A DNA stretch of 64,000 nucleotides from Ostrea edulis (lineage: Eukaryota). This document shows positions 1 through 64,000 of the stretch, one piece after another. The first letter of the stretch is position 1. Each line of letters begins with the position of its first letter. Both the position numbers and the translations under genes were made by a program. The notes under the pieces were generated by a model. It saw nothing but the letters and a program-made list of their open reading frames with translations, made no database searches and was not told where the DNA came from. The stretch covers positions 72,974,001 through 73,038,000 of the forward strand of contig NC_079169.1 of assembly GCF_947568905.1 (NCBI RefSeq), written 5' to 3'.

Positions 1-830
1 CCTATTACTTATTTGTGTGATATATGATCAATACCTGCACAAAACTGTTGAAATAACGAACCAATACCTCGTATCAGGTATATGTTTTGAGTGACTTTGA
101 GCTTTCTGAAAATGACCTTGGTCCAAAAGATCAATAAAGTTCTGTTGAAATATTGATAATAAAGTTTTTCTCATGTACAAGGTATATGTTCTGAGTGGCA
201 TTGACCTTTCCAAATGGCATTTGTCTGAAAACCATTTACCTGTTACTTATTTGTGTGATATATGATCAATACTTGTTCAAACGCTGTTGAAATAAGTCCC
301 ATGAGGACCTAAGTTAGAATATGTCCTCAGTACCCCTTGCATGTCGTACAAGGCGACTAAATGGGGCGGTCCTTCGGATCAAATACAGATGCCCCGTGTC
401 ACAGCAGGTGTGGCACGATATAGATTATTACCTGCTCAAAGGCCGTAAGAGCCAAACATAGACCTACATACAGCCCTTCATCGGTAATGGTGACGTCTCA
501 ATATGAGTGAAACATTCTCGTGTGGGACGTTAAAAATATACAATCCATCAATACTATTGAAATAAGGAACTTTTTCCTTGTCTATGTTGATGTTCTGAGT
601 GACCTTGACCTTTTAAAAATGACCTTGAGTGACCTTTGTCTGAAAGCCATTTAGCCGTTACTTAATTGTGTGACATACATGATCAATGCCTGTTGAAAAA
701 CTTGAAATGGGGAACCTTTTCCTCATAAAAGCTATGTTCTGAGTGTCCTTGACCTTTCAAAACGACCTTAGGAGAACTTGGTTCAAACAATCGGTAACTG
801 TTGAAATTATGTTTCTTTTCATTGTTGAAA
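1..830. repeat. Degenerate tandem repeat (about 100-210 bp related units) interrupted by a SINE-like insertion
   Basis: Motifs ATGTTCTGAGTG..TTGACCTTT and TTACTTATTTGTGTGATATATGATCAATAC recur near 5, 185-270, 590-690 and 735, and again near 1205. Confidence 0.6.
297..552 (+). mobile_element. SINE-like repeat, diverged copy
   Basis: Matches the family GGGGATCCGGGTTAGAATAGGTCCTCAGTACCCCTTGCTTGTCGTAAGAGGCGACTAA...GACGTTAAA...(AATC)n seen at least 6 times in the window. Confidence 0.75.
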
Positions 831-970
831 TAAAGTTTTTTACCGGTTAACAGGGGATGCTTACTCCTCCTAGATACTTTCATAAGTAAGGGAAAAAAAA
901 CTTCATTTCAACAATGAAAATAGCCCCCCCCCCCAAAAAAAAAAACAACACACAAAACAACAAGGATTCC

Positions 971-1198
971 TTGGGGATCCAGGTTAGAATAGGTCCACAG
1001 TACCCCTTGCTTGTCGTAAGAGGCAACTAAATTGGACGGTCATTCGGATGAATCCCCAAAACCGAGGTCTCGTTTCACAGCAGATGTGGTTCGATAAAGA
1101 CTCTTCCGTGCTCAATGGTCATAAGCGCCGAGCATAGGCGTAAATACAGCCATTTGAGTGAAAAATTCTCGAACAATATACAATCAATCAATCACAAA
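971..1198 (+). mobile_element. SINE-like repeat copy
   Basis: Same head (GGGGATCCAGGTTAGAATAGG), core and CAATCAATCAATC tail as the other copies. Confidence 0.75.
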
Positions 1199-1261
1199 GA
1201 ATATGCTCTGAGTGACATTGACCTTTCCAAGATGACTGGTATAAAAGCCGTTTGCCGGTTA

Positions 1262-2393
1262 CTTATTTTTGTGCAAAACTTTTCTCAAATCAACAACATC
1301 AAAACGTATGACTTTTCAACACTTTACACGACCATTCCTCACAATAACTTAAAGACTAGACTTTTTTACATCATAAACAGTTGCTTCTTCAACAAAAATG
1401 GAAAACGCAAATTATTCATATCTAGTGATTAGTCATTCAAAAATGACTGTTAAAACACCACTCTGATTCAATGCACAATTACTCTAAAGTTGAAATACCA
1501 AATATGCTGGAGTTCATCATTGACAATATCTTCCTGGTCTTTGGTGATCAGGTCGTCAAACAGTATGTTGGAAAATTTTCATGGGCACGAATTGTGCTCC
1601 TTTCTTAGCTGACCTGTTTTGTATTCCTATGAAGCAGAATTTATTCAAAAACTTCTACGTGAGAAGGAAACATCTCTTACTGTGGCCTTCAATTCGACAT
1701 TTAGATATATCGACTTTTTGTCCATTAACAATAACTTTCATTCATATGTCGATTCGATATATCCATGTGAACTCGAAATAAAAGACACCACGGAGTCGTC
1801 CACTTCTGCTTCATACTTAGATATTTCATTGAAAGTAGATACTAACGGCAAACTAACAACTCAACTTTATGATAGAGGGGATTATTTCAGCATCTCTATA
1901 GTCAACTCCCCATATTTATGTAGCAATGTTTTATTATCGCCTGCATACGGTGTAGATATATCTCAGCTGATTCGATACGCAAGGGCTTGTTCTGCGTATG
2001 GTCAGCTTTTAAATCGAGGCAGGCTACTGACAAAGTTGATGGTGCAGGGGTTTCAACAGTCTCGTTTGAAGTCAGCATTTCTCAAATTCTCTGGTCGTTA
2101 TAACTATCTAGTTTGCCAATACAACCTATCATTGGGTTGAATGCTGTCTGACGTGTTTCATTCCGATAGTTAGACCTTTCTCGGCACACTGACTTTGACT
2201 ACGGATAATTCCGTTTACCTGATCAAAATAGAGGGCTCATGGCGGGTGTGACCGATCGACAGGGGATGCTTACTCCTCCTAGGCACCTGATACCACCTCT
2301 GGTATGCCCAGGGGTCCGTGTTTGCCCAACTCTCTATTTTGTATTGCTTATGGGATTTATGAGATTGATCACTGTTCGTTGTCTTCACCTTCC
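1262..2393 (+). mobile_element. Penelope-like retroelement, 5'-truncated, degraded RT plus 3' UTR
   Basis: ORF pieces TYDFSTLYTTIPH, MGTNCAP.LADLF, TFRYID, LY.R.D.F...IVN.P.L.SN are PLE-type RT motifs; frameshifted; ends at CTTCACCTTCCAT. Confidence 0.85.
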
Positions 2394-2411
2394 ATTCATG
2401 ATAAAAAAAAA

Positions 2412-3978
2412 CCTGAGTAAACTCAGGTGACCAATTGCAATTGGTTGTCGTCCATCGTGCGTTAACAATTGAATATTTTTAACGTCTTGATAACTACCAT
2501 TCCATTTTTATTTTTCAAATGTGGCATGAAGCATCATTGGGACAAGTGGGACATAAATTGTAAATTGCAGTACTCTTGCACCCCTAGGGCCTTAGGAGCT
2601 GGGCAAAAAACTGCGAAAAATTGACAATTTTTCAAAACTCTTCTTCTCTACAACCGCACAAGTGTAAGAAAAACTATATGTATAGTAATGTAGAGGAGGA
2701 GGGCTTCTACCAAAATTGTATATTTCTTGATCCCCGGGGATAGAGGTTCTGACCCCAGGGCGGGGCCAAACTTGATGCATAGCGTTTGTGTGTAAAACAT
2801 TTAAATATTTTTAGTGTTATTGGTACTAAATTAAAACTAAATAGATATTTAGAAAGAGCAGATAGTCCTTTACCAAAATTGTAAATTTGATGATTCCAGG
2901 TGTAGGGGTTTTGGTATCAGGGTGGGGTCAAAGAGGGTCAGTTATTACATGTGTGAACTTCTTGATACCTACCATTCTATTTTTTTTTCCAATTTTGTAT
3001 GAAGCATCTTTGGAACAAGGCGGACGTAAATTGTGAATTTCTGGATTCCTGCACCCCTGGGGCCTTGGGGGACAGGGGAAATATTGACACACTTTTAGTT
3101 TGTTTTTCTTTTCTACAACCGCAACTTCTGTAGGAAAAACTAAATGCATAGTGATGTAGATGTAGATGCCCAACTATCTATTTTGTATTGCTTGTAGGAG
3201 TTATGAGATTGATCACTGTTCGTTATCTTCACCTTGCATAAGGAAGAACTGTACCTAAATTGGGAATTTCATGATCTCCAGGGTAGAGGTTCTGACCCCA
3301 GGGTGGGGCCAAATTTGTTATATACAATGTATATGTGTAAAACATTTAGATAATATATTTTTTAATGCTATTGATACAATATTGAAAATAAATAGATATT
3401 TAGAAGAAGTAGACAGTTCTATGCCAAAATTGTAAATTTCATGATCCTATGGGTAAAGGTTGGTCCAGAGTTGAGCCAAAATTATGAGAGTGATTATATT
3501 TTCTTTATCATTTGAAATACGTCTTGAAGTTTGCAGAAATGGTATATTTAGAAAAAGCAGAAAAGGATGTACCAAACTTGTGAATTTCACAACCCCAGGG
3601 TATTGACGCTAAGATGGGTCCAAATTAGATGTAGTCATATTATATTAATGTTACGCATATTATATTATGTAAAGCCTTTCGTCACTATAAGCACGTTCGA
3701 TGGCAGTTAAAAGAAAGATGTGATTTTAAAACCTGTTCATGTACTTTTGTTGAATATAATATTCAAAACAGGAATTTTGTTTCTAGATTTCATAGGCCTT
3801 GGGACTAGTGATACATATCATGTAAAACTTATACGGTACCAATTTTGATGCACCAGATGCGCATTTCGACAAATAATGTCTCTTCAGTGATGCTCAACCG
3901 AAATGTTTGAAATCCGAAATAACTATGAAGTTTTATAACTAATATTCAGGTGACCGATAAGGTCTGTGGACCTCTTGT
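2412..3978 (-). mobile_element. Helentron/HINE-like non-autonomous element with degenerate internal tandem core
   Basis: CTCAGGTGACC start, repeated AAATTGTAAATTTCATGATCC..GGGGTAGAGGTTCTGACCCCAGG units, and CAGGTGACCGAT..CCTCTTGTT end. Contains a PLE 3' fragment (3168-3239) and the hammerhead element. Confidence 0.65.
3850..3893 (-). ncRNA. Minimal type I hammerhead ribozyme (copy 1, inside 113-bp element 3823-3935)
   Basis: Minus strand reads GCAUCA CUGAAGA GACA-UUAUU-UGUC GAAA UGCGCA UC UGGUGC: complete catalytic core, stem II, palindromic stem III and a 6-bp stem I. Confidence 0.85.
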
Positions 3979-4440
3979 TGAAAATACCTGAGGGTATGAA
4001 CAGCAATGCTTAACGCCAGCATACTTTTCATGAAGCGCTAACGCGATTTATGAAGTATGCACGCTAAAGCGATTGATGAAGTATGCACGCTAAAGTGATT
4101 GATGAAGTATGCACGCTAAAGCGATTGATGAAGTATGCACGCTAACGTGATTGATGAAGTATGCACGCTAACGCGATTGATGAAGTATGCACGCTAACGC
4201 GATTGATGAAGTATGCACGCTAACGCGATTGATGAAGTATGCACGCTAACGTGATTGATGAAGTATGCACGCTAACGCGATTGATGAAGTATGCACGCTA
4301 ACGCGATTGATGAAGTATGCACGCTAACGTGATTGATGAAGTATGCACGCTAACGCGATTGATGAAGTATGCACGCTAACGCGATTGATGAAGTATGCTG
4401 GCGTGAAGCTTTGTAGTTCATGCTCTCATGATATTTTCAA
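3978..4440. mobile_element. Foldback/MITE-like element with about 50-bp imperfect TIRs enclosing a 26-bp minisatellite
   Basis: Left TTGAAAATACCTGAGGGTATGAAC...ACGCCAGCATACTT is the near reverse complement of right AAGTATGCTGGCGT...TTCATGCTCTCATGATATTTTCAA. Confidence 0.65.
4030..4397. repeat. 26-bp minisatellite, about 14 copies
   Basis: Unit ATGAAGTATGCACGCTAACGCGATTG is directly visible. Confidence 0.95.
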
Positions 4441-4954
4441 ATCTTAGATAAAACGCAATAAACACAACATGCACCGAGGCGTAACGTTTTCAAAATATTT
4501 TTGCATCGTTACACTCCAAAAAATAATACTTTCCAGTTAATAACTCGATTGTGTGAAATAGGCAGGCATGTATGATCCAGTGCACTCAGTACGATATCTA
4601 AACAAACATCCACAAGGACCTGTGCACTGCATGATATATTTCACCGGGACAGTTACATCCGATGTCGGTATGTCAAAAATTTGTTCCAAACATTTGAATG
4701 TTTCTGGGTGAATTCCGTATTCTAATAATTAGTTTACAAATTGTAAATGGAACTTATTTGTCATAGAGCATTTAATTGATGAATGTATATTATTGAAAGG
4801 TGAGCACTCGTGTCTACGTAGACGGGGCAAAGGTTCTTCTTTACATTTGCAATACATGAGGTTCACGTACTATCCATCACTGACTCAAATTAAAGACAAG
4901 GTATAAACAGATATTCATTTTACAGACATCACAACATTTCTTTAGACATGTACA

Positions 4955-5344
4955 CAGGGCTTGAAGCTAACTTTTTATGTCACCAGTCCAGCCGAACTGA
5001 TGGGGTATAATTTCAACCAGTCCGCAGAAAAATTTACCAGTCCAACAGAGTTTTCCAGAAATAATTAAACATATTTAATTTCGTTAATGTTATCAAAATG
5101 AAATTTAGCTCAATATGTCTCAGACAATATTGTAACACTTAAATGTGGGATTTATATTTACGAATCAGATTCGTCTGATATCTACAGATCAAAGCATGCC
5201 AAATGTGTGTATAAGATTTCATAAGTATATGCTTTAGAAAATTAACCAGTCCCACCGGACTGACTAAAACAAATGTCAGTCAGTCCGCCAGACTTTTAAC
5301 CAGTCACAGACTGACTGACGGGCATATGTTAATTTCGAGCCCTG
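4955..5344. mobile_element. MITE with CAGGGC termini (hAT-like)
   Basis: CAGGGCTTGAA ... TTCGAGCCCTG; flanks ATGTACA / TTGTACA are a near-match; internal repeated ACCAGTCC motifs. Confidence 0.6.
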
Positions 5345-5984
5345 TTGTACAACCATGTAAATGTTTTGTCAGCGAACTATTTATACCCGCTCTCTCGAAA
5401 GAAAGTTCGGGTATGTCCGTCCGTCTATCGCTTTCTTCTTCCTCAAACTCCTCTTTTATTTTAAGCGGGAACCAATTAATCTTTTGGAATATGATAGGTT
5501 TGCATGGTGTCTTGTAGATGTGCAATAAGGTTTCGGAATTTTCATTTTCATCGTATAGTCCTAATGGAGATCTAAAAACGACGGTTTTTTGGGGCTATTA
5601 TAAAATCCTGGTTCCCGGAACTCCTCTTACAATTCAGATAGTAGCCAAATCATCGTTTGGAAGATGACTATGTGTGTCCTGGTGATATGCAATGGAGAAC
5701 AAGACACGTTATTCGCCAAAATCGACCGCACTTCAAAAACCGACCATGTTTTGAAGGTAGAAAGGTATCAATTTTCTTATTTCATTCATATATAATGTAT
5801 ACCATTTTGTTTTAGTTGATTTTGAGAAAATAAAGTTTCAGTATAGCAGTATCTTCCGACGGTCGTTTCGGAACGACGTCATCGACTTTAAAGATTTCTA
5901 AAAGGTACAATATTAACTCTTCATATAAGAAAATACTCATTGAGTTCAAAGATTATTAAAAACTGGCATGTTATGGAAAATACA

Positions 5985-6247
5985 TTATGCGTTTATCGTG
6001 TTCACAGCGTTCGCTTCGTAACCGGGAGGTCGTGAGTTCGAGACCCGCTCGTGGCCTCGTGCCATGGCCGCGTCAAACGTTAAAATATGTGGTGATTACT
6101 CCTTCGCCAAATGCTCGGCATTTAGAAGATGTTCTTAAAAACGAGGGTCCCGTGTTGCGACAGGTGTTGACAGGATAAAGAACCCACACTGCTACGGCCT
6201 TGAGCGCTAAGCATAGGTCTAAATTTGTGATGCTTCGCCTACAGCTA

Positions 6248-6279
<32 letters not shown>

Positions 6280-6310
6280 CGAGACGTAAAATCATCAATG
6301 AATCAATCTT
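5985..6310 (+). mobile_element. tRNA-headed SINE
   Basis: B-box-like GAGTTCGAGACCCG at about 6034; the 3' half (CCCGTGT..CAGGTGT..GATAAAG..GTGACGTCTCAATATGAGTGAAA..GACGTAAAA..AATCAATC) is shared with the other SINE-like copies. Confidence 0.7.
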
Positions 6311-6410
6311 GATATGTGCAACAGGAATTTACATGGTTAAGGGGTAATGCCCTCAATTGTTTTTTAAAATGCATTTCAACAATTATGAAATAGGGTTTGG
6401 GATGATCCCA

Positions 6411-8905
6411 GTATGGAGAGCCAAAGAGTTCAATATTCTATCTTTGTAATTATGTATTTGTTGTTACTAAATGCGCCTTTGGTTCAATGTAAAATAGAAA
6501 AATGTTAATCGTTATCTTGACATTTGTAGTACATAACGGTATATTCGTTATTGAATGGCGTAAGATGTAAAGGAATGTAATGTCTGTGTAGATGCGTAAC
6601 AAGTGAAAGCATTATTTATTCAATGTAAATTTGAAATTAGATCTTCGTCATCCGTATTTGAGCATTTGTACATTGCAGTTGCGAGTTACAGTAAAAAAAA
6701 ATTGGTAATCCGTCCGATGATAGTTCGACATTCGAATTTGCTCATTCGTTTACTGCATTTCAACATTTGTTCGTTGTTTTACCATTATGACGACAGAGGG
6801 CGCGCTACATCGAATCTTTTGGGAAACAAACTATAGAATCATATTGGAGGACCAGTTTATGTGACATTCCCTCGGAGCTATTATTGTCCCGGCCTTTTTA
6901 AGTCCGAGGTAAATTATTTTATTTTGTGCAAGGAAGATATTTTGATTTATTTTCTGTGAATGTAACTAATTCATAAGTATTAATTTGATAAATGAATCCA
7001 ATGATAAAAAATACATCAAAAATGCATTTCAGAAATCACCCCAAATTCTTTACCAATTCATTCTTCATTCAATAATAAACAAATTTAATACTTGAAATTA
7101 ATTGATTATTGATCAATTATAGTGCGTCCGATTATACTGATAATCAATCATGAAAAAATATTCCGATGGTTCATCACTACGACTGTTTAAACGTTTGGAC
7201 ACAATTCCCTAACAGGGCAATTGTTACACTAAAAATGGAATTGTTACTCTTTTTTAGTGTAATTAACTGTATCATGGGATTTTCAGTTGTTTCCACTCTA
7301 TTCTTATGTTTGCTTTGAGTAAAAAATTAAGTGCAAGAATACTTCTACATCCTCTAAATATTTAGAGTCTAGGAAGCGTATATTTACATATATGTACAAG
7401 GACTCTATATGTGGCCAACAAGGTTTATAACCTCTAACAGCTAGACTATGAAATAAAAAAGATAATGTTTCTTTCTCTGCTTTAAACAGACAAAATGAGT
7501 GGTTTACAATAAAGAGGCTTGACAGAGGACAACTGGAACAATTTTTTGACAAGAGAAAAGTATCTCAAATTAAACTATATCAAAATACCCCCGGTAATGT
7601 TGATTAATGATACATATTTAACAAAAATATAGGAGTTTTGAAATTGAGTTAGCTATCTTGTGGAGAGAAAAAGAAGGGGGTGATCAGATACGAAACAAGT
7701 GCTTGTGGAAATAATGTAAAATTCAAATCTAGACCATGGCTCAGGCTACTGGTTTTATGGCCTGGCCTATTAAAAATTATGGAAAAATAGCCCGATTGGT
7801 CTATTACATAAAAACTTTAAATATGTTACATTCAAGGTTGGCTGTCATTTAATGAAAACAACTGGTAAATGATAACTGATTCACTTTGTTTACAAATATA
7901 AAACCTATAGGCGTCGGAACCGGGGGGGGGGGGGGGGGACTAGGGAGGGGCTTAACCCCCCTCCACTTTTTTTGCAAAGATAGACATAATAACCCCCCCC
8001 CCCCAACGACGTAGAAACGTTTTTATTGGTTTACGCCCCCCATTTTCCGACGCCTATGAAACCAGAATAGTTTTTGCGTGTTTTAGAATTCTTACCCAAT
8101 GTACATATTAACTATTTAATATTGTGAATTACGTATTTCAGTGACAGCAATGTAAAAATGGTGGGGAAGGGGCGCGAAAACGAAAATTTATCCCAATCAA
8201 AGCAAATATGTACAAGAGTTCTTGGTCTCGCACAAATAAATGTAACGTCCCTGGTGGTATATGGTTACTAAATGGCATACACTGTTTGTTTAAAGTAGAC
8301 TCATGGAAAAAATCAGTCCAGTCATCTATATTGATGCTTACAACAATGTTCTACATCAGGTCTCCGATCAAACTACTTCAGCAGAATATTTTCAACGACT
8401 TTTAGCGCCAACCGGTTAATGTTGAGTGTGCTAGACATCCAAGTAGTCCCGAGTGTTAACTGGTCCTCCTATATGATTCTATAGTCTGTTTCCCAAAAGA
8501 TACGATGTAGCGCGCGCCCTCTGTCGTCATAATGGTAGAACAATTTACAAATGTTGAATTGCGCAAATGCGAATGTCGAACTAACATCGGACAGATTATC
8601 AAAACACATTTACCACAACTCGCATGGACTTAACAAACTACAATGTGCAAATGCTCAACTACGGATGACGAAGATTCAATTTCAAATTTACATTGAATAA
8701 ATAATGCATTCACTTGTTACGCATCTACACAAACATATATTCCATTTACATCTTACGCAATTCAAATGACGAATATACCGTTATGCACTACAAATGTCAA
8801 GATAACGATTAACATTTTTCTATTTATATTGAACCCATGGCGCATTTAGGAACAACAAATACATAATTACAAAGATAGAATATTGAACCCTTTGGCTTTC
8901 CATAC
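6411..8905. mobile_element. Non-autonomous DNA transposon with about 450-bp TIRs and 4-bp TSD (CCCA)
   Basis: 6411-6858 is the diverged reverse complement of 8457-8905; termini GTATGG...CCATAC; CCCA at both 6407-6410 and 8906-8909; no coding interior. Confidence 0.7.
7906..8058. mobile_element. Small MITE nested in the long-TIR element
   Basis: TAGGCGTCGGAA ... TTCCGACGCCTA TIR; AAACC direct repeat on both sides. Confidence 0.65.
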
Positions 8906-8992
8906 CCCAGAGCACTTGCCCGACGAAATACTCAATGGATATTGACATGTGCAGATATGTGGTATTGCTATTGTGACTTCTTTGCTAGTTTG

Positions 8993-9266
8993 TCCCCTGG
9001 GGATCCGGGTTAGAATAGGTCCTCAGTACCCCCTTGCTTATCGTAAGAGGCGACTAAATGGGGCGGTCCTTCGGACGAGACCGCAAATGACAGGTCCCGT
9101 GTCACAGCAGGTGTGGCATGATAAAGATCCTTCCCTGCTCAATGGTCATAAGCGCCGAGCATAGGCCTAAATTTTGCAGCCCTTCACTGGCAGTGGTGAT
9201 GTCTCCATATGAGTGAAATATTCTCCAGAGGGACGTTAAACAATATTCAATCAAATTCAATCAATC
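8993..9266 (+). mobile_element. SINE-like repeat, full copy
   Basis: Full family consensus with (TCAA)n tail. Confidence 0.8.
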
Positions 9267-10305
9267 TTTGCTAGTTACACAAGTACGACGGAGAATATAT
9301 CTTGCGTGCGGGTATTACTGTCTTATGACAGCATCTAGTCATGCCACCCCCTCCTAAAAGGGGAACATATTGTTTTAGTGTGAATTCTTCTTCTTCGGCT
9401 TCTCATACAAAGTTGGTCCGGGCCATAACTTTTTTCGTTTGACATAAGCCTTTAAATATGTGGGTAACAGTGTGTCGCGTCCATTTTTGATGACCTTTGA
9501 CATGGCAGTAAAATGAAACAAGCATATATGTATAGCATTCTTTACGGTGTTGTATATATAATTTAGTTCACATCCAACCTAACTTGTGTACACCTTAGTG
9601 CTCATGTGTTGTCAGTATTCATTCCCTGATAGGTTAAAGAGATAGTAAATCTCATTTTGGTGGAATTTGTCCCCCCACTCCCCCAATCATCTTAATATCT
9701 CTTTCTAATATAATTTAAAAAAGACCAATGAATGATACTTTTCAATTTTGAAATTATATATTGTACAGAGTGTATATGTAGGTGAATGCTGTGTACCGCC
9801 AAACTCTGGAAAATGGAGACATCAGTTTTTGTGTGCTACGTCCTTGTTTGATTTTATAACAACGATAGTATTACTGTTGAAATTTATGCTTCTTGACGAA
9901 GGAAGTGCATAACTGGGGCCAAGATTCTACGCATCAAAGTCATTACTTACACCAACACACGGAGATCTAAAAACCCAATTGATAAGAAACAACATAACGT
10001 ACATTATTGTTTAAATAGATAATATAAAAAACAACAACTCAGAGCTCCAAGGTTATGATGCTAATATCAGGCTGCATATGTTAGTTCTCTTTGCCACTGC
10101 GTATAAGCGAGTTTGAGAACATGCAATCTTTGTATCACAGGCAACATGGCAATTTAGTAACATTTAGAACAAAGTTGCACCATCTTTTAAAAGATAATTG
10201 CTCAATAATTTGAAAAATAGTGCCCTTGTGCTTCTTTTTTAAATATTAAATAATTTTTCAATGTATGACAAAATATTTCTTGGAAGTTTTAAACGATAAC
10301 TGTGG

Positions 10306-10461
10306 NNNNNNNNNNNNNNNNNNNNNNNNNNNNNNNNNNNNNNNNNNNNNNNNNNNNNNNNNNNNNNNNNNNNNNNNNNNNNNNNNNNNNNNNNNNNNNN
10401 NNNNNNNNNNNNNNNNNNNNNNNNNNNNNNNNNNNNNNNNNNNNNNNNNNNNNNNNNNNNN
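10306..10461. other. Assembly gap (156 N)
   Basis: Run of N characters. Confidence 1.
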
Positions 10462-10707
10462 AGGTCCTCTGGGTCAGTTTTTGAATGTTAGAAGTTTTCG
10501 TCCAATTTTGGGGGTTTTCTGGTACAGTAGTTCTTGAGAATATGATACTCTAAATACCCAACCCTATCTTTAAATTATCTACCATTGGAATGGGTGGAAA
10601 ATGGAATCCAGGCATCCCGGTTACAAAGCGTGCCCTAACTACTAGGCTATCATGACCGGTCACAAGTTTTATCAACGATAGATGTACATCATATATCAAA
10701 GATAAAA

Positions 10708-10787
10708 AAAAAGAGCTGAAAGTTCAAGTGAGCTTTTCTGATCACCTGTTGTCCGTCCGTTTGTTTGTAAACTTTTCACATTTTCAA

Positions 10788-10824
<37 letters not shown>

Positions 10825-22464: not shown

Positions 22465-25400
22465 ATTTTATTCTATTATTTTAAAAAAATATTTTTATTA
22501 TTTTTTTTGTATATTTTAAATGTAAATGCTAAACCTTTTTTTTATCGAAATAAAACTTTTTCTTTGTCATATCATGCCATGAAATAAAAATCTGATTTGT
22601 CCTTGTTTCTTATAATTACATGCAACTTGAGTTCAGCGGAAGCTTTGAAATGGCGGTGTATCATATACGAAGATAATATTACGATTGATGAGTGTCATAT
22701 CAAGAATTGAAATTATTTAGAAAATTCTTGCCCAAAAACACCTGGTATTTCCCCCAACATGTTTTATTTGATATCTAATGTTCATGAATTAACAGCAAGT
22801 CAGATTAAGATCAGAAAGGCCGTACTATCTCGGTTTTACACAGTGGGACAACTAGTCGTTTATTTTGCTTCCATTGAAATGGAGGGTTATCTGTCTCATC
22901 GTCTGTATTGGCTTTTAACGAACTGTGTATATAAACAAAGTGATCTAACCTCAGCAAACGTTCATCTATCTAAGACGGCAAGAGTTGATAATTCAAATTA
23001 CATCTATCCGTATGTTAACATTGCCAATAAACTCCGAAACGCTTGCTCCAGAGTTACTGCTTGCACCTTTGATATTGTTTCATATGTAAGGTGAAGTCCG
23101 TAAGTTATATTAGAATCTTACTTGATTAGTAAATACATGTATCGTGAAATTAATGAAATACCTACTATCGTTTTCGATAAACTACTAGCAAAAATGAGAG
23201 TAAAGTGGCGGATCTAAGCTAGTTTTTTAAATGACAACTTAGGATAATATGATATGAAATAAATCCGTTCTTTATCGATGCTTGATTTTGATCTTACAGA
23301 AGAAATAAGTTTGGATAGTTGTAGAATAAATAAAACATGCCTGTTCCGTTTCTTCAATCCATGATTTTAGTCCTAGCCTTATGGCAATTTCCAGAACGAG
23401 GTAACATCATAGACGCTTAGGTCTACAACAATCGCACATTCTTGGGCCTTTCCCGCAAGCCGAAAAGTTGCGATTGGTTTACAACATGATTAGCATAAAA
23501 TTGTGTAGGTGTTCAGTGTCAGCTAAACTTATAATAGTTTTGACTAGGCCCATATTTATGTTGGATAAAATCACGTATACAAAACTGTACATCATGCTTT
23601 AATTTATTTTCAATCCCCCATTTTCCCACCTTAAACTCTAATCCTTTTTCTTCCTTTTTATGTCTTTATCACAATGTCAGTATGTTAAAAGTGCCGAAAG
23701 AGTCCGAAAATCGGAATTGGAAATCTATGACAAACCGTTCGTTTCCATCTTGGTCCAAAGTGTTTTGGATGGAACCAGCGATAATCTATTGAGATGTGAT
23801 ATTTTCATTGACGATTCATTTCTTTTAAGATGCTGGGGTGTGCGATTGGTTTTTTTTTTTACTGTGACTATGCAATTGTTTTTTAATGTTGTTATTGTTT
23901 ATTTTGTTAATATTAGATTTTGAAATTAGTTTATTCTCTAAACATCTTTAATTCAAAATGTTTTTAATAAATATGATAGTCAATATTCATTGACGGATCA
24001 ATGTATGACGTGTACGGCGACTGTGCATGTATCATGCTCCGAATAATATATTCGAAATGATTTGAAATTGAAAATTATATAGTAATAATAGTTATTTTAA
24101 AAATTAGTGGAATAACCTTTACTAACATGGGACACTAGTTCTGGGCTTTGTTTTAATTCAATAAGGGAGTGCGCACCCGCCTTGTTTCAGTGCTGATGTC
24201 CATTACATAGACGTACTCAGGTATATATAAGTACTGTTTTGACACTTGAAGACGCGGAGAGGGATATGAAGGAACTTTGCTAATTTCATCTCCCTCTCTC
24301 ATTGTGAAGATATAGCCTCATTAAATAAAATCAAAATTATCAATCTGGATGAAGGTACCAAATAAATATCTTCGATCCACCGATAAGAACATAAAAGAAT
24401 GTATGGTTGAAGGTACCACCATAGTATCTCAAACCATGTGAAGACGCCATGCTAACATCTTCCTATAAAAATACACATCTTGGCTCAATGAAATGGCATG
24501 AGGATAACAGAACTCTTTGTACAATACGTTGTCATTGTTCAGAGTGATCAGCTGTGGTAGATCTAGCTGTCTCAAAATATACAATATAAAAAACAAAATA
24601 GTAAGTACCCAAACACTCCATCGAAATATAATTACTAATGATTTGCACTCATTAACTTACAATTATAGCCTTAGTTTCAAAATCGTGCAATTTCATATGA
24701 AAAACTAGAGATAATGAACAATTATCAATCTCATAATTCCTATAAGGAATATAAAAATACATTGACATACATCTGTGTTTGGTAATTATATTGTTTATCT
24801 AATATTGCATTCTAAAGATGGATTTCAGACGGCCTGTTAAATCACAACATCTATGATAAACAATTGATCCTGTTCTTATATTACATTGTAAGAATTGCTA
24901 GGAATTTAGCTCTCTTAAAAGATTGACTAAATCGTTGAAGATTAAACAATACCTTAACATCACTGACATTCATGAACATCATAATTTAAAACAATAAAAA
25001 TCTTATGTTCAATATTTTACAACCTTGTCCATTTTCTATATGTACACTTCAGTCACATGATGTGTGTCTGAACACAACACAATAGTATCATGCTCAAATA
25101 TACCTTTCCATTTCATATCAATCTACCCTCACCACTCACATTCAGCGCTAAGATGTCTACCACAGTTCACTCAGTTAAAAATCACAATATGTGCACCATG
25201 GATCTGACTTCTCTAACATGGTTTACTCGCTTAGACATCACATGTACATCATGCATAATTATACCAAATGACTTATTTCATACACTGAATTATACAATAA
25301 TGACTGAAACAATAATGGTAAAACTGTACAGTATTTGTATTTTCTATAATGAATTATACAATAAATGAATGACAATAAATGTACACTGTACAGTAATAAC

Positions 25401-26330
25401 ATACGACAACTCGTTGCAAAATAATAAGTTAAATGCACAATTTCACAATTTATATCATAGCTGTAAAACAATTTCCATAATAAATTATAAAAATCTGATC
25501 CTTACATGTAGTTTACCTATCATTATTGTGCATTTATGCATAAATGCAAAATGCTTCAATGCACCACTATTATAGTTGAGTCTATGTATTTTACAAGGGT
25601 TTTCAACTGAAAGTCAGCATATTTGAATCACACAAAATATCAACAGTGATTATCCAATTAAAACACAATGCAGTGCAATTACACATAAAAAAACACACAC
25701 AGAAAGTTTAACCTACATTTACGACACTGCATCAGTATACTAACCAACTGTTCTTGCACAGCAAAAATACAATACAATACCAATTTAAAGTGTCAACTGA
25801 AAATCTCCAAATAAAACGCACTGTACAATTTGCACTTAGAAAAACATACAAGTGTAACCTACATTAATGTCAAGTGCATTAGTATGCTGCTTTTGCACAG
25901 CAAAAGTACAATACAATACCATTTCATAAAATCATTCACAATACATTCATGTGTTATAGCTAATAAAGTTTAAGATAAACATGATTCGATTTACAACTTA
26001 CAATTTATGAGATTATTTTTGCTATAATACTGAACATTCTCCTTGTGCTCACAATTACAAGTTACATTTCAAAAACAATAGTAAACAAACCAACATATAC
26101 ATTAAGTTTAACATTACAGATGATAATACTAGTACATAATTTCTACTATTAAATGTTCTTTAGTAAAGTATGAAACAACAGTCGATACAAGAAAACAGTA
26201 GTATTGCTGTAAAAGTATGGCACTTGCTTAATAGCTGAGTCTCTTTAGTCGGGTTGGATTCAGAGAGCTGCTGTCCTGGAACGCCTCGGGGGCCAACACA
26301 CAATCCTTTCCTGGAAGTTTGTCCTTTCCG

Positions 26331-29300
26331 TTATAACAACCCGGACCAAACAGATGGGGTGGTCACATAGCCAATATCTGATGTTGTAATGGTGATCTTG
26401 ACTATGTCAGGAGGTGACTGTTGGTCTCCATTTGACTCTGTTTTCCAGCCTGTCGAGATGGACGTCATGGAAAAAACACAGGTCTCTATCTGTTTCGTAG
26501 ACGATTCAGTAGCTTTAAATACTCCACTGATAAGATAGGAAGAGAACTCAAGTATTATTGCAAAGCTGAATTTGCTCAAGAGATTGTCACTGATTCCAAA
26601 TAGACTCAGTAGGTAATTGTAGCAATTATATAACTGATAACGACTTGGTATCTCTTTCTTTCCACTGACATTACAATGTTAGTGATTTGGAGACAACAGA
26701 CTTGTCATCTCCAAGGAACTGATCATTTCATTTGGTGTTGCTCAACAAATCGCCACTGATTCCAAATAGACTCAGTAAGCCACTGTAGCCACTGCAGGGC
26801 TGGTAATGCATTGGTTTCTCTCTCTTTTCACTGACATTAAAATGATTTAATTTGAAGACAACAGATTTGTCATCTCTAAGAAATGGATCACACCAATTGG
26901 TATTGCTTAACAATTTGCCACTGATTCCAGGTAAATTCAGTAGGTCATTATAGCAAATGTATGGCTGATGATGCATTGGGTTCGCTTTCTCTTCACCAAC
27001 ATTAAAATGCTGTGACTTGAAGACAACATACTTGTCATCTTCAAGACATGTAGCACTCCAATTGGTGTTGCTGTCATATCTGGACATCATTCCCCTTGTT
27101 GGGAGTTTGTACTTAGCGGGTGGAAATGGTTCCGGTAACAAGGACTTTATGGGGTACTTCAGTTCTTCGTTGTCTAAACTGCCATAAATATCCGACTCAA
27201 GAGTCCCATTGTTCACCGCTAATCCATACGGGTCAGAGTGTAAATCCAGATAACTTTCCATTGAGTCATTTGCTAACAGGATGGTTGGTTCAGTTGGAAT
27301 GCTATCAAATCCATAGGCACTGATGACGTATACCCTGCTCTTCTGTGGATCTCTGATATACTTCAACTATATTTTCTTGTAACCAGGGCCACCACTGATG
27401 TCTTGGTTGTGTGCTCCTCCATTAACACAGGTCTTTACCACTTCTTTGCTATAGAAATAATTAGGGTCCACACAGTTCAACATCAATCTAGCCTGCTCTG
27501 TATTGAAGGTGGTGCCTTGCTGCTCTAAGAATTTAACATTACTAAAGGTCTCGATTAATACGTTTAATGACTGGAAGTCTACAGACTGAAGGGCTCCTCC
27601 ATGGCTAGAGTCTAAGGAACTGTGTGTAGCACCATATACAATGATAGAACGGGAATTCTTGGTTCCTAGATGTCTCTTTTCAAACTCTTCATTACCATTA
27701 TTTATAGCTAGACAGTTTACTCGCTCTTTAGTTTTCGGACAATTAAACATTAGGTTTTCAAATACATGTAGCACAAAACCTGCATTAACTGGTTCAGACG
27801 CTAGGACAAAAGCTGTATGATCCTGGTCAATTAGGTTAGGAGGAGGAGAGTCTGATTGTGCAAATGTATGCAAGACCTGTCCATTTGGTAGCTGAATACT
27901 GTTGTTTTGGTCAAGCTGAGGGACCAAAGAGAAACACGCTGGATGAGGAGATGGTATACTGGCCAGAGAATGAGAAAGTCTGTGTCTTTCTTTTACGGGT
28001 TGGAACAGATATCTAAATGTTTGTTTACCTCGTCTCTGACTAGAGCTGTGTTCTGACACAGCCAATAGATTGGTGGACCTGGCCCAAGCTGAGTGTAAAC
28101 GTGGGGTAGGCTTAGGCGGAGGCGAAGACATCCCATACAGAGTCATTTTGTTGAGAAGAGTCCTCCTCAAAATACACATGGTTGTAGTTTGATAGTTTCT
28201 CTGGCTTTCGGTTGACCTCGACTTTGCCAGGGAGTGGGGGAGGGGCAGCTTCTGCACCATCCTCTGCCTCTAGGTCCTATCCAAATTGTGAAAGCTCACT
28301 CGGGCTACGGCGACTTTCAGCAGTCTTTATGTACCCAGCATCTCCAGACATTATAGAGGTCAAGTCTGTAACACTGCGTGCATCGTCCTGATCAAATTCA
28401 GATAGAGCTTGCTTGTCCCCCGGGGCACTAATGAGTACGTCTGTACTCCAGGTATTGCTGGTTGTGTCTGATATCCCAGATACATGGTCTTGCCGTGGAA
28501 TGAAGCTGCTACTCACGAATTCCTGCAGCCTGTCATACTGATTCAATTCTGTTGGAGGTACTGAATCAATGGCCAGTCCATTAGTCACTCACTGTAGACT
28601 TTGTTTCCACTCTTTCAATTTCTGCTTTAACTTCAGAATTTCCCAATCTATTAGTGACATCATCACAATTAGGTTTTGGAATTGTATCCAGGTGAGGAAT
28701 TTCTTGGAGAGGCCTCTGAGGATGAGGGGCCTCCTCAACACTCCCTGTCTGTGAGAGTGGCATATTCCTGCCACTGATGTTGGGTGTACCATGCCCACTG
28801 ACTTTTACAGAGATCATGTCAGACATATTTTGGTATCCTGATCCATGGACAACAATTTCTGTTCTGACATCATTCCCGGACACTCTGAGTTCACAGTTTG
28901 TGCTACTTGAGGTGGTATCTGGTTACCAGTGATTGATAGTCAGTTACCTACCTGTTGTTGTGGTTGCTGCTCAAGTTTCTGTTTTTGTGGTCGTGATGAT
29001 TTGGACAATTGCTGAAGTTGCTGTTGTAGTGGTTGTAGTTGCTGAGTTTGTTTTTGCAGTTGGTCACCTCGGTTCAATGACTCAGGTTGTTGAGTCTGGT
29101 ATAATGGGTTACCAGTATGTGACGGTCCATTATTAGCTGGATTTTGCTGCACCATATTACCAGGAATTGGTGATTCAATGACTCAGGTTGTTGAGTCTGG
29201 TATAATGGGTTACCAATATGTGACGGCCCATTATTGGCTGGATTTTGCTGTACCATATTGCTAGGAATTGGATGTACTTGATTACCCGGATTTTGTTGCC

Positions 29301-29488
29301 ATGGGTAACCATGATATGGAACCAGACCAGGTGGATACATGTTAGGTTGAAGCGCCGGATACGGCCTCCAACCAAATGGTGTCCATTGGTTAGCATACAT
29401 AAGTGGCATATGCAAGTATTGTTGTTCAACTGATTGATATGGTATATTAGGGTATACCGGTTGGAGTATGCCGAACTGAGTAGTGTCA
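26331..29488 (-). pseudogene. Decayed long single-exon ORF of unknown family; its first 8 codons lie beyond the Zator at 37053-37078
   Basis: Consecutive minus-strand ORF pieces are separated by in-frame stops (28940, 28589, 28277, 27367, 26728) and frameshifts (about 29165, 28900, 26670). Pro/Gln-rich N-terminus with a 32-aa repeat, a globular-looking centre, and three 55-aa repeats. Confidence 0.65.
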
Positions 29489-29982
29489 GGCCACAATTAA
29501 AAGAATGTTTGTTTCCCCTCCCCCGGGTCTAGTTTTTGAAACTGACCAGGCAGGCAGGTGATATATTTTTTTTTTTTTTAAATTCATATAATTTTATATG
29601 TATTGTCGGAAAAAAAGCAGATCTGTCAAACAGGGCACTGATTGTCTTCAATGCTTAACATCTGGAGAAGAGAACATTTATACTACTATGTTGAGGATTG
29701 GTTGAGCTTCAATGTTTTATGTATTAAAATCCTGGAATGGCTTGCTGGCGTTGAATCTGTATGCTAATATGAATGCTCTGGATGTGTAATTTCTGTTTTC
29801 TTTACTCCGACATTTCTTTAAAAAACATTATTTAAAGAAATAAATGAAAATTTTAAAACAAAAAACATTTATTCTTGACTAGAAATAAGTAGAAACAAAA
29901 ATCATAAACAACATGTTAAAAAGAATGACTTAGAGAGGATGAATATCAGACTAGAATTAACTGATTGTCAGACTGGAATTAA

Positions 29983-32900
29983 CTATTTCTTAATTGGATT
30001 TCTCTTTGGGACTTCCAATTTTTTTGAACGACACAAGTCACAAACTGGCAGCACAACTTTAAAGTTTTTGCACAAGTCCTTGTCCTTTTGGATCTCTGTT
30101 GCAACACAATATGCACATATGTCTTTGCGGCCAACATCCGAGCTGTAGTATGCAAATTCAATGTGACTGGTACATGCAAGCTGGAGTCTTGTGAAAACTT
30201 TTCCATGTAGAACATCCCCTGAAAGTGACCAAAAAAAAAACACTTGTCAGAGAAAAAAATTGATTTTAATGTTTTTGTGCTCTTTATTTTCTTTTTCAGA
30301 TTACCCAAGGTTAAATTCAAAGATTCATCCCTACTTCCATTACTTCAATGATACAAATATTATAAAGATGTTATCATTCAATGACTGTAAATATAAAGGC
30401 TGCCAAAAACATAATTTCCACAGATTGTGCATTTAATACTGAATGTCCTTTTGGAGAGTGAAAAAGGGGAATATGCATGGTAGATGCAAACATGTTTTAT
30501 CCTGCACATGTATATAAGGCCTACAAAAAGCATTTAAATTTTTGAACAATGCAAGGATACAGATTGAATGTGGACAAACACACAAATCCAATTTCTGTTC
30601 TTCTGACATTTTGTCATTTGATTAAAAAGATTTGAACAGTGAATATTCATCTTAGTTCATGTATCCATTGTTTATGATATTGATCATCATGATGATAAAC
30701 AAATGAACATACTTGTGCTTTGGTTCTGTCAGAAATGCCAGTCTTATTTAGTGTCATTTAATCACAATATTGTCAATAAATATACAAACCTTCTGGTGCT
30801 AAAATTGCCCCGCAAGTGTAGTCATATTTATCTGTTGTGTGCTTCAAGGCTCTTAAATCTCGAGGGTTCAACTTCAGCTTAGAATAAATGCATCTAGGTT
30901 TGTCACATTCAGTGCATTTTATTGTAGATCTCACATTCTGGGCAACAAGCATTCTGTTTTCACAACCCTGAAAAAGATTAGATATCAAATGCTAATTAAA
31001 ATATATTCATTGAATGTAGAACAAGACAACCTAGATTGTAATGTTAAACAAAACCTTAAATCCAGGGAGAGGTGTAAATGTTAGAATATTGGAGGACAAA
31101 TTAAGCAAAAATATTGAAATATTAATGCAAGTCATGAAAGATATTAGGATCTAATTTAGCACAACTGTCAGACATATTTGTTACCACTGTGTGAAAATTA
31201 TAATATTGTCTTTCATTTCATATAGCCTAGCAGTTTTGGTCTGTTTTCATAAGATACATGCATCAGTGCCAGTACCAAGTCTGACTGCCCATTTTCCTAT
31301 TGTTGTTTATGTTTGTTTGTTGTCTTTTCTGTGTGTTTGGGATTGTTTGGTTGGTGGAAGGTGGGTGATGTTTGGTTTGGTTTGTGTTTTCTGTCATTGT
31401 TGGAATTCCCTATCATCTCTTTTATATCATAACATTAAATCCATGAATAAAATTCACAGATCTGTGATATCAATGAGGAATATTCTAAATTTACTTACTT
31501 GTTGTTCCTGAGCAACTGCTGCCACTGTTTGATTTGTGGATGAGGGTCTATCTTTCTCTGTGGTGATTGTTCCCAAGACTTCCTCCAGAGATTTATAGTG
31601 TTTTCCAGTGTTATCCATTACCGGGTCTGGCAACCATTGCCATTCTTTAGAAGATGGCGGACAACACTCTGCATCTGAACATCGCCTGATTTGGAACACA
31701 TAGTGGCGTTCTTGACAGTGCTTTCCTGAAAAAGAAATATCACATTTTGTGCAAGGAATAAATAAACATATGGACAATGAATGTAGTATCTGACATAATC
31801 AATCCTGTTTAACTTAATGATATTTTCCACTGACCAAGTATCATATTGCCATACCTTGTCTAGTTGCTGAATAAAGGACCTAAACCAAGAACGAGATGGA
31901 TGGACAAGGGTATTAAATCTAAATGTATATGCCCCTTTCACTTTTGTGTTGCAGATCTGCCAGGACATAAACATATGTAATTTGGAGATATAATTCCATG
32001 TAACCGTACTAAAAGTTGGTAAGCATTGGTGAAGAAACGGAGCAGGTTTTTGAAATCACTTTTGGTAAATAGCTTTGTGTGTTTGTTGCTTACCATATTC
32101 GTTCTTTTTCTAAAGAGAGGATTGAGTTGGAACTGAACATAGAACCAATTCAATAAATATGTCAGTCTCGAGTTTGTGACGTACACATTTTTGTCAGTCG
32201 TTGAATGACTTTTAACTACATTGTCATTCAAATGTACTTTAATGCTACCTTTTTTCTAAAGAACACCAAAAACTACACTAGATTCAAACAACAATTTGAT
32301 GACATTGTATCTTTTTTTCATTCAGCCGCCGATCAACTATGTGTACTAAAAAACTCACGTCTGGGACAGATTTATTGAAACGACTTTACATGTTCTACAC
32401 TAATGTTTTTTTTCTCCAATTCTCAGTACTCAGTATAAGAAAAGGACATTTTTTTTCAATATTGTGGAGCATAATACCTACCAATGAAATCCTTAAAGCT
32501 TTTAGCTTTGTTCATATGGGTCTGTTGGTAGTTCCCAATGCTAATAGTGGGGTCAATCAAAGTTACACTGGCTTCCGTCATCTCTACATCGATGTCATCT
32601 GCTGCCGGAAAACTTTGAAAGGGTTTCCCTTTCAGTTGGACACGCTTTGCACGTTCTTCTAACAGGTTAATCATAGGCCTCACAGATTCGATCCACTTAG
32701 TTTTTAGACCATCAACTTTCTCCGCCTTGCGTCTTATTTCACCCATTCCATTGCATGACCTAATAACTTGTTCAATGTCTGAGGTAGATTCCTCCCTGGA
32801 CAAAGCCGTGTTCTGGAAAGCTATATTTAGCAAGGACATAATTCTTTCTGCCGGATTAGCCCAGGAATGTCCTGGGGCTGTTCGACAAGCGACTAAGAAT

Positions 32901-35900
32901 TCTAAGCCAAGCTGTTTAAACAAAATAATCAAAGATAATTTGACGCTGTTGTAAGTTGTACGATGGTCAGGCCCTCCATCTGTGTAAAGAAACAGAGCAG
33001 GTTTTTTGTCATTAACATCAACTTGATCAAGAATGTTTTTCAATTCTGTAGCGTGTCTGAAAGGAGAACTAGGCTGAAATGTGCTGTCTTTCATCGTTAA
33101 AGCAACCTGACCTCTATAAAATGACTCTGATATGTCCTCCGGTATGTCAACAAATAATGCAACTGATGGAGTAAGGGAACCTTTGCTAGAGACATCGTGA
33201 TCTAGACAGGATAACGCCGAATCAACTGGCATAATAGATTTTTTTCCACGCACTCCTGATGATATATGGACACCAGGCTCTCCAAAATCAACCTTGGACT
33301 TGTCGTCCATACATACAAATGTAACTTTGTCTCTAAACTTTATTGCATACTGTCTCAACATTTTGAATATACTAGCGCAGTAATGTTCATCCTGATGACT
33401 GGCACGCAGTTGTCTGGTTTGAACTTTCATTTTTAAAGGTACGCGGCCTTTATATAACTTTGCGACATTTGCATGAGCATTTTTTGGTACAAAAGCCAAA
33501 AGGACTGTTGATTCACTAGGAATTGGCACATCGTCAGGAAGTTTAGCCTTAACTTGATTGATAAGATCTCTTACAGACAGATATTTTGAGATATGTTCAA
33601 TGCCGTGTCTCCTTTCATCTGCTGCCTTTAATTCCTCTAGATCGTGTTCCAATGTAGAGAAAAACACATCAAAAGTGTCACTCGGACGCCCCTTGTTCAG
33701 ATGGCGGAGGTCCACTATAAGTTCTGGATCTGAAGCCATCACAGCTGTACGCATACGTTGATCAATCGCTGGGTTTTGATCGGTAGTGGCATCGCCTGTC
33801 AATGTAGCATAGATTGACCGTAGTATGTGGGGTGGTATTGTAACACCCGATATTTTTTCATATATGGAATAAAATTCTAGACGCATTTTTCTTGTATGGT
33901 ATTCGGGCAACTTAGGACGGAGATTGTGTATAACCTGGTTATCCGTCAAATGCAAATCTTTTGTAGACATACTATCCTGAACTTTCCAAAAAAAGGTCAA
34001 TGCCCCTAAGCCAGCACCTGGGTCATACTGGAGCACATGCAAATCAACAGATAGTGCAATACTGTTTAGAAATTTATATCTCTGTGAACTATTCATTTCA
34101 ATTTCAGGACCAAAAGCTGTTTCATCAAAAAACAGCGGTTCAAAAAATGCCATCTCTGAAAGCGCAAGATCTAATTTGGAATATCTGTTTAATACTTCGT
34201 TTGTTTTTTCGACATGCTGAATAGACATATGGGTATCTACTTGCCGGACAGGATGCATCTTTTCCTGGCGCATTTTTTGGTTTTGATTGGCATTATCTAA
34301 GTACTCAGAATAAGAATCTAAGGAAATTGCCAAAAGATGCAATTCATCTTTGATATTCCAATGGTTTGCATATGGTTTGGAGGCTACCCTGAATACGCAT
34401 TGGCCATGTAATTTAAGTTCTTTTGCATTTAATGAAGGTTTTTTCTCCTTTTTCTTCTTGAAGTCATTGATGCCATCATACTGAAGAAACCTGAAAAATA
34501 AATATGGGTAATTGAATAGCATGCTTAATTACAAATGTACATGTACTTTGCATAGTTTCCTTAGTATGTGGAAACTATGAACCTTAACAAAGACGTTATT
34601 ACCACAGTGTGACAGACAGACAGACAAGGGTAACATTTATATATTCCCTCCACATACATGGTCCAATAGGCCATACAAATGAATGAAGATCATAGCTAGC
34701 ATAAATGCCAAGTAAATGACAATGAAAGGTGATGGTCTTTAATTGAATACATGTGTTGTCTGCATAATAGTTTGTAAATGCCATTACATGTATTGCCATT
34801 ATCTGCACCCTGTCCCCCAAAATGCTGGTATTTATAAACCTGTTTAACCCTACTGCTAGCTTTTGTTAGTGTCGGTACCAAGTCCACTTATCCCCGAGTT
34901 TCTATCGTTATAAATGTTTGTAATTTGTCTTGATTTGTGTTTTTTGTTTTCGGAGTTATTTGGTGATATGTGATTGAATTGTCTGTCATTATTGTGTTTT
35001 CTGCTATCTTTCCGTTTTTCATTGAAATAGAAGGTACACATTAATAGTACCGGTATTTATACGTGAAAGTTCCATCAAAACCCCACGTGAAGTGGTTAAG
35101 CCAGAGTAACAGACAAATGAAAAGTGTGACGGACAACAACAATGACACAAGACCACTCAGGTATGCTGCCTTACACTACATGTGCTGGTGTCAGACACAT
35201 GCAGACATGAATCCAATACCTTGCAGGAATTCCTTGAACATCTGGCATATGTACAGCTCGCTCCTGAATTGTCCCCATATTTCCACTTAAGTACCACACA
35301 GCATTGGTCAATGGCATGATCACTTGGTCACTAATGGCTTTGTCCGTCATTACAACTGGAAACTTGTCTTCAAATTCCACAAACATGTTCACTATCCCGT
35401 TGTACAGTTTTTGTTTAGCTGTAATAAAATTTACATTCTGACACACTGAGTATACATGTACTTCAAATTAAATGCAAATATTATCAATTGTGAGTTATCA
35501 ATGAATACATGTGTCGCCTGCATGGCCTTATAAATGTTGAAAAAAATTAAAGTAAAAAAAATCAAAGTAAGTAAACAGCAGGAAGTTGAAGTGTGACAGA
35601 TCTGAATTCGCATCCCACGAAATTGGACTTTTCATACTGAATCTGTATACCAAATTTCAGCCACTAGTTTCTGAGAACACCAAAAAGTGTGGCTGACAAT
35701 AACAACCCAACTGGAAATGATAAAAGGGTCAGATCCCTATATGTCGCAACACACTGGGTATACACTGAGGGGACACAATAAGTGAATGCTAAAATAGTCA
35801 AGGATGTAAACATATCGATCACTATCACACACTTGATACCCAGAATTTGACACGCCAGGGTATTTAAAAATTGAAGCCACAAATGAGGGGGTGGACAAGG

Positions 35901-36852
35901 GGGCGGGAACCCGGGAGTAAGGGGGCGGGAACAGGAAGTTAGGGGGAGGGAACTGGGAGCTAACGGGGGCGGGAACCGGGATTAGCGTAAGGCGGGAGTA
36001 AAATCAAAATTGGTGACAAGCCAAAAAAAAAAACGTCAAAGGGAGTAGATGGGTCGGGAACTAGGAGTCCATGGGTAGGGAACCGGGAGTCAATGGGGCG
36101 TTAACTGGGAGTCGAGGGGGTGGGAACCGGGAATTGGAGACACCCCTGTCCACCCCCTCACAAATGTATAGCTGCGACCCTTTAAAATGTGAAAAAATGA
36201 CAAAGTCCAATGTTGAAAAAAATTTGGGCAGCACTTCCCCTAGGAATTTACCGTTTTTACACCCCCTACCATAAATTTCCCCAGACCAAAAGTTTGGGAA
36301 CATTGAAGAAAGAAATGAAATGGTGTGGGACAGACTCATTTATAACTTTAAGACATGAGCCATACACCATCTCAAACCTACTTGATAGAAATATAATAAT
36401 GCATATAAATTACCTGTAAATCTGGGAGAGGCTTCATCAATCTTTTGAGGGAGCTTTGTCAGTGTGCTGGACTTTCTCATCAAAACATCGAAAGCTGTAG
36501 GACATGTAGGAGGATTTTGACCTTTTGGTACATTGTTATTTGGTTCTAAGTCTCTTACCACGTCAAATTGTACATATTTCAATTTTTTATCAAAGTTGTG
36601 AACCACTTGTATCTGTTCTTCAAAATGTGGCTCAAAAGTTACACCGTTGGCAAGTTTGTCCGACACGGTGACAGTTACTTCGTCCAACTTGTCTATGTTA
36701 TGGTCGCCGTCCGCTGTCAAATCATTCAAAACCTCATTCCATGTACAGTGTTTGGAGAAACTGCAGAGTCTGTTGACTATTATGGGCACAACTTTAGATG
36801 TGTGTTTGTATTTTATCTTTACAGTAGACGACAACGCTATTCTGTCACCCAT
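29983..36852 (-). CDS. Zator transposase, 6 exons, 1095 aa, with Cys-rich C-terminal domain
   Basis: Exons 36852-36414, 35418-35220, 34490-32482, 31725-31499, 30967-30790 and 30218-29983; all GT-AG, phases consistent, total 3288 nt. Motifs CMDDKSK, DHD, TDGGPDHR and APGHSWANPAERIMSLLN match the TP36/Zator catalytic pattern; CxxC pairs lie in exons 5-6. Confidence 0.85.
35885..36159. mobile_element. GC-rich MITE nested in transposase intron 1
   Basis: GAGGGGGTGGACAAGGGG ... CCCCTGTCCACCCCCTC TIR; ACAAAT duplicated on both sides; interior has repeated GGGCGGGAAC motifs. Confidence 0.75.
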
Positions 36853-39439
36853 TTTTTCAAGTATCGATAAATCCCGGTAACTTCCGAAAATAGCAGAAGT
36901 AACGTCTAGAACCGACACGGAGCGGACACGTTTTTTTACGGAAATAAAAAAAAAAAAACATCGCAATTTTTTGGCAAAAAAACTTTTGACCCGGGCCCTT
37001 TTTTTTGACCCGGTCGGGGCGAGGGGAAACAAACATATTTTTATTTTTGGCCTCAGGTAGAATGTACTTATTTGACATAACTTCACTGAATGTTGACTAA
37101 TTTTGAATAGGTTGACCTGGCTTATACATGTGACCTTGCATGTTATTACTTTAATAGTGACCCTGTATAGGTTGACTTAGCAAAATATGACTATACAACT
37201 AATTTACTAGATGATGCTTGTACAATCATCCGTATGGTAGTATACCGTTGCTCTAGTAACCCATAGTTTCCCAATTCACATCCACAGTTGTAGACAACAG
37301 TTGAAGATTACAACAAGTATTTATTTAAATTTTTCAACAATTTCTCCAAAACACGTTTTTTAAACCAAGTTTAGACATGAACGCTATTACACCGAGGATA
37401 TAATTTGAAATTTTGTTTGTTATGAAACCCCATTACAATCCGATCCGTATTAAAATCCCCTACTACACATTTTTGGGTTTCGTCAACATTTGTCTTCCAG
37501 TCCCCGACCAAGCGCCATGTTAATTTGATGCGAGGTACGTTCAGAATGATCATGCGAGAACGAACGGTTTGAGGGAACAAACGCTTTATTCGAGAACGAA
37601 CGGTTTACAGATGGGAACGGAGCGGTTTGAACTAAACCTACACTAAATCTACAAGCGTATTTACACCACAGACTACATGTTTTTGGTTTTGTCCATCAAT
37701 GTTAAGTGTGGAGCGAATCGGAACATGTTCTACAGTGTATTCCTCCAAAGAGTTGATCCACAATTGTTGTTTTGTCATTCTCTGTTATTAATATGTTGAC
37801 GGTGCTACCGTTTGAGCGAGCGCAGCTTCATGTATGTACATATTTTGTAATGCTCATGCTTTGATCAGATTCAATTTAAACAATATCTATTTCCCAAATA
37901 CTCATGACATGAATTTTCTCCCAGGGTTTTATATTAAAAATCATTAAAACGTGTATACATGAATGTGATTGGAATATTTTTATGTTATATATACATTTTA
38001 TTTCTGCTGCCTTCACTGTGAGTTGCTTAACCTTTGATGCACGACTTGTTCTGAACTATATGCTCTCAGCAATTGACTGAATAAAATTGCAACATCATTG
38101 ATTTAAACCCCTCTCCACTGTTGTTGTGAGGATACATTAATTAAGATTAATTCACAAAACTAGAATTAATTAATGATTTTTCAGTAGTTAATATCAAATG
38201 GCATGGTTGGTTATCATGAAGGGGGGGGGGGGGGTCGTGGTCTGGATTACTGGACATGTTTAAAGACAATGGATTCAAGCATTCATTATTTTTAGTCGCC
38301 AAAAAAACCAAACAAACAAACAAAAAACAAAAAAAAAACCCAATGATTTTTAAAAAATGTTTTCAATCCGACCGAATTCCATCGATTTTTTGTAATTTTT
38401 TTTAAATAGTACTAATTCAGTATCTGTGCTCCCTCACACGATGAATAAAACATTCCTATTGAGAATTTAGTATTTTAATAAGATTTGTGGTTTGCAGTCG
38501 ATTATACACAATTTGTATCCGATGCCATCTTACGTAAATGTTTACGTATATTCAATATTGTCCCGGTAGTATGACTTTTACAAATGGAAATATCAAGTAC
38601 GTATTTAGATCCGCCACTGTCAGTCTTATTATGACGTCGTCAAAACGTAGACATGACGTCACGCATCATCTTAGCCTGCCTTTCATAAACATTGCACTTC
38701 GTTAAACATTTCACCTAATGGTACACTGGATTTTGAAGCTAAGAGGACACAAAATTAGAATGATAATCCACGTAAGTTCACAATCATATTCCAAGGTGTG
38801 ACTTTGCGAGATCTCAGCCATTTTTGACAAGGGACTTCTGGGATTGGCGTAAAAAAAATTTCCTTGTTAGAGGTTCAAACTCCCCGTCGAGGCCTCATTA
38901 CGTCACCTACGAATAGACCTCTCCTATGTGACGCAGCACAATATACAGATTTGTATATTGTGAGTCCGCGATTATCACGCAGGCAAATAACACTAAAGAA
39001 GTAGTTCGCAGTTAAAAGTTTGAAAATATTGATATTAAGAGCATTAATATAAAAGTATGGATTTTATTTTAAACATAAAATGATCAAAAGATCATTAAAA
39101 AGTAGGGAGACTCTGTTCAAATTATTGTGTAAAGTAATGAACTTGATGTTTACGTTCTTGTTTTGAAAGTTGTTTACGTTTGACGTTATGTTTTTTCGTC
39201 ATTCTACAGTGACGTCACAATATACGCGGCCTAAGAAATCGCTATCCCATAATGCCTAAGTGGAAGAGTTTGGTTTGTGAGCAAACGAACTCTGGTGGAA
39301 GTTTGGTTAGAGGTTTAGATTTAGCTCGGATTATTTCCCGCGCTCTAGTCATTAGAGCTCGCAGTACGAGCCAGCGCTTCGGCTCGCTATTATGTAAACC
39401 TTTTCGTTTGTTCTGAGGAAGTGACGATTTGACAATCTG

Positions 39440-41563
39440 GGTCTGGTTTCTCGAAAGCTGGTTAACTTTAACACAGTGTTAACTTGGTGTTAACTTCTGT
39501 GTTAAAGTTAACCATGTGATTAACTGTTTTTCAAAATGCGAGTGTGCGTTAACACTGTGTTAACTTTAATCTCCAGGGCCCGGTTTTTCGAAAGCTGGTT
39601 AACTTTAACACAGTGTTAACTCGGTGTTAAATTCAGTGTTAAAGTTAACCATGTGATTAACTGTTTTTCAAAATGCGAGCTTGCGTTAACACTGTGTTAA
39701 CGTTGTGTTAACTTTAATCCACCTCCAGTACCTGTGTTAAGTCTTAACACAGTGGTTAAAAATGGCCGCCGACTTCATTTTCTGTCCGCCTCAGACCAAA
39801 AATCATGAAAATTTCAAAGGCTCAGACATTCTGAGGTGTGTATTGATGCTGAACTCTGACGGTGTGTTGTTTATGTTGTCATAAATAGATATATTCGTCA
39901 AATCTCATGGAATTTACCTAAGGGGAACAGCTAATGGAAAAAACTAGTACAGTTGGATGATGGTGTTACATTTTTCTGTCAGTGGCAATATCTTGCACGC
40001 ATCTATATAGATACTTTCGGCATAAGCTTTCAATAAGGGGGGGGGGGGGGGGGGGGGTCAATAAAACTCGTATTGTATTCACTAATATGAAATCCTGCAA
40101 CAGGACCCATGCTGTAATTTTACCCATTTTTTGGCTTCCAAATGTCAAAGTGCATGCAGGCCCTTAGGCCATGATGATGATCTCCATTGAAACACCAACT
40201 TTAAAAACACTACGTCTGCACTGGCCTTGACCTTTTGAAAATCCCTTGTATCATTTAAAACTGATTCAAATGATGATTTGCATGCATGAAACGTACACAT
40301 ACATGTATTTTCTTTTTTGAAGACTATCTAATATGAACAGTATTCTATTCAGGCTAATACAGAATAGTTGTTAACACAAAGTTAGGAAGAAGAGTTTTTC
40401 ATTGTTGATATTCCAGATTAATCTCCCCTAGTAGAAATGGAGTGGTGGATCAAGTGTTATGTTTAAAATAAAAAGAATATTAAAATAAATAAATGCATAA
40501 AAAGAACATAGATATTAAATGCTATAGATATGTATGTGAAGAGACTATCATAAGGTAAATTAATTTATCATTTTCTTCATGAATATTTTTAACTGTTTTG
40601 GAGAAAATAAGAGAAAAAAGTTAGAAATTCTTAGAAATTTAGAATTTTTTATAGGCTAGCACAATCTTTAAAACCCTCCCATAAATTTTGTCCAATTATG
40701 AATCAAACAATATAGAAAACCATATGTTTTATTTCCTAGTTCTAAACATGTAGCTCCCCACCCCCTTATTTCCGACAACATACGTACTGTTATTTTTACA
40801 CGCAAAATCTGACACCACCCTTCCCCGCTTTTTCATATCATAGCACTAGTGATTGGTAGTTGAAATGTAAGCTTGAACTGAACCCGTATATTTTACTGAT
40901 AAAGGATGAAACCGACCCCCCCCCCTCCCCCATCACGCAACTTAGGATTTTAGGGTCGGTCCGTACAGAACAACTCATTTTAGGGGTGTATGTATAAATT
41001 ATTTTGTTTTGGCTTGTCAAGTATTTTCAGACAATTGTGAAGTCAACTTGTTCGACTCCCTATACCCCCCCCCCCCCCCCACCCCCACTTTGATAAACTA
41101 TGCAATGAGTCTGCTTTCTACAACATAATCACCGTTTTCTCAACTAGGCTTCTAAAGGCTTAGTATTTATCATTATATAATGCTTTAATACCTCTATGAT
41201 TATTCAAATTGAACAGACTAATGAATGCCTTTATACAAGTATAAGTGCATGTCTCACAGTCACTGTCATGAATTTCGAAACTAACCAATACATGAACATT
41301 TCATCAACCATCTCCCACAAACAAGACTTTTATTTACTCCTGCATTCTTATTGTTTACATAGGAAGTACATGTGCATTATGGGCAATCAAATGATTAGCA
41401 AGTGGTTAACTCGGTTAACACAGTGTTAACTAACCAATGTGTTAAATTGCTTTCGAAAAACAGAATTTAACCATTGTGTTAGCTAATCACTTGGTTAGGA
41501 GTTAACACTGCGTTAAACTTAACCACTGTGTTAAAGTTAACCAGCTTTCGAAAAAACCGGGCT
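39440..41563. mobile_element. PIF/Harbinger-like non-autonomous element with tandem-duplicated left end
   Basis: GG(T/C)C(T/C)GGTTT..CGAAAGCTGGTTAACTTTAACACAGTG at 39440 and 39577; inverted match ends at 41563; CTG flanks at 39437-39439 and 41564-41566. Confidence 0.65.
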
Positions 41564-41692
41564 CTGGTTGTTTGTGTCGTTGGTTATTTGAGTGCTTTGT
41601 ATATATTTTTTTATTTGACCTTGTATCCACGTTGTGGATCCGACACTTCATTTGTTTTTTCCTCATTTACGTTAACTGTTTATCACATTGAT

Positions 41693-41733
<41 letters not shown>

Positions 41734-41846
41734 ATTTGATATTGAAAATATTCAGGATAATATTCAGGAAATCGTTTTAAAGAGGCATGACCATCAGTCG
41801 TATTAAAATGCTAAATCAAAACGAACTAATTTATCAACTGCTTAAT

Positions 41847-44800
41847 TCAAAACTCCTTGAATGCAATCACAAACCTCAAAATGTCAAATAGAGCGATAAA
41901 AAGACCCCAGATAATTATTATCGTAATTCCCACATAACCGATTCTAACGGACGACGGTCGATAGTCGGGCGCACTTGTTAGCTTCCTGGTAAAGGCCGAT
42001 AATTTCCGAACGTCCAGTTCCAGATCCAGTTTTCTTGTAGCTATGCGTTCGGAGACAGTTGTGTTTGTTTCCTTACAGACACACGTGCAATATGAAGATT
42101 TAAAGATGGGGCCGATTGTCGTTGCTTCTATCTCTGTAGTTCTCTTTTGAGATGTTGTTTGAGTAGTTGTTGTTGTTGTTGGAGATTCCAATGAAACAAG
42201 ACCGTGTTGTTGTGTTCCTGCCGATGGGATAGTGGTCCCTATCTCTGTAGTTGTCTTTTGAGATGTTGTTTGATTAGTTGTTATAACCGGTGTTGTTATA
42301 ACGGCACATACAGTATCATCTGGCATTGAAAATAGCTCTAAAAGATACAAATCGACTTTTTATTTCAAAGCTTTGCTTATTTCTATCATAACAAGGGGTG
42401 AATCAAACTGGATGTTCCTTTTTAGTTTAAATCGAAATTGTCGGAAAACTTCAAGAAAGAATATTTTTCTTATCTAAGCTGCAATTTGTAATGCAAAGAG
42501 AAAAACTAAAACGGTGCACATTGACGGTAAATGCAGCTAAATAACAACTTCTAAAATATCTCGGTGTAGAATAGATTATGCACGGTGTATTCTTCACATA
42601 CGTCAATATCATTTTCTTCGATTTCTTAGCTCACCGGAGTCACGTATTTAGAGAAACATTGCTATCTGTTTTCTTCCGTCGTTGTACGTCGTACGTAAAC
42701 TTTAGAATATTTTTAGTTTCTTCATTTGAGTTGAACCAATTCCAACCAATTTTGGAATATAACATCTATGGGTAAGGGGAATGAAAATTGTTAATTCCTT
42801 GGACCCTGCCTCCCTTGGTCTCGAGGGGTGTGACCAAAACCATCAAAATTATGCAATCTTCAAAACACATTTTACTCCATGACACCAAGCAGTCAAAACT
42901 TTTACACGATTATAATATTGATAGGCAATGAGTCTTGTATACTTGTGAAACTGATGACCCCTAGCTTTAAGTCTCAGGTTGGGCATAAGTTGACCATATA
43001 TTCAAAATGTATTTATATATCTTGGAAAATTTTCCTTTTTTTACTTTTGGACATTAAGGAGGCAAATGTTTGCATGATTATAATGACTACTCAATGTTCT
43101 ACCAAAATTGTGAAATTCATTACTCTTGGGTTTAGGCCCCAGGGTTGCACTAAGTTGGTTATATATTGAAAATTGCGTTATTCATATTTCAGAAACCTTT
43201 TTAAGCTTCTGGACATTAAAGAGTTAACATTTTTACAACATTTCGTTATCACATATGTCGGTCTCTGAACTGATTCGATACGCGAGAGCATGTTCTGCAG
43301 ATGATCAATATTTGAACAGATTACTGACATATAAGTTGATGTTACATGGGTTTCAACAGTCTCTTTTAAAGTCAAGATTTTTCTAATTGTATGGTCTAAT
43401 TTACAAATACAAGGTGTCACTGGATCGAATGCTTCCTGACGTGTTTCACACTTATTGTTAGGCCGTTCATTATAAACTGATTTTAACAACGGGTTACTCC
43501 CCCTTTACCAGATTAAAATATATGTTTCACGGTGTGTATGAACGTTCAACAGAGGATGCTTGCTCCTCTTAGGCACTTATCCCACCTCTGGTAGGTCCAG
43601 GGTCCGTGTTTGCCCTTCTCTTAATTTTGTATTCTTATAGGATTTATGAGATTGATCACTGTTCGTTATCACAACTTGTTCATGATTATAATGATTACTT
43701 AATCCTTTACTAGTTTGTGAAATACACGACCCCTCGGTTTAAGGCACTGAAATTTTCTTCACTTTTGGACATTAAGGAGGCAAAATGTTTGGATAATCAT
43801 AATGAGTACTCAATCCTCTATCAAAATTGTGGAATTCATAACCCCTGGATTTAGGGTTCAAACCCCAGGGTGTAACTAAATTGGTCATACATGTACATTG
43901 AAAATACATTGTATCTTAGAGAACAACTTCTTTATTTCTGGACATCAAGGAGGCAAATTATTTACATGATCATAATGAAAGGTGAAGATAACGAACAGTG
44001 ATTAATCTCATAACTCCTATAAGCAATACAAAATAGATAGTTGGGCAAACACGGACCCCTGGACACACCAGAGGTGGGATCAGGTGCCTAGGAGGAGTAA
44101 GCATCCCCTGTCGACCGGTCACATCCGCCGTGAGCCCTATATCCTGATCAGGTAAACGGAATTATCCGTAGTCAAAATCAGTGTGCATTGAACGGCCTAA
44201 CAGTCGGTATGAAACACGTCAGACAGCATTTGACCCAATGATAGGTTGTATTGACGAACTAGATCGTTATACTGACCATAGGATTTGCTAACTTCAATCG
44301 AGACTGTTGAAACCCCTGTATCATCAACTTGTTTGTCAGTAGGCTGCCTCGATTTAAAAACTGACTATACACAGAACAAGATCTTGCGTATCGAAGCAGT
44401 TGAGAGATATAAACACCATATGCAGGTGATAATGGAATATTGCTACATAAATATGGGAAGTTGACGATGGAGAAGCTGAAATCATCCCGTTTGTCATACA
44501 ATTGAGTTGTCAGTTTACCGTTAATTTAATGAACACTGAATTGTCTACTAAAATTGTGAAATTTGTGATTCTGGGTTCATATGCTATTATCATTGCATTA
44601 ACAAGCAAGCATGGATTTTTCAACTGAATATTAATAAAATATTCGTTTTGGGCCCTTTTGGTAAATTACTTAATAATATGTTAGAACGAACGTAACACTA
44701 ACAAAGACTTTATCAACATATACATGTAACCCTTTTTTCCTTACCAGAGGCGCATATTTTCTCTGAAAAGGTCCACTGCGGCGAGTGGGGTAGGTCTGTA

Positions 44801-44975
44801 CGGCTTTTAGTGCTAGACATAAAGCAAGTGTCAGTGACATTGTTATATCCAAAACCTTTACAGCCTCCTGACCCCGTACACATCGTCTCACACTGGGAAT
44901 AGGATTTAGGACCGTGCTGTTGAAAGGACATCGACTGCCTGCTGCATAAGTACTTTTGGTAGGCTTTCACGCATC
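41847..44975 (-). CDS. PAN/apple-domain, Thr-rich mucin-like stalk, single-TM membrane protein (3' exons; first exon not identified)
   Basis: Symmetric phase-1 exon 44975-44745 (C..SYSQCETMC....CKGFGY......C, PAN Cys pattern). Last exon runs from about 42337 or 42319 to 41847: T-rich stalk, CTCVC, RKLTSAPDYRPSS, hydrophobic TM segment. Confidence 0.7.
43180..43683 (+). mobile_element. Highly degraded Penelope-like 3' fragment
   Basis: Diverged match to the PLE RT C-terminus and 3' UTR (GGATGCTT.CTCCTC.TAGGCAC...GAGATTGATCACTGTTCG). Confidence 0.7.
43975..44522 (-). mobile_element. Penelope-like 3' fragment
   Basis: ORF YDKRDDFSFSIVNFPYLCSNIPLSPAYGVYISQL plus a well-preserved 3' UTR. Confidence 0.85.
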
Positions 44976-45405
44976 CTATTGGTAATCAATTTTGTCGTAA
45001 TTCATGAAATCACACAAATACAAATTTCAAAGTCATTTTTTAATATCAATATTTCACCGCGTCTGTCTCTTGTCTGTAAACTTTTCACAATTTAACCTTC
45101 TCAAAAACCGATTTCAACTAAACCTGCATTTAAAAATAAAGGACGACGCTTTCGCATTCGTGAAAATATATCTTTTTAAAAATCCTGTCTCACTCGTGAA
45201 ATAAATTCTATATCCAACAACAAAACTTTGAATATCATCTACAAATGCAGGTAAAAGTAAATGATATGGATATGATTGTCGTTACCTGTCATAGAATAGC
45301 AACCTTAATCTTGGCAGAGATTCGTTTCGGCTGGACATTTGGACCGACGTTCATAATTTCCATTCAGCTTCAGCCGGTTCTAGCAATTATTGTGTACTTT
45401 AAAAG

Positions 45406-45548
45406 AGGTGGCACGGCCGTTCACTTTGACTTTTAACTTTCTGTCACTAATTATGCTATATTGCTTACCGTATAACTATGAAAATAAAAACAGTTACTAA
45501 ATTTTACATTCAAATAAAGACTCCCGTGAAGGAACGGCAGTGCCACCT
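45406..45548. mobile_element. Small MITE
   Basis: AGGTGGCACGGCCGTTC ... GAACGGCAGTGCCACCT with AAG on both flanks. Confidence 0.5.
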
Positions 45549-47760
45549 AAGTGCACAATAGTTGCTAAAGCCGACCGAAGCTCAATATAAATTGAAGAAG
45601 GACTGCTCCAAGATTCGGTGAAGTCCAAATATCCAGTCGAGCGGAATCTCACCTGAGATTATAGCAACCTCAACAAAGTTCCCGATATACGGGACAATGA
45701 TCTGCCTTTGGTGTTTTTTGTTTTTTTTGTTTTTTTTTGAAATTCGAGTTGTGTTCGTGGAACACCTGTAAAATTATATTATTTGAAACAAATAGAAAAC
45801 CTGCGAGCCATTCATATGACAGTACACATTGTATAATGTCATAATAATAATATGTGGCATTTAATGTGCGGCATTTTTTTTTTATAATGTAGTTAAAGTA
45901 AAACACGAAATAGGTATATAAATAAACTGATGTGGAATGTATGAGCACTGAATCATTTAGAAAATGAGAATCAATATTTTCTACAGTGGGAAACGAGTAA
46001 AATGTATATTTTTACCTGTTGGGTAGGTAAACGCAATGCAATGTAGTACCACCAATAGTTGAAAAATTGCCTGCTTTGTCTGAAATGTTTAAGGTAAAAT
46101 CTACTTTACAATTAATATCCTATCGGCAAAAATTACTGCTTGTCGTTTGACCACATCACAAATGTGGTGAATTTACTATATACTTTCGCAATACTTGTAC
46201 CTATGTTCCATCAGAAGTGGTCTATTCGATTTATTAACGATGGACGGTATAGGTAAGTAGCTCACAGTCACATGCACTTATTAATAAAGTATATATACGT
46301 GATTTTCTTCAGTGCAGTCTGGCGCTATGATTATGTTTTACAGTGAGAAACGTTGTTTTGATATTACGATCTCCAAAGACTGTGGAAAATTTATGTCGAA
46401 GAATTAAGTCATTCCTAAACCACGGATCCAGTTGACCATGCTCGACAAACACAGCAATAAACACCACATTCAATCTGTACACCGCAAACAAGATGTACAA
46501 GGGATTTAGCCGAGACCTAAAAACTATTGCGTAATAAACAGTGGCTCGTACAACAGGATCTTGCTGTAAACAAAATCTTATTTATGTTTCTTATTCAGTA
46601 ACAGTGGCTTTACTGCGGTCCCGTGATTGTGCGTGTTTATAGGTGGAGAAGCTATCATAAAACTACTGATTATCAATTCGAAGTTTTACAAAAGATGTTC
46701 TTCATGATTGCGGACAAGGAGAGTCCAGTACGCCATAATAGGCAGCTGAAGTTTACAGCCCCTGAGTGTCCTTGTCTATTATATTCAAATATTATAATAA
46801 AACGGATATTTGCAAGATATCACCCAGTTTCTTGAACCTTAACGGTTATGTCTAGTATGTAATACCTTTAGTGGCTCGGCTCTAAAACAAACGGAATCTG
46901 CTATAAAAAAAAATTAAAATATATACAGATCATGTATTCAAGCTACGAAATTATGCAGAATTGATTATTTTTATGTGGACAACGACTGAAAATAGGTTCG
47001 AAAAGGTAATGAATATTTGAAATCACCTAGTGAAAATAAAGCGGAGAATTAATGACATCAAAATTCTTACGTTTTTAGGCATTTTATAATTCCCAAACGT
47101 ACAAAATGTTGTTAGCTTGGGAGGTTTTAAAATTCGCAATGGCCTACTAAAAAATTCAGCATCCTCGAAAGATCTTTAATGTACATGTAATTGATGAAGT
47201 GATGCACGCAACTATTAACGAATATTGACTTTACTAACATCTTTGTGTTAGAAATAAAACCACGACTCTTTGCAACTCTGGAAAGTAGACCAAATTCGAC
47301 TTTTAATTTGAGCAAATATTTACCTCACTCTTATCTCCCATTAAAGACAAAATAATCGGTAATCGCTGACGGCACTAATAGTTACTAAAGTCTACCGCAT
47401 TGTCTTGTCAAAAAACGTTTCCGCAAAGTGTTGAAAATTTTGATCACATGAAGTAGCTATAGAATACATTTGCTGTATTAAAAAAAGGGCTGTGGGCGAA
47501 GTATTTGTTATCTCTCCCTGTATTCAAATTGGACAAGATGTTACATTATGGCGATAACTTTTCGATTGTAATACATTGAAAACTATTTACACCCTAATTT
47601 GGGGACTACATTTTACTATTTTGTAGATTTCATGAACATTGTCACAAGTTTGGTGACATAATATTTATTTGTTCTAAAGAAGTCAATTTTTGTCAAACCT
47701 AATCAGAAGCCAGGAGGGCCATCTTGTAGGAATGCCGTAATTTAACGTGAATGCAATTAC

Positions 47761-48420
47761 AACACACAAATACCGTAAATATTTGTGTACCCACTCCAGT
47801 TAACAACACACAAATACCGTAAATACTTGTGTACCCACTGCAGTTAACAACACACAAATACCGTAAATACTTGTGTACCCACTGCAGTTAACAACACACA
47901 AATACCGTAAATACTTGTGTACCCACTCCAGTTAAAAACACACAAATATCGTAAATACTTGTGTACCCACTCCAGTTAACAACACACAAATACCGTAAAT
48001 ACTTGTGTACCCACTCCAGTTAAAAACACACAAATATCGTAAATACTTGTGTACCCACTCCAGTTAACAACACACAAATACCGTAAATACTTGTGTACCC
48101 ACTCCAGTTAACAACACACAAATATCGTAAATACTTGTGTACCCACTGCAGTTAACAACACACAAATACCGTAAATACTTGTGTACCCACTGCAGTTAAC
48201 AACACACAAATACCGTAAATACTTGTGTACCCACTGCAGTTAACAACACACAAATACCGTAAATACTTGTGTACCCACTCCAGTTAACAACACACAAATA
48301 CCGTAAATACTTGTGTACCCACTCCAGTTAACAACACACAAATACCGTAAATACTTGTGTTACCACTCCAGTTAACAACACACAAATATCGTAAATACTT
48401 GTGTACCCACTCCAGTTAAA
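47761..48420. repeat. 44-bp minisatellite, about 15 copies
   Basis: Unit AACACACAAATACCGTAAATACTTGTGTACCCACT(C/G)CAGTTAAC. Confidence 0.95.
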
Positions 48421-49616
48421 GTGAACTGATCTTTTCACAACAAGAACGGTCACCCTTAAGTCGGAGAGTCTTTTCAAGTGAAGTTAGATCATGCAATAAA
48501 CTTTACAGTATCTGAAATATAATCAGGAAACCACGGTGTTGCACACAGACAGACACTTGATTGACAGACGGATGGCCAGACCCAAATGAATATACTATGA
48601 TTTCGCTAAAGCGGTGATACAAATTAAAACTTTATGAGTTCCATTTTTATTATATCTCAAGGAATTGTACCACGGTTATTGCAGAGATAAGAGAAATGCA
48701 GCGTTCATTATTCTCCAATAAATACCGATCAATGAACAGATTATCAGAACATATTCAACGTCCAGAAGAAAAAAAATATATGGGTTGAAAATGTAATACT
48801 TCTTAAGGTCATAGCGGTTTCACGTATTCGACCTGATTATGACATTGTTTATTGCCTTAAAACAGGTGTTAAATGTCTTTTATGACTTTTCCACGACCCT
48901 ACATACTGTTTTACACTAATACAACAATAAAATCGATAACTGATAAATTTATTCAATTATCATCAAAAATATTCAATGTATGTTACAAACAAATTTATGA
49001 ATGACCGAAGAATGTTTGACATTAAAAAAAACCACCTGTCGGTGAGATTGATACACATGTTAACAAACATGGAGATGTACAGGCAAGTTGACTCACAGTA
49101 TCTGTTCATGAATTAATGTTCTTGCGATTTGGAGTCTATGAGTCATTTCGCGAAATTAAGTACTCGCGTAAAATGAGGAATCAAACGTATGGTGGACGGG
49201 ATGAAAATGTATTTTACGTCATCTTAAAATAAACAATATATTCACCTTATATTATTTGGGTAATCCCAAAGTATTATGATGTGTTATAATGAACTCAACT
49301 TTATGACAAACGGGATGATTTCAGCTTCTCCATCATCAACTTCCCATGTTTATTGTAACATATGAGACCTTTCATGTTGAAGTATGTCCATTCTGGATAA
49401 GATTTATTACAATTATTGTACTTGATTCTAAATTATTTTATCAAGCTTAAGCAGCATGTATTATGTCTTGTTTTAACTCAGATTTTGTTCACATAACTTA
49501 TAGTCATACCGTTCGTGTTTTGACAACATCCCCCATTTTGGATCATTTGTGTACAAATTTTATTCTTTAAATTCCTTCGCAAAATACGGCAAAAAATTTG
49601 TACACAATAAGGTACA

Positions 49617-49959
49617 CACCATAAGGTAAATATAGACAAAAATAGTGGTCAGCATCATTTTACATTAATTCATGGTAAAATTAATATACAACATAATTAA
49701 ATGATGAAAAATCAGGTGGCAGAATCACAAGATGACATGATGAGTAGTGAAGCGGTCGCTCAGACGAGAGGACGAATGGTTTAACATCCAGAAGTTCGCG
49801 AGCGGTAAATAACAATTTCACTTAGAAATAAGTAATGACACAACTCAAGACTGCACAAAGTAGAATATCTGGTAATTATTAACAATTGTAATTCAAGGTA
49901 AAATGAATTAATGTAAAATGATGCTGACCACTATTTTTGTCTATATTTACCTTATGGTG
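49617..49959. mobile_element. MITE with perfect 57-bp TIRs and CAC...GTG termini
   Basis: CACCATAAGGTAAATATAGACAAAAATAGTGGTCAGCATCATTTTACATTAATTCAT occurs with its exact reverse complement. Confidence 0.8.
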
Positions 49960-50845
49960 GTGAACTATTATCTTATTTTATCGATCTCATCGACACACTA
50001 AGTTGTGAAGTTACACTTCCGTATTTACATATATCCTTGCGCACACTACTTTAGAAGGCGCCCAGATTCAAATCTTCATTTTTATAACAAAATAACGTAA
50101 TCTTAGATATTTTTATTCATTAAACTAATTACATAATTTAGTGTCAGTATTATATAGGCAATCCGGACAAGGCCTTATACTGTTCCTTAAATGTTAATAA
50201 AGGGTTTTAATTCAGCTTGTCCGGAAATTGGGAACTGTTCGGAATTTCCATAGATCCGTACAGCGTTTGGATTGGGTATAAATTTTCCGGACAAAAAGGA
50301 CAAACGCTGATTGGTCGTAGAAGGTTATATTAGGAACCCAGCTTCAGCATCTCGACACTCTTGAATCTTCATCCCTAGGGTTGACACATTCAGAACCAAA
50401 CCTTCAGAGAAAGTCTAAGGTATTCAAGATGATAAATCTTGTAGTGGATGATGCTAATTTCTATAAGAACTTTGCGTATCCGGACAGGACAGTTTTCGAG
50501 TACAGATATTATTCCAGTCATGTAGTGTAGTAGTTTGTTTATTTATAGTTCGAGTTATTAATTAGGGCTTATGACCGGAACATTTCTAGGAGTTAATCGT
50601 TTCCAAGTTCAGAGGTTTATTCGTTAGTTTAAGTAACGTTTATGTCTTAGGCCTAATAGTTGTTCGGATTCCAGAGTAGTTTACAAAACTAAGTTCACAT
50701 AGGTTATTCTTGTCCGGAATGAGTTGTCCGGATTTTCGGCATTATTTGTCCAGATTCCAAAGTAGTTTACCAAGCTAAGTTCACATAGGTTATTCTTGTC
50801 CGGAATGAGTTGTCCGGATTTTCGGCATTATTTGTCCGGATTCCA

Positions 50846-52150
50846 GGCGATTGTCACAATGCCGTGCCATCAAAACACACCAAGTACAAGAAAACAAACA
50901 GAAAACCAGTTTTTGACAAACTGCAAGAGAAGTGGCCGTAGGTGGGGTATGACAGTGAGGGCAATGTTATGTTTTGTATATATTGTCGGGAATTTCCAAC
51001 TTTCGTCAACTCCCGAGCGAATGATTTTGTAGTGGATGCAAACTTTTCAGAGTTGAGGCACTCAAATCTCACCAGACCAGTGACGCTTACGTAAAAATCT
51101 CCATGTCAAAGAATATGAGAGAAGAGACTCGTTTATCATGAACTTATTGATAAAACTTTATGAGCATCAAAGGAACAGATTGAATACATCATTTTTAAAA
51201 TATTACAGAGAAAATCACTAATCATGGACTTTGAAATCGATTGCCAATTGATACAGAAATGGGGGGTTGATCTTGGAAACAACTACCGTATTTGAATGCA
51301 AATCGTTGCAAAGATTGCATTAATTCAATAAGTAGTGCAATTACTAAAGTATTAGCAGTGGACTTTTAAAAACGTGCTAATTGTGTTTCATTCTCAGCAC
51401 AAACTTGTAGTAACTCGGAGCAAGAAAATGTCCTTCGGCGTTGTTATCCGCAGCTCTCGTACACCGGTGACTGCTCTCTATGACACTGTCATTTTGGAAC
51501 ATGGCCATGCTGAAGGCGTTTTGACTGGAATATTTCAGACTTGTCAAAGGAAAATATGAAAGCTACTAATGCAGGTCCAACATTGGTATGTGTCAACTTT
51601 GACGGACCTAATTTCATGCAAGGCAAGAAAGATGGGGTTGCAGGAAAACTCATTCAGTCATATGGTTACAGTGTGGTGTATTGCACACAAACTGCAGTTA
51701 GCAGTTTTGGATTCCTTGAAGAGTGTTCAATCATTAGGAAGACTTGAATCTACTTTGAAAGGTGTATAAAAGTACTATCATGGTTCACCAAAACGCCACA
51801 GTGAAGTACACGCTGCTGCAGATGTCCTGAATGTTGGCTTGGTCCACATTTCAGTTGTAAAGAATGTAAGTTGAATTAAATAAGTTTAATGAAATTGATG
51901 TCATGTTTCGTTTACAATATGGCAAAGAATTCTTAGATAAATAAGCAATTTCATTATGTAACACTTTACAGGTGAGATGGGTTGCTAGTCAAGGAAAAGC
52001 TTTGAAAGCAATTCAAATAAATGTGATGGCTGTCACTACACATTTGGAAGAGGCAGCCAGTAGGACAGACCACTATGCTGGGATTGCCAAAGGATTTAAC
52101 GTCAGTGTCTCTCCAGATGATAATCTTGCTCCTCACGAAAATATTAACAG
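50846..52150 (+). pseudogene. Degraded hAT-family (ZNF862-like) transposase
   Basis: Zn-finger-like piece W..GYD....MFC.YCR, then NFDG...MQGKKDGV, WCIAHKLQLAV, YKYYHGSPKR and RWVAS..KAL across frameshifts; GT-AG intron at about 51867-51972; TCCGGA-rich upstream region with a tandem duplication of about 85 bp (50680-50845). Confidence 0.75.
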
Positions 52151-52244
52151 CTGTGAAGGAGAAACTTCAAACGTACTGTGCGACTACATATGCCGGAAGT
52201 GGCGTAAATCAAATGTGGATTCTAAAACATTCTAATGAACCTTG

Positions 52245-53600
52245 AGTAAATGTGAAATCGCAAAACTTTTCTCAAATCAACAATATGACTTTTCAACACT
52301 TTACACGACCATTCCTCACGATAAATTAAAGACTAGACTTTTTGACATCATAGACAGTTGCTTCTTCAACAAAAATGGAAAACGGAAATATTCATATCTA
52401 GTGATCAGTCATCCAAAAATTGACTTTCTTAAACACCACTCTGATTCCACACACAAGTACTTTGAAGTTGAAATAAAAAATATGCTGGATTTCCTCATTG
52501 ACAATATCTTTGGTGATCAGGTCTTCCAATAGTCTGTTAGAATTTCCATGGGCACGAATTGTGCTCCTTTGTTAGCTGACCTCTTTTTATATTCCTATGA
52601 AGAAGAATGTATTCAAAAACTTCTACGTGAGAAGAAAAAAATATCTTGCTGTGGCCTTCAATTCGACATTTAGATATATCCACGACATTTTATCTATTAA
52701 CAATAATAATTTTCATAATCCCGTGGGGATCCGGATTAGAATAGGTCCTCAGTACCCCTTGCTTGTCGTAGAAGGCGACTAAATGGGGCGGTCCTTCGGA
52801 TGGGATCGAGAAAAAAACAAGGTCCCGTGTCACAGCAGGTTTGGCACGATAAAGATCCCTCCCTGCTCAAAGGTCATAAGCGCCGAGCATAGGCCTAAAT
52901 TTTGCAGCCCTTAACCGGCAGTGGTTACGTCTCCATTTGAGTGAAATATTCTCGAGAGGGACGTTAAACAATATTCCATCAATCAATCGTATGTCAATTC
53001 GATATATCCCTGTGAACTCGAAATAAAAGACACCACAGAGTCGTGCACTTCTGCTTCATACTTAGATATTTTATTGAAAGTAGATATTAACGGCAAACTA
53101 ACAACTCAACTGTATGACAAACGGGATGATTTCAGCTTCTCCATCGTCAACTTCCCATATCTATATAGCAATATTCCATTATCACCTGCATATGGTGTTT
53201 ACATCTCTCAACTGATTCGATACGCAAGATCTTGTTCTGTGTATGGTCAGTTTTTAAATCGAGGCAGGCTACTGACAAACAAGTTGAAGGTACAGGGGTT
53301 TCAACAGTCTTGTCCAAAGTCAGCATTTCGCAAATTCTTTGGTCGTTATAACGATCTAGTTTGCCAATTCAACCTATCATTGGGTCAAATGCTGTCTGAC
53401 ATGTTTCATAGCAATTGTAAGGCCGTTCTTGGCACACTGATTTTGACTACGGATTACTCCGTTTACCGCATCAAGATATAGGGCTCACGGCGGGTGTGAC
53501 CGGTCGGCAGAGGATGCTTACTCCTCCTAGGCACCTGATCCCACTTCTGGTGTGTCCAGGGGTCCATGTTTGCCCAACTCTCTATTTTGTATTGCTTATA
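52245..53600 (+). mobile_element. Penelope-like retroelement RT fragment plus 3' UTR
   Basis: YDFSTLYTTIPHDKLK, MGTNCAPLLADLF, TFRYI.DILSINN, LYDKRDDFSFSIVNFPYL; interrupted by a SINE-like insertion. Confidence 0.9.
52720..52987 (+). mobile_element. SINE-like repeat inserted into the PLE RT
   Basis: Splits the NNNNFH|SYV coding segment; family consensus with AATC tail. Confidence 0.85.
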
Positions 53601-54634
53601 GGAGTTAGGAGATTTTAGTTTATGGTATTTTTCACAGAAAGAAATTACCAAACGATACAAATTTGTGACGCTTGCTACCCTAATTCTACTGCGACATAAC
53701 ACCCCTGTGTTTAACGCTATATTTGAAAGACGTGAGACTTTCACCTCATGTGTTGGCGAAGGAACGGTAACTTATATGTGACGTCTTAGGTTTGATGCGG
53801 CGCCGGGGTCTAGAACCCGTGACTCGGTTGCTAAGCGAGCGCCATAACTACTGGGATACTGCGACCGGTAACTGCATAAGTAACTTTTGGAGAAAACTCT
53901 TCTTGGCTTATATGACTTGCCAAACAAAATAAGATTTAGAGAAAGTAATGCCATGTTCTGACGTTTGCCTCATGTATAAAACCTCACAATAAAGGTTGAT
54001 GCAAGTCAACTCTAGGTAGATCTTGACAATCGCAAGATAATCTGCACGTCAACGTTAACCCCATTTTACATTTATAGAAATTTGATCGAACTATCCACAA
54101 ACAACAAAGCCATGTACCTGAGGTTTAACAGCAGCAACATTTCATCATAGAACCATCACATTGTCACCGTGATATATCTTCTGAAGAAACCTCTCACTCT
54201 GTCCAACGACCATCAAGGACAAATACTTTAAGACACTCATCTGAAACCAGACTCAATATGCATCCACTGCATGTGCATTGATGATCAAAAGACGAAACAG
54301 AATTCGTAAATATGTTTTAATTTCAAATAAATAAATGCTTATCACAGTTTGGCAAAGAACTAGTATAATTTCATACAAAGTCATGCATCTTGGGACGGAA
54401 ATTACTCAGCTATGTATAAAATGTAAATGCATAAATTTTCACATCTGGCGACAAATGTTACATGTATACATTCATAATTCCGTAAATGATTAAAATGTAG
54501 TCGATGACTAGTGTAGATTATAAAGGTATTGACATCGGGATTTTGTCAATACAAAATGAGTCAGTAAGTGAAATAAGCTTTACCCAAATGGTCTTTGAAA
54601 AATAATTAATACACTGGTATTAAAATCAATTTCA

Positions 54635-54959
54635 TTAGCTTTCACGTAAAGCCTCCTCAATTCTATCCTTGTTGTCGGACAACCATCTGTCAAATGTCAT
54701 TGCATGTGGGTTTAATCTTTTCGTTAGTTTGATGTCTCTCAACGATTGTTCGGTTTGATAAAATTCAAACATAGCAGCTAAATCCTTAGCGCCTGGAAAC
54801 TGAAATTTCTCCATATCTTTTACCCTAATCTGGAAAAAAGTTCAGTTGTGTAATGATAATCATATCTAAAATCATTTCATCTGAATTTATATACACTTGA
54901 AGTTGGAAATAATATCATAATTTTTTCATAACACTTGAAAGGCATTCTTACACGCGTAT

Positions 54960-55022
<63 letters not shown>

Positions 55023-55192
55023 TAAACAATTAAATAAAATATGACAACACCTTGTAAAACGTAAGCGCTCACATAATTTGTTTTCATAATGTATAACGTC
55101 TGAAGATTTTTTTTAAAAAATGAAAGCGCTTACGTTTTACAACATGTTGTCATAATTTATTTAATTGATTACCGGACACAGGCAATTTTCAC

Positions 55193-55260
<68 letters not shown>

Positions 55261-58200
55261 TGCTTACCTTTGGGTCCGTAAATTTTCTGTTGTCAAAATG
55301 TCTGTTAAATGTCTCGACAATGTCTTCCATAGAGAGTTTCTCCACAGATATATTCAAAGTCTTTCCGTAATACTGCTTTGGCTTGCTCAATATTGATACG
55401 ATGACGTCACCAACATCTTCTACCGACATTGCGTCGATTTCAGTGCCCTCTAACGGCAAGGCTGTAATAACAATCTTTTTGTGCTAATTTCATATATCAA
55501 TCATCCGTTATTATTAATTATATTAATAACATGAAACTAATATAATTCAGAATATATTGGTATAAGCTTATAAAATCTTTTAAGATTTTTATAATAAATC
55601 TTATAATAATTAAGCTTACTGTAAAATGACATGATTGTGATGTTTGCATAGTTTAAAGGTCAGAAATAAAAGCAAAGATTATTTTGTGTGTGTACATTTC
55701 ACTTTATAGAGAACTCCATTTCAGCATGCTTGATACAAACAAATTAAAAACCGATCCATACGGTAAATCGTCAATTTACTTTTTGAAAAAAAAGATGTAC
55801 ATTTTGTATCTAATTATCATTTTTGAAAAAAAAGACCAATTTGGTTTGCAGCAAATGTTGTTAATTTTAAAGTGTTAATTTTGTTCACTTACCTACAGTA
55901 TAAACGGCATGTTTAAGTTTATGTGGCTTGAAGACTGTATAAAAATTCTCAAACCAAAATGGGAGACGTAAAATAGTGAAATTTATACCTGTAAATTTGA
56001 AATTTAAAAAATATGAATTACCAGCTTAATTAGTACTGAATGAAATGAATAACTTGTTTCACACTTAACAAACTGAATAAATTATGTTATCATTTACAAA
56101 CATAGTATATCAGCGATTCCTGGTACAATGTGTATAAATAGATATAATAAAATCTCTGCAGTTAAAACTCATGTTAGTAAAATAAATTCTCAATTGTTGA
56201 TTAAATCTTTTTAAACAAAGAAGATATTAGTTTTGTTAATAAATTTCAATATGTCAAAATTGTTACACATCCATAGATGAGCTTATACACAGGGAACTAG
56301 AATACGGCCATTTTACCGTTATTCACCACACCATTCTACAGAAACGAAGAAAGAAAGTTTGAATATAAAATAATTTTAGAGAATATTCAAAACTTAAATA
56401 TTGTAAAACATTGTTGTATACCTGTGTGAATTCAAGCAAGAGGGAAAAACTACTTATCCATATGTTACAATATAGAATTACTTTCGATTATACCATATAA
56501 AGATCGATATCCTAGCTACCCTGAATTGTACACAAGGAAAAAGACTATCTCATTCGGGGAAGACAATTTCATGCGGGGAAAACATGATGGTATATACATG
56601 TACAGTGGTGAGATTAACGAAAATCGTGTAGTCCTACAAACTTAGTGCGGCGTAGGTTTACCTGTTGAAGACCCTGAAACACAGCACAAAATTCATTTAA
56701 TTATTTATTCAAATTTAAATACTTTTGACCAAAACCTTCAAAGATAAAAGATATTAATAGGAAAAACTTCAGTAAATCGTTACATTATCTCTTTTTCATT
56801 TGAAAATACGTTTAACTTTAACTTAAGTAAAACAAATGATGAAACACTTCACACACATAGAGTATGGGTGATTTACTGCGGATGAATTTTGTTGTGATAA
56901 AGACAAACACTGTGATCATCTGTGTAATAGATTTTTTTAAGGTATGCAATCTCTTCAAAATGTCGGACATTGCTCCAGGAAGGTTAGACAACTCTTGAAA
57001 GAATGGACTTTAGACAAAGGGATTGATTGATTGAATATTGTTTAACGTCCCTCTCGAGAATATTTCACTCATATGGAGACGTCACCATTTCCGGTGAAGG
57101 GCTGTAAAATTTTGACCGATGCTAGGCGCTGACGGCCTTTGAGCAGGGAGGGATCTTTATCATGCCACACCTGTTTTGACAAGGGACCTCGGTTTTTGCG
57201 GTCTCATCCGACGGACCGTCCCATTTAGTCGCCTCTTACGACAAGCAAGGGGTACTGAGGGCCTATTCTAACCCGGATCCACACGGGGACATAGTCGCCA
57301 TTATAAATACAGAAAACTATCCCAGTACCTAAATTCATTCCTCATGCAGCCAAATAAACAAATACTAAGAAATTCCAAGAAATCTGCCTCATCCCTTTTA
57401 GGGTTTTTGTTTCAATAGGATATCAGTTGAACCTGCTGTGGGTATTATCACAAAAAATATAAAACCCAAGATAAAGGTACAAACGACAAATTGAAACTGA
57501 CGGACGGACATGGATTAAATGTTACACACTGAAAGTGACGAGATGTATTGGGCTGTCTTCAAAATCTTTTACTAACTGATCATTTTACCCGTTTACAACC
57601 ATACAGTACAGTATTTGTTTAACCTTGTTTGGAGTCTGTCTCGAACATTGCGTAGGGATGTGCTACCACAAAGGGTGTGTTCATTGCGATTCAGTTAACC
57701 AGACATATACATACTTGTACATTGTTGGTATTTATTAGGAGAGTGGGATCCCGTGCTGTATTTGTAAAGCTAGTGGTGGGAGTTGCATTCATTAATATAG
57801 GGCGAAGGAAAAGTAAGTTTCAAGGATTTTCGACAATACACATTAATATCTGCGGAAACATTAAAAAGTGTGTGTTTTTTTCTGCAGAAAACTTACCGAC
57901 TAACTGCACTGTTAAGAGCATGCAACTACATTTATATCATATATTGGTGCAAAATGAATTACAACGTTTTATGTAAGTGAAACATTTCTTTAACCCTGAA
58001 TCTTTCATTCACAACAGTATTGTCTTTTATTATTATTTTTAAAAGGCCACATGAAATTCACCCCAGATGAAAACATATCTGAAGCATTTGGGTATCAAGG
58101 GGTGCGGTTTATCACCAGGTGACGTTTAGTACATACAAATCTCACTTACCCACTAGCCCCTCTGTTGCGAAGTAAACACATATTTCATAAAGATCGAAAT

Positions 58201-61200
58201 ACGTTTAGAATTTAGCACCAACATAAAGATATTCAAAGATATGTAAATGCCTGTCAATTTGTGAATGTATTACTATTAGCTATTGTCCATGGTAGCATCC
58301 GATTTTGTAAATGTCTTTTGAAGATTTATCATCACATCATTATGGCATTGGACAGCTGTTTGTATAATTACAACCAACGTTTTTGTGTATTGAGTTATAA
58401 TTTATTCTGGGCTGTACGTTTCTTGTATTAAAAAAATAAAAACAAGATTGAAATTTGTTACCCTCTGAAACACACATATGAATAAAAATAAGAAACTATA
58501 TCTACATGCACACCACACATAACTCAAAAGTAGCTCTATAGTTGCTAAGTAATGTGCTTCTGCAAAAATATTCACCGTAATTTTTCAAAAACACAGTGCC
58601 CACAAAGACTCCTGCAACAAGAGGTACTGTGAGCAATGCTCACTAAGAATACCCCCCGCTTACTCCAATCTCCCAAAGGGTGTTGGTAATAGGTATAAAC
58701 TACCTCTTTTCTGAGTGTAAAAAACAAATGGCATGACAAACCGAACCATATTGCTACTTCGATGTCCAGTGCGCGTGACCTTTGACCTTTTGACCCCAAA
58801 ACCGATAGGGAACATCTTCATCCCATGGGTAGTCCATATGTATGATATGGTGACTGTAGGTGGAAAGGATAACGCTTTAGAGCCCGGAAACCATATTACT
58901 ACTTCAATGTCCAGTGCACTTGACCTTTGAACTTTTGACCCCAAAATCGATAGGGAACATCTTCATCCCATGGGTAGTCCATATGTATGATATGGTGACT
59001 GTAGGTGGAAAGGATAACGCTTTAGAGCCCAGAAACCATATTGCTACTTCCATGTCCAGTGTGCTTGACCTTTGACCTTTTGACCCCAAAATCGATAGGG
59101 AACATCTTCATCCCATGGGTAGTCCATATGTATGATATGGTGACTGTAGGTGGAAAGGATAACGCTTTAGAGCCCGGAAACCATATTGCTACTTCGATGT
59201 CCAGTGCGCTTGACCTTTTGACCCCAAAATCGATAGGGAACATCTTCATCCCATGGGTAGTCCATATATATGATATGGTGACAGTAGGTGGAAAGGATAA
59301 TGCTTTAGAGTCCGGAAACCATTGCGTCTACGGACGGACGGACGGACGGACAGACGGACAACCTGATTCCAGTATACCCCCCCCCCCCCACAACTTGTTG
59401 CGGGGAGTATAAAAATGAAGGAAAGCCAAACAGCTAAACAAAGACTGCACTTCGCCATGTGCATTATCTCCACGAAATTGCTTCGTCACAAGAGAAACGA
59501 CAATGCCCAGCATAATTTCATTTTCTATTCAAGCCTATAAAATTGTTTTAAGTGTGTTTACTTATTCCTTTTCAACCCTATCCTAAATTGTTTGCAGGTT
59601 TTGTTATGGTTTTTGTTTTGGTTCCAATTTGCATCCATTTAAAACAAGAGGCCCATTGGCCACATCGCTCACCTGAGCAGCAGTTCCAAGCAATAAACAA
59701 AAAACTACTATAAATTTCTTATTTTACGCGAGTACTTATTGTCGCAAAAATGAATCATCGACGTCAAATCTTTGTAGACGGGCATGACCTTTCATATCAA
59801 CAAATTTCATCTAACCTAAGGATGTTTTGTGCCAAGTTTGGTTCCCTACACGTGACATTCGTATGTAAAACTTTGATCCCCTATTGAGGCCCCACCCTAA
59901 CTGCAGGGGTCATATTATTTACAAATTTGTATCTCCACTTTCTCATGAAGCTTTCATGTAAACTTCAGCTTTTCTGGCCTAGTGGTTATTGACAAGAGTT
60001 TTAAATGACCCGATCCTATTTTTGTGATTATCACCCCTTTGAAGTTGGCATGGCCCTTCATTTGAACAAACTCGAATCCCCTTTACCTGAGGACGATTTG
60101 CATTAAGTTCGATTGAAATTGATCCATTTGTTTTCGAGAAGATTTTTCTTTATATCAGCATGTAAAACTTTGACCCCTTTATGTGGCCCCACCCTACTCT
60201 CGAGGGCCATGATCTGAACAAATTTGAATCTACTCTATATCAGAAAGCTTTCAGATGTAAAACTTATACGGTACCAATTTTGATGCACCAGATGCGCATT
60301 TCGACAAATAATGTCTCTTCAGTGATGCTCAACCGAAATGTTTGAAATCCGAAATAACTATGAAGTTTTAGAGTTCTCTACTCCTCTGCCCAAGGGGTTC
60401 TTGAGAAGATTTTTTGAATTTTTATAAATTCGTATTTATAACTTTGGAAGCTTTCATGTAAATTTGAGCTTTTCTGGCCCAGTGGTTCTTGAGAAGATTT
60501 TTAAATGACCCCCACCATATTTTTGCATTTTTTGTGATTATCTCGCTTTTGAAGGGGCATGGTCCTATATCTGAGCAAACTTGAATCTCCTTCACCCAAG
60601 GCTGCTTTGTGCCAAGTTTGGATGAATTTGTCCCAGTTGTGCTGGAGAAGACGATGAAATTGTGGAAAGTTTATGACGACGTCGACAGACAAATTTTGAT
60701 CAGAAAAGCTCATTTGAGCCTTCGGCTCAGGTGAGCTAAAAAGGTTGTGGTCATTTCCCCGCAGTAAACAAGCTATAAGAACTACTGTTATTGAAAACAG
60801 AAAAACAGCGAAGTTGATTACTAAAAGCAATACCATTAATGGCAGAAATGTTAGCTAAGCAGAACAAACAGGTCTTGTGTATATACAGAATAATACTGAT
60901 ATTATCTGGATAAATTTAAGCTAAATAGAAGTCACTGATATTGTTAATGTAGATCCATGTAAAACCATAAGAGAGAATAGACAGCTGCCCCCTAATTACC
61001 TATTTCATTCGTTGAAACCTCTGTTACAGAAAAATATTGCCATTTCAGAAAAAATATCATTCAAGTTAAATCAATACTCAACTCAAATTAAATAATTTTC
61101 TAATGTAAGACAATGTTTGATATGTCGAAATAATTATTCAAAAGTTAATGATCTTAATATATATGTTTAATACGTCAAAATATCTATTTATAAGTTAATG

Positions 61201-61507
61201 ATCTTAGCACGTACATAAATATATGTTCATATTATATCAACCAAGTACGTGCAACTCTACCGTTAATAACCCATTAAGTCTTTTGTTTCAGTTTGTTTTA
61301 GTTGCATTTAAAGCTGTTTTATAACGTACAGAATCAATATCGTGTGACCTTAAACATTGATGTCCCCTAAGACTTTGGACCCCATAACCGAGTGTTTTTT
61401 CTACCTATTTGATCAAAAAGGTGGAAAGAAAAACTCTTTCACGCACCGAAGGGACTTCTGACGCGTTAATTAGTAATATAAATTTGACCTTTTCTGAACT
61501 ATTGATG

Positions 61508-61541
<34 letters not shown>

Positions 61542-61633
61542 GCTTACTCCTCCTAGGCACCTGATCCCACCCCTGGTGTGCCCAGGGGTCCGTGTTTGCC
61601 CAACTATCTATTTTGTATTGCTTGTAGGAGTTA

Positions 61634-61682
<49 letters not shown>

Positions 61683-62869
61683 AAGATGACGAACAGTAAA
61701 ATGAATACATACATGTGTATCCGTGTGTGAGCCTAGCTAGCTGGCGAGGAGTTAAATTTTGCAGTCATAGTTATATAAAATACTAGTCTATACATATCTA
61801 TGTGTGTAAACTTGACTAGCGCTGGCGATGAAGTTAAATTTTGCGGTCATAATTTAAAAGTTATCGTGTTAACATAATTGCTTGGAACACAAGACAAGCG
61901 AAACCAACAAAACAAAATTATACCATTTCATTCCTGCTTTGATTAATGTGGACGACAGTCTCTTAAGGTCAATAAACGACATGCAACATAGATATCTGAT
62001 GGCTCCAAAGCGCTTTCTCAACTCACTGATCAATGCCATTTTATATTTGAAAATTCTGGAATAGCTCAATAGAGGATGATTCCAAGTTTTAAAAAAAACA
62101 ACTCCGAACACCCCAATCCAATTTGTAAATAAAAAGAAAAGAAAAAAAAGCCGAACGCGCTCTTATTGAAAAAACGCTCGAAGCTACACCATATTGTTTT
62201 AACCTTAGTTACCGTCATCCATGAACAAGTAACCTATTGTTCTAACCAAACACGAACACTTACCCGGCATCACAGAATTAACGCCAGTCACGTCTACGGA
62301 GGGATTGTCTTTGTAAAGCATTAAGCAACAAGATATGATAGATGACAACAATTCATTTTAAAGTTTATGTGTAAATTTTAAACGTTTCATCATGACTTCC
62401 TGTGTTCTTTCAAGCGTGTCTATTTTTCATTTGAGTGTGAAATGATGTAAAGCATATTACATGTAAGTATCAACGACGTAGTTTTACGTTTACGAAGCAG
62501 TCTGAGGATTAAACTGTTGTAGACTGTCTGCTAACATATACATTATTTCCTCCATCAGATTCTATGTATTAATGGATTGAATAATCAAAAATCTTGAATT
62601 TAATGAGAGTTTAAGGAATTCACGTATTTAAAAAAAAAAATACATGAATTTGCAAAACACGTAACATGGCGAATGAGAGAATGATATCTCCTGCTAATGG
62701 TCGTAAATGGAGAGGCACACTCACCCACTTCTCGGATATATTCTTCTATGGCCGACTTGGAGTCCAGATGATTGCATTCTTTTCCTATGATTTTTTTAAC
62801 GTTTTCTGACCCATTAAATATGATATGCTTCACTCCACATTGTATAGCTGCATCAATAGCATTGAGTCC
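54635..62869 (-). CDS. NMRAL1: NmrA-like family domain-containing protein (last four exons; 5' exons outside the window)
   Basis: Exons 62869-62725 (GLNAIDAAIQCGVKHIIFNGSENVKKIIGKECNHLDSKSAIEEYIREV), 55988-55893 (GINFTILRLPFWFENF), 55461-55268 (AMSVEDVGDVIVSIL) and 54829-54635 (FPGAKDLAAMFEFY...TFDRWL, stop); GT-AG with consistent phases. Confidence 0.88.
55021..55173. mobile_element. Small palindromic MITE in the NMRAL1 intron, between (TA)n tracts
   Basis: GGTAAACAATTAAATAAAATATGACAACA..TTGTAAAACGTAAGCGCT pairs with AGCGCTTACGTTTTACAACATGTTGTCATAATTTATTTAATTGATTACC. Confidence 0.7.
57025..57290 (-). mobile_element. SINE-like repeat (intronic)
   Basis: Reverse-complement family consensus with (GATT)n tail. 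Confidence 0.8.
58616..59415 (-). mobile_element. Helentron/HINE-like element with four about 146-bp core repeats
   Basis: AACAAGAG..GTGAGCAATGCTCAC palindrome at one end; four near-identical units at 58740-59318; (GGAC)n microsatellite; TATACCCCC...GGGGAGTATAAAAA at the other end. Confidence 0.75.
59643..60742 (+). mobile_element. Helentron/HINE-like element
   Basis: AACAAGAGGCCCATTGGCCACATCGCTCACCTGAG start and GGCTCAGGTGAGCTAAAAA end; degenerate core repeats; hosts hammerhead copy 3. Confidence 0.7.
60285..60328 (-). ncRNA. Minimal type I hammerhead ribozyme (copy 3, inside 113-bp element 60258-60370)
   Basis: The element is identical base for base to 3823-3935. Confidence 0.85.
61540..61636 (+). 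mobile_element. Short PLE 3' UTR fragment flanked by (TA)n tracts
   Basis: ATGCTTACTCCTCCTAGGCACCTGATCCC...GGAGTTATGA lies between two TA microsatellites. Confidence 0.75.
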
Positions 62870-63584
62870 CTGAAAACATAGTGTTTATATATCAGGGCAT
62901 GCCTGGGTCAAAACAATTCATGTTATATAAGGTATTTTAGATATATATGAACCATGGACAGTGTTTTTATTTTGTATGATATCTCAAACAAAGAAGATGG
63001 GATAAGGACATTCTATAACCCCCATTTGAGAATCACTTTGGTGAAAACTCAATATCATTATTTATCTTAAATAAGTAACAGTTAACGTATTCCAAATTCA
63101 CAGGAACTCAAAATGTTTTCACGATGGCCGAAAAACCCGACAAATTTAAAGCATAGGCTTATATTGCTTCGGAAAATATATAGCACACGCTTGACTACCT
63201 ATCAAACTTGTATATTTGTCCTCCTGTATCAACTGCAACTTTGGTATAAAAAATGTTACATAGAGAAAATGCGTGTTCCATATTTCCCAAAGCAAAATGT
63301 ATGCCAAATTATCCATATATGCTCATCAAATCTGTGTCTTTAGTCACTTACAGTCATGATGATATATTTTTACCAAGGCATCTTCTCGAAATAAACCTTT
63401 ACTAGGTTTCACAGTTTGTTTTAAATCTATTTTGAAAATGAAGGCCACATTGGACCCTTATCTTACCTTATACATTTACACGTATGATTCTCGTAATACA
63501 ACCTCAACGTATTTACATGTATGATTCAAATAAGCTGTCATTTTGATTTCTTAGGGAATATCAACGCCGCATGATGATATTGTT

Positions 63585-64000: not shown

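What the first reader, a model, noticed from the sequence alone, without database searches (positions are those of the whole stretch)
3823..3935. Young 113-bp mobile mini-element carrying a minimal hammerhead ribozyme, three copies in 64 kb
Seen: 3823-3935 and 60258-60370 are identical over 113 bp, 56 kb apart, and a truncated third copy at 17809-17877 is flanked by a 9-bp direct repeat (ATAATGTAA). The minus strand folds as stem I GCAUCA/UGGUGC, core CUGAAGA, stem II GACA-UUAUU-UGUC, GAAA, palindromic UGCGCA and a UC cleavage site. All three copies share the same left junction (ATG|TAAAACTT), and both full copies end in the inverted octamer AAGTTTTA. Known: minimal type I hammerheads with palindromic stem III occur in Penelope pLTRs and retrozymes and are thought to cleave as dimers. 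Inferred: a recently active, non-autonomous, self-cleaving retroelement mobilised in trans, shorter than typical retrozyme monomers.
Basis: partly seen in the sequence, partly recalled or inferred. Interest (0 to 1): 0.8.

Follow-up and report, generated by a model that had tools for sequence, protein, structure and literature searches.

The report
Truncated oyster hammerhead retrozyme copies
The three repeats are real, but they are broken-off tail ends of a very common 351-base non-coding mobile element of this oyster genome that carries a self-cutting hammerhead RNA motif, a kind of element already described in other animals, so the finding is ordinary.

Summary
Window 3820-3935 and 60255-60370 are identical over 116 nt (not 113: the "ATG" belongs to the repeat). 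A third, shorter copy lies at 17806-17877. The minus strand of the two long copies carries every conserved hammerhead nucleotide.

The 113-bp "mini-element" is not a unit. In the window's own genome the 32-nt ribozyme core occurs 15,242 times. The real unit is a 351-nt non-coding repeat. In 59 independent insertions, those not interrupted or 3'-cut end at the same 3' terminus (...GTTTTACAT), while their 5' ends scatter from unit position 1 to 329. About a third are [partial copy][full copy]n head-to-tail arrays.

The window copies are unit 236-351 (twice) and 280-351, that is, solo 5'-truncated insertions. The "inverted octamer" is simply internal consensus sequence at the truncation point. 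The two long copies are identical because both equal the family consensus.

This is a bivalve member of the animal non-LTR retrozymes, non-autonomous elements probably mobilised by Penelope-like elements.

The scan had already met this family elsewhere in the same genome. Cleavage, circular RNA and the autonomous partner remain untested here.

The parts
3820..3935 (-). Solo 5'-truncated copy of the 351-nt hammerhead retrozyme (unit positions 236-351). A weak, gapped resemblance to unit 225-235 continues to 3945 and may be chance.
   Evidence: 100% identical to 60255-60370. BLAST to the family unit gives 225/236-351. Equals the majority consensus of 53 ungapped family copies.
3850..3893 (-). 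Complete type I hammerhead motif: helix I 6 bp, CUGAAGA, helix II 4 bp with a 5-nt loop, GAAA, palindromic AUGCGCAU, C17. The predicted cleavage lies between + strand positions 3856 and 3855.
   Evidence: Read directly. Passes the descriptor scan. The dimer minimum-free-energy fold is the double hammerhead.
60255..60370 (-). Second solo 5'-truncated copy (unit 234/236-351), inserted into a local host repeat. Both junctions lie in microhomology with the target.
   Evidence: Paralogous uninterrupted copies of the host repeat read ...TTCATGTAAATTTGAG... at the site.
60285..60328 (-). Complete hammerhead motif of the second copy. The predicted cleavage lies between + strand positions 60291 and 60290.
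17806..17877 (-). Third, shorter 5'-truncated copy (unit 280-351; 2 substitutions). The hammerhead has lost most of the 5' strand of helix I and has a U-to-A change in the 3' strand, so it is probably inactive.
17803..17811 (.). Left copy of the 9-bp direct repeat ATAATGTAA. This is the target-site duplication; ATGTAA overlaps the element's own terminus.
17876..17884 (.). Right copy of the 9-bp direct repeat ATAATGTAA.

Best explanation
The three repeats are dead-on-arrival, 5'-truncated insertions of a 351-nt non-coding retroelement. This element is present in more than 15,000 copies in this ~895-Mb bivalve genome, which earlier notes of the scan call flat oyster. Each unit carries one type I hammerhead (unit 278-321, cleavage after 315) whose helix III is only 2 bp with a palindromic GCGC loop, so it should be active only when two copies pair.

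Inferred life cycle, taken from the published retrozyme and Penelope-like-element (PLE) models:
1. Head-to-tail arrays are transcribed.
2. Paired hammerheads cut out 351-nt monomers, which a host ligase circularises.
3. A reverse transcriptase supplied in trans, most likely from a PLE, starts at a fixed internal site (...UUUUACAU, unit 351, 36 nt past the cleavage site) on a nicked AT-rich target, often helped by microhomology.
4. It copies towards the 5' end. If it goes round more than once it leaves [partial][full]n arrays. If it stops early it leaves a solo 3' fragment such as the 116-nt and 72-nt copies seen here.

The window copies cannot propagate. The two long ones still hold an intact ribozyme that could cut a host transcript only by pairing with another copy.
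For: Shown by the sequence:
- Hammerhead consensus fully met.
- For the 44-nt motif the monomer hammerhead fold (-3.7 kcal/mol) is worse than the monomer minimum free energy (-7.8). The two-strand minimum free energy (-27.3) is exactly the double hammerhead with an 8-bp intermolecular helix III.
- 15,242 cores genome-wide against 0 for the control pattern.
- The unit is 351 nt, with pairs of cores spaced 348-353 nt apart.
- 59 independent arrays: those not interrupted or 3'-cut end at unit 349-351, and 5' ends run from 1 to 329. In the less biased sample (L001-L030) 15 are solo truncated, about 9 are [partial][full]n, and 3 start at position 1.
- Upstream 32-mers are about half as frequent as the core: 7,705 and 6,186 against 15,242.
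- Every copy is continuous across the cleavage site, and none in the sample ends at unit 315. The template was therefore uncut or religated, and initiation was internal.
- Short target duplications often overlap the ACAT terminus. The paralogous empty site for copy 2 shows microhomology at both junctions.
- The window 116-mer equals the family consensus.
- No ORF in the unit. GC is 39.6%.
- RNA-library contigs of 377 and 321 nt from two studies carry the unit.

From the literature:
- Animal retrozymes of about 300 bp with type I hammerheads are expressed as circRNA in mussel, coral and axolotl (PMC7229834).
- Helix I of 6 bp, helix II of 4 bp and a short palindromic helix III make the usual metazoan type I architecture, which acts as a dimer (PMC4209133).
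- PLE reverse transcription starts at an internal RNA site on AT-rich targets and leaves partial tandems (PMC11167929, PMC8557442).
- Vertebrate retrozymes are related to PLE pLTRs (bioRxiv 10.64898/2026.07.22.740005).
Against: - No Rfam hammerhead model matches, even at E <= 10 on a 361-nt stretch.
- Self-cleavage, circular RNA and reverse transcription were not observed here. The runs laid down were contigs only, which cannot show ends or strand, and DNA carry-over in the RNA libraries is not excluded.
- The 351-nt RNA is not unusually structured (z = +0.40), unlike plant retrozymes.
- No autonomous partner was identified. None of the 30 best GIY-YIG loci carries the unit as a flanking repeat.
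- Two of three window copies share the same apparent truncation point, which pure chance explains poorly. Microhomology and a weak preference for this point are the offered explanation.
Confidence: 0.87

Rival explanations
1. The 113-116-bp form is itself a mobile mini-retrozyme: a short subfamily re-mobilised in trans, with the 8-nt inverted ends marking its termini.
For: Two of three window copies start at the same place and are identical. At least 6 further independent copies start exactly at unit 236 among 30 loci examined. That is perhaps 2-3 times the per-position expectation, a rough estimate.
Against: Copies starting at 236 are about 0.6% of the 3,515 copies with that exact 27-mer. They carry no diagnostic substitutions: the 116-mer equals the consensus of the whole family. 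No tandem array of 116-nt units was seen. In two loci a 236-start copy is simply the partial first member of a [partial][full]n array (L035, L045). TAAAACTT is internal consensus sequence.
Confidence: 0.04
2. The copies are remnants of the pseudo-LTR of a coding, autonomous Penelope-like element, not of a separate non-coding retrozyme.
For: The partial-tandem arrangement, the fixed 3' end, the AT-rich targets and a hammerhead near the 3' end are all PLE traits (PMC8557442, PMC11167929). The genome holds more than 1,100 GIY-YIG candidates, some with intact 787-aa frames.
Against: In 59 arrays the unit repeats directly every 351 nt with no ORF between units. Long ORFs near copies belong to unrelated, separately inserted elements. 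The 30 best GIY-YIG loci do not carry the unit as a flank: two contain incidental copies only. Only 30 of more than 1,100 candidates could be inspected.
Confidence: 0.06
3. A DNA-transposon-derived MITE with 8-bp terminal inverted repeats (TAAAACTT...AAGTTTTA).
For: The 8-nt inverted repeat sits at the ends of the 113-bp stretch.
Against: The repeat continues 3 nt beyond one 'TIR' (ACAT) in all copies. The other 'TIR' is internal to longer copies. 5' ends are variable and 3' ends fixed. Target duplications vary in length.
Confidence: 0.01
4. A satellite DNA spread by unequal crossing-over or segmental duplication rather than by retrotransposition.
For: Head-to-tail arrays exist, with up to 5 units in the sample. 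Some copies were clearly multiplied by segmental duplication (L054-L058).
Against: More than 15,000 cores are dispersed over all ten large contigs, mostly as solo fragments or short arrays with unrelated flanks, fixed 3' ends and short target duplications.
Confidence: 0.02

Closest known systems
Metazoan non-LTR retrozymes (Cervera & de la Pena 2020, PMC7229834), e.g. the ~350-390-bp repeats of Mytilus galloprovincialis
   Same: A non-coding unit of a few hundred bp (here 351), with low GC (39.6%) and one type I hammerhead per unit. It forms head-to-tail arrays, has thousands of copies in a bivalve genome, and is present in RNA libraries.
   Different: Circular RNA and self-cleavage were not shown here. 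Most genomic copies are solo 5'-truncated fragments rather than arrays, including all three in the window. Sequence similarity to the mussel family was not tested, because no mussel sequence was at hand.
Hammerhead-bearing pseudo-LTRs of Penelope-like elements (Cervera & de la Pena 2014, PMC4209133; Craig et al. 2021, PMC8557442; Frangieh et al. 2024, PMC11167929)
   Same: [Partial][full] tandem insertions, a fixed 3' end that is not the ribozyme-cut end (internal initiation), AT-rich targets, a palindromic short helix III that implies a dimeric ribozyme, and heavy 5' truncation.
   Different: There is no RT/GIY-YIG ORF between the repeats. The hammerhead has the 'canonical metazoan' proportions (helix I 6 bp, helix II 4 bp), not the PLE 'min-HHR' form (long helix II, short helix I). 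No sequence similarity to the sampled PLE loci was found.
Schistosoma Sm-alpha SINE-like repeats and newt satellite 2 (from my own knowledge of Ferbeyre et al. 1998 and Epstein & Gall 1987; both are cited within PMC4209133)
   Same: Abundant short non-coding repeats, each with a type I hammerhead that needs a second copy for efficient cleavage.
   Different: Different host phyla and unrelated sequences. No comparison was run here.

Membership tests
Hammerhead ribozyme, type I | Conserved core C3-U4-G5-A6-N7-G8-A9 ... G12-A13-A14, A15.1-U16.1, H17 (not G), G10.1-C11.1 | tested here: met
   CUGAAGA, GAAA, A-U closing pair, C17 and the G-C first pair of helix II are read directly and found by the descriptor scan in the copies at 3850-3893 and 60285-60328.
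Hammerhead ribozyme, type I | Three helices around the core with helix I open (5' and 3' ends in helix I) | tested here: met
   Helix I is 6 bp (one G-U), helix II is 4 bp plus a 5-nt loop, and helix III is 2 bp plus a GCGC loop as a monomer or 8 bp between two copies. The two-strand minimum free energy of -27.3 kcal/mol is the double hammerhead.
Hammerhead ribozyme, type I | Match to a curated Rfam hammerhead covariance model | tested here: not met
   No hammerhead family was reported at the gathering threshold on the window, or at E <= 10 on 3700-4060 and on L021 1440-2010. The very short helix III is the likely reason, but that was not tested.
Hammerhead ribozyme, type I | Site-specific self-cleavage | not testable with these tools
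   Only assembled contigs were available for the runs laid down. No RNA ends can be read from them.
Metazoan non-LTR retrozyme | Non-coding unit of ~150-450 bp with one type I hammerhead, found as head-to-tail repeats, GC < 45% | tested here: met
   Met for the family: a 351-nt unit, arrays of 2 to at least 5 units, GC 39.6%, no ORF. The three window copies themselves are solo truncated fragments, not arrays.
Metazoan non-LTR retrozyme | Expression as unit-length linear and circular RNA | tested here: inconclusive
   Contigs from RNA libraries of two studies (377 nt and 321 nt) carry the unit. Genomic DNA carry-over cannot be excluded, and circularity is invisible in contigs.
Non-autonomous derivative of a Penelope-like element | PLE-type insertion signature: fixed internal initiation site, 5' truncation, partial tandems, AT-rich target | tested here: met
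   Arrays that are not interrupted or 3'-cut end at unit 349-351, 36 nt beyond the cleavage site. 5' ends run from 1 to 329. There are [partial][full]n arrays. Flanks are commonly ...CAT/ATA/TAT.
Non-autonomous derivative of a Penelope-like element | Sequence similarity of its 3' part to the pLTR or 3' end of an autonomous PLE in the same genome | tested here: inconclusive
   BLAST of the unit against the 30 best GIY-YIG loci (+-1.5 kb) found only two incidental copies.
MITE (DNA transposon derivative) | Terminal inverted repeats at both true ends and a target duplication of fixed length | tested here: not met
   One 'TIR' is internal to longer copies, and the other is followed by 3 more conserved bases. 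Target duplications vary from about 3 to 11 bp.

The most novel reading that the evidence does not exclude
The family may carry a clean genomic footprint of PLE-type internal initiation acting on a circular or multimeric retrozyme RNA in a mollusc. The footprint has four parts: a fixed DNA 3' end 36 nt past the ribozyme cut site, an uncut ribozyme site inside every copy, [partial][full]n arrays, and microhomology at both junctions. The 8-nt inverted repeat (unit 236-243 / 341-348) would make position 236 a mildly preferred 5' junction. With over 15,000 copies, this family would be a natural data set for mapping how PLE enzymes start and stop on retrozyme templates.
Probability: 0.3. Interest if true: 0.35.

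Novelty: new member of a known kind. Interest (0 to 1): 0.15.

Why it matters
It matters little as a discovery. Hammerhead-bearing retrozymes and their link to Penelope-like elements are published, and the scan had already met this same family elsewhere in this genome.

The useful outcome is a correction. The 113-bp 'mini-element' should be annotated as 5'-truncated copies of a 351-nt repeat, not as a new, unusually short class.

The family is large and young: the window copies equal the consensus. It could therefore serve to study how retrozymes are reverse-transcribed in bivalves (initiation site, truncation, microhomology), and whether solo ribozyme-bearing fragments affect host transcripts.

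Tried and rejected
- Rfam at the gathering threshold and at E <= 10: no hammerhead hit. This is treated as a limit of the models, because the consensus is met by direct reading.
- The genome search with the 113-mer as DNA returned nothing, not even the window itself. The tool skips very common words, so the blank is uninformative.
- Hot spot at unit 236. Of 3,515 exact copies, 105 have a non-consensus base before TAAAACTT, and 6 independent true truncations were found in the 30 loci examined. A control position gave 184 non-consensus hits. This is at most a weak preference.
- Idea that the unit's first 90 nt are a promoter 'head' shared with a SINE family (seen in L006/L009): rejected. The junction occurs only 3 times, all in one region of C1. 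There is no tRNA and no tRNA/5S/7SL Rfam match.
- Idea that the 351-nt RNA is a viroid-like rod: not supported (z = +0.40).
- Search for the autonomous partner among 30 GIY-YIG loci: none found. Other hammerheads there (L064, L071) have different stems and tails.
- Read laying gave contigs only, with no RNA ends, no strand and no circle test.
- The resemblance of 3936-3945 to unit 225-235 (8 of 11 bases with one gap) has a rough chance probability of about 5%, my estimate. It is left open.

Full report
**1. Observation**

The two long copies are real. The repeat finder gives 3820-3935 and 60255-60370 as 100% identical over 116 nt, with a third partial member near 17806.

The 9-bp direct repeat ATAATGTAA flanks the short copy, at 17803-17811 and 17876-17884.

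On the minus strand both long copies read GCAUCA-CUGAAGA-GACA-UUAUU-UGUC-GAAA-UGCGCA-UC-UGGUGC. A descriptor scan of the whole window finds exactly these two complete hammerheads. It also finds the third copy, which has lost most of the 5' strand of helix I.

Three cores in 64 kb is not remarkable. The genome-wide density predicts 1.09 per window, and P(>=3) = 0.10.

**2. Is it a hammerhead?**

All invariant core nucleotides are present, together with the G10.1-C11.1 pair, A15.1-U16.1 and C17.

Helix III is only A-U and U-A closed by GCGC. The whole 8-mer AUGCGCAU is a palindrome.

With ViennaRNA the monomeric hammerhead fold of the 44-mer (-3.7 kcal/mol) is worse than its minimum free energy (-7.8). 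The minimum-free-energy structure of two strands (-27.3) is the textbook double hammerhead, with an 8-bp intermolecular helix III, helix II within each strand and helix I between strands.

These are the usual metazoan type I proportions (helix I 6 bp, helix II 4 bp, short palindromic helix III), which are thought to act as dimers (PMC4209133).

Rfam gave no hammerhead match at the gathering score or at E <= 10. I record that as a failed database test, not as evidence against the motif.

**3. What the repeat belongs to**

The 32-nt core (up to 2 mismatches) occurs 15,242 times in the window's own 895-Mb genome, against 0 for the reversed control pattern. Many pairs are spaced 348-353 nt apart.

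It ends on the 3' side at ...GTATAAGTTTTACAT.

A tandem locus gives a 351-nt unit, TATGACCCC...TTTTACAT. Against this unit the window copies are 236-351 (BLAST extends the first to 225 through a mismatched patch), 280-351 and 234-351.

Over 59 independent insertions the picture is as follows:
- Those not interrupted or cut at the 3' side end at unit 349-351, while 5' ends run from 1 to 329.
- In the 27 arrays from the less biased sample, 15 are solo truncated copies.
- About 9 are [partial copy][full copy]n arrays, with up to five units seen in the wider sample.
- 3 start at position 1.

32-mers from unit 62-95 and 160-191 occur 7,705 and 6,186 times, about half the count of the core.

The unit has no ORF and 39.6% GC. 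It has no tRNA-like part and no unusual folding energy (z = +0.40).

**4. The 'mini-element' features explained**

The shared left junction is the element's own 3' terminus (ACAT) read on the opposite strand.

The 'inverted octamer' TAAAACTT is internal consensus sequence (unit 236-243). It happens to be complementary to unit 341-348.

The two copies are identical because both equal the majority consensus of the family. In the less biased sample 4 of 36 other copies are also identical to it, and the median is 3 differences in 116 nt. They are young, but they are not copies of each other.

Is position 236 special? These counts bear on it:
- 3,515 copies carry the exact 27-mer that starts there.
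- 105 of them have a non-consensus base just upstream.
- Among 30 of those loci, 6 independent insertions truly begin at 236. Five further loci are segmental duplicates of one of these events.

That makes about 0.6% of copies, perhaps two to three times a flat expectation (my rough estimate).

For copy 2, uninterrupted paralogues of the host repeat read ...TTCATGTAAATTTGAG... at the insertion site. The target therefore already contained ATGTAAA, matching the element's 3' end, and TTT, matching the truncation point. Microhomology at both junctions explains where the copy begins.

Target duplications elsewhere are short, about 3-11 bp. They often overlap the ACAT terminus, as in the window's third copy.

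**5. Mechanism**

*Shown.* The motif, the unit, the copy number, the fixed 3' end, the variable 5' ends, the partial tandems, the continuity of every copy across the cleavage site (unit 315/316), and the absence in the sample of any copy ending at 315.

*Inferred.* Arrays are transcribed, and paired hammerheads release unit-length RNA that is circularised, as shown for mussel, coral and axolotl retrozymes (PMC7229834).

A reverse transcriptase supplied in trans then starts at a fixed internal site, 36 nt beyond the cut site, on an AT-rich nicked target. This is the behaviour demonstrated in vitro for a Penelope-like element (PMC11167929). It also fits the partial-tandem and 'tail' signatures of PLEs (PMC8557442).

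More than one round of copying yields [partial][full]n arrays. An early stop yields solo 3' fragments such as the window copies.

A 2026 preprint argues from vertebrate genomes that retrozymes derive from PLE pLTRs (10.64898/2026.07.22.740005).

This genome holds more than 1,100 GIY-YIG candidates, including intact 787-aa frames. However, none of the 30 best loci carries the unit, so the partner is unidentified.

RNA-library contigs of 377 and 321 nt from two studies contain the unit. This is weak support for expression, because DNA carry-over cannot be excluded and contigs show neither ends nor circles.

**6. Comparison and verdict**

The family meets the structural definition of a metazoan non-LTR retrozyme and shows PLE-type insertion signatures. 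It fails the tests for a MITE.

The window copies are not a new short class. They are truncated, immobile offspring.

Earlier notes of this scan on other pieces of the same genome (s1-287401, s1-306940, s1-279176, s1-281880) describe the same 349-351-nt family. I re-derived the unit, the copy number and the architecture independently here.

Novelty: a new member of a known kind. Interest: low.

Noticed in passing
window 1100-2420; also 16530-17210, 53020-53640 and 43970-44525 (minus): Several copies of an RT-encoding retroelement (motifs ...FSTLYTTIPH..., ...FNSTFRYIDF/DD...). A relative in L041 gives a weak RVT_1 hit (E = 2.8e-5, below the cut-off). It has a ~250-nt 3' UTR that ends in an A-run at about 2405-2413. 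It is very abundant near retrozyme copies in other loci (L001, L039, L041, L045, L046).
   Followed up: partly
window 3958-4476: A 26-bp minisatellite (about 20 units, 95-97% alike) begins 23 bp from the first retrozyme fragment. No relation to the element was evident.
   Followed up: no
window 47627-48542 and 58744-59356: A 44-bp tandem array (about 20 units) and a 145-bp tandem array (4 units). Neither was examined.
   Followed up: no
L008:1486-1568 and L010:1484-1568: A retrozyme fragment (unit 267/269-351) is nested in the 3' UTR of the RT element above. It is present at two loci with the same junctions, so it was co-amplified as a passenger of that element.
   Followed up: partly
L054-L058 (G000:C3, 68.74-69.01 Mb): Five loci share the same 236-start retrozyme fragment and the same flanks. 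This is a segmental duplication series spanning about 280 kb.
   Followed up: no
L064 (+ strand, around 664) and L071 (- strand, around 2778): Other hammerhead motifs lie next to GIY-YIG loci, with different stems (GCCC/GGGC and GGC/GCC helix II) and a GCGC palindromic helix III. The L071 motif passed the full descriptor; the L064 motif showed only the core with helix II, and its helix I is about 3 bp. They are PLE-type ribozymes of other families.
   Followed up: partly
G000, many places listed (e.g. C1:110503255-110510943, C2:32785322/32789647): Many GIY-YIG matches with identical scores sit in open frames of 787 aa, often as head-to-head pairs a few kb apart. They look like a recently active Penelope-like family with inverted insertions.
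   Followed up: no
L006:1569-1900 and L009 (G000:C1, 285-413 kb): The second unit of a retrozyme array stops at unit position 90 and runs into the 3' UTR of the RT element. This junction occurs only 3 times in the genome, so it is a local event later duplicated.
   Followed up: yes

What the first reader, a model, noticed from the sequence alone, without database searches (positions are those of the whole stretch)
29489..37052. Apparently intact, intron-containing Zator transposon with a 1095-aa transposase and extra Zn-binding tail
Seen: both TIRs, a perfect 3-bp TSD, and a six-exon ORF with canonical splice sites, consistent phases and no stops; the DDE-type motifs are intact; exons 4-6 add CxC/CxxC clusters (CTECDKPRC, CAYC, CDLC). 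Known: Zator transposases are related to bacterial TP36, have GG termini and 3-bp (typically TWA) TSDs, and were described as roughly 600-800 aa. Inferred: a potentially active autonomous element of an expanded-architecture subgroup with a TCA target. Zator transposition has, to my knowledge, not been reconstituted, so this is a candidate for functional study.
Basis: partly seen in the sequence, partly recalled or inferred. Interest (0 to 1): 0.75.

Follow-up and report, generated by a model that had tools for sequence, protein, structure and literature searches.

The report
Intact oyster Zator DNA transposon
This is a complete 7.6-kb cut-and-paste DNA transposon of the little-studied Zator group in an oyster genome, with an unbroken 1095-residue transposase gene and many young shortened copies; it is a good but not unusual candidate for a first functional test of this group.

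Summary
At 29489-37052 (gene on the minus strand) there are 36-nt terminal inverted repeats (86% alike), a perfect TCA duplication on both sides, and six exons with GT..AG introns that give a stop-free 1095-aa protein.

The protein itself misses Pfam PF07592. Relatives 47-48% identical to it pass PF07592 and NCBIfam ISAzo13, and those relatives sit inside the family tree. The predicted catalytic domain is an RNase H-like DDE fold. It is closest to Mos1 mariner among solved structures and to bacterial ISAzo13 clusters among predicted ones. With the 3-bp duplication, this fits Zator.

Whole-genome reads of two oysters show the first 1.38 kb at roughly 10-20 times the depth of the interior. The flanks of those copies differ. 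A uniform 2.3-kb internal-deletion derivative joins 30866 to 36132. So the family has moved recently and the long copy is low-copy.

A contig from a related species is spliced at introns 3, 4 and 5. Introns 1 and 2 rest on homology only.

The cysteine-rich tail is not special to this copy: it is conserved across the family in molluscs, hemichordates and fungi. It has no named family and no clear solved fold.

Verdict: new member of a known kind. The scan also noted another Zator-like element elsewhere in this genome.

The parts
29486..29488 (.). Target-site duplication TCA, left copy
   Evidence: Read directly. Boundary confirmed by where reads of other copies stop matching.
37053..37055 (.). 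Target-site duplication TCA, right copy
   Evidence: Read directly.
29489..29524 (+). Terminal inverted repeat at the 3' end of the gene; starts GGCCACAATTAAAAG
   Evidence: A second family of copies shares only this stretch (loose end behind 29525).
37017..37052 (-). Terminal inverted repeat at the 5' end of the gene; 31 of 36 positions identical to the other arm
36414..36852 (-). Exon 1 (ATG at 36852-36850; residues 1-146 plus 1 nt), donor GTAATT
   Evidence: Collinear with the N-termini of P0008, P0013 and others. Not tested with RNA.
35220..35418 (-). Exon 2 (residues about 147-213)
   Evidence: Not tested with RNA.
32482..34490 (-). Exon 3 (residues 214-882). Helical N-terminal region plus RNase H-like DDE domain: D608/D609 at 33307-33302, D717 at 32980-32978, E761 at 32848-32846
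   Evidence: A 1991-nt contig of run X19 covers 32482-34492, that is, this exon plus two intron bases at its 5' edge.
31499..31725 (-). Exon 4: first Cys/His cluster (H885, C886, C898, C903, C904, H925) and the WLPDP motif
   Evidence: Joints 31724(+1 nt)->32482 and 30967->31499 in the X19 contig.
30790..30967 (-). Exon 5: second Cys cluster (C976, C979, C1010; CxxCxKPR ... DYxCG)
29983..30218 (-). Exon 6 with stop TAG at 29985-29983: third Cys cluster (C1033, C1052, C1055, C1077, C1080)
   Evidence: Joint about 30218->30789 in the X19 contig.
30867..36131 (.). Stretch missing from the abundant 2.3-kb non-autonomous derivative (junction 30866|36132, GGG microhomology)
   Evidence: Loose end behind 30866 in 16+19 reads, agreement 0.98-0.99. 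Its consensus matches 36132-36161 exactly. The depth drop is, table 2.
35886..36158 (.). Nested 273-bp MITE-like insert in intron 1, with 8-bp duplication CACAAATG (35878-35885 and 36159-36166) and internal 21-22-nt tandem repeats
   Evidence: (pair I11). Logan contigs of other individuals break at 36158.

Best explanation
This is an autonomous cut-and-paste DNA transposon of the Zator superfamily, the eukaryotic relatives of bacterial ISAzo13/TP36 insertion sequences and distant kin of IS630-Tc1-mariner. It is inserted in an oyster chromosome.

The six-exon gene encodes a 1095-aa transposase.

Inferred mechanism:
- The mostly helical N-terminal half recognises the 36-nt terminal inverted repeats.
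- The RNase H-like domain (D608/D609, D717, E761) cuts the element out and joins it to a target through cuts staggered by 3 nt, which gives the 3-bp duplication. The target is probably TNA.
- The conserved C-terminal domain, about 220 aa with 14 conserved Cys/His (enough for about three zinc sites), serves assembly or target/chromatin binding.

Shown here: the anatomy, the fold, the family links, the multi-copy ends with different flanks, and a uniform internal-deletion derivative.

Inferred: that this copy's protein is active today, that it mobilises the 2.3-kb derivative in trans, and the role of the tail.
For: Anatomy: TIRs, TSD and intact ORF.

Family links: more than 180 homologues. Three of 25 pass PF07592 above its gathering score (45.4, 33.6 and 32.0 bits against 26.9), on the stretch that aligns to the D..D..E region. 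Four of 25 match NF033519 ISAzo13. Those members are nested inside the family tree.

Fold: the AF2 model has pLDDT 82.5. D395/D396 lie at the end of beta1, D504 lies after beta4, and E548 lies on alpha4 (exon-3 numbering). Mos1 mariner is the best solved match: Foldseek E 8e-5 with probability 1.0, and VIA Z 10.1 over 190 aligned residues at rmsd 4.0. Bacterial PF07592 clusters are the nearest named predicted folds, with TM by target 0.58 and 0.56.

Literature: Zator pairs with ISAzo13 and both make 3-bp TSDs (PMC10045372, PMC5718144). Amphioxus Zator-1 has 33-bp TIRs and TAA/TTA duplications (PMC12905397). Zator occurs in bivalves and Glomeromycotina (PMC10294476, PMC5751038), which matches the taxa of the homologues.

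Mobility: depth is about 30-45 over 29400-30799 against about 1-3 over 31400-34999. In run X23, 68 junction reads have unlike flanks. Of its 522 laid reads, 324 are at least 99% identical. The deletion junction is uniform.

Constraint: full-length copies in other individuals are 99.7% identical, and all three exon-3 differences are synonymous. The tail exons are as conserved as the core: 67, 63 and 51% identity to P0008, against 60%.

Splicing: introns 3-5 are removed in an X19 contig.
Against: The protein itself has no PF07592 or NCBIfam match, even at E up to 10.

No reference Zator sequence (Repbase, Bao 2009) was available, so clustering with named Zators was not tested.

The RNA evidence comes from a related species, in a run whose RNA nature is only a guess. 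That contig carries 11- and 9-nt gaps in exon 3, so that copy may be defective. In the host species, the one RNA run shows only unspliced pieces.

The TIRs differ at 5 of 36 positions.

Neither WGS run shows the window's own alleles at 29886 and 29975, in 33 and 30 reads (run X23) and 30 and 33 reads (run X24).

No insertion polymorphism at this locus could be shown.
Confidence: 0.8

Rival explanations
1. It is a Zator element that looks intact but no longer moves. It would be a recently silenced or crippled last long copy, and the 2.3-kb derivatives were amplified earlier by another master copy.
For: The full-length interior is only about single-copy. The two TIR arms differ at 5 of 36 positions. 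No spliced transcript was seen in the host species. Nearly all multi-copy reads carry variants that the window copy lacks: 29886 T>C, 29975 G>A and a 4-nt deletion at 29852.
Against: There is no stop or frameshift in 3288 nt across six exons. All family-invariant residues are kept. Differences between individuals in exon 3 are synonymous only. Most derivative reads are at least 99% identical, so mobilisation was recent.
Confidence: 0.3
2. It belongs to a separate, so far unnamed lineage of ISAzo13/IS630-like eukaryotic transposons, distinguished by the roughly 1000-aa protein and the C-terminal Cys-rich domain, rather than to Zator as defined in Repbase.
For: The protein itself misses PF07592. 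Most homologues, 22 of 25, also miss it. The tail has no Pfam family and no clear solved fold. Support for Zator monophyly is only 73% in one broad study (10.1101/2021.09.26.461848).
Against: The members that do hit PF07592 are nested within the family. The 3-bp TSD, the 33-37-nt TIRs and the host range (bivalves, Glomeromycotina) match published Zator (PMC12905397, PMC10294476, PMC5751038).
Confidence: 0.12
3. It is a domesticated transposase gene of the host, not a mobile element.
For: The ORF is long, intact, intron-containing and conserved at the protein level.
Against: It lies between TIRs with a TSD. Its ends are multi-copy with many different flanks, and a deletion derivative exists. 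It interrupts another open reading frame.
Confidence: 0.02

Closest known systems
Zator superfamily of eukaryotic DNA transposons (Bao et al. 2009; e.g. Zator-1 of Branchiostoma, PMC12905397)
   Same: 3-bp target-site duplication. TIRs of about 33-37 nt. A DDE transposase whose named relatives are ISAzo13/TP36. Occurrence in bivalves and Glomeromycotina.
   Different: The duplication here is TCA rather than TAA/TTA. The protein has 1095 aa from six exons, with a conserved tail of about 220 aa rich in Cys. Whether reference Zators have that tail could not be checked.
Bacterial ISAzo13 family transposases (Pfam PF07592 DDE_Tnp_ISAZ013; NCBIfam NF033519)
   Same: The catalytic DDE domain. Relatives pass both models, and the predicted fold aligns over 256-283 residues (TM by target 0.56-0.58). 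3-bp duplications are reported for both (PMC10045372).
   Different: The bacterial proteins have about 320-400 aa, no introns and no Cys-rich tail. The oyster protein itself scores below the models' reporting limits.
Mos1 mariner / SETMAR (Metnase) transposase catalytic domain (PDB 3hos, 3hot, 3k9j)
   Same: Best solved structural match of the catalytic domain (Z 9-10, 170-190 residues aligned), consistent with the published grouping of Zator near IS630-Tc1-mariner.
   Different: About 10-12% sequence identity. Mariner makes TA (2-bp) duplications, has a DDD triad, and is a protein of about 345 aa without the tail.
CW-type, ZZ-type and HPV E7 CR3 zinc modules (e.g. PDB 5yvx, 4qq4, 5yp8, 6iwd)
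   Same: Small Cys-ligand folds that align weakly to the middle and last modules of the tail. The motif CxxCxKPR ... DYxC recalls CxxCxKWR ... WxC of CW fingers (from memory).
   Different: Z is only 2.2-3.5, below what chance arrangements give. There is no sequence-level match. This is a lead only.

Membership tests
Zator superfamily | Transposase homologous to bacterial ISAzo13/TP36 transposases | tested here: met
   Met at family level, not by the protein alone. The query itself has no hit. P0048, P0072 and P0077 (47-48% identical; E 1e-151 to 1e-136 to the query) pass the PF07592 gathering score, and 4 of 25 match NF033519. They nest inside the family tree. The fold search puts PF07592 clusters as the nearest named models.
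Zator superfamily | 3-bp target-site duplication | tested here: met
   TCA on both sides. The terminus is fixed at 29489 by read clipping places.
Zator superfamily | Terminal inverted repeats of a few tens of nt | tested here: met
   36 nt, 31 identical, against 33 nt in amphioxus Zator-1 (PMC12905397).
Zator superfamily | DDE triad on an RNase H-like fold | tested here: met
   The acidic residues are invariant or nearly so (D395/D396 invariant, D504 and E548 in at least 90% of 77 sequences) and lie on beta1, after beta4 and on alpha4 of the AF2 model. Mos1 Z is about 10.
Zator superfamily | Clusters with reference Zator transposases rather than with another superfamily | not testable with these tools
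   No Repbase or Bao 2009 sequences are on hand, and the paper is not held.
   This copy has TCA. Of 62 junction reads in run X23, 51 share at least the final A and 24 share TCA. The consensus of the rest ends in TA before that A. This suggests TNA, but the table gives consensus only.
Active autonomous transposon | Intact coding capacity and ends | tested here: met
Active autonomous transposon | Young copies at different sites, and non-autonomous derivatives | tested here: met
   depth ratio about 10-20. In X23, 324 of 522 reads are at least 99% alike. Flanks are unlike one another. The junction 30866|36132 is confirmed.
Active autonomous transposon | Correctly spliced mRNA in the host | tested here: inconclusive
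   Introns 3-5 are spliced in a contig of a related species (run X19, labelled 'RNA?'). The host RNA run X17 shows only unspliced bits.
Active autonomous transposon | Presence/absence polymorphism of this insertion; transposition in an assay | not testable with these tools
   There was only one read-laying run, and empty-site reads are not resolvable from its tables. The assay is a bench experiment.

The most novel reading that the evidence does not exclude
The conserved C-terminal domain is a new three-zinc module of Zator-type transposases whose middle finger is CW-like. It would steer integration by reading chromatin or a target-bound factor. On this reading, the oyster copy would be a natural, active transposase with which Zator transposition could be reconstituted for the first time.
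Probability: 0.15. Interest if true: 0.6.

Novelty: new member of a known kind. Interest (0 to 1): 0.4.

Why it matters
Zator is one of the least studied cut-and-paste superfamilies. In the papers I could search, no transposition assay or structure was found. A 2026 study of an amphioxus sex-determining region flanked by Zator-1 states that definitive evidence of transposition is lacking (PMC12905397).

An intact, intron-mapped transposase, its exact ends and a natural 2.3-kb non-autonomous partner provide the material for such a test.

The family-wide Cys-rich tail is an unannotated domain found in molluscs, hemichordates, sponges and glomeromycete fungi.

Against this, intact relatives are common: more than 180 homologues, including annotated 1095-1112-aa proteins in other bivalves. 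Zator is already reported in bivalves. So the find is useful rather than surprising.

Tried and rejected
- Direct Pfam and NCBIfam scans of all six exon products gave no significant family.
- A profile of the family against PDB sequences gave nothing. The same for the tail gave nothing.
- A Pfam scan of 42 tails gave nothing.
- tblastn of P0048 against plasmids, meant to fetch a bacterial ISAzo13 for a profile-profile test, found no match.
- A scan of bacterial and archaeal genomes with the family alignment gave three loci in 'MAGs'. They are close relatives (35-40% identical). One has 42% GC, and two have few long ORFs. They show no PF07592 hit. I take them for eukaryotic DNA binned with bacteria, not a bacterial link.
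- The look-up of encoding contigs for the exon-3 ORF gave only internal contigs without flanks.
- Bao et al. 2009 could not be read, and the bivalve TE paper's supplements do not list Zator.
- Flanking ORFs have no Pfam family, so the interrupted gene stays unidentified.
- The large representative-protein search was not run.
- The domesticated-gene reading was rejected on the read evidence.
Full report
**1. What is in the sequence**

The stretch 29489-37052 is bounded by inverted repeats. The repeat scan reports arms 29488-29524 and 37017-37053, 86% complementary. Without the one flanking base on each side these are 36-nt arms, both starting GGCCA, with 31 identical positions. Their common 16-mer occurs nowhere else in the 64 kb, against 0.05 expected. 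TCA stands directly outside both arms, at 29486-29488 and 37053-37055.

On the minus strand, a script joined six exons: 36852-36414, 35418-35220, 34490-32482, 31725-31499, 30967-30790 and 30218-29983. All five introns are GT..AG and the phases are consistent. The product is 3288 nt, a 1095-aa protein with a single terminal stop.

**2. Is the gene model real?**

The model is collinear from first to last residue with annotated proteins of other bivalves, including Sinanodonta woodiana (1095 aa) and Pecten maximus (1112 aa). It is also collinear with proteins of Ptychodera and of the glomeromycete Ambispora. There are no gaps at the five exon joins.

Reads and contigs were laid on 29000-34999, because the limit is 6000 letters. 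One 760-nt contig of run X19 comes from a related species and is about 95% identical. It skips 30967-to-31499 exactly (intron 4). It skips 31724(+1 nt)-to-32482 (intron 3). It skips about 30218-to-30789 (intron 5, with ten letters re-placed by the aligner). A 1991-nt contig covers 32482-34492, that is, exon 3 plus two intron bases.

Caveats:
- X19 is only guessed to be RNA.
- Its exon-3 contig has 11- and 9-nt gaps, so that copy may be broken.
- The host-species RNA run X17 shows only unspliced pieces.
- Introns 1 and 2 were outside the laid stretch.

**3. What family is the protein?**

None of the six exon products matches Pfam or NCBIfam. The word search found more than 180 homologues. They come from bivalves, gastropods, a hemichordate, a starfish and a glomeromycete fungus.

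- Three homologues, 47-48% identical to the query, pass Pfam PF07592 (DDE_Tnp_ISAZ013) above its gathering score. The matched stretch aligns to the query's D..D..E region.
- Four of 25 match NCBIfam NF033519, the ISAzo13 family transposase model.
- In a maximum-likelihood tree of the catalytic region, these members sit inside the family, beside a Lottia protein, not at its edge.
- The language-model search lists ISAzo13/PF07592 as the nearest named clusters, at 0.81. That score is a lead only.

**4. Fold**

An AlphaFold2 model of exon 3 (77-sequence alignment, mean pLDDT 82.5) has the canonical RNase H-like order. In exon-3 numbering:
- D395/D396 lie at the end of beta1.
- D504 lies just after beta4.
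- E548 lies on the helix after beta5.

In full-length numbering these are D608/D609, D717 and E761, with 43 residues between the last two.

Foldseek ranks Mos1 mariner first (E 8e-5, probability 1.0). VIA-align gives Mos1 Z 10.1 (190 aligned, rmsd 4.0). Metnase scores about 9.3 and retroviral integrases about 9. In the ESM Atlas the nearest named models are bacterial PF07592 clusters (TM by target 0.58 and 0.56; 283 and 256 residues aligned).

This agrees with the literature:
- Zator pairs with ISAzo13/TP36, and both make 3-bp duplications (PMC10045372, PMC5718144).
- Zator groups near IS630-Tc1-mariner (PMC7386202).
- Amphioxus Zator-1 has 33-bp TIRs and TAA/TTA duplications (PMC12905397).
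- Zator is reported in bivalves and in Glomeromycotina (PMC10294476, PMC5751038).

I therefore file the element under Zator. The reservation is that no reference Zator sequence was available for a direct tree.

**5. Is it mobile?**

Two raw whole-genome runs of the host species (X23 and X24, about 6% of each read) were laid.

- Depth is about 30-45 over 29400-30799.
- Depth falls at 30866.
- Depth is about 1-3 over 31400-34999, close to what a single-copy sequence should have if the genome is of usual oyster size (my assumption).
- At 30866, 16 and 19 reads continue with one uniform sequence (agreement 0.98-0.99). That sequence is exactly 36132-36161 of the window.

So there is an abundant internal-deletion derivative of 2299 bp. 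It lacks 30867-36131 and has GGG microhomology at the junction, as abortive gap repair after excision would leave.

At the left terminus, 68 reads of X23 run into unlike flanks at 29486, 29488, 29489 and 29497. This means many insertion sites. Of 522 laid reads in X23, 324 are at least 99% identical. The family has therefore transposed recently.

A further set of reads leaves the element just behind the TIR, at 29525, with another uniform sequence. That is a second non-autonomous family sharing only the TIR.

Contigs of the long copy from other individuals are 99.7% identical over 5.3 kb. Their three exon-3 differences are all synonymous.

Two things could not be shown: that this insertion is polymorphic, and that this copy is the active master. 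Neither WGS run shows the window's alleles at 29886 and 29975.

**6. The target**

This copy has TCA. Among the clipped reads of X23, 24 share TCA, 27 share only the final A (their consensus ends in TA before it), and 11 share none. This suggests TNA rather than TCA (inference from summary tables).

**7. The tail**

The last roughly 220 residues (exons 4-6) hold 14 Cys/His positions conserved in 11 to 14 of 14 full-length homologues:
- H885, C886, C898, C903, C904, H925
- C976, C979, C1010, C1033
- C1052, C1055, C1077, C1080

A 42-sequence alignment of tails keeps them, and the three window exons are 67, 63 and 51% identical to the Sinanodonta protein. The tail is thus a family feature under constraint, not an extra of this copy.

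Because the window's tail is split over three exons, I folded the tail of P0008 (60% identical to the query over exon 3). The model is confident (pLDDT 91).

It has no Pfam family, no sequence match to solved structures and no Foldseek match in the PDB. Only weak VIA matches appear, to small zinc modules (HPV E7 CR3, CW fingers of SDG8 and MORC3, a ZZ domain), at Z 2.2-3.5. The nearest Atlas models are unnamed clusters from Mucoromycota and Porifera, with a weak zf-CW row.

Zinc binding and any role in assembly or targeting are inferred.

**8. Surroundings**

Removing the element and one TCA joins ATG 37078 in frame to the ORF that runs down from 29488 (…ILP|DTTQFG…). This agrees with another first-stage note (s1-287637). 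The ORFs below have no Pfam family, and the flank has somewhat raised depth and a polymorphic 101-bp tandem repeat. I leave open whether this is a host gene.

**9. Verdict**

This is an intact autonomous Zator-superfamily element with a recently mobilised deletion derivative. It is a new member of a known kind. It is a practical candidate for the first functional study of Zator, and it shows a conserved, unannotated Cys-rich transposase domain.

No N stretch was touched.

Noticed in passing
window 35886-36158: A 273-bp MITE-like insert lies in intron 1. It has 8-bp direct repeats CACAAATG on both sides, termini AGGGGGTGGACA…, and internal 21-22-nt GGGCGGGAAC-type tandem repeats. The 2.3-kb derivative keeps its last 27 nt, so the insert predates the deletion.
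   Followed up: partly
window 29489-29525 (reads): Whole-genome reads (16 in X23; 7+7 in X24) leave the element right after the TIR with a uniform sequence ACCCTAAATTTCAGAGGAAGGTCGG that is absent from the window. This is a second non-autonomous family sharing only the TIR.
   Followed up: partly
window 29073-29271: A 101-bp tandem repeat (2 copies, 93% alike) lies in the flanking ORF. Reads of both individuals show a 'goes back 99' joint, i.e. alleles with an extra unit.
   Followed up: no
window 37078 and 29488 downwards (minus strand): The insertion interrupts an open frame 8 codons after an ATG; the empty site would read MSNKYILPDTTQFGILQ…. The downstream ORFs (29074-29487, 28581-28883, 28277-28588, 27367-28260, 26728-27366) have no Pfam family and lie in different frames.
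   Followed up: partly
L003 (Sedimenticola MAG, 3.9-kb contig), L004 (Stappiaceae MAG 'chromosome 82'), L005 (Nitrospirales MAG): Records filed as bacterial MAGs encode close relatives (35-40% identical) of this eukaryotic transposase. L004 has 42% GC, and L004 and L005 have few long ORFs. This is probably host or eukaryotic DNA binned with bacteria.
   Followed up: partly
window 29852, 29886, 29975: Nearly all multi-copy reads differ from the window copy: a 4-nt deletion at 29852 (24/24 and 26/29 reads), T>C at 29886 and G>A at 29975 (all reads). The window's long copy carries minority or private alleles in its 3' untranslated part.
   Followed up: no
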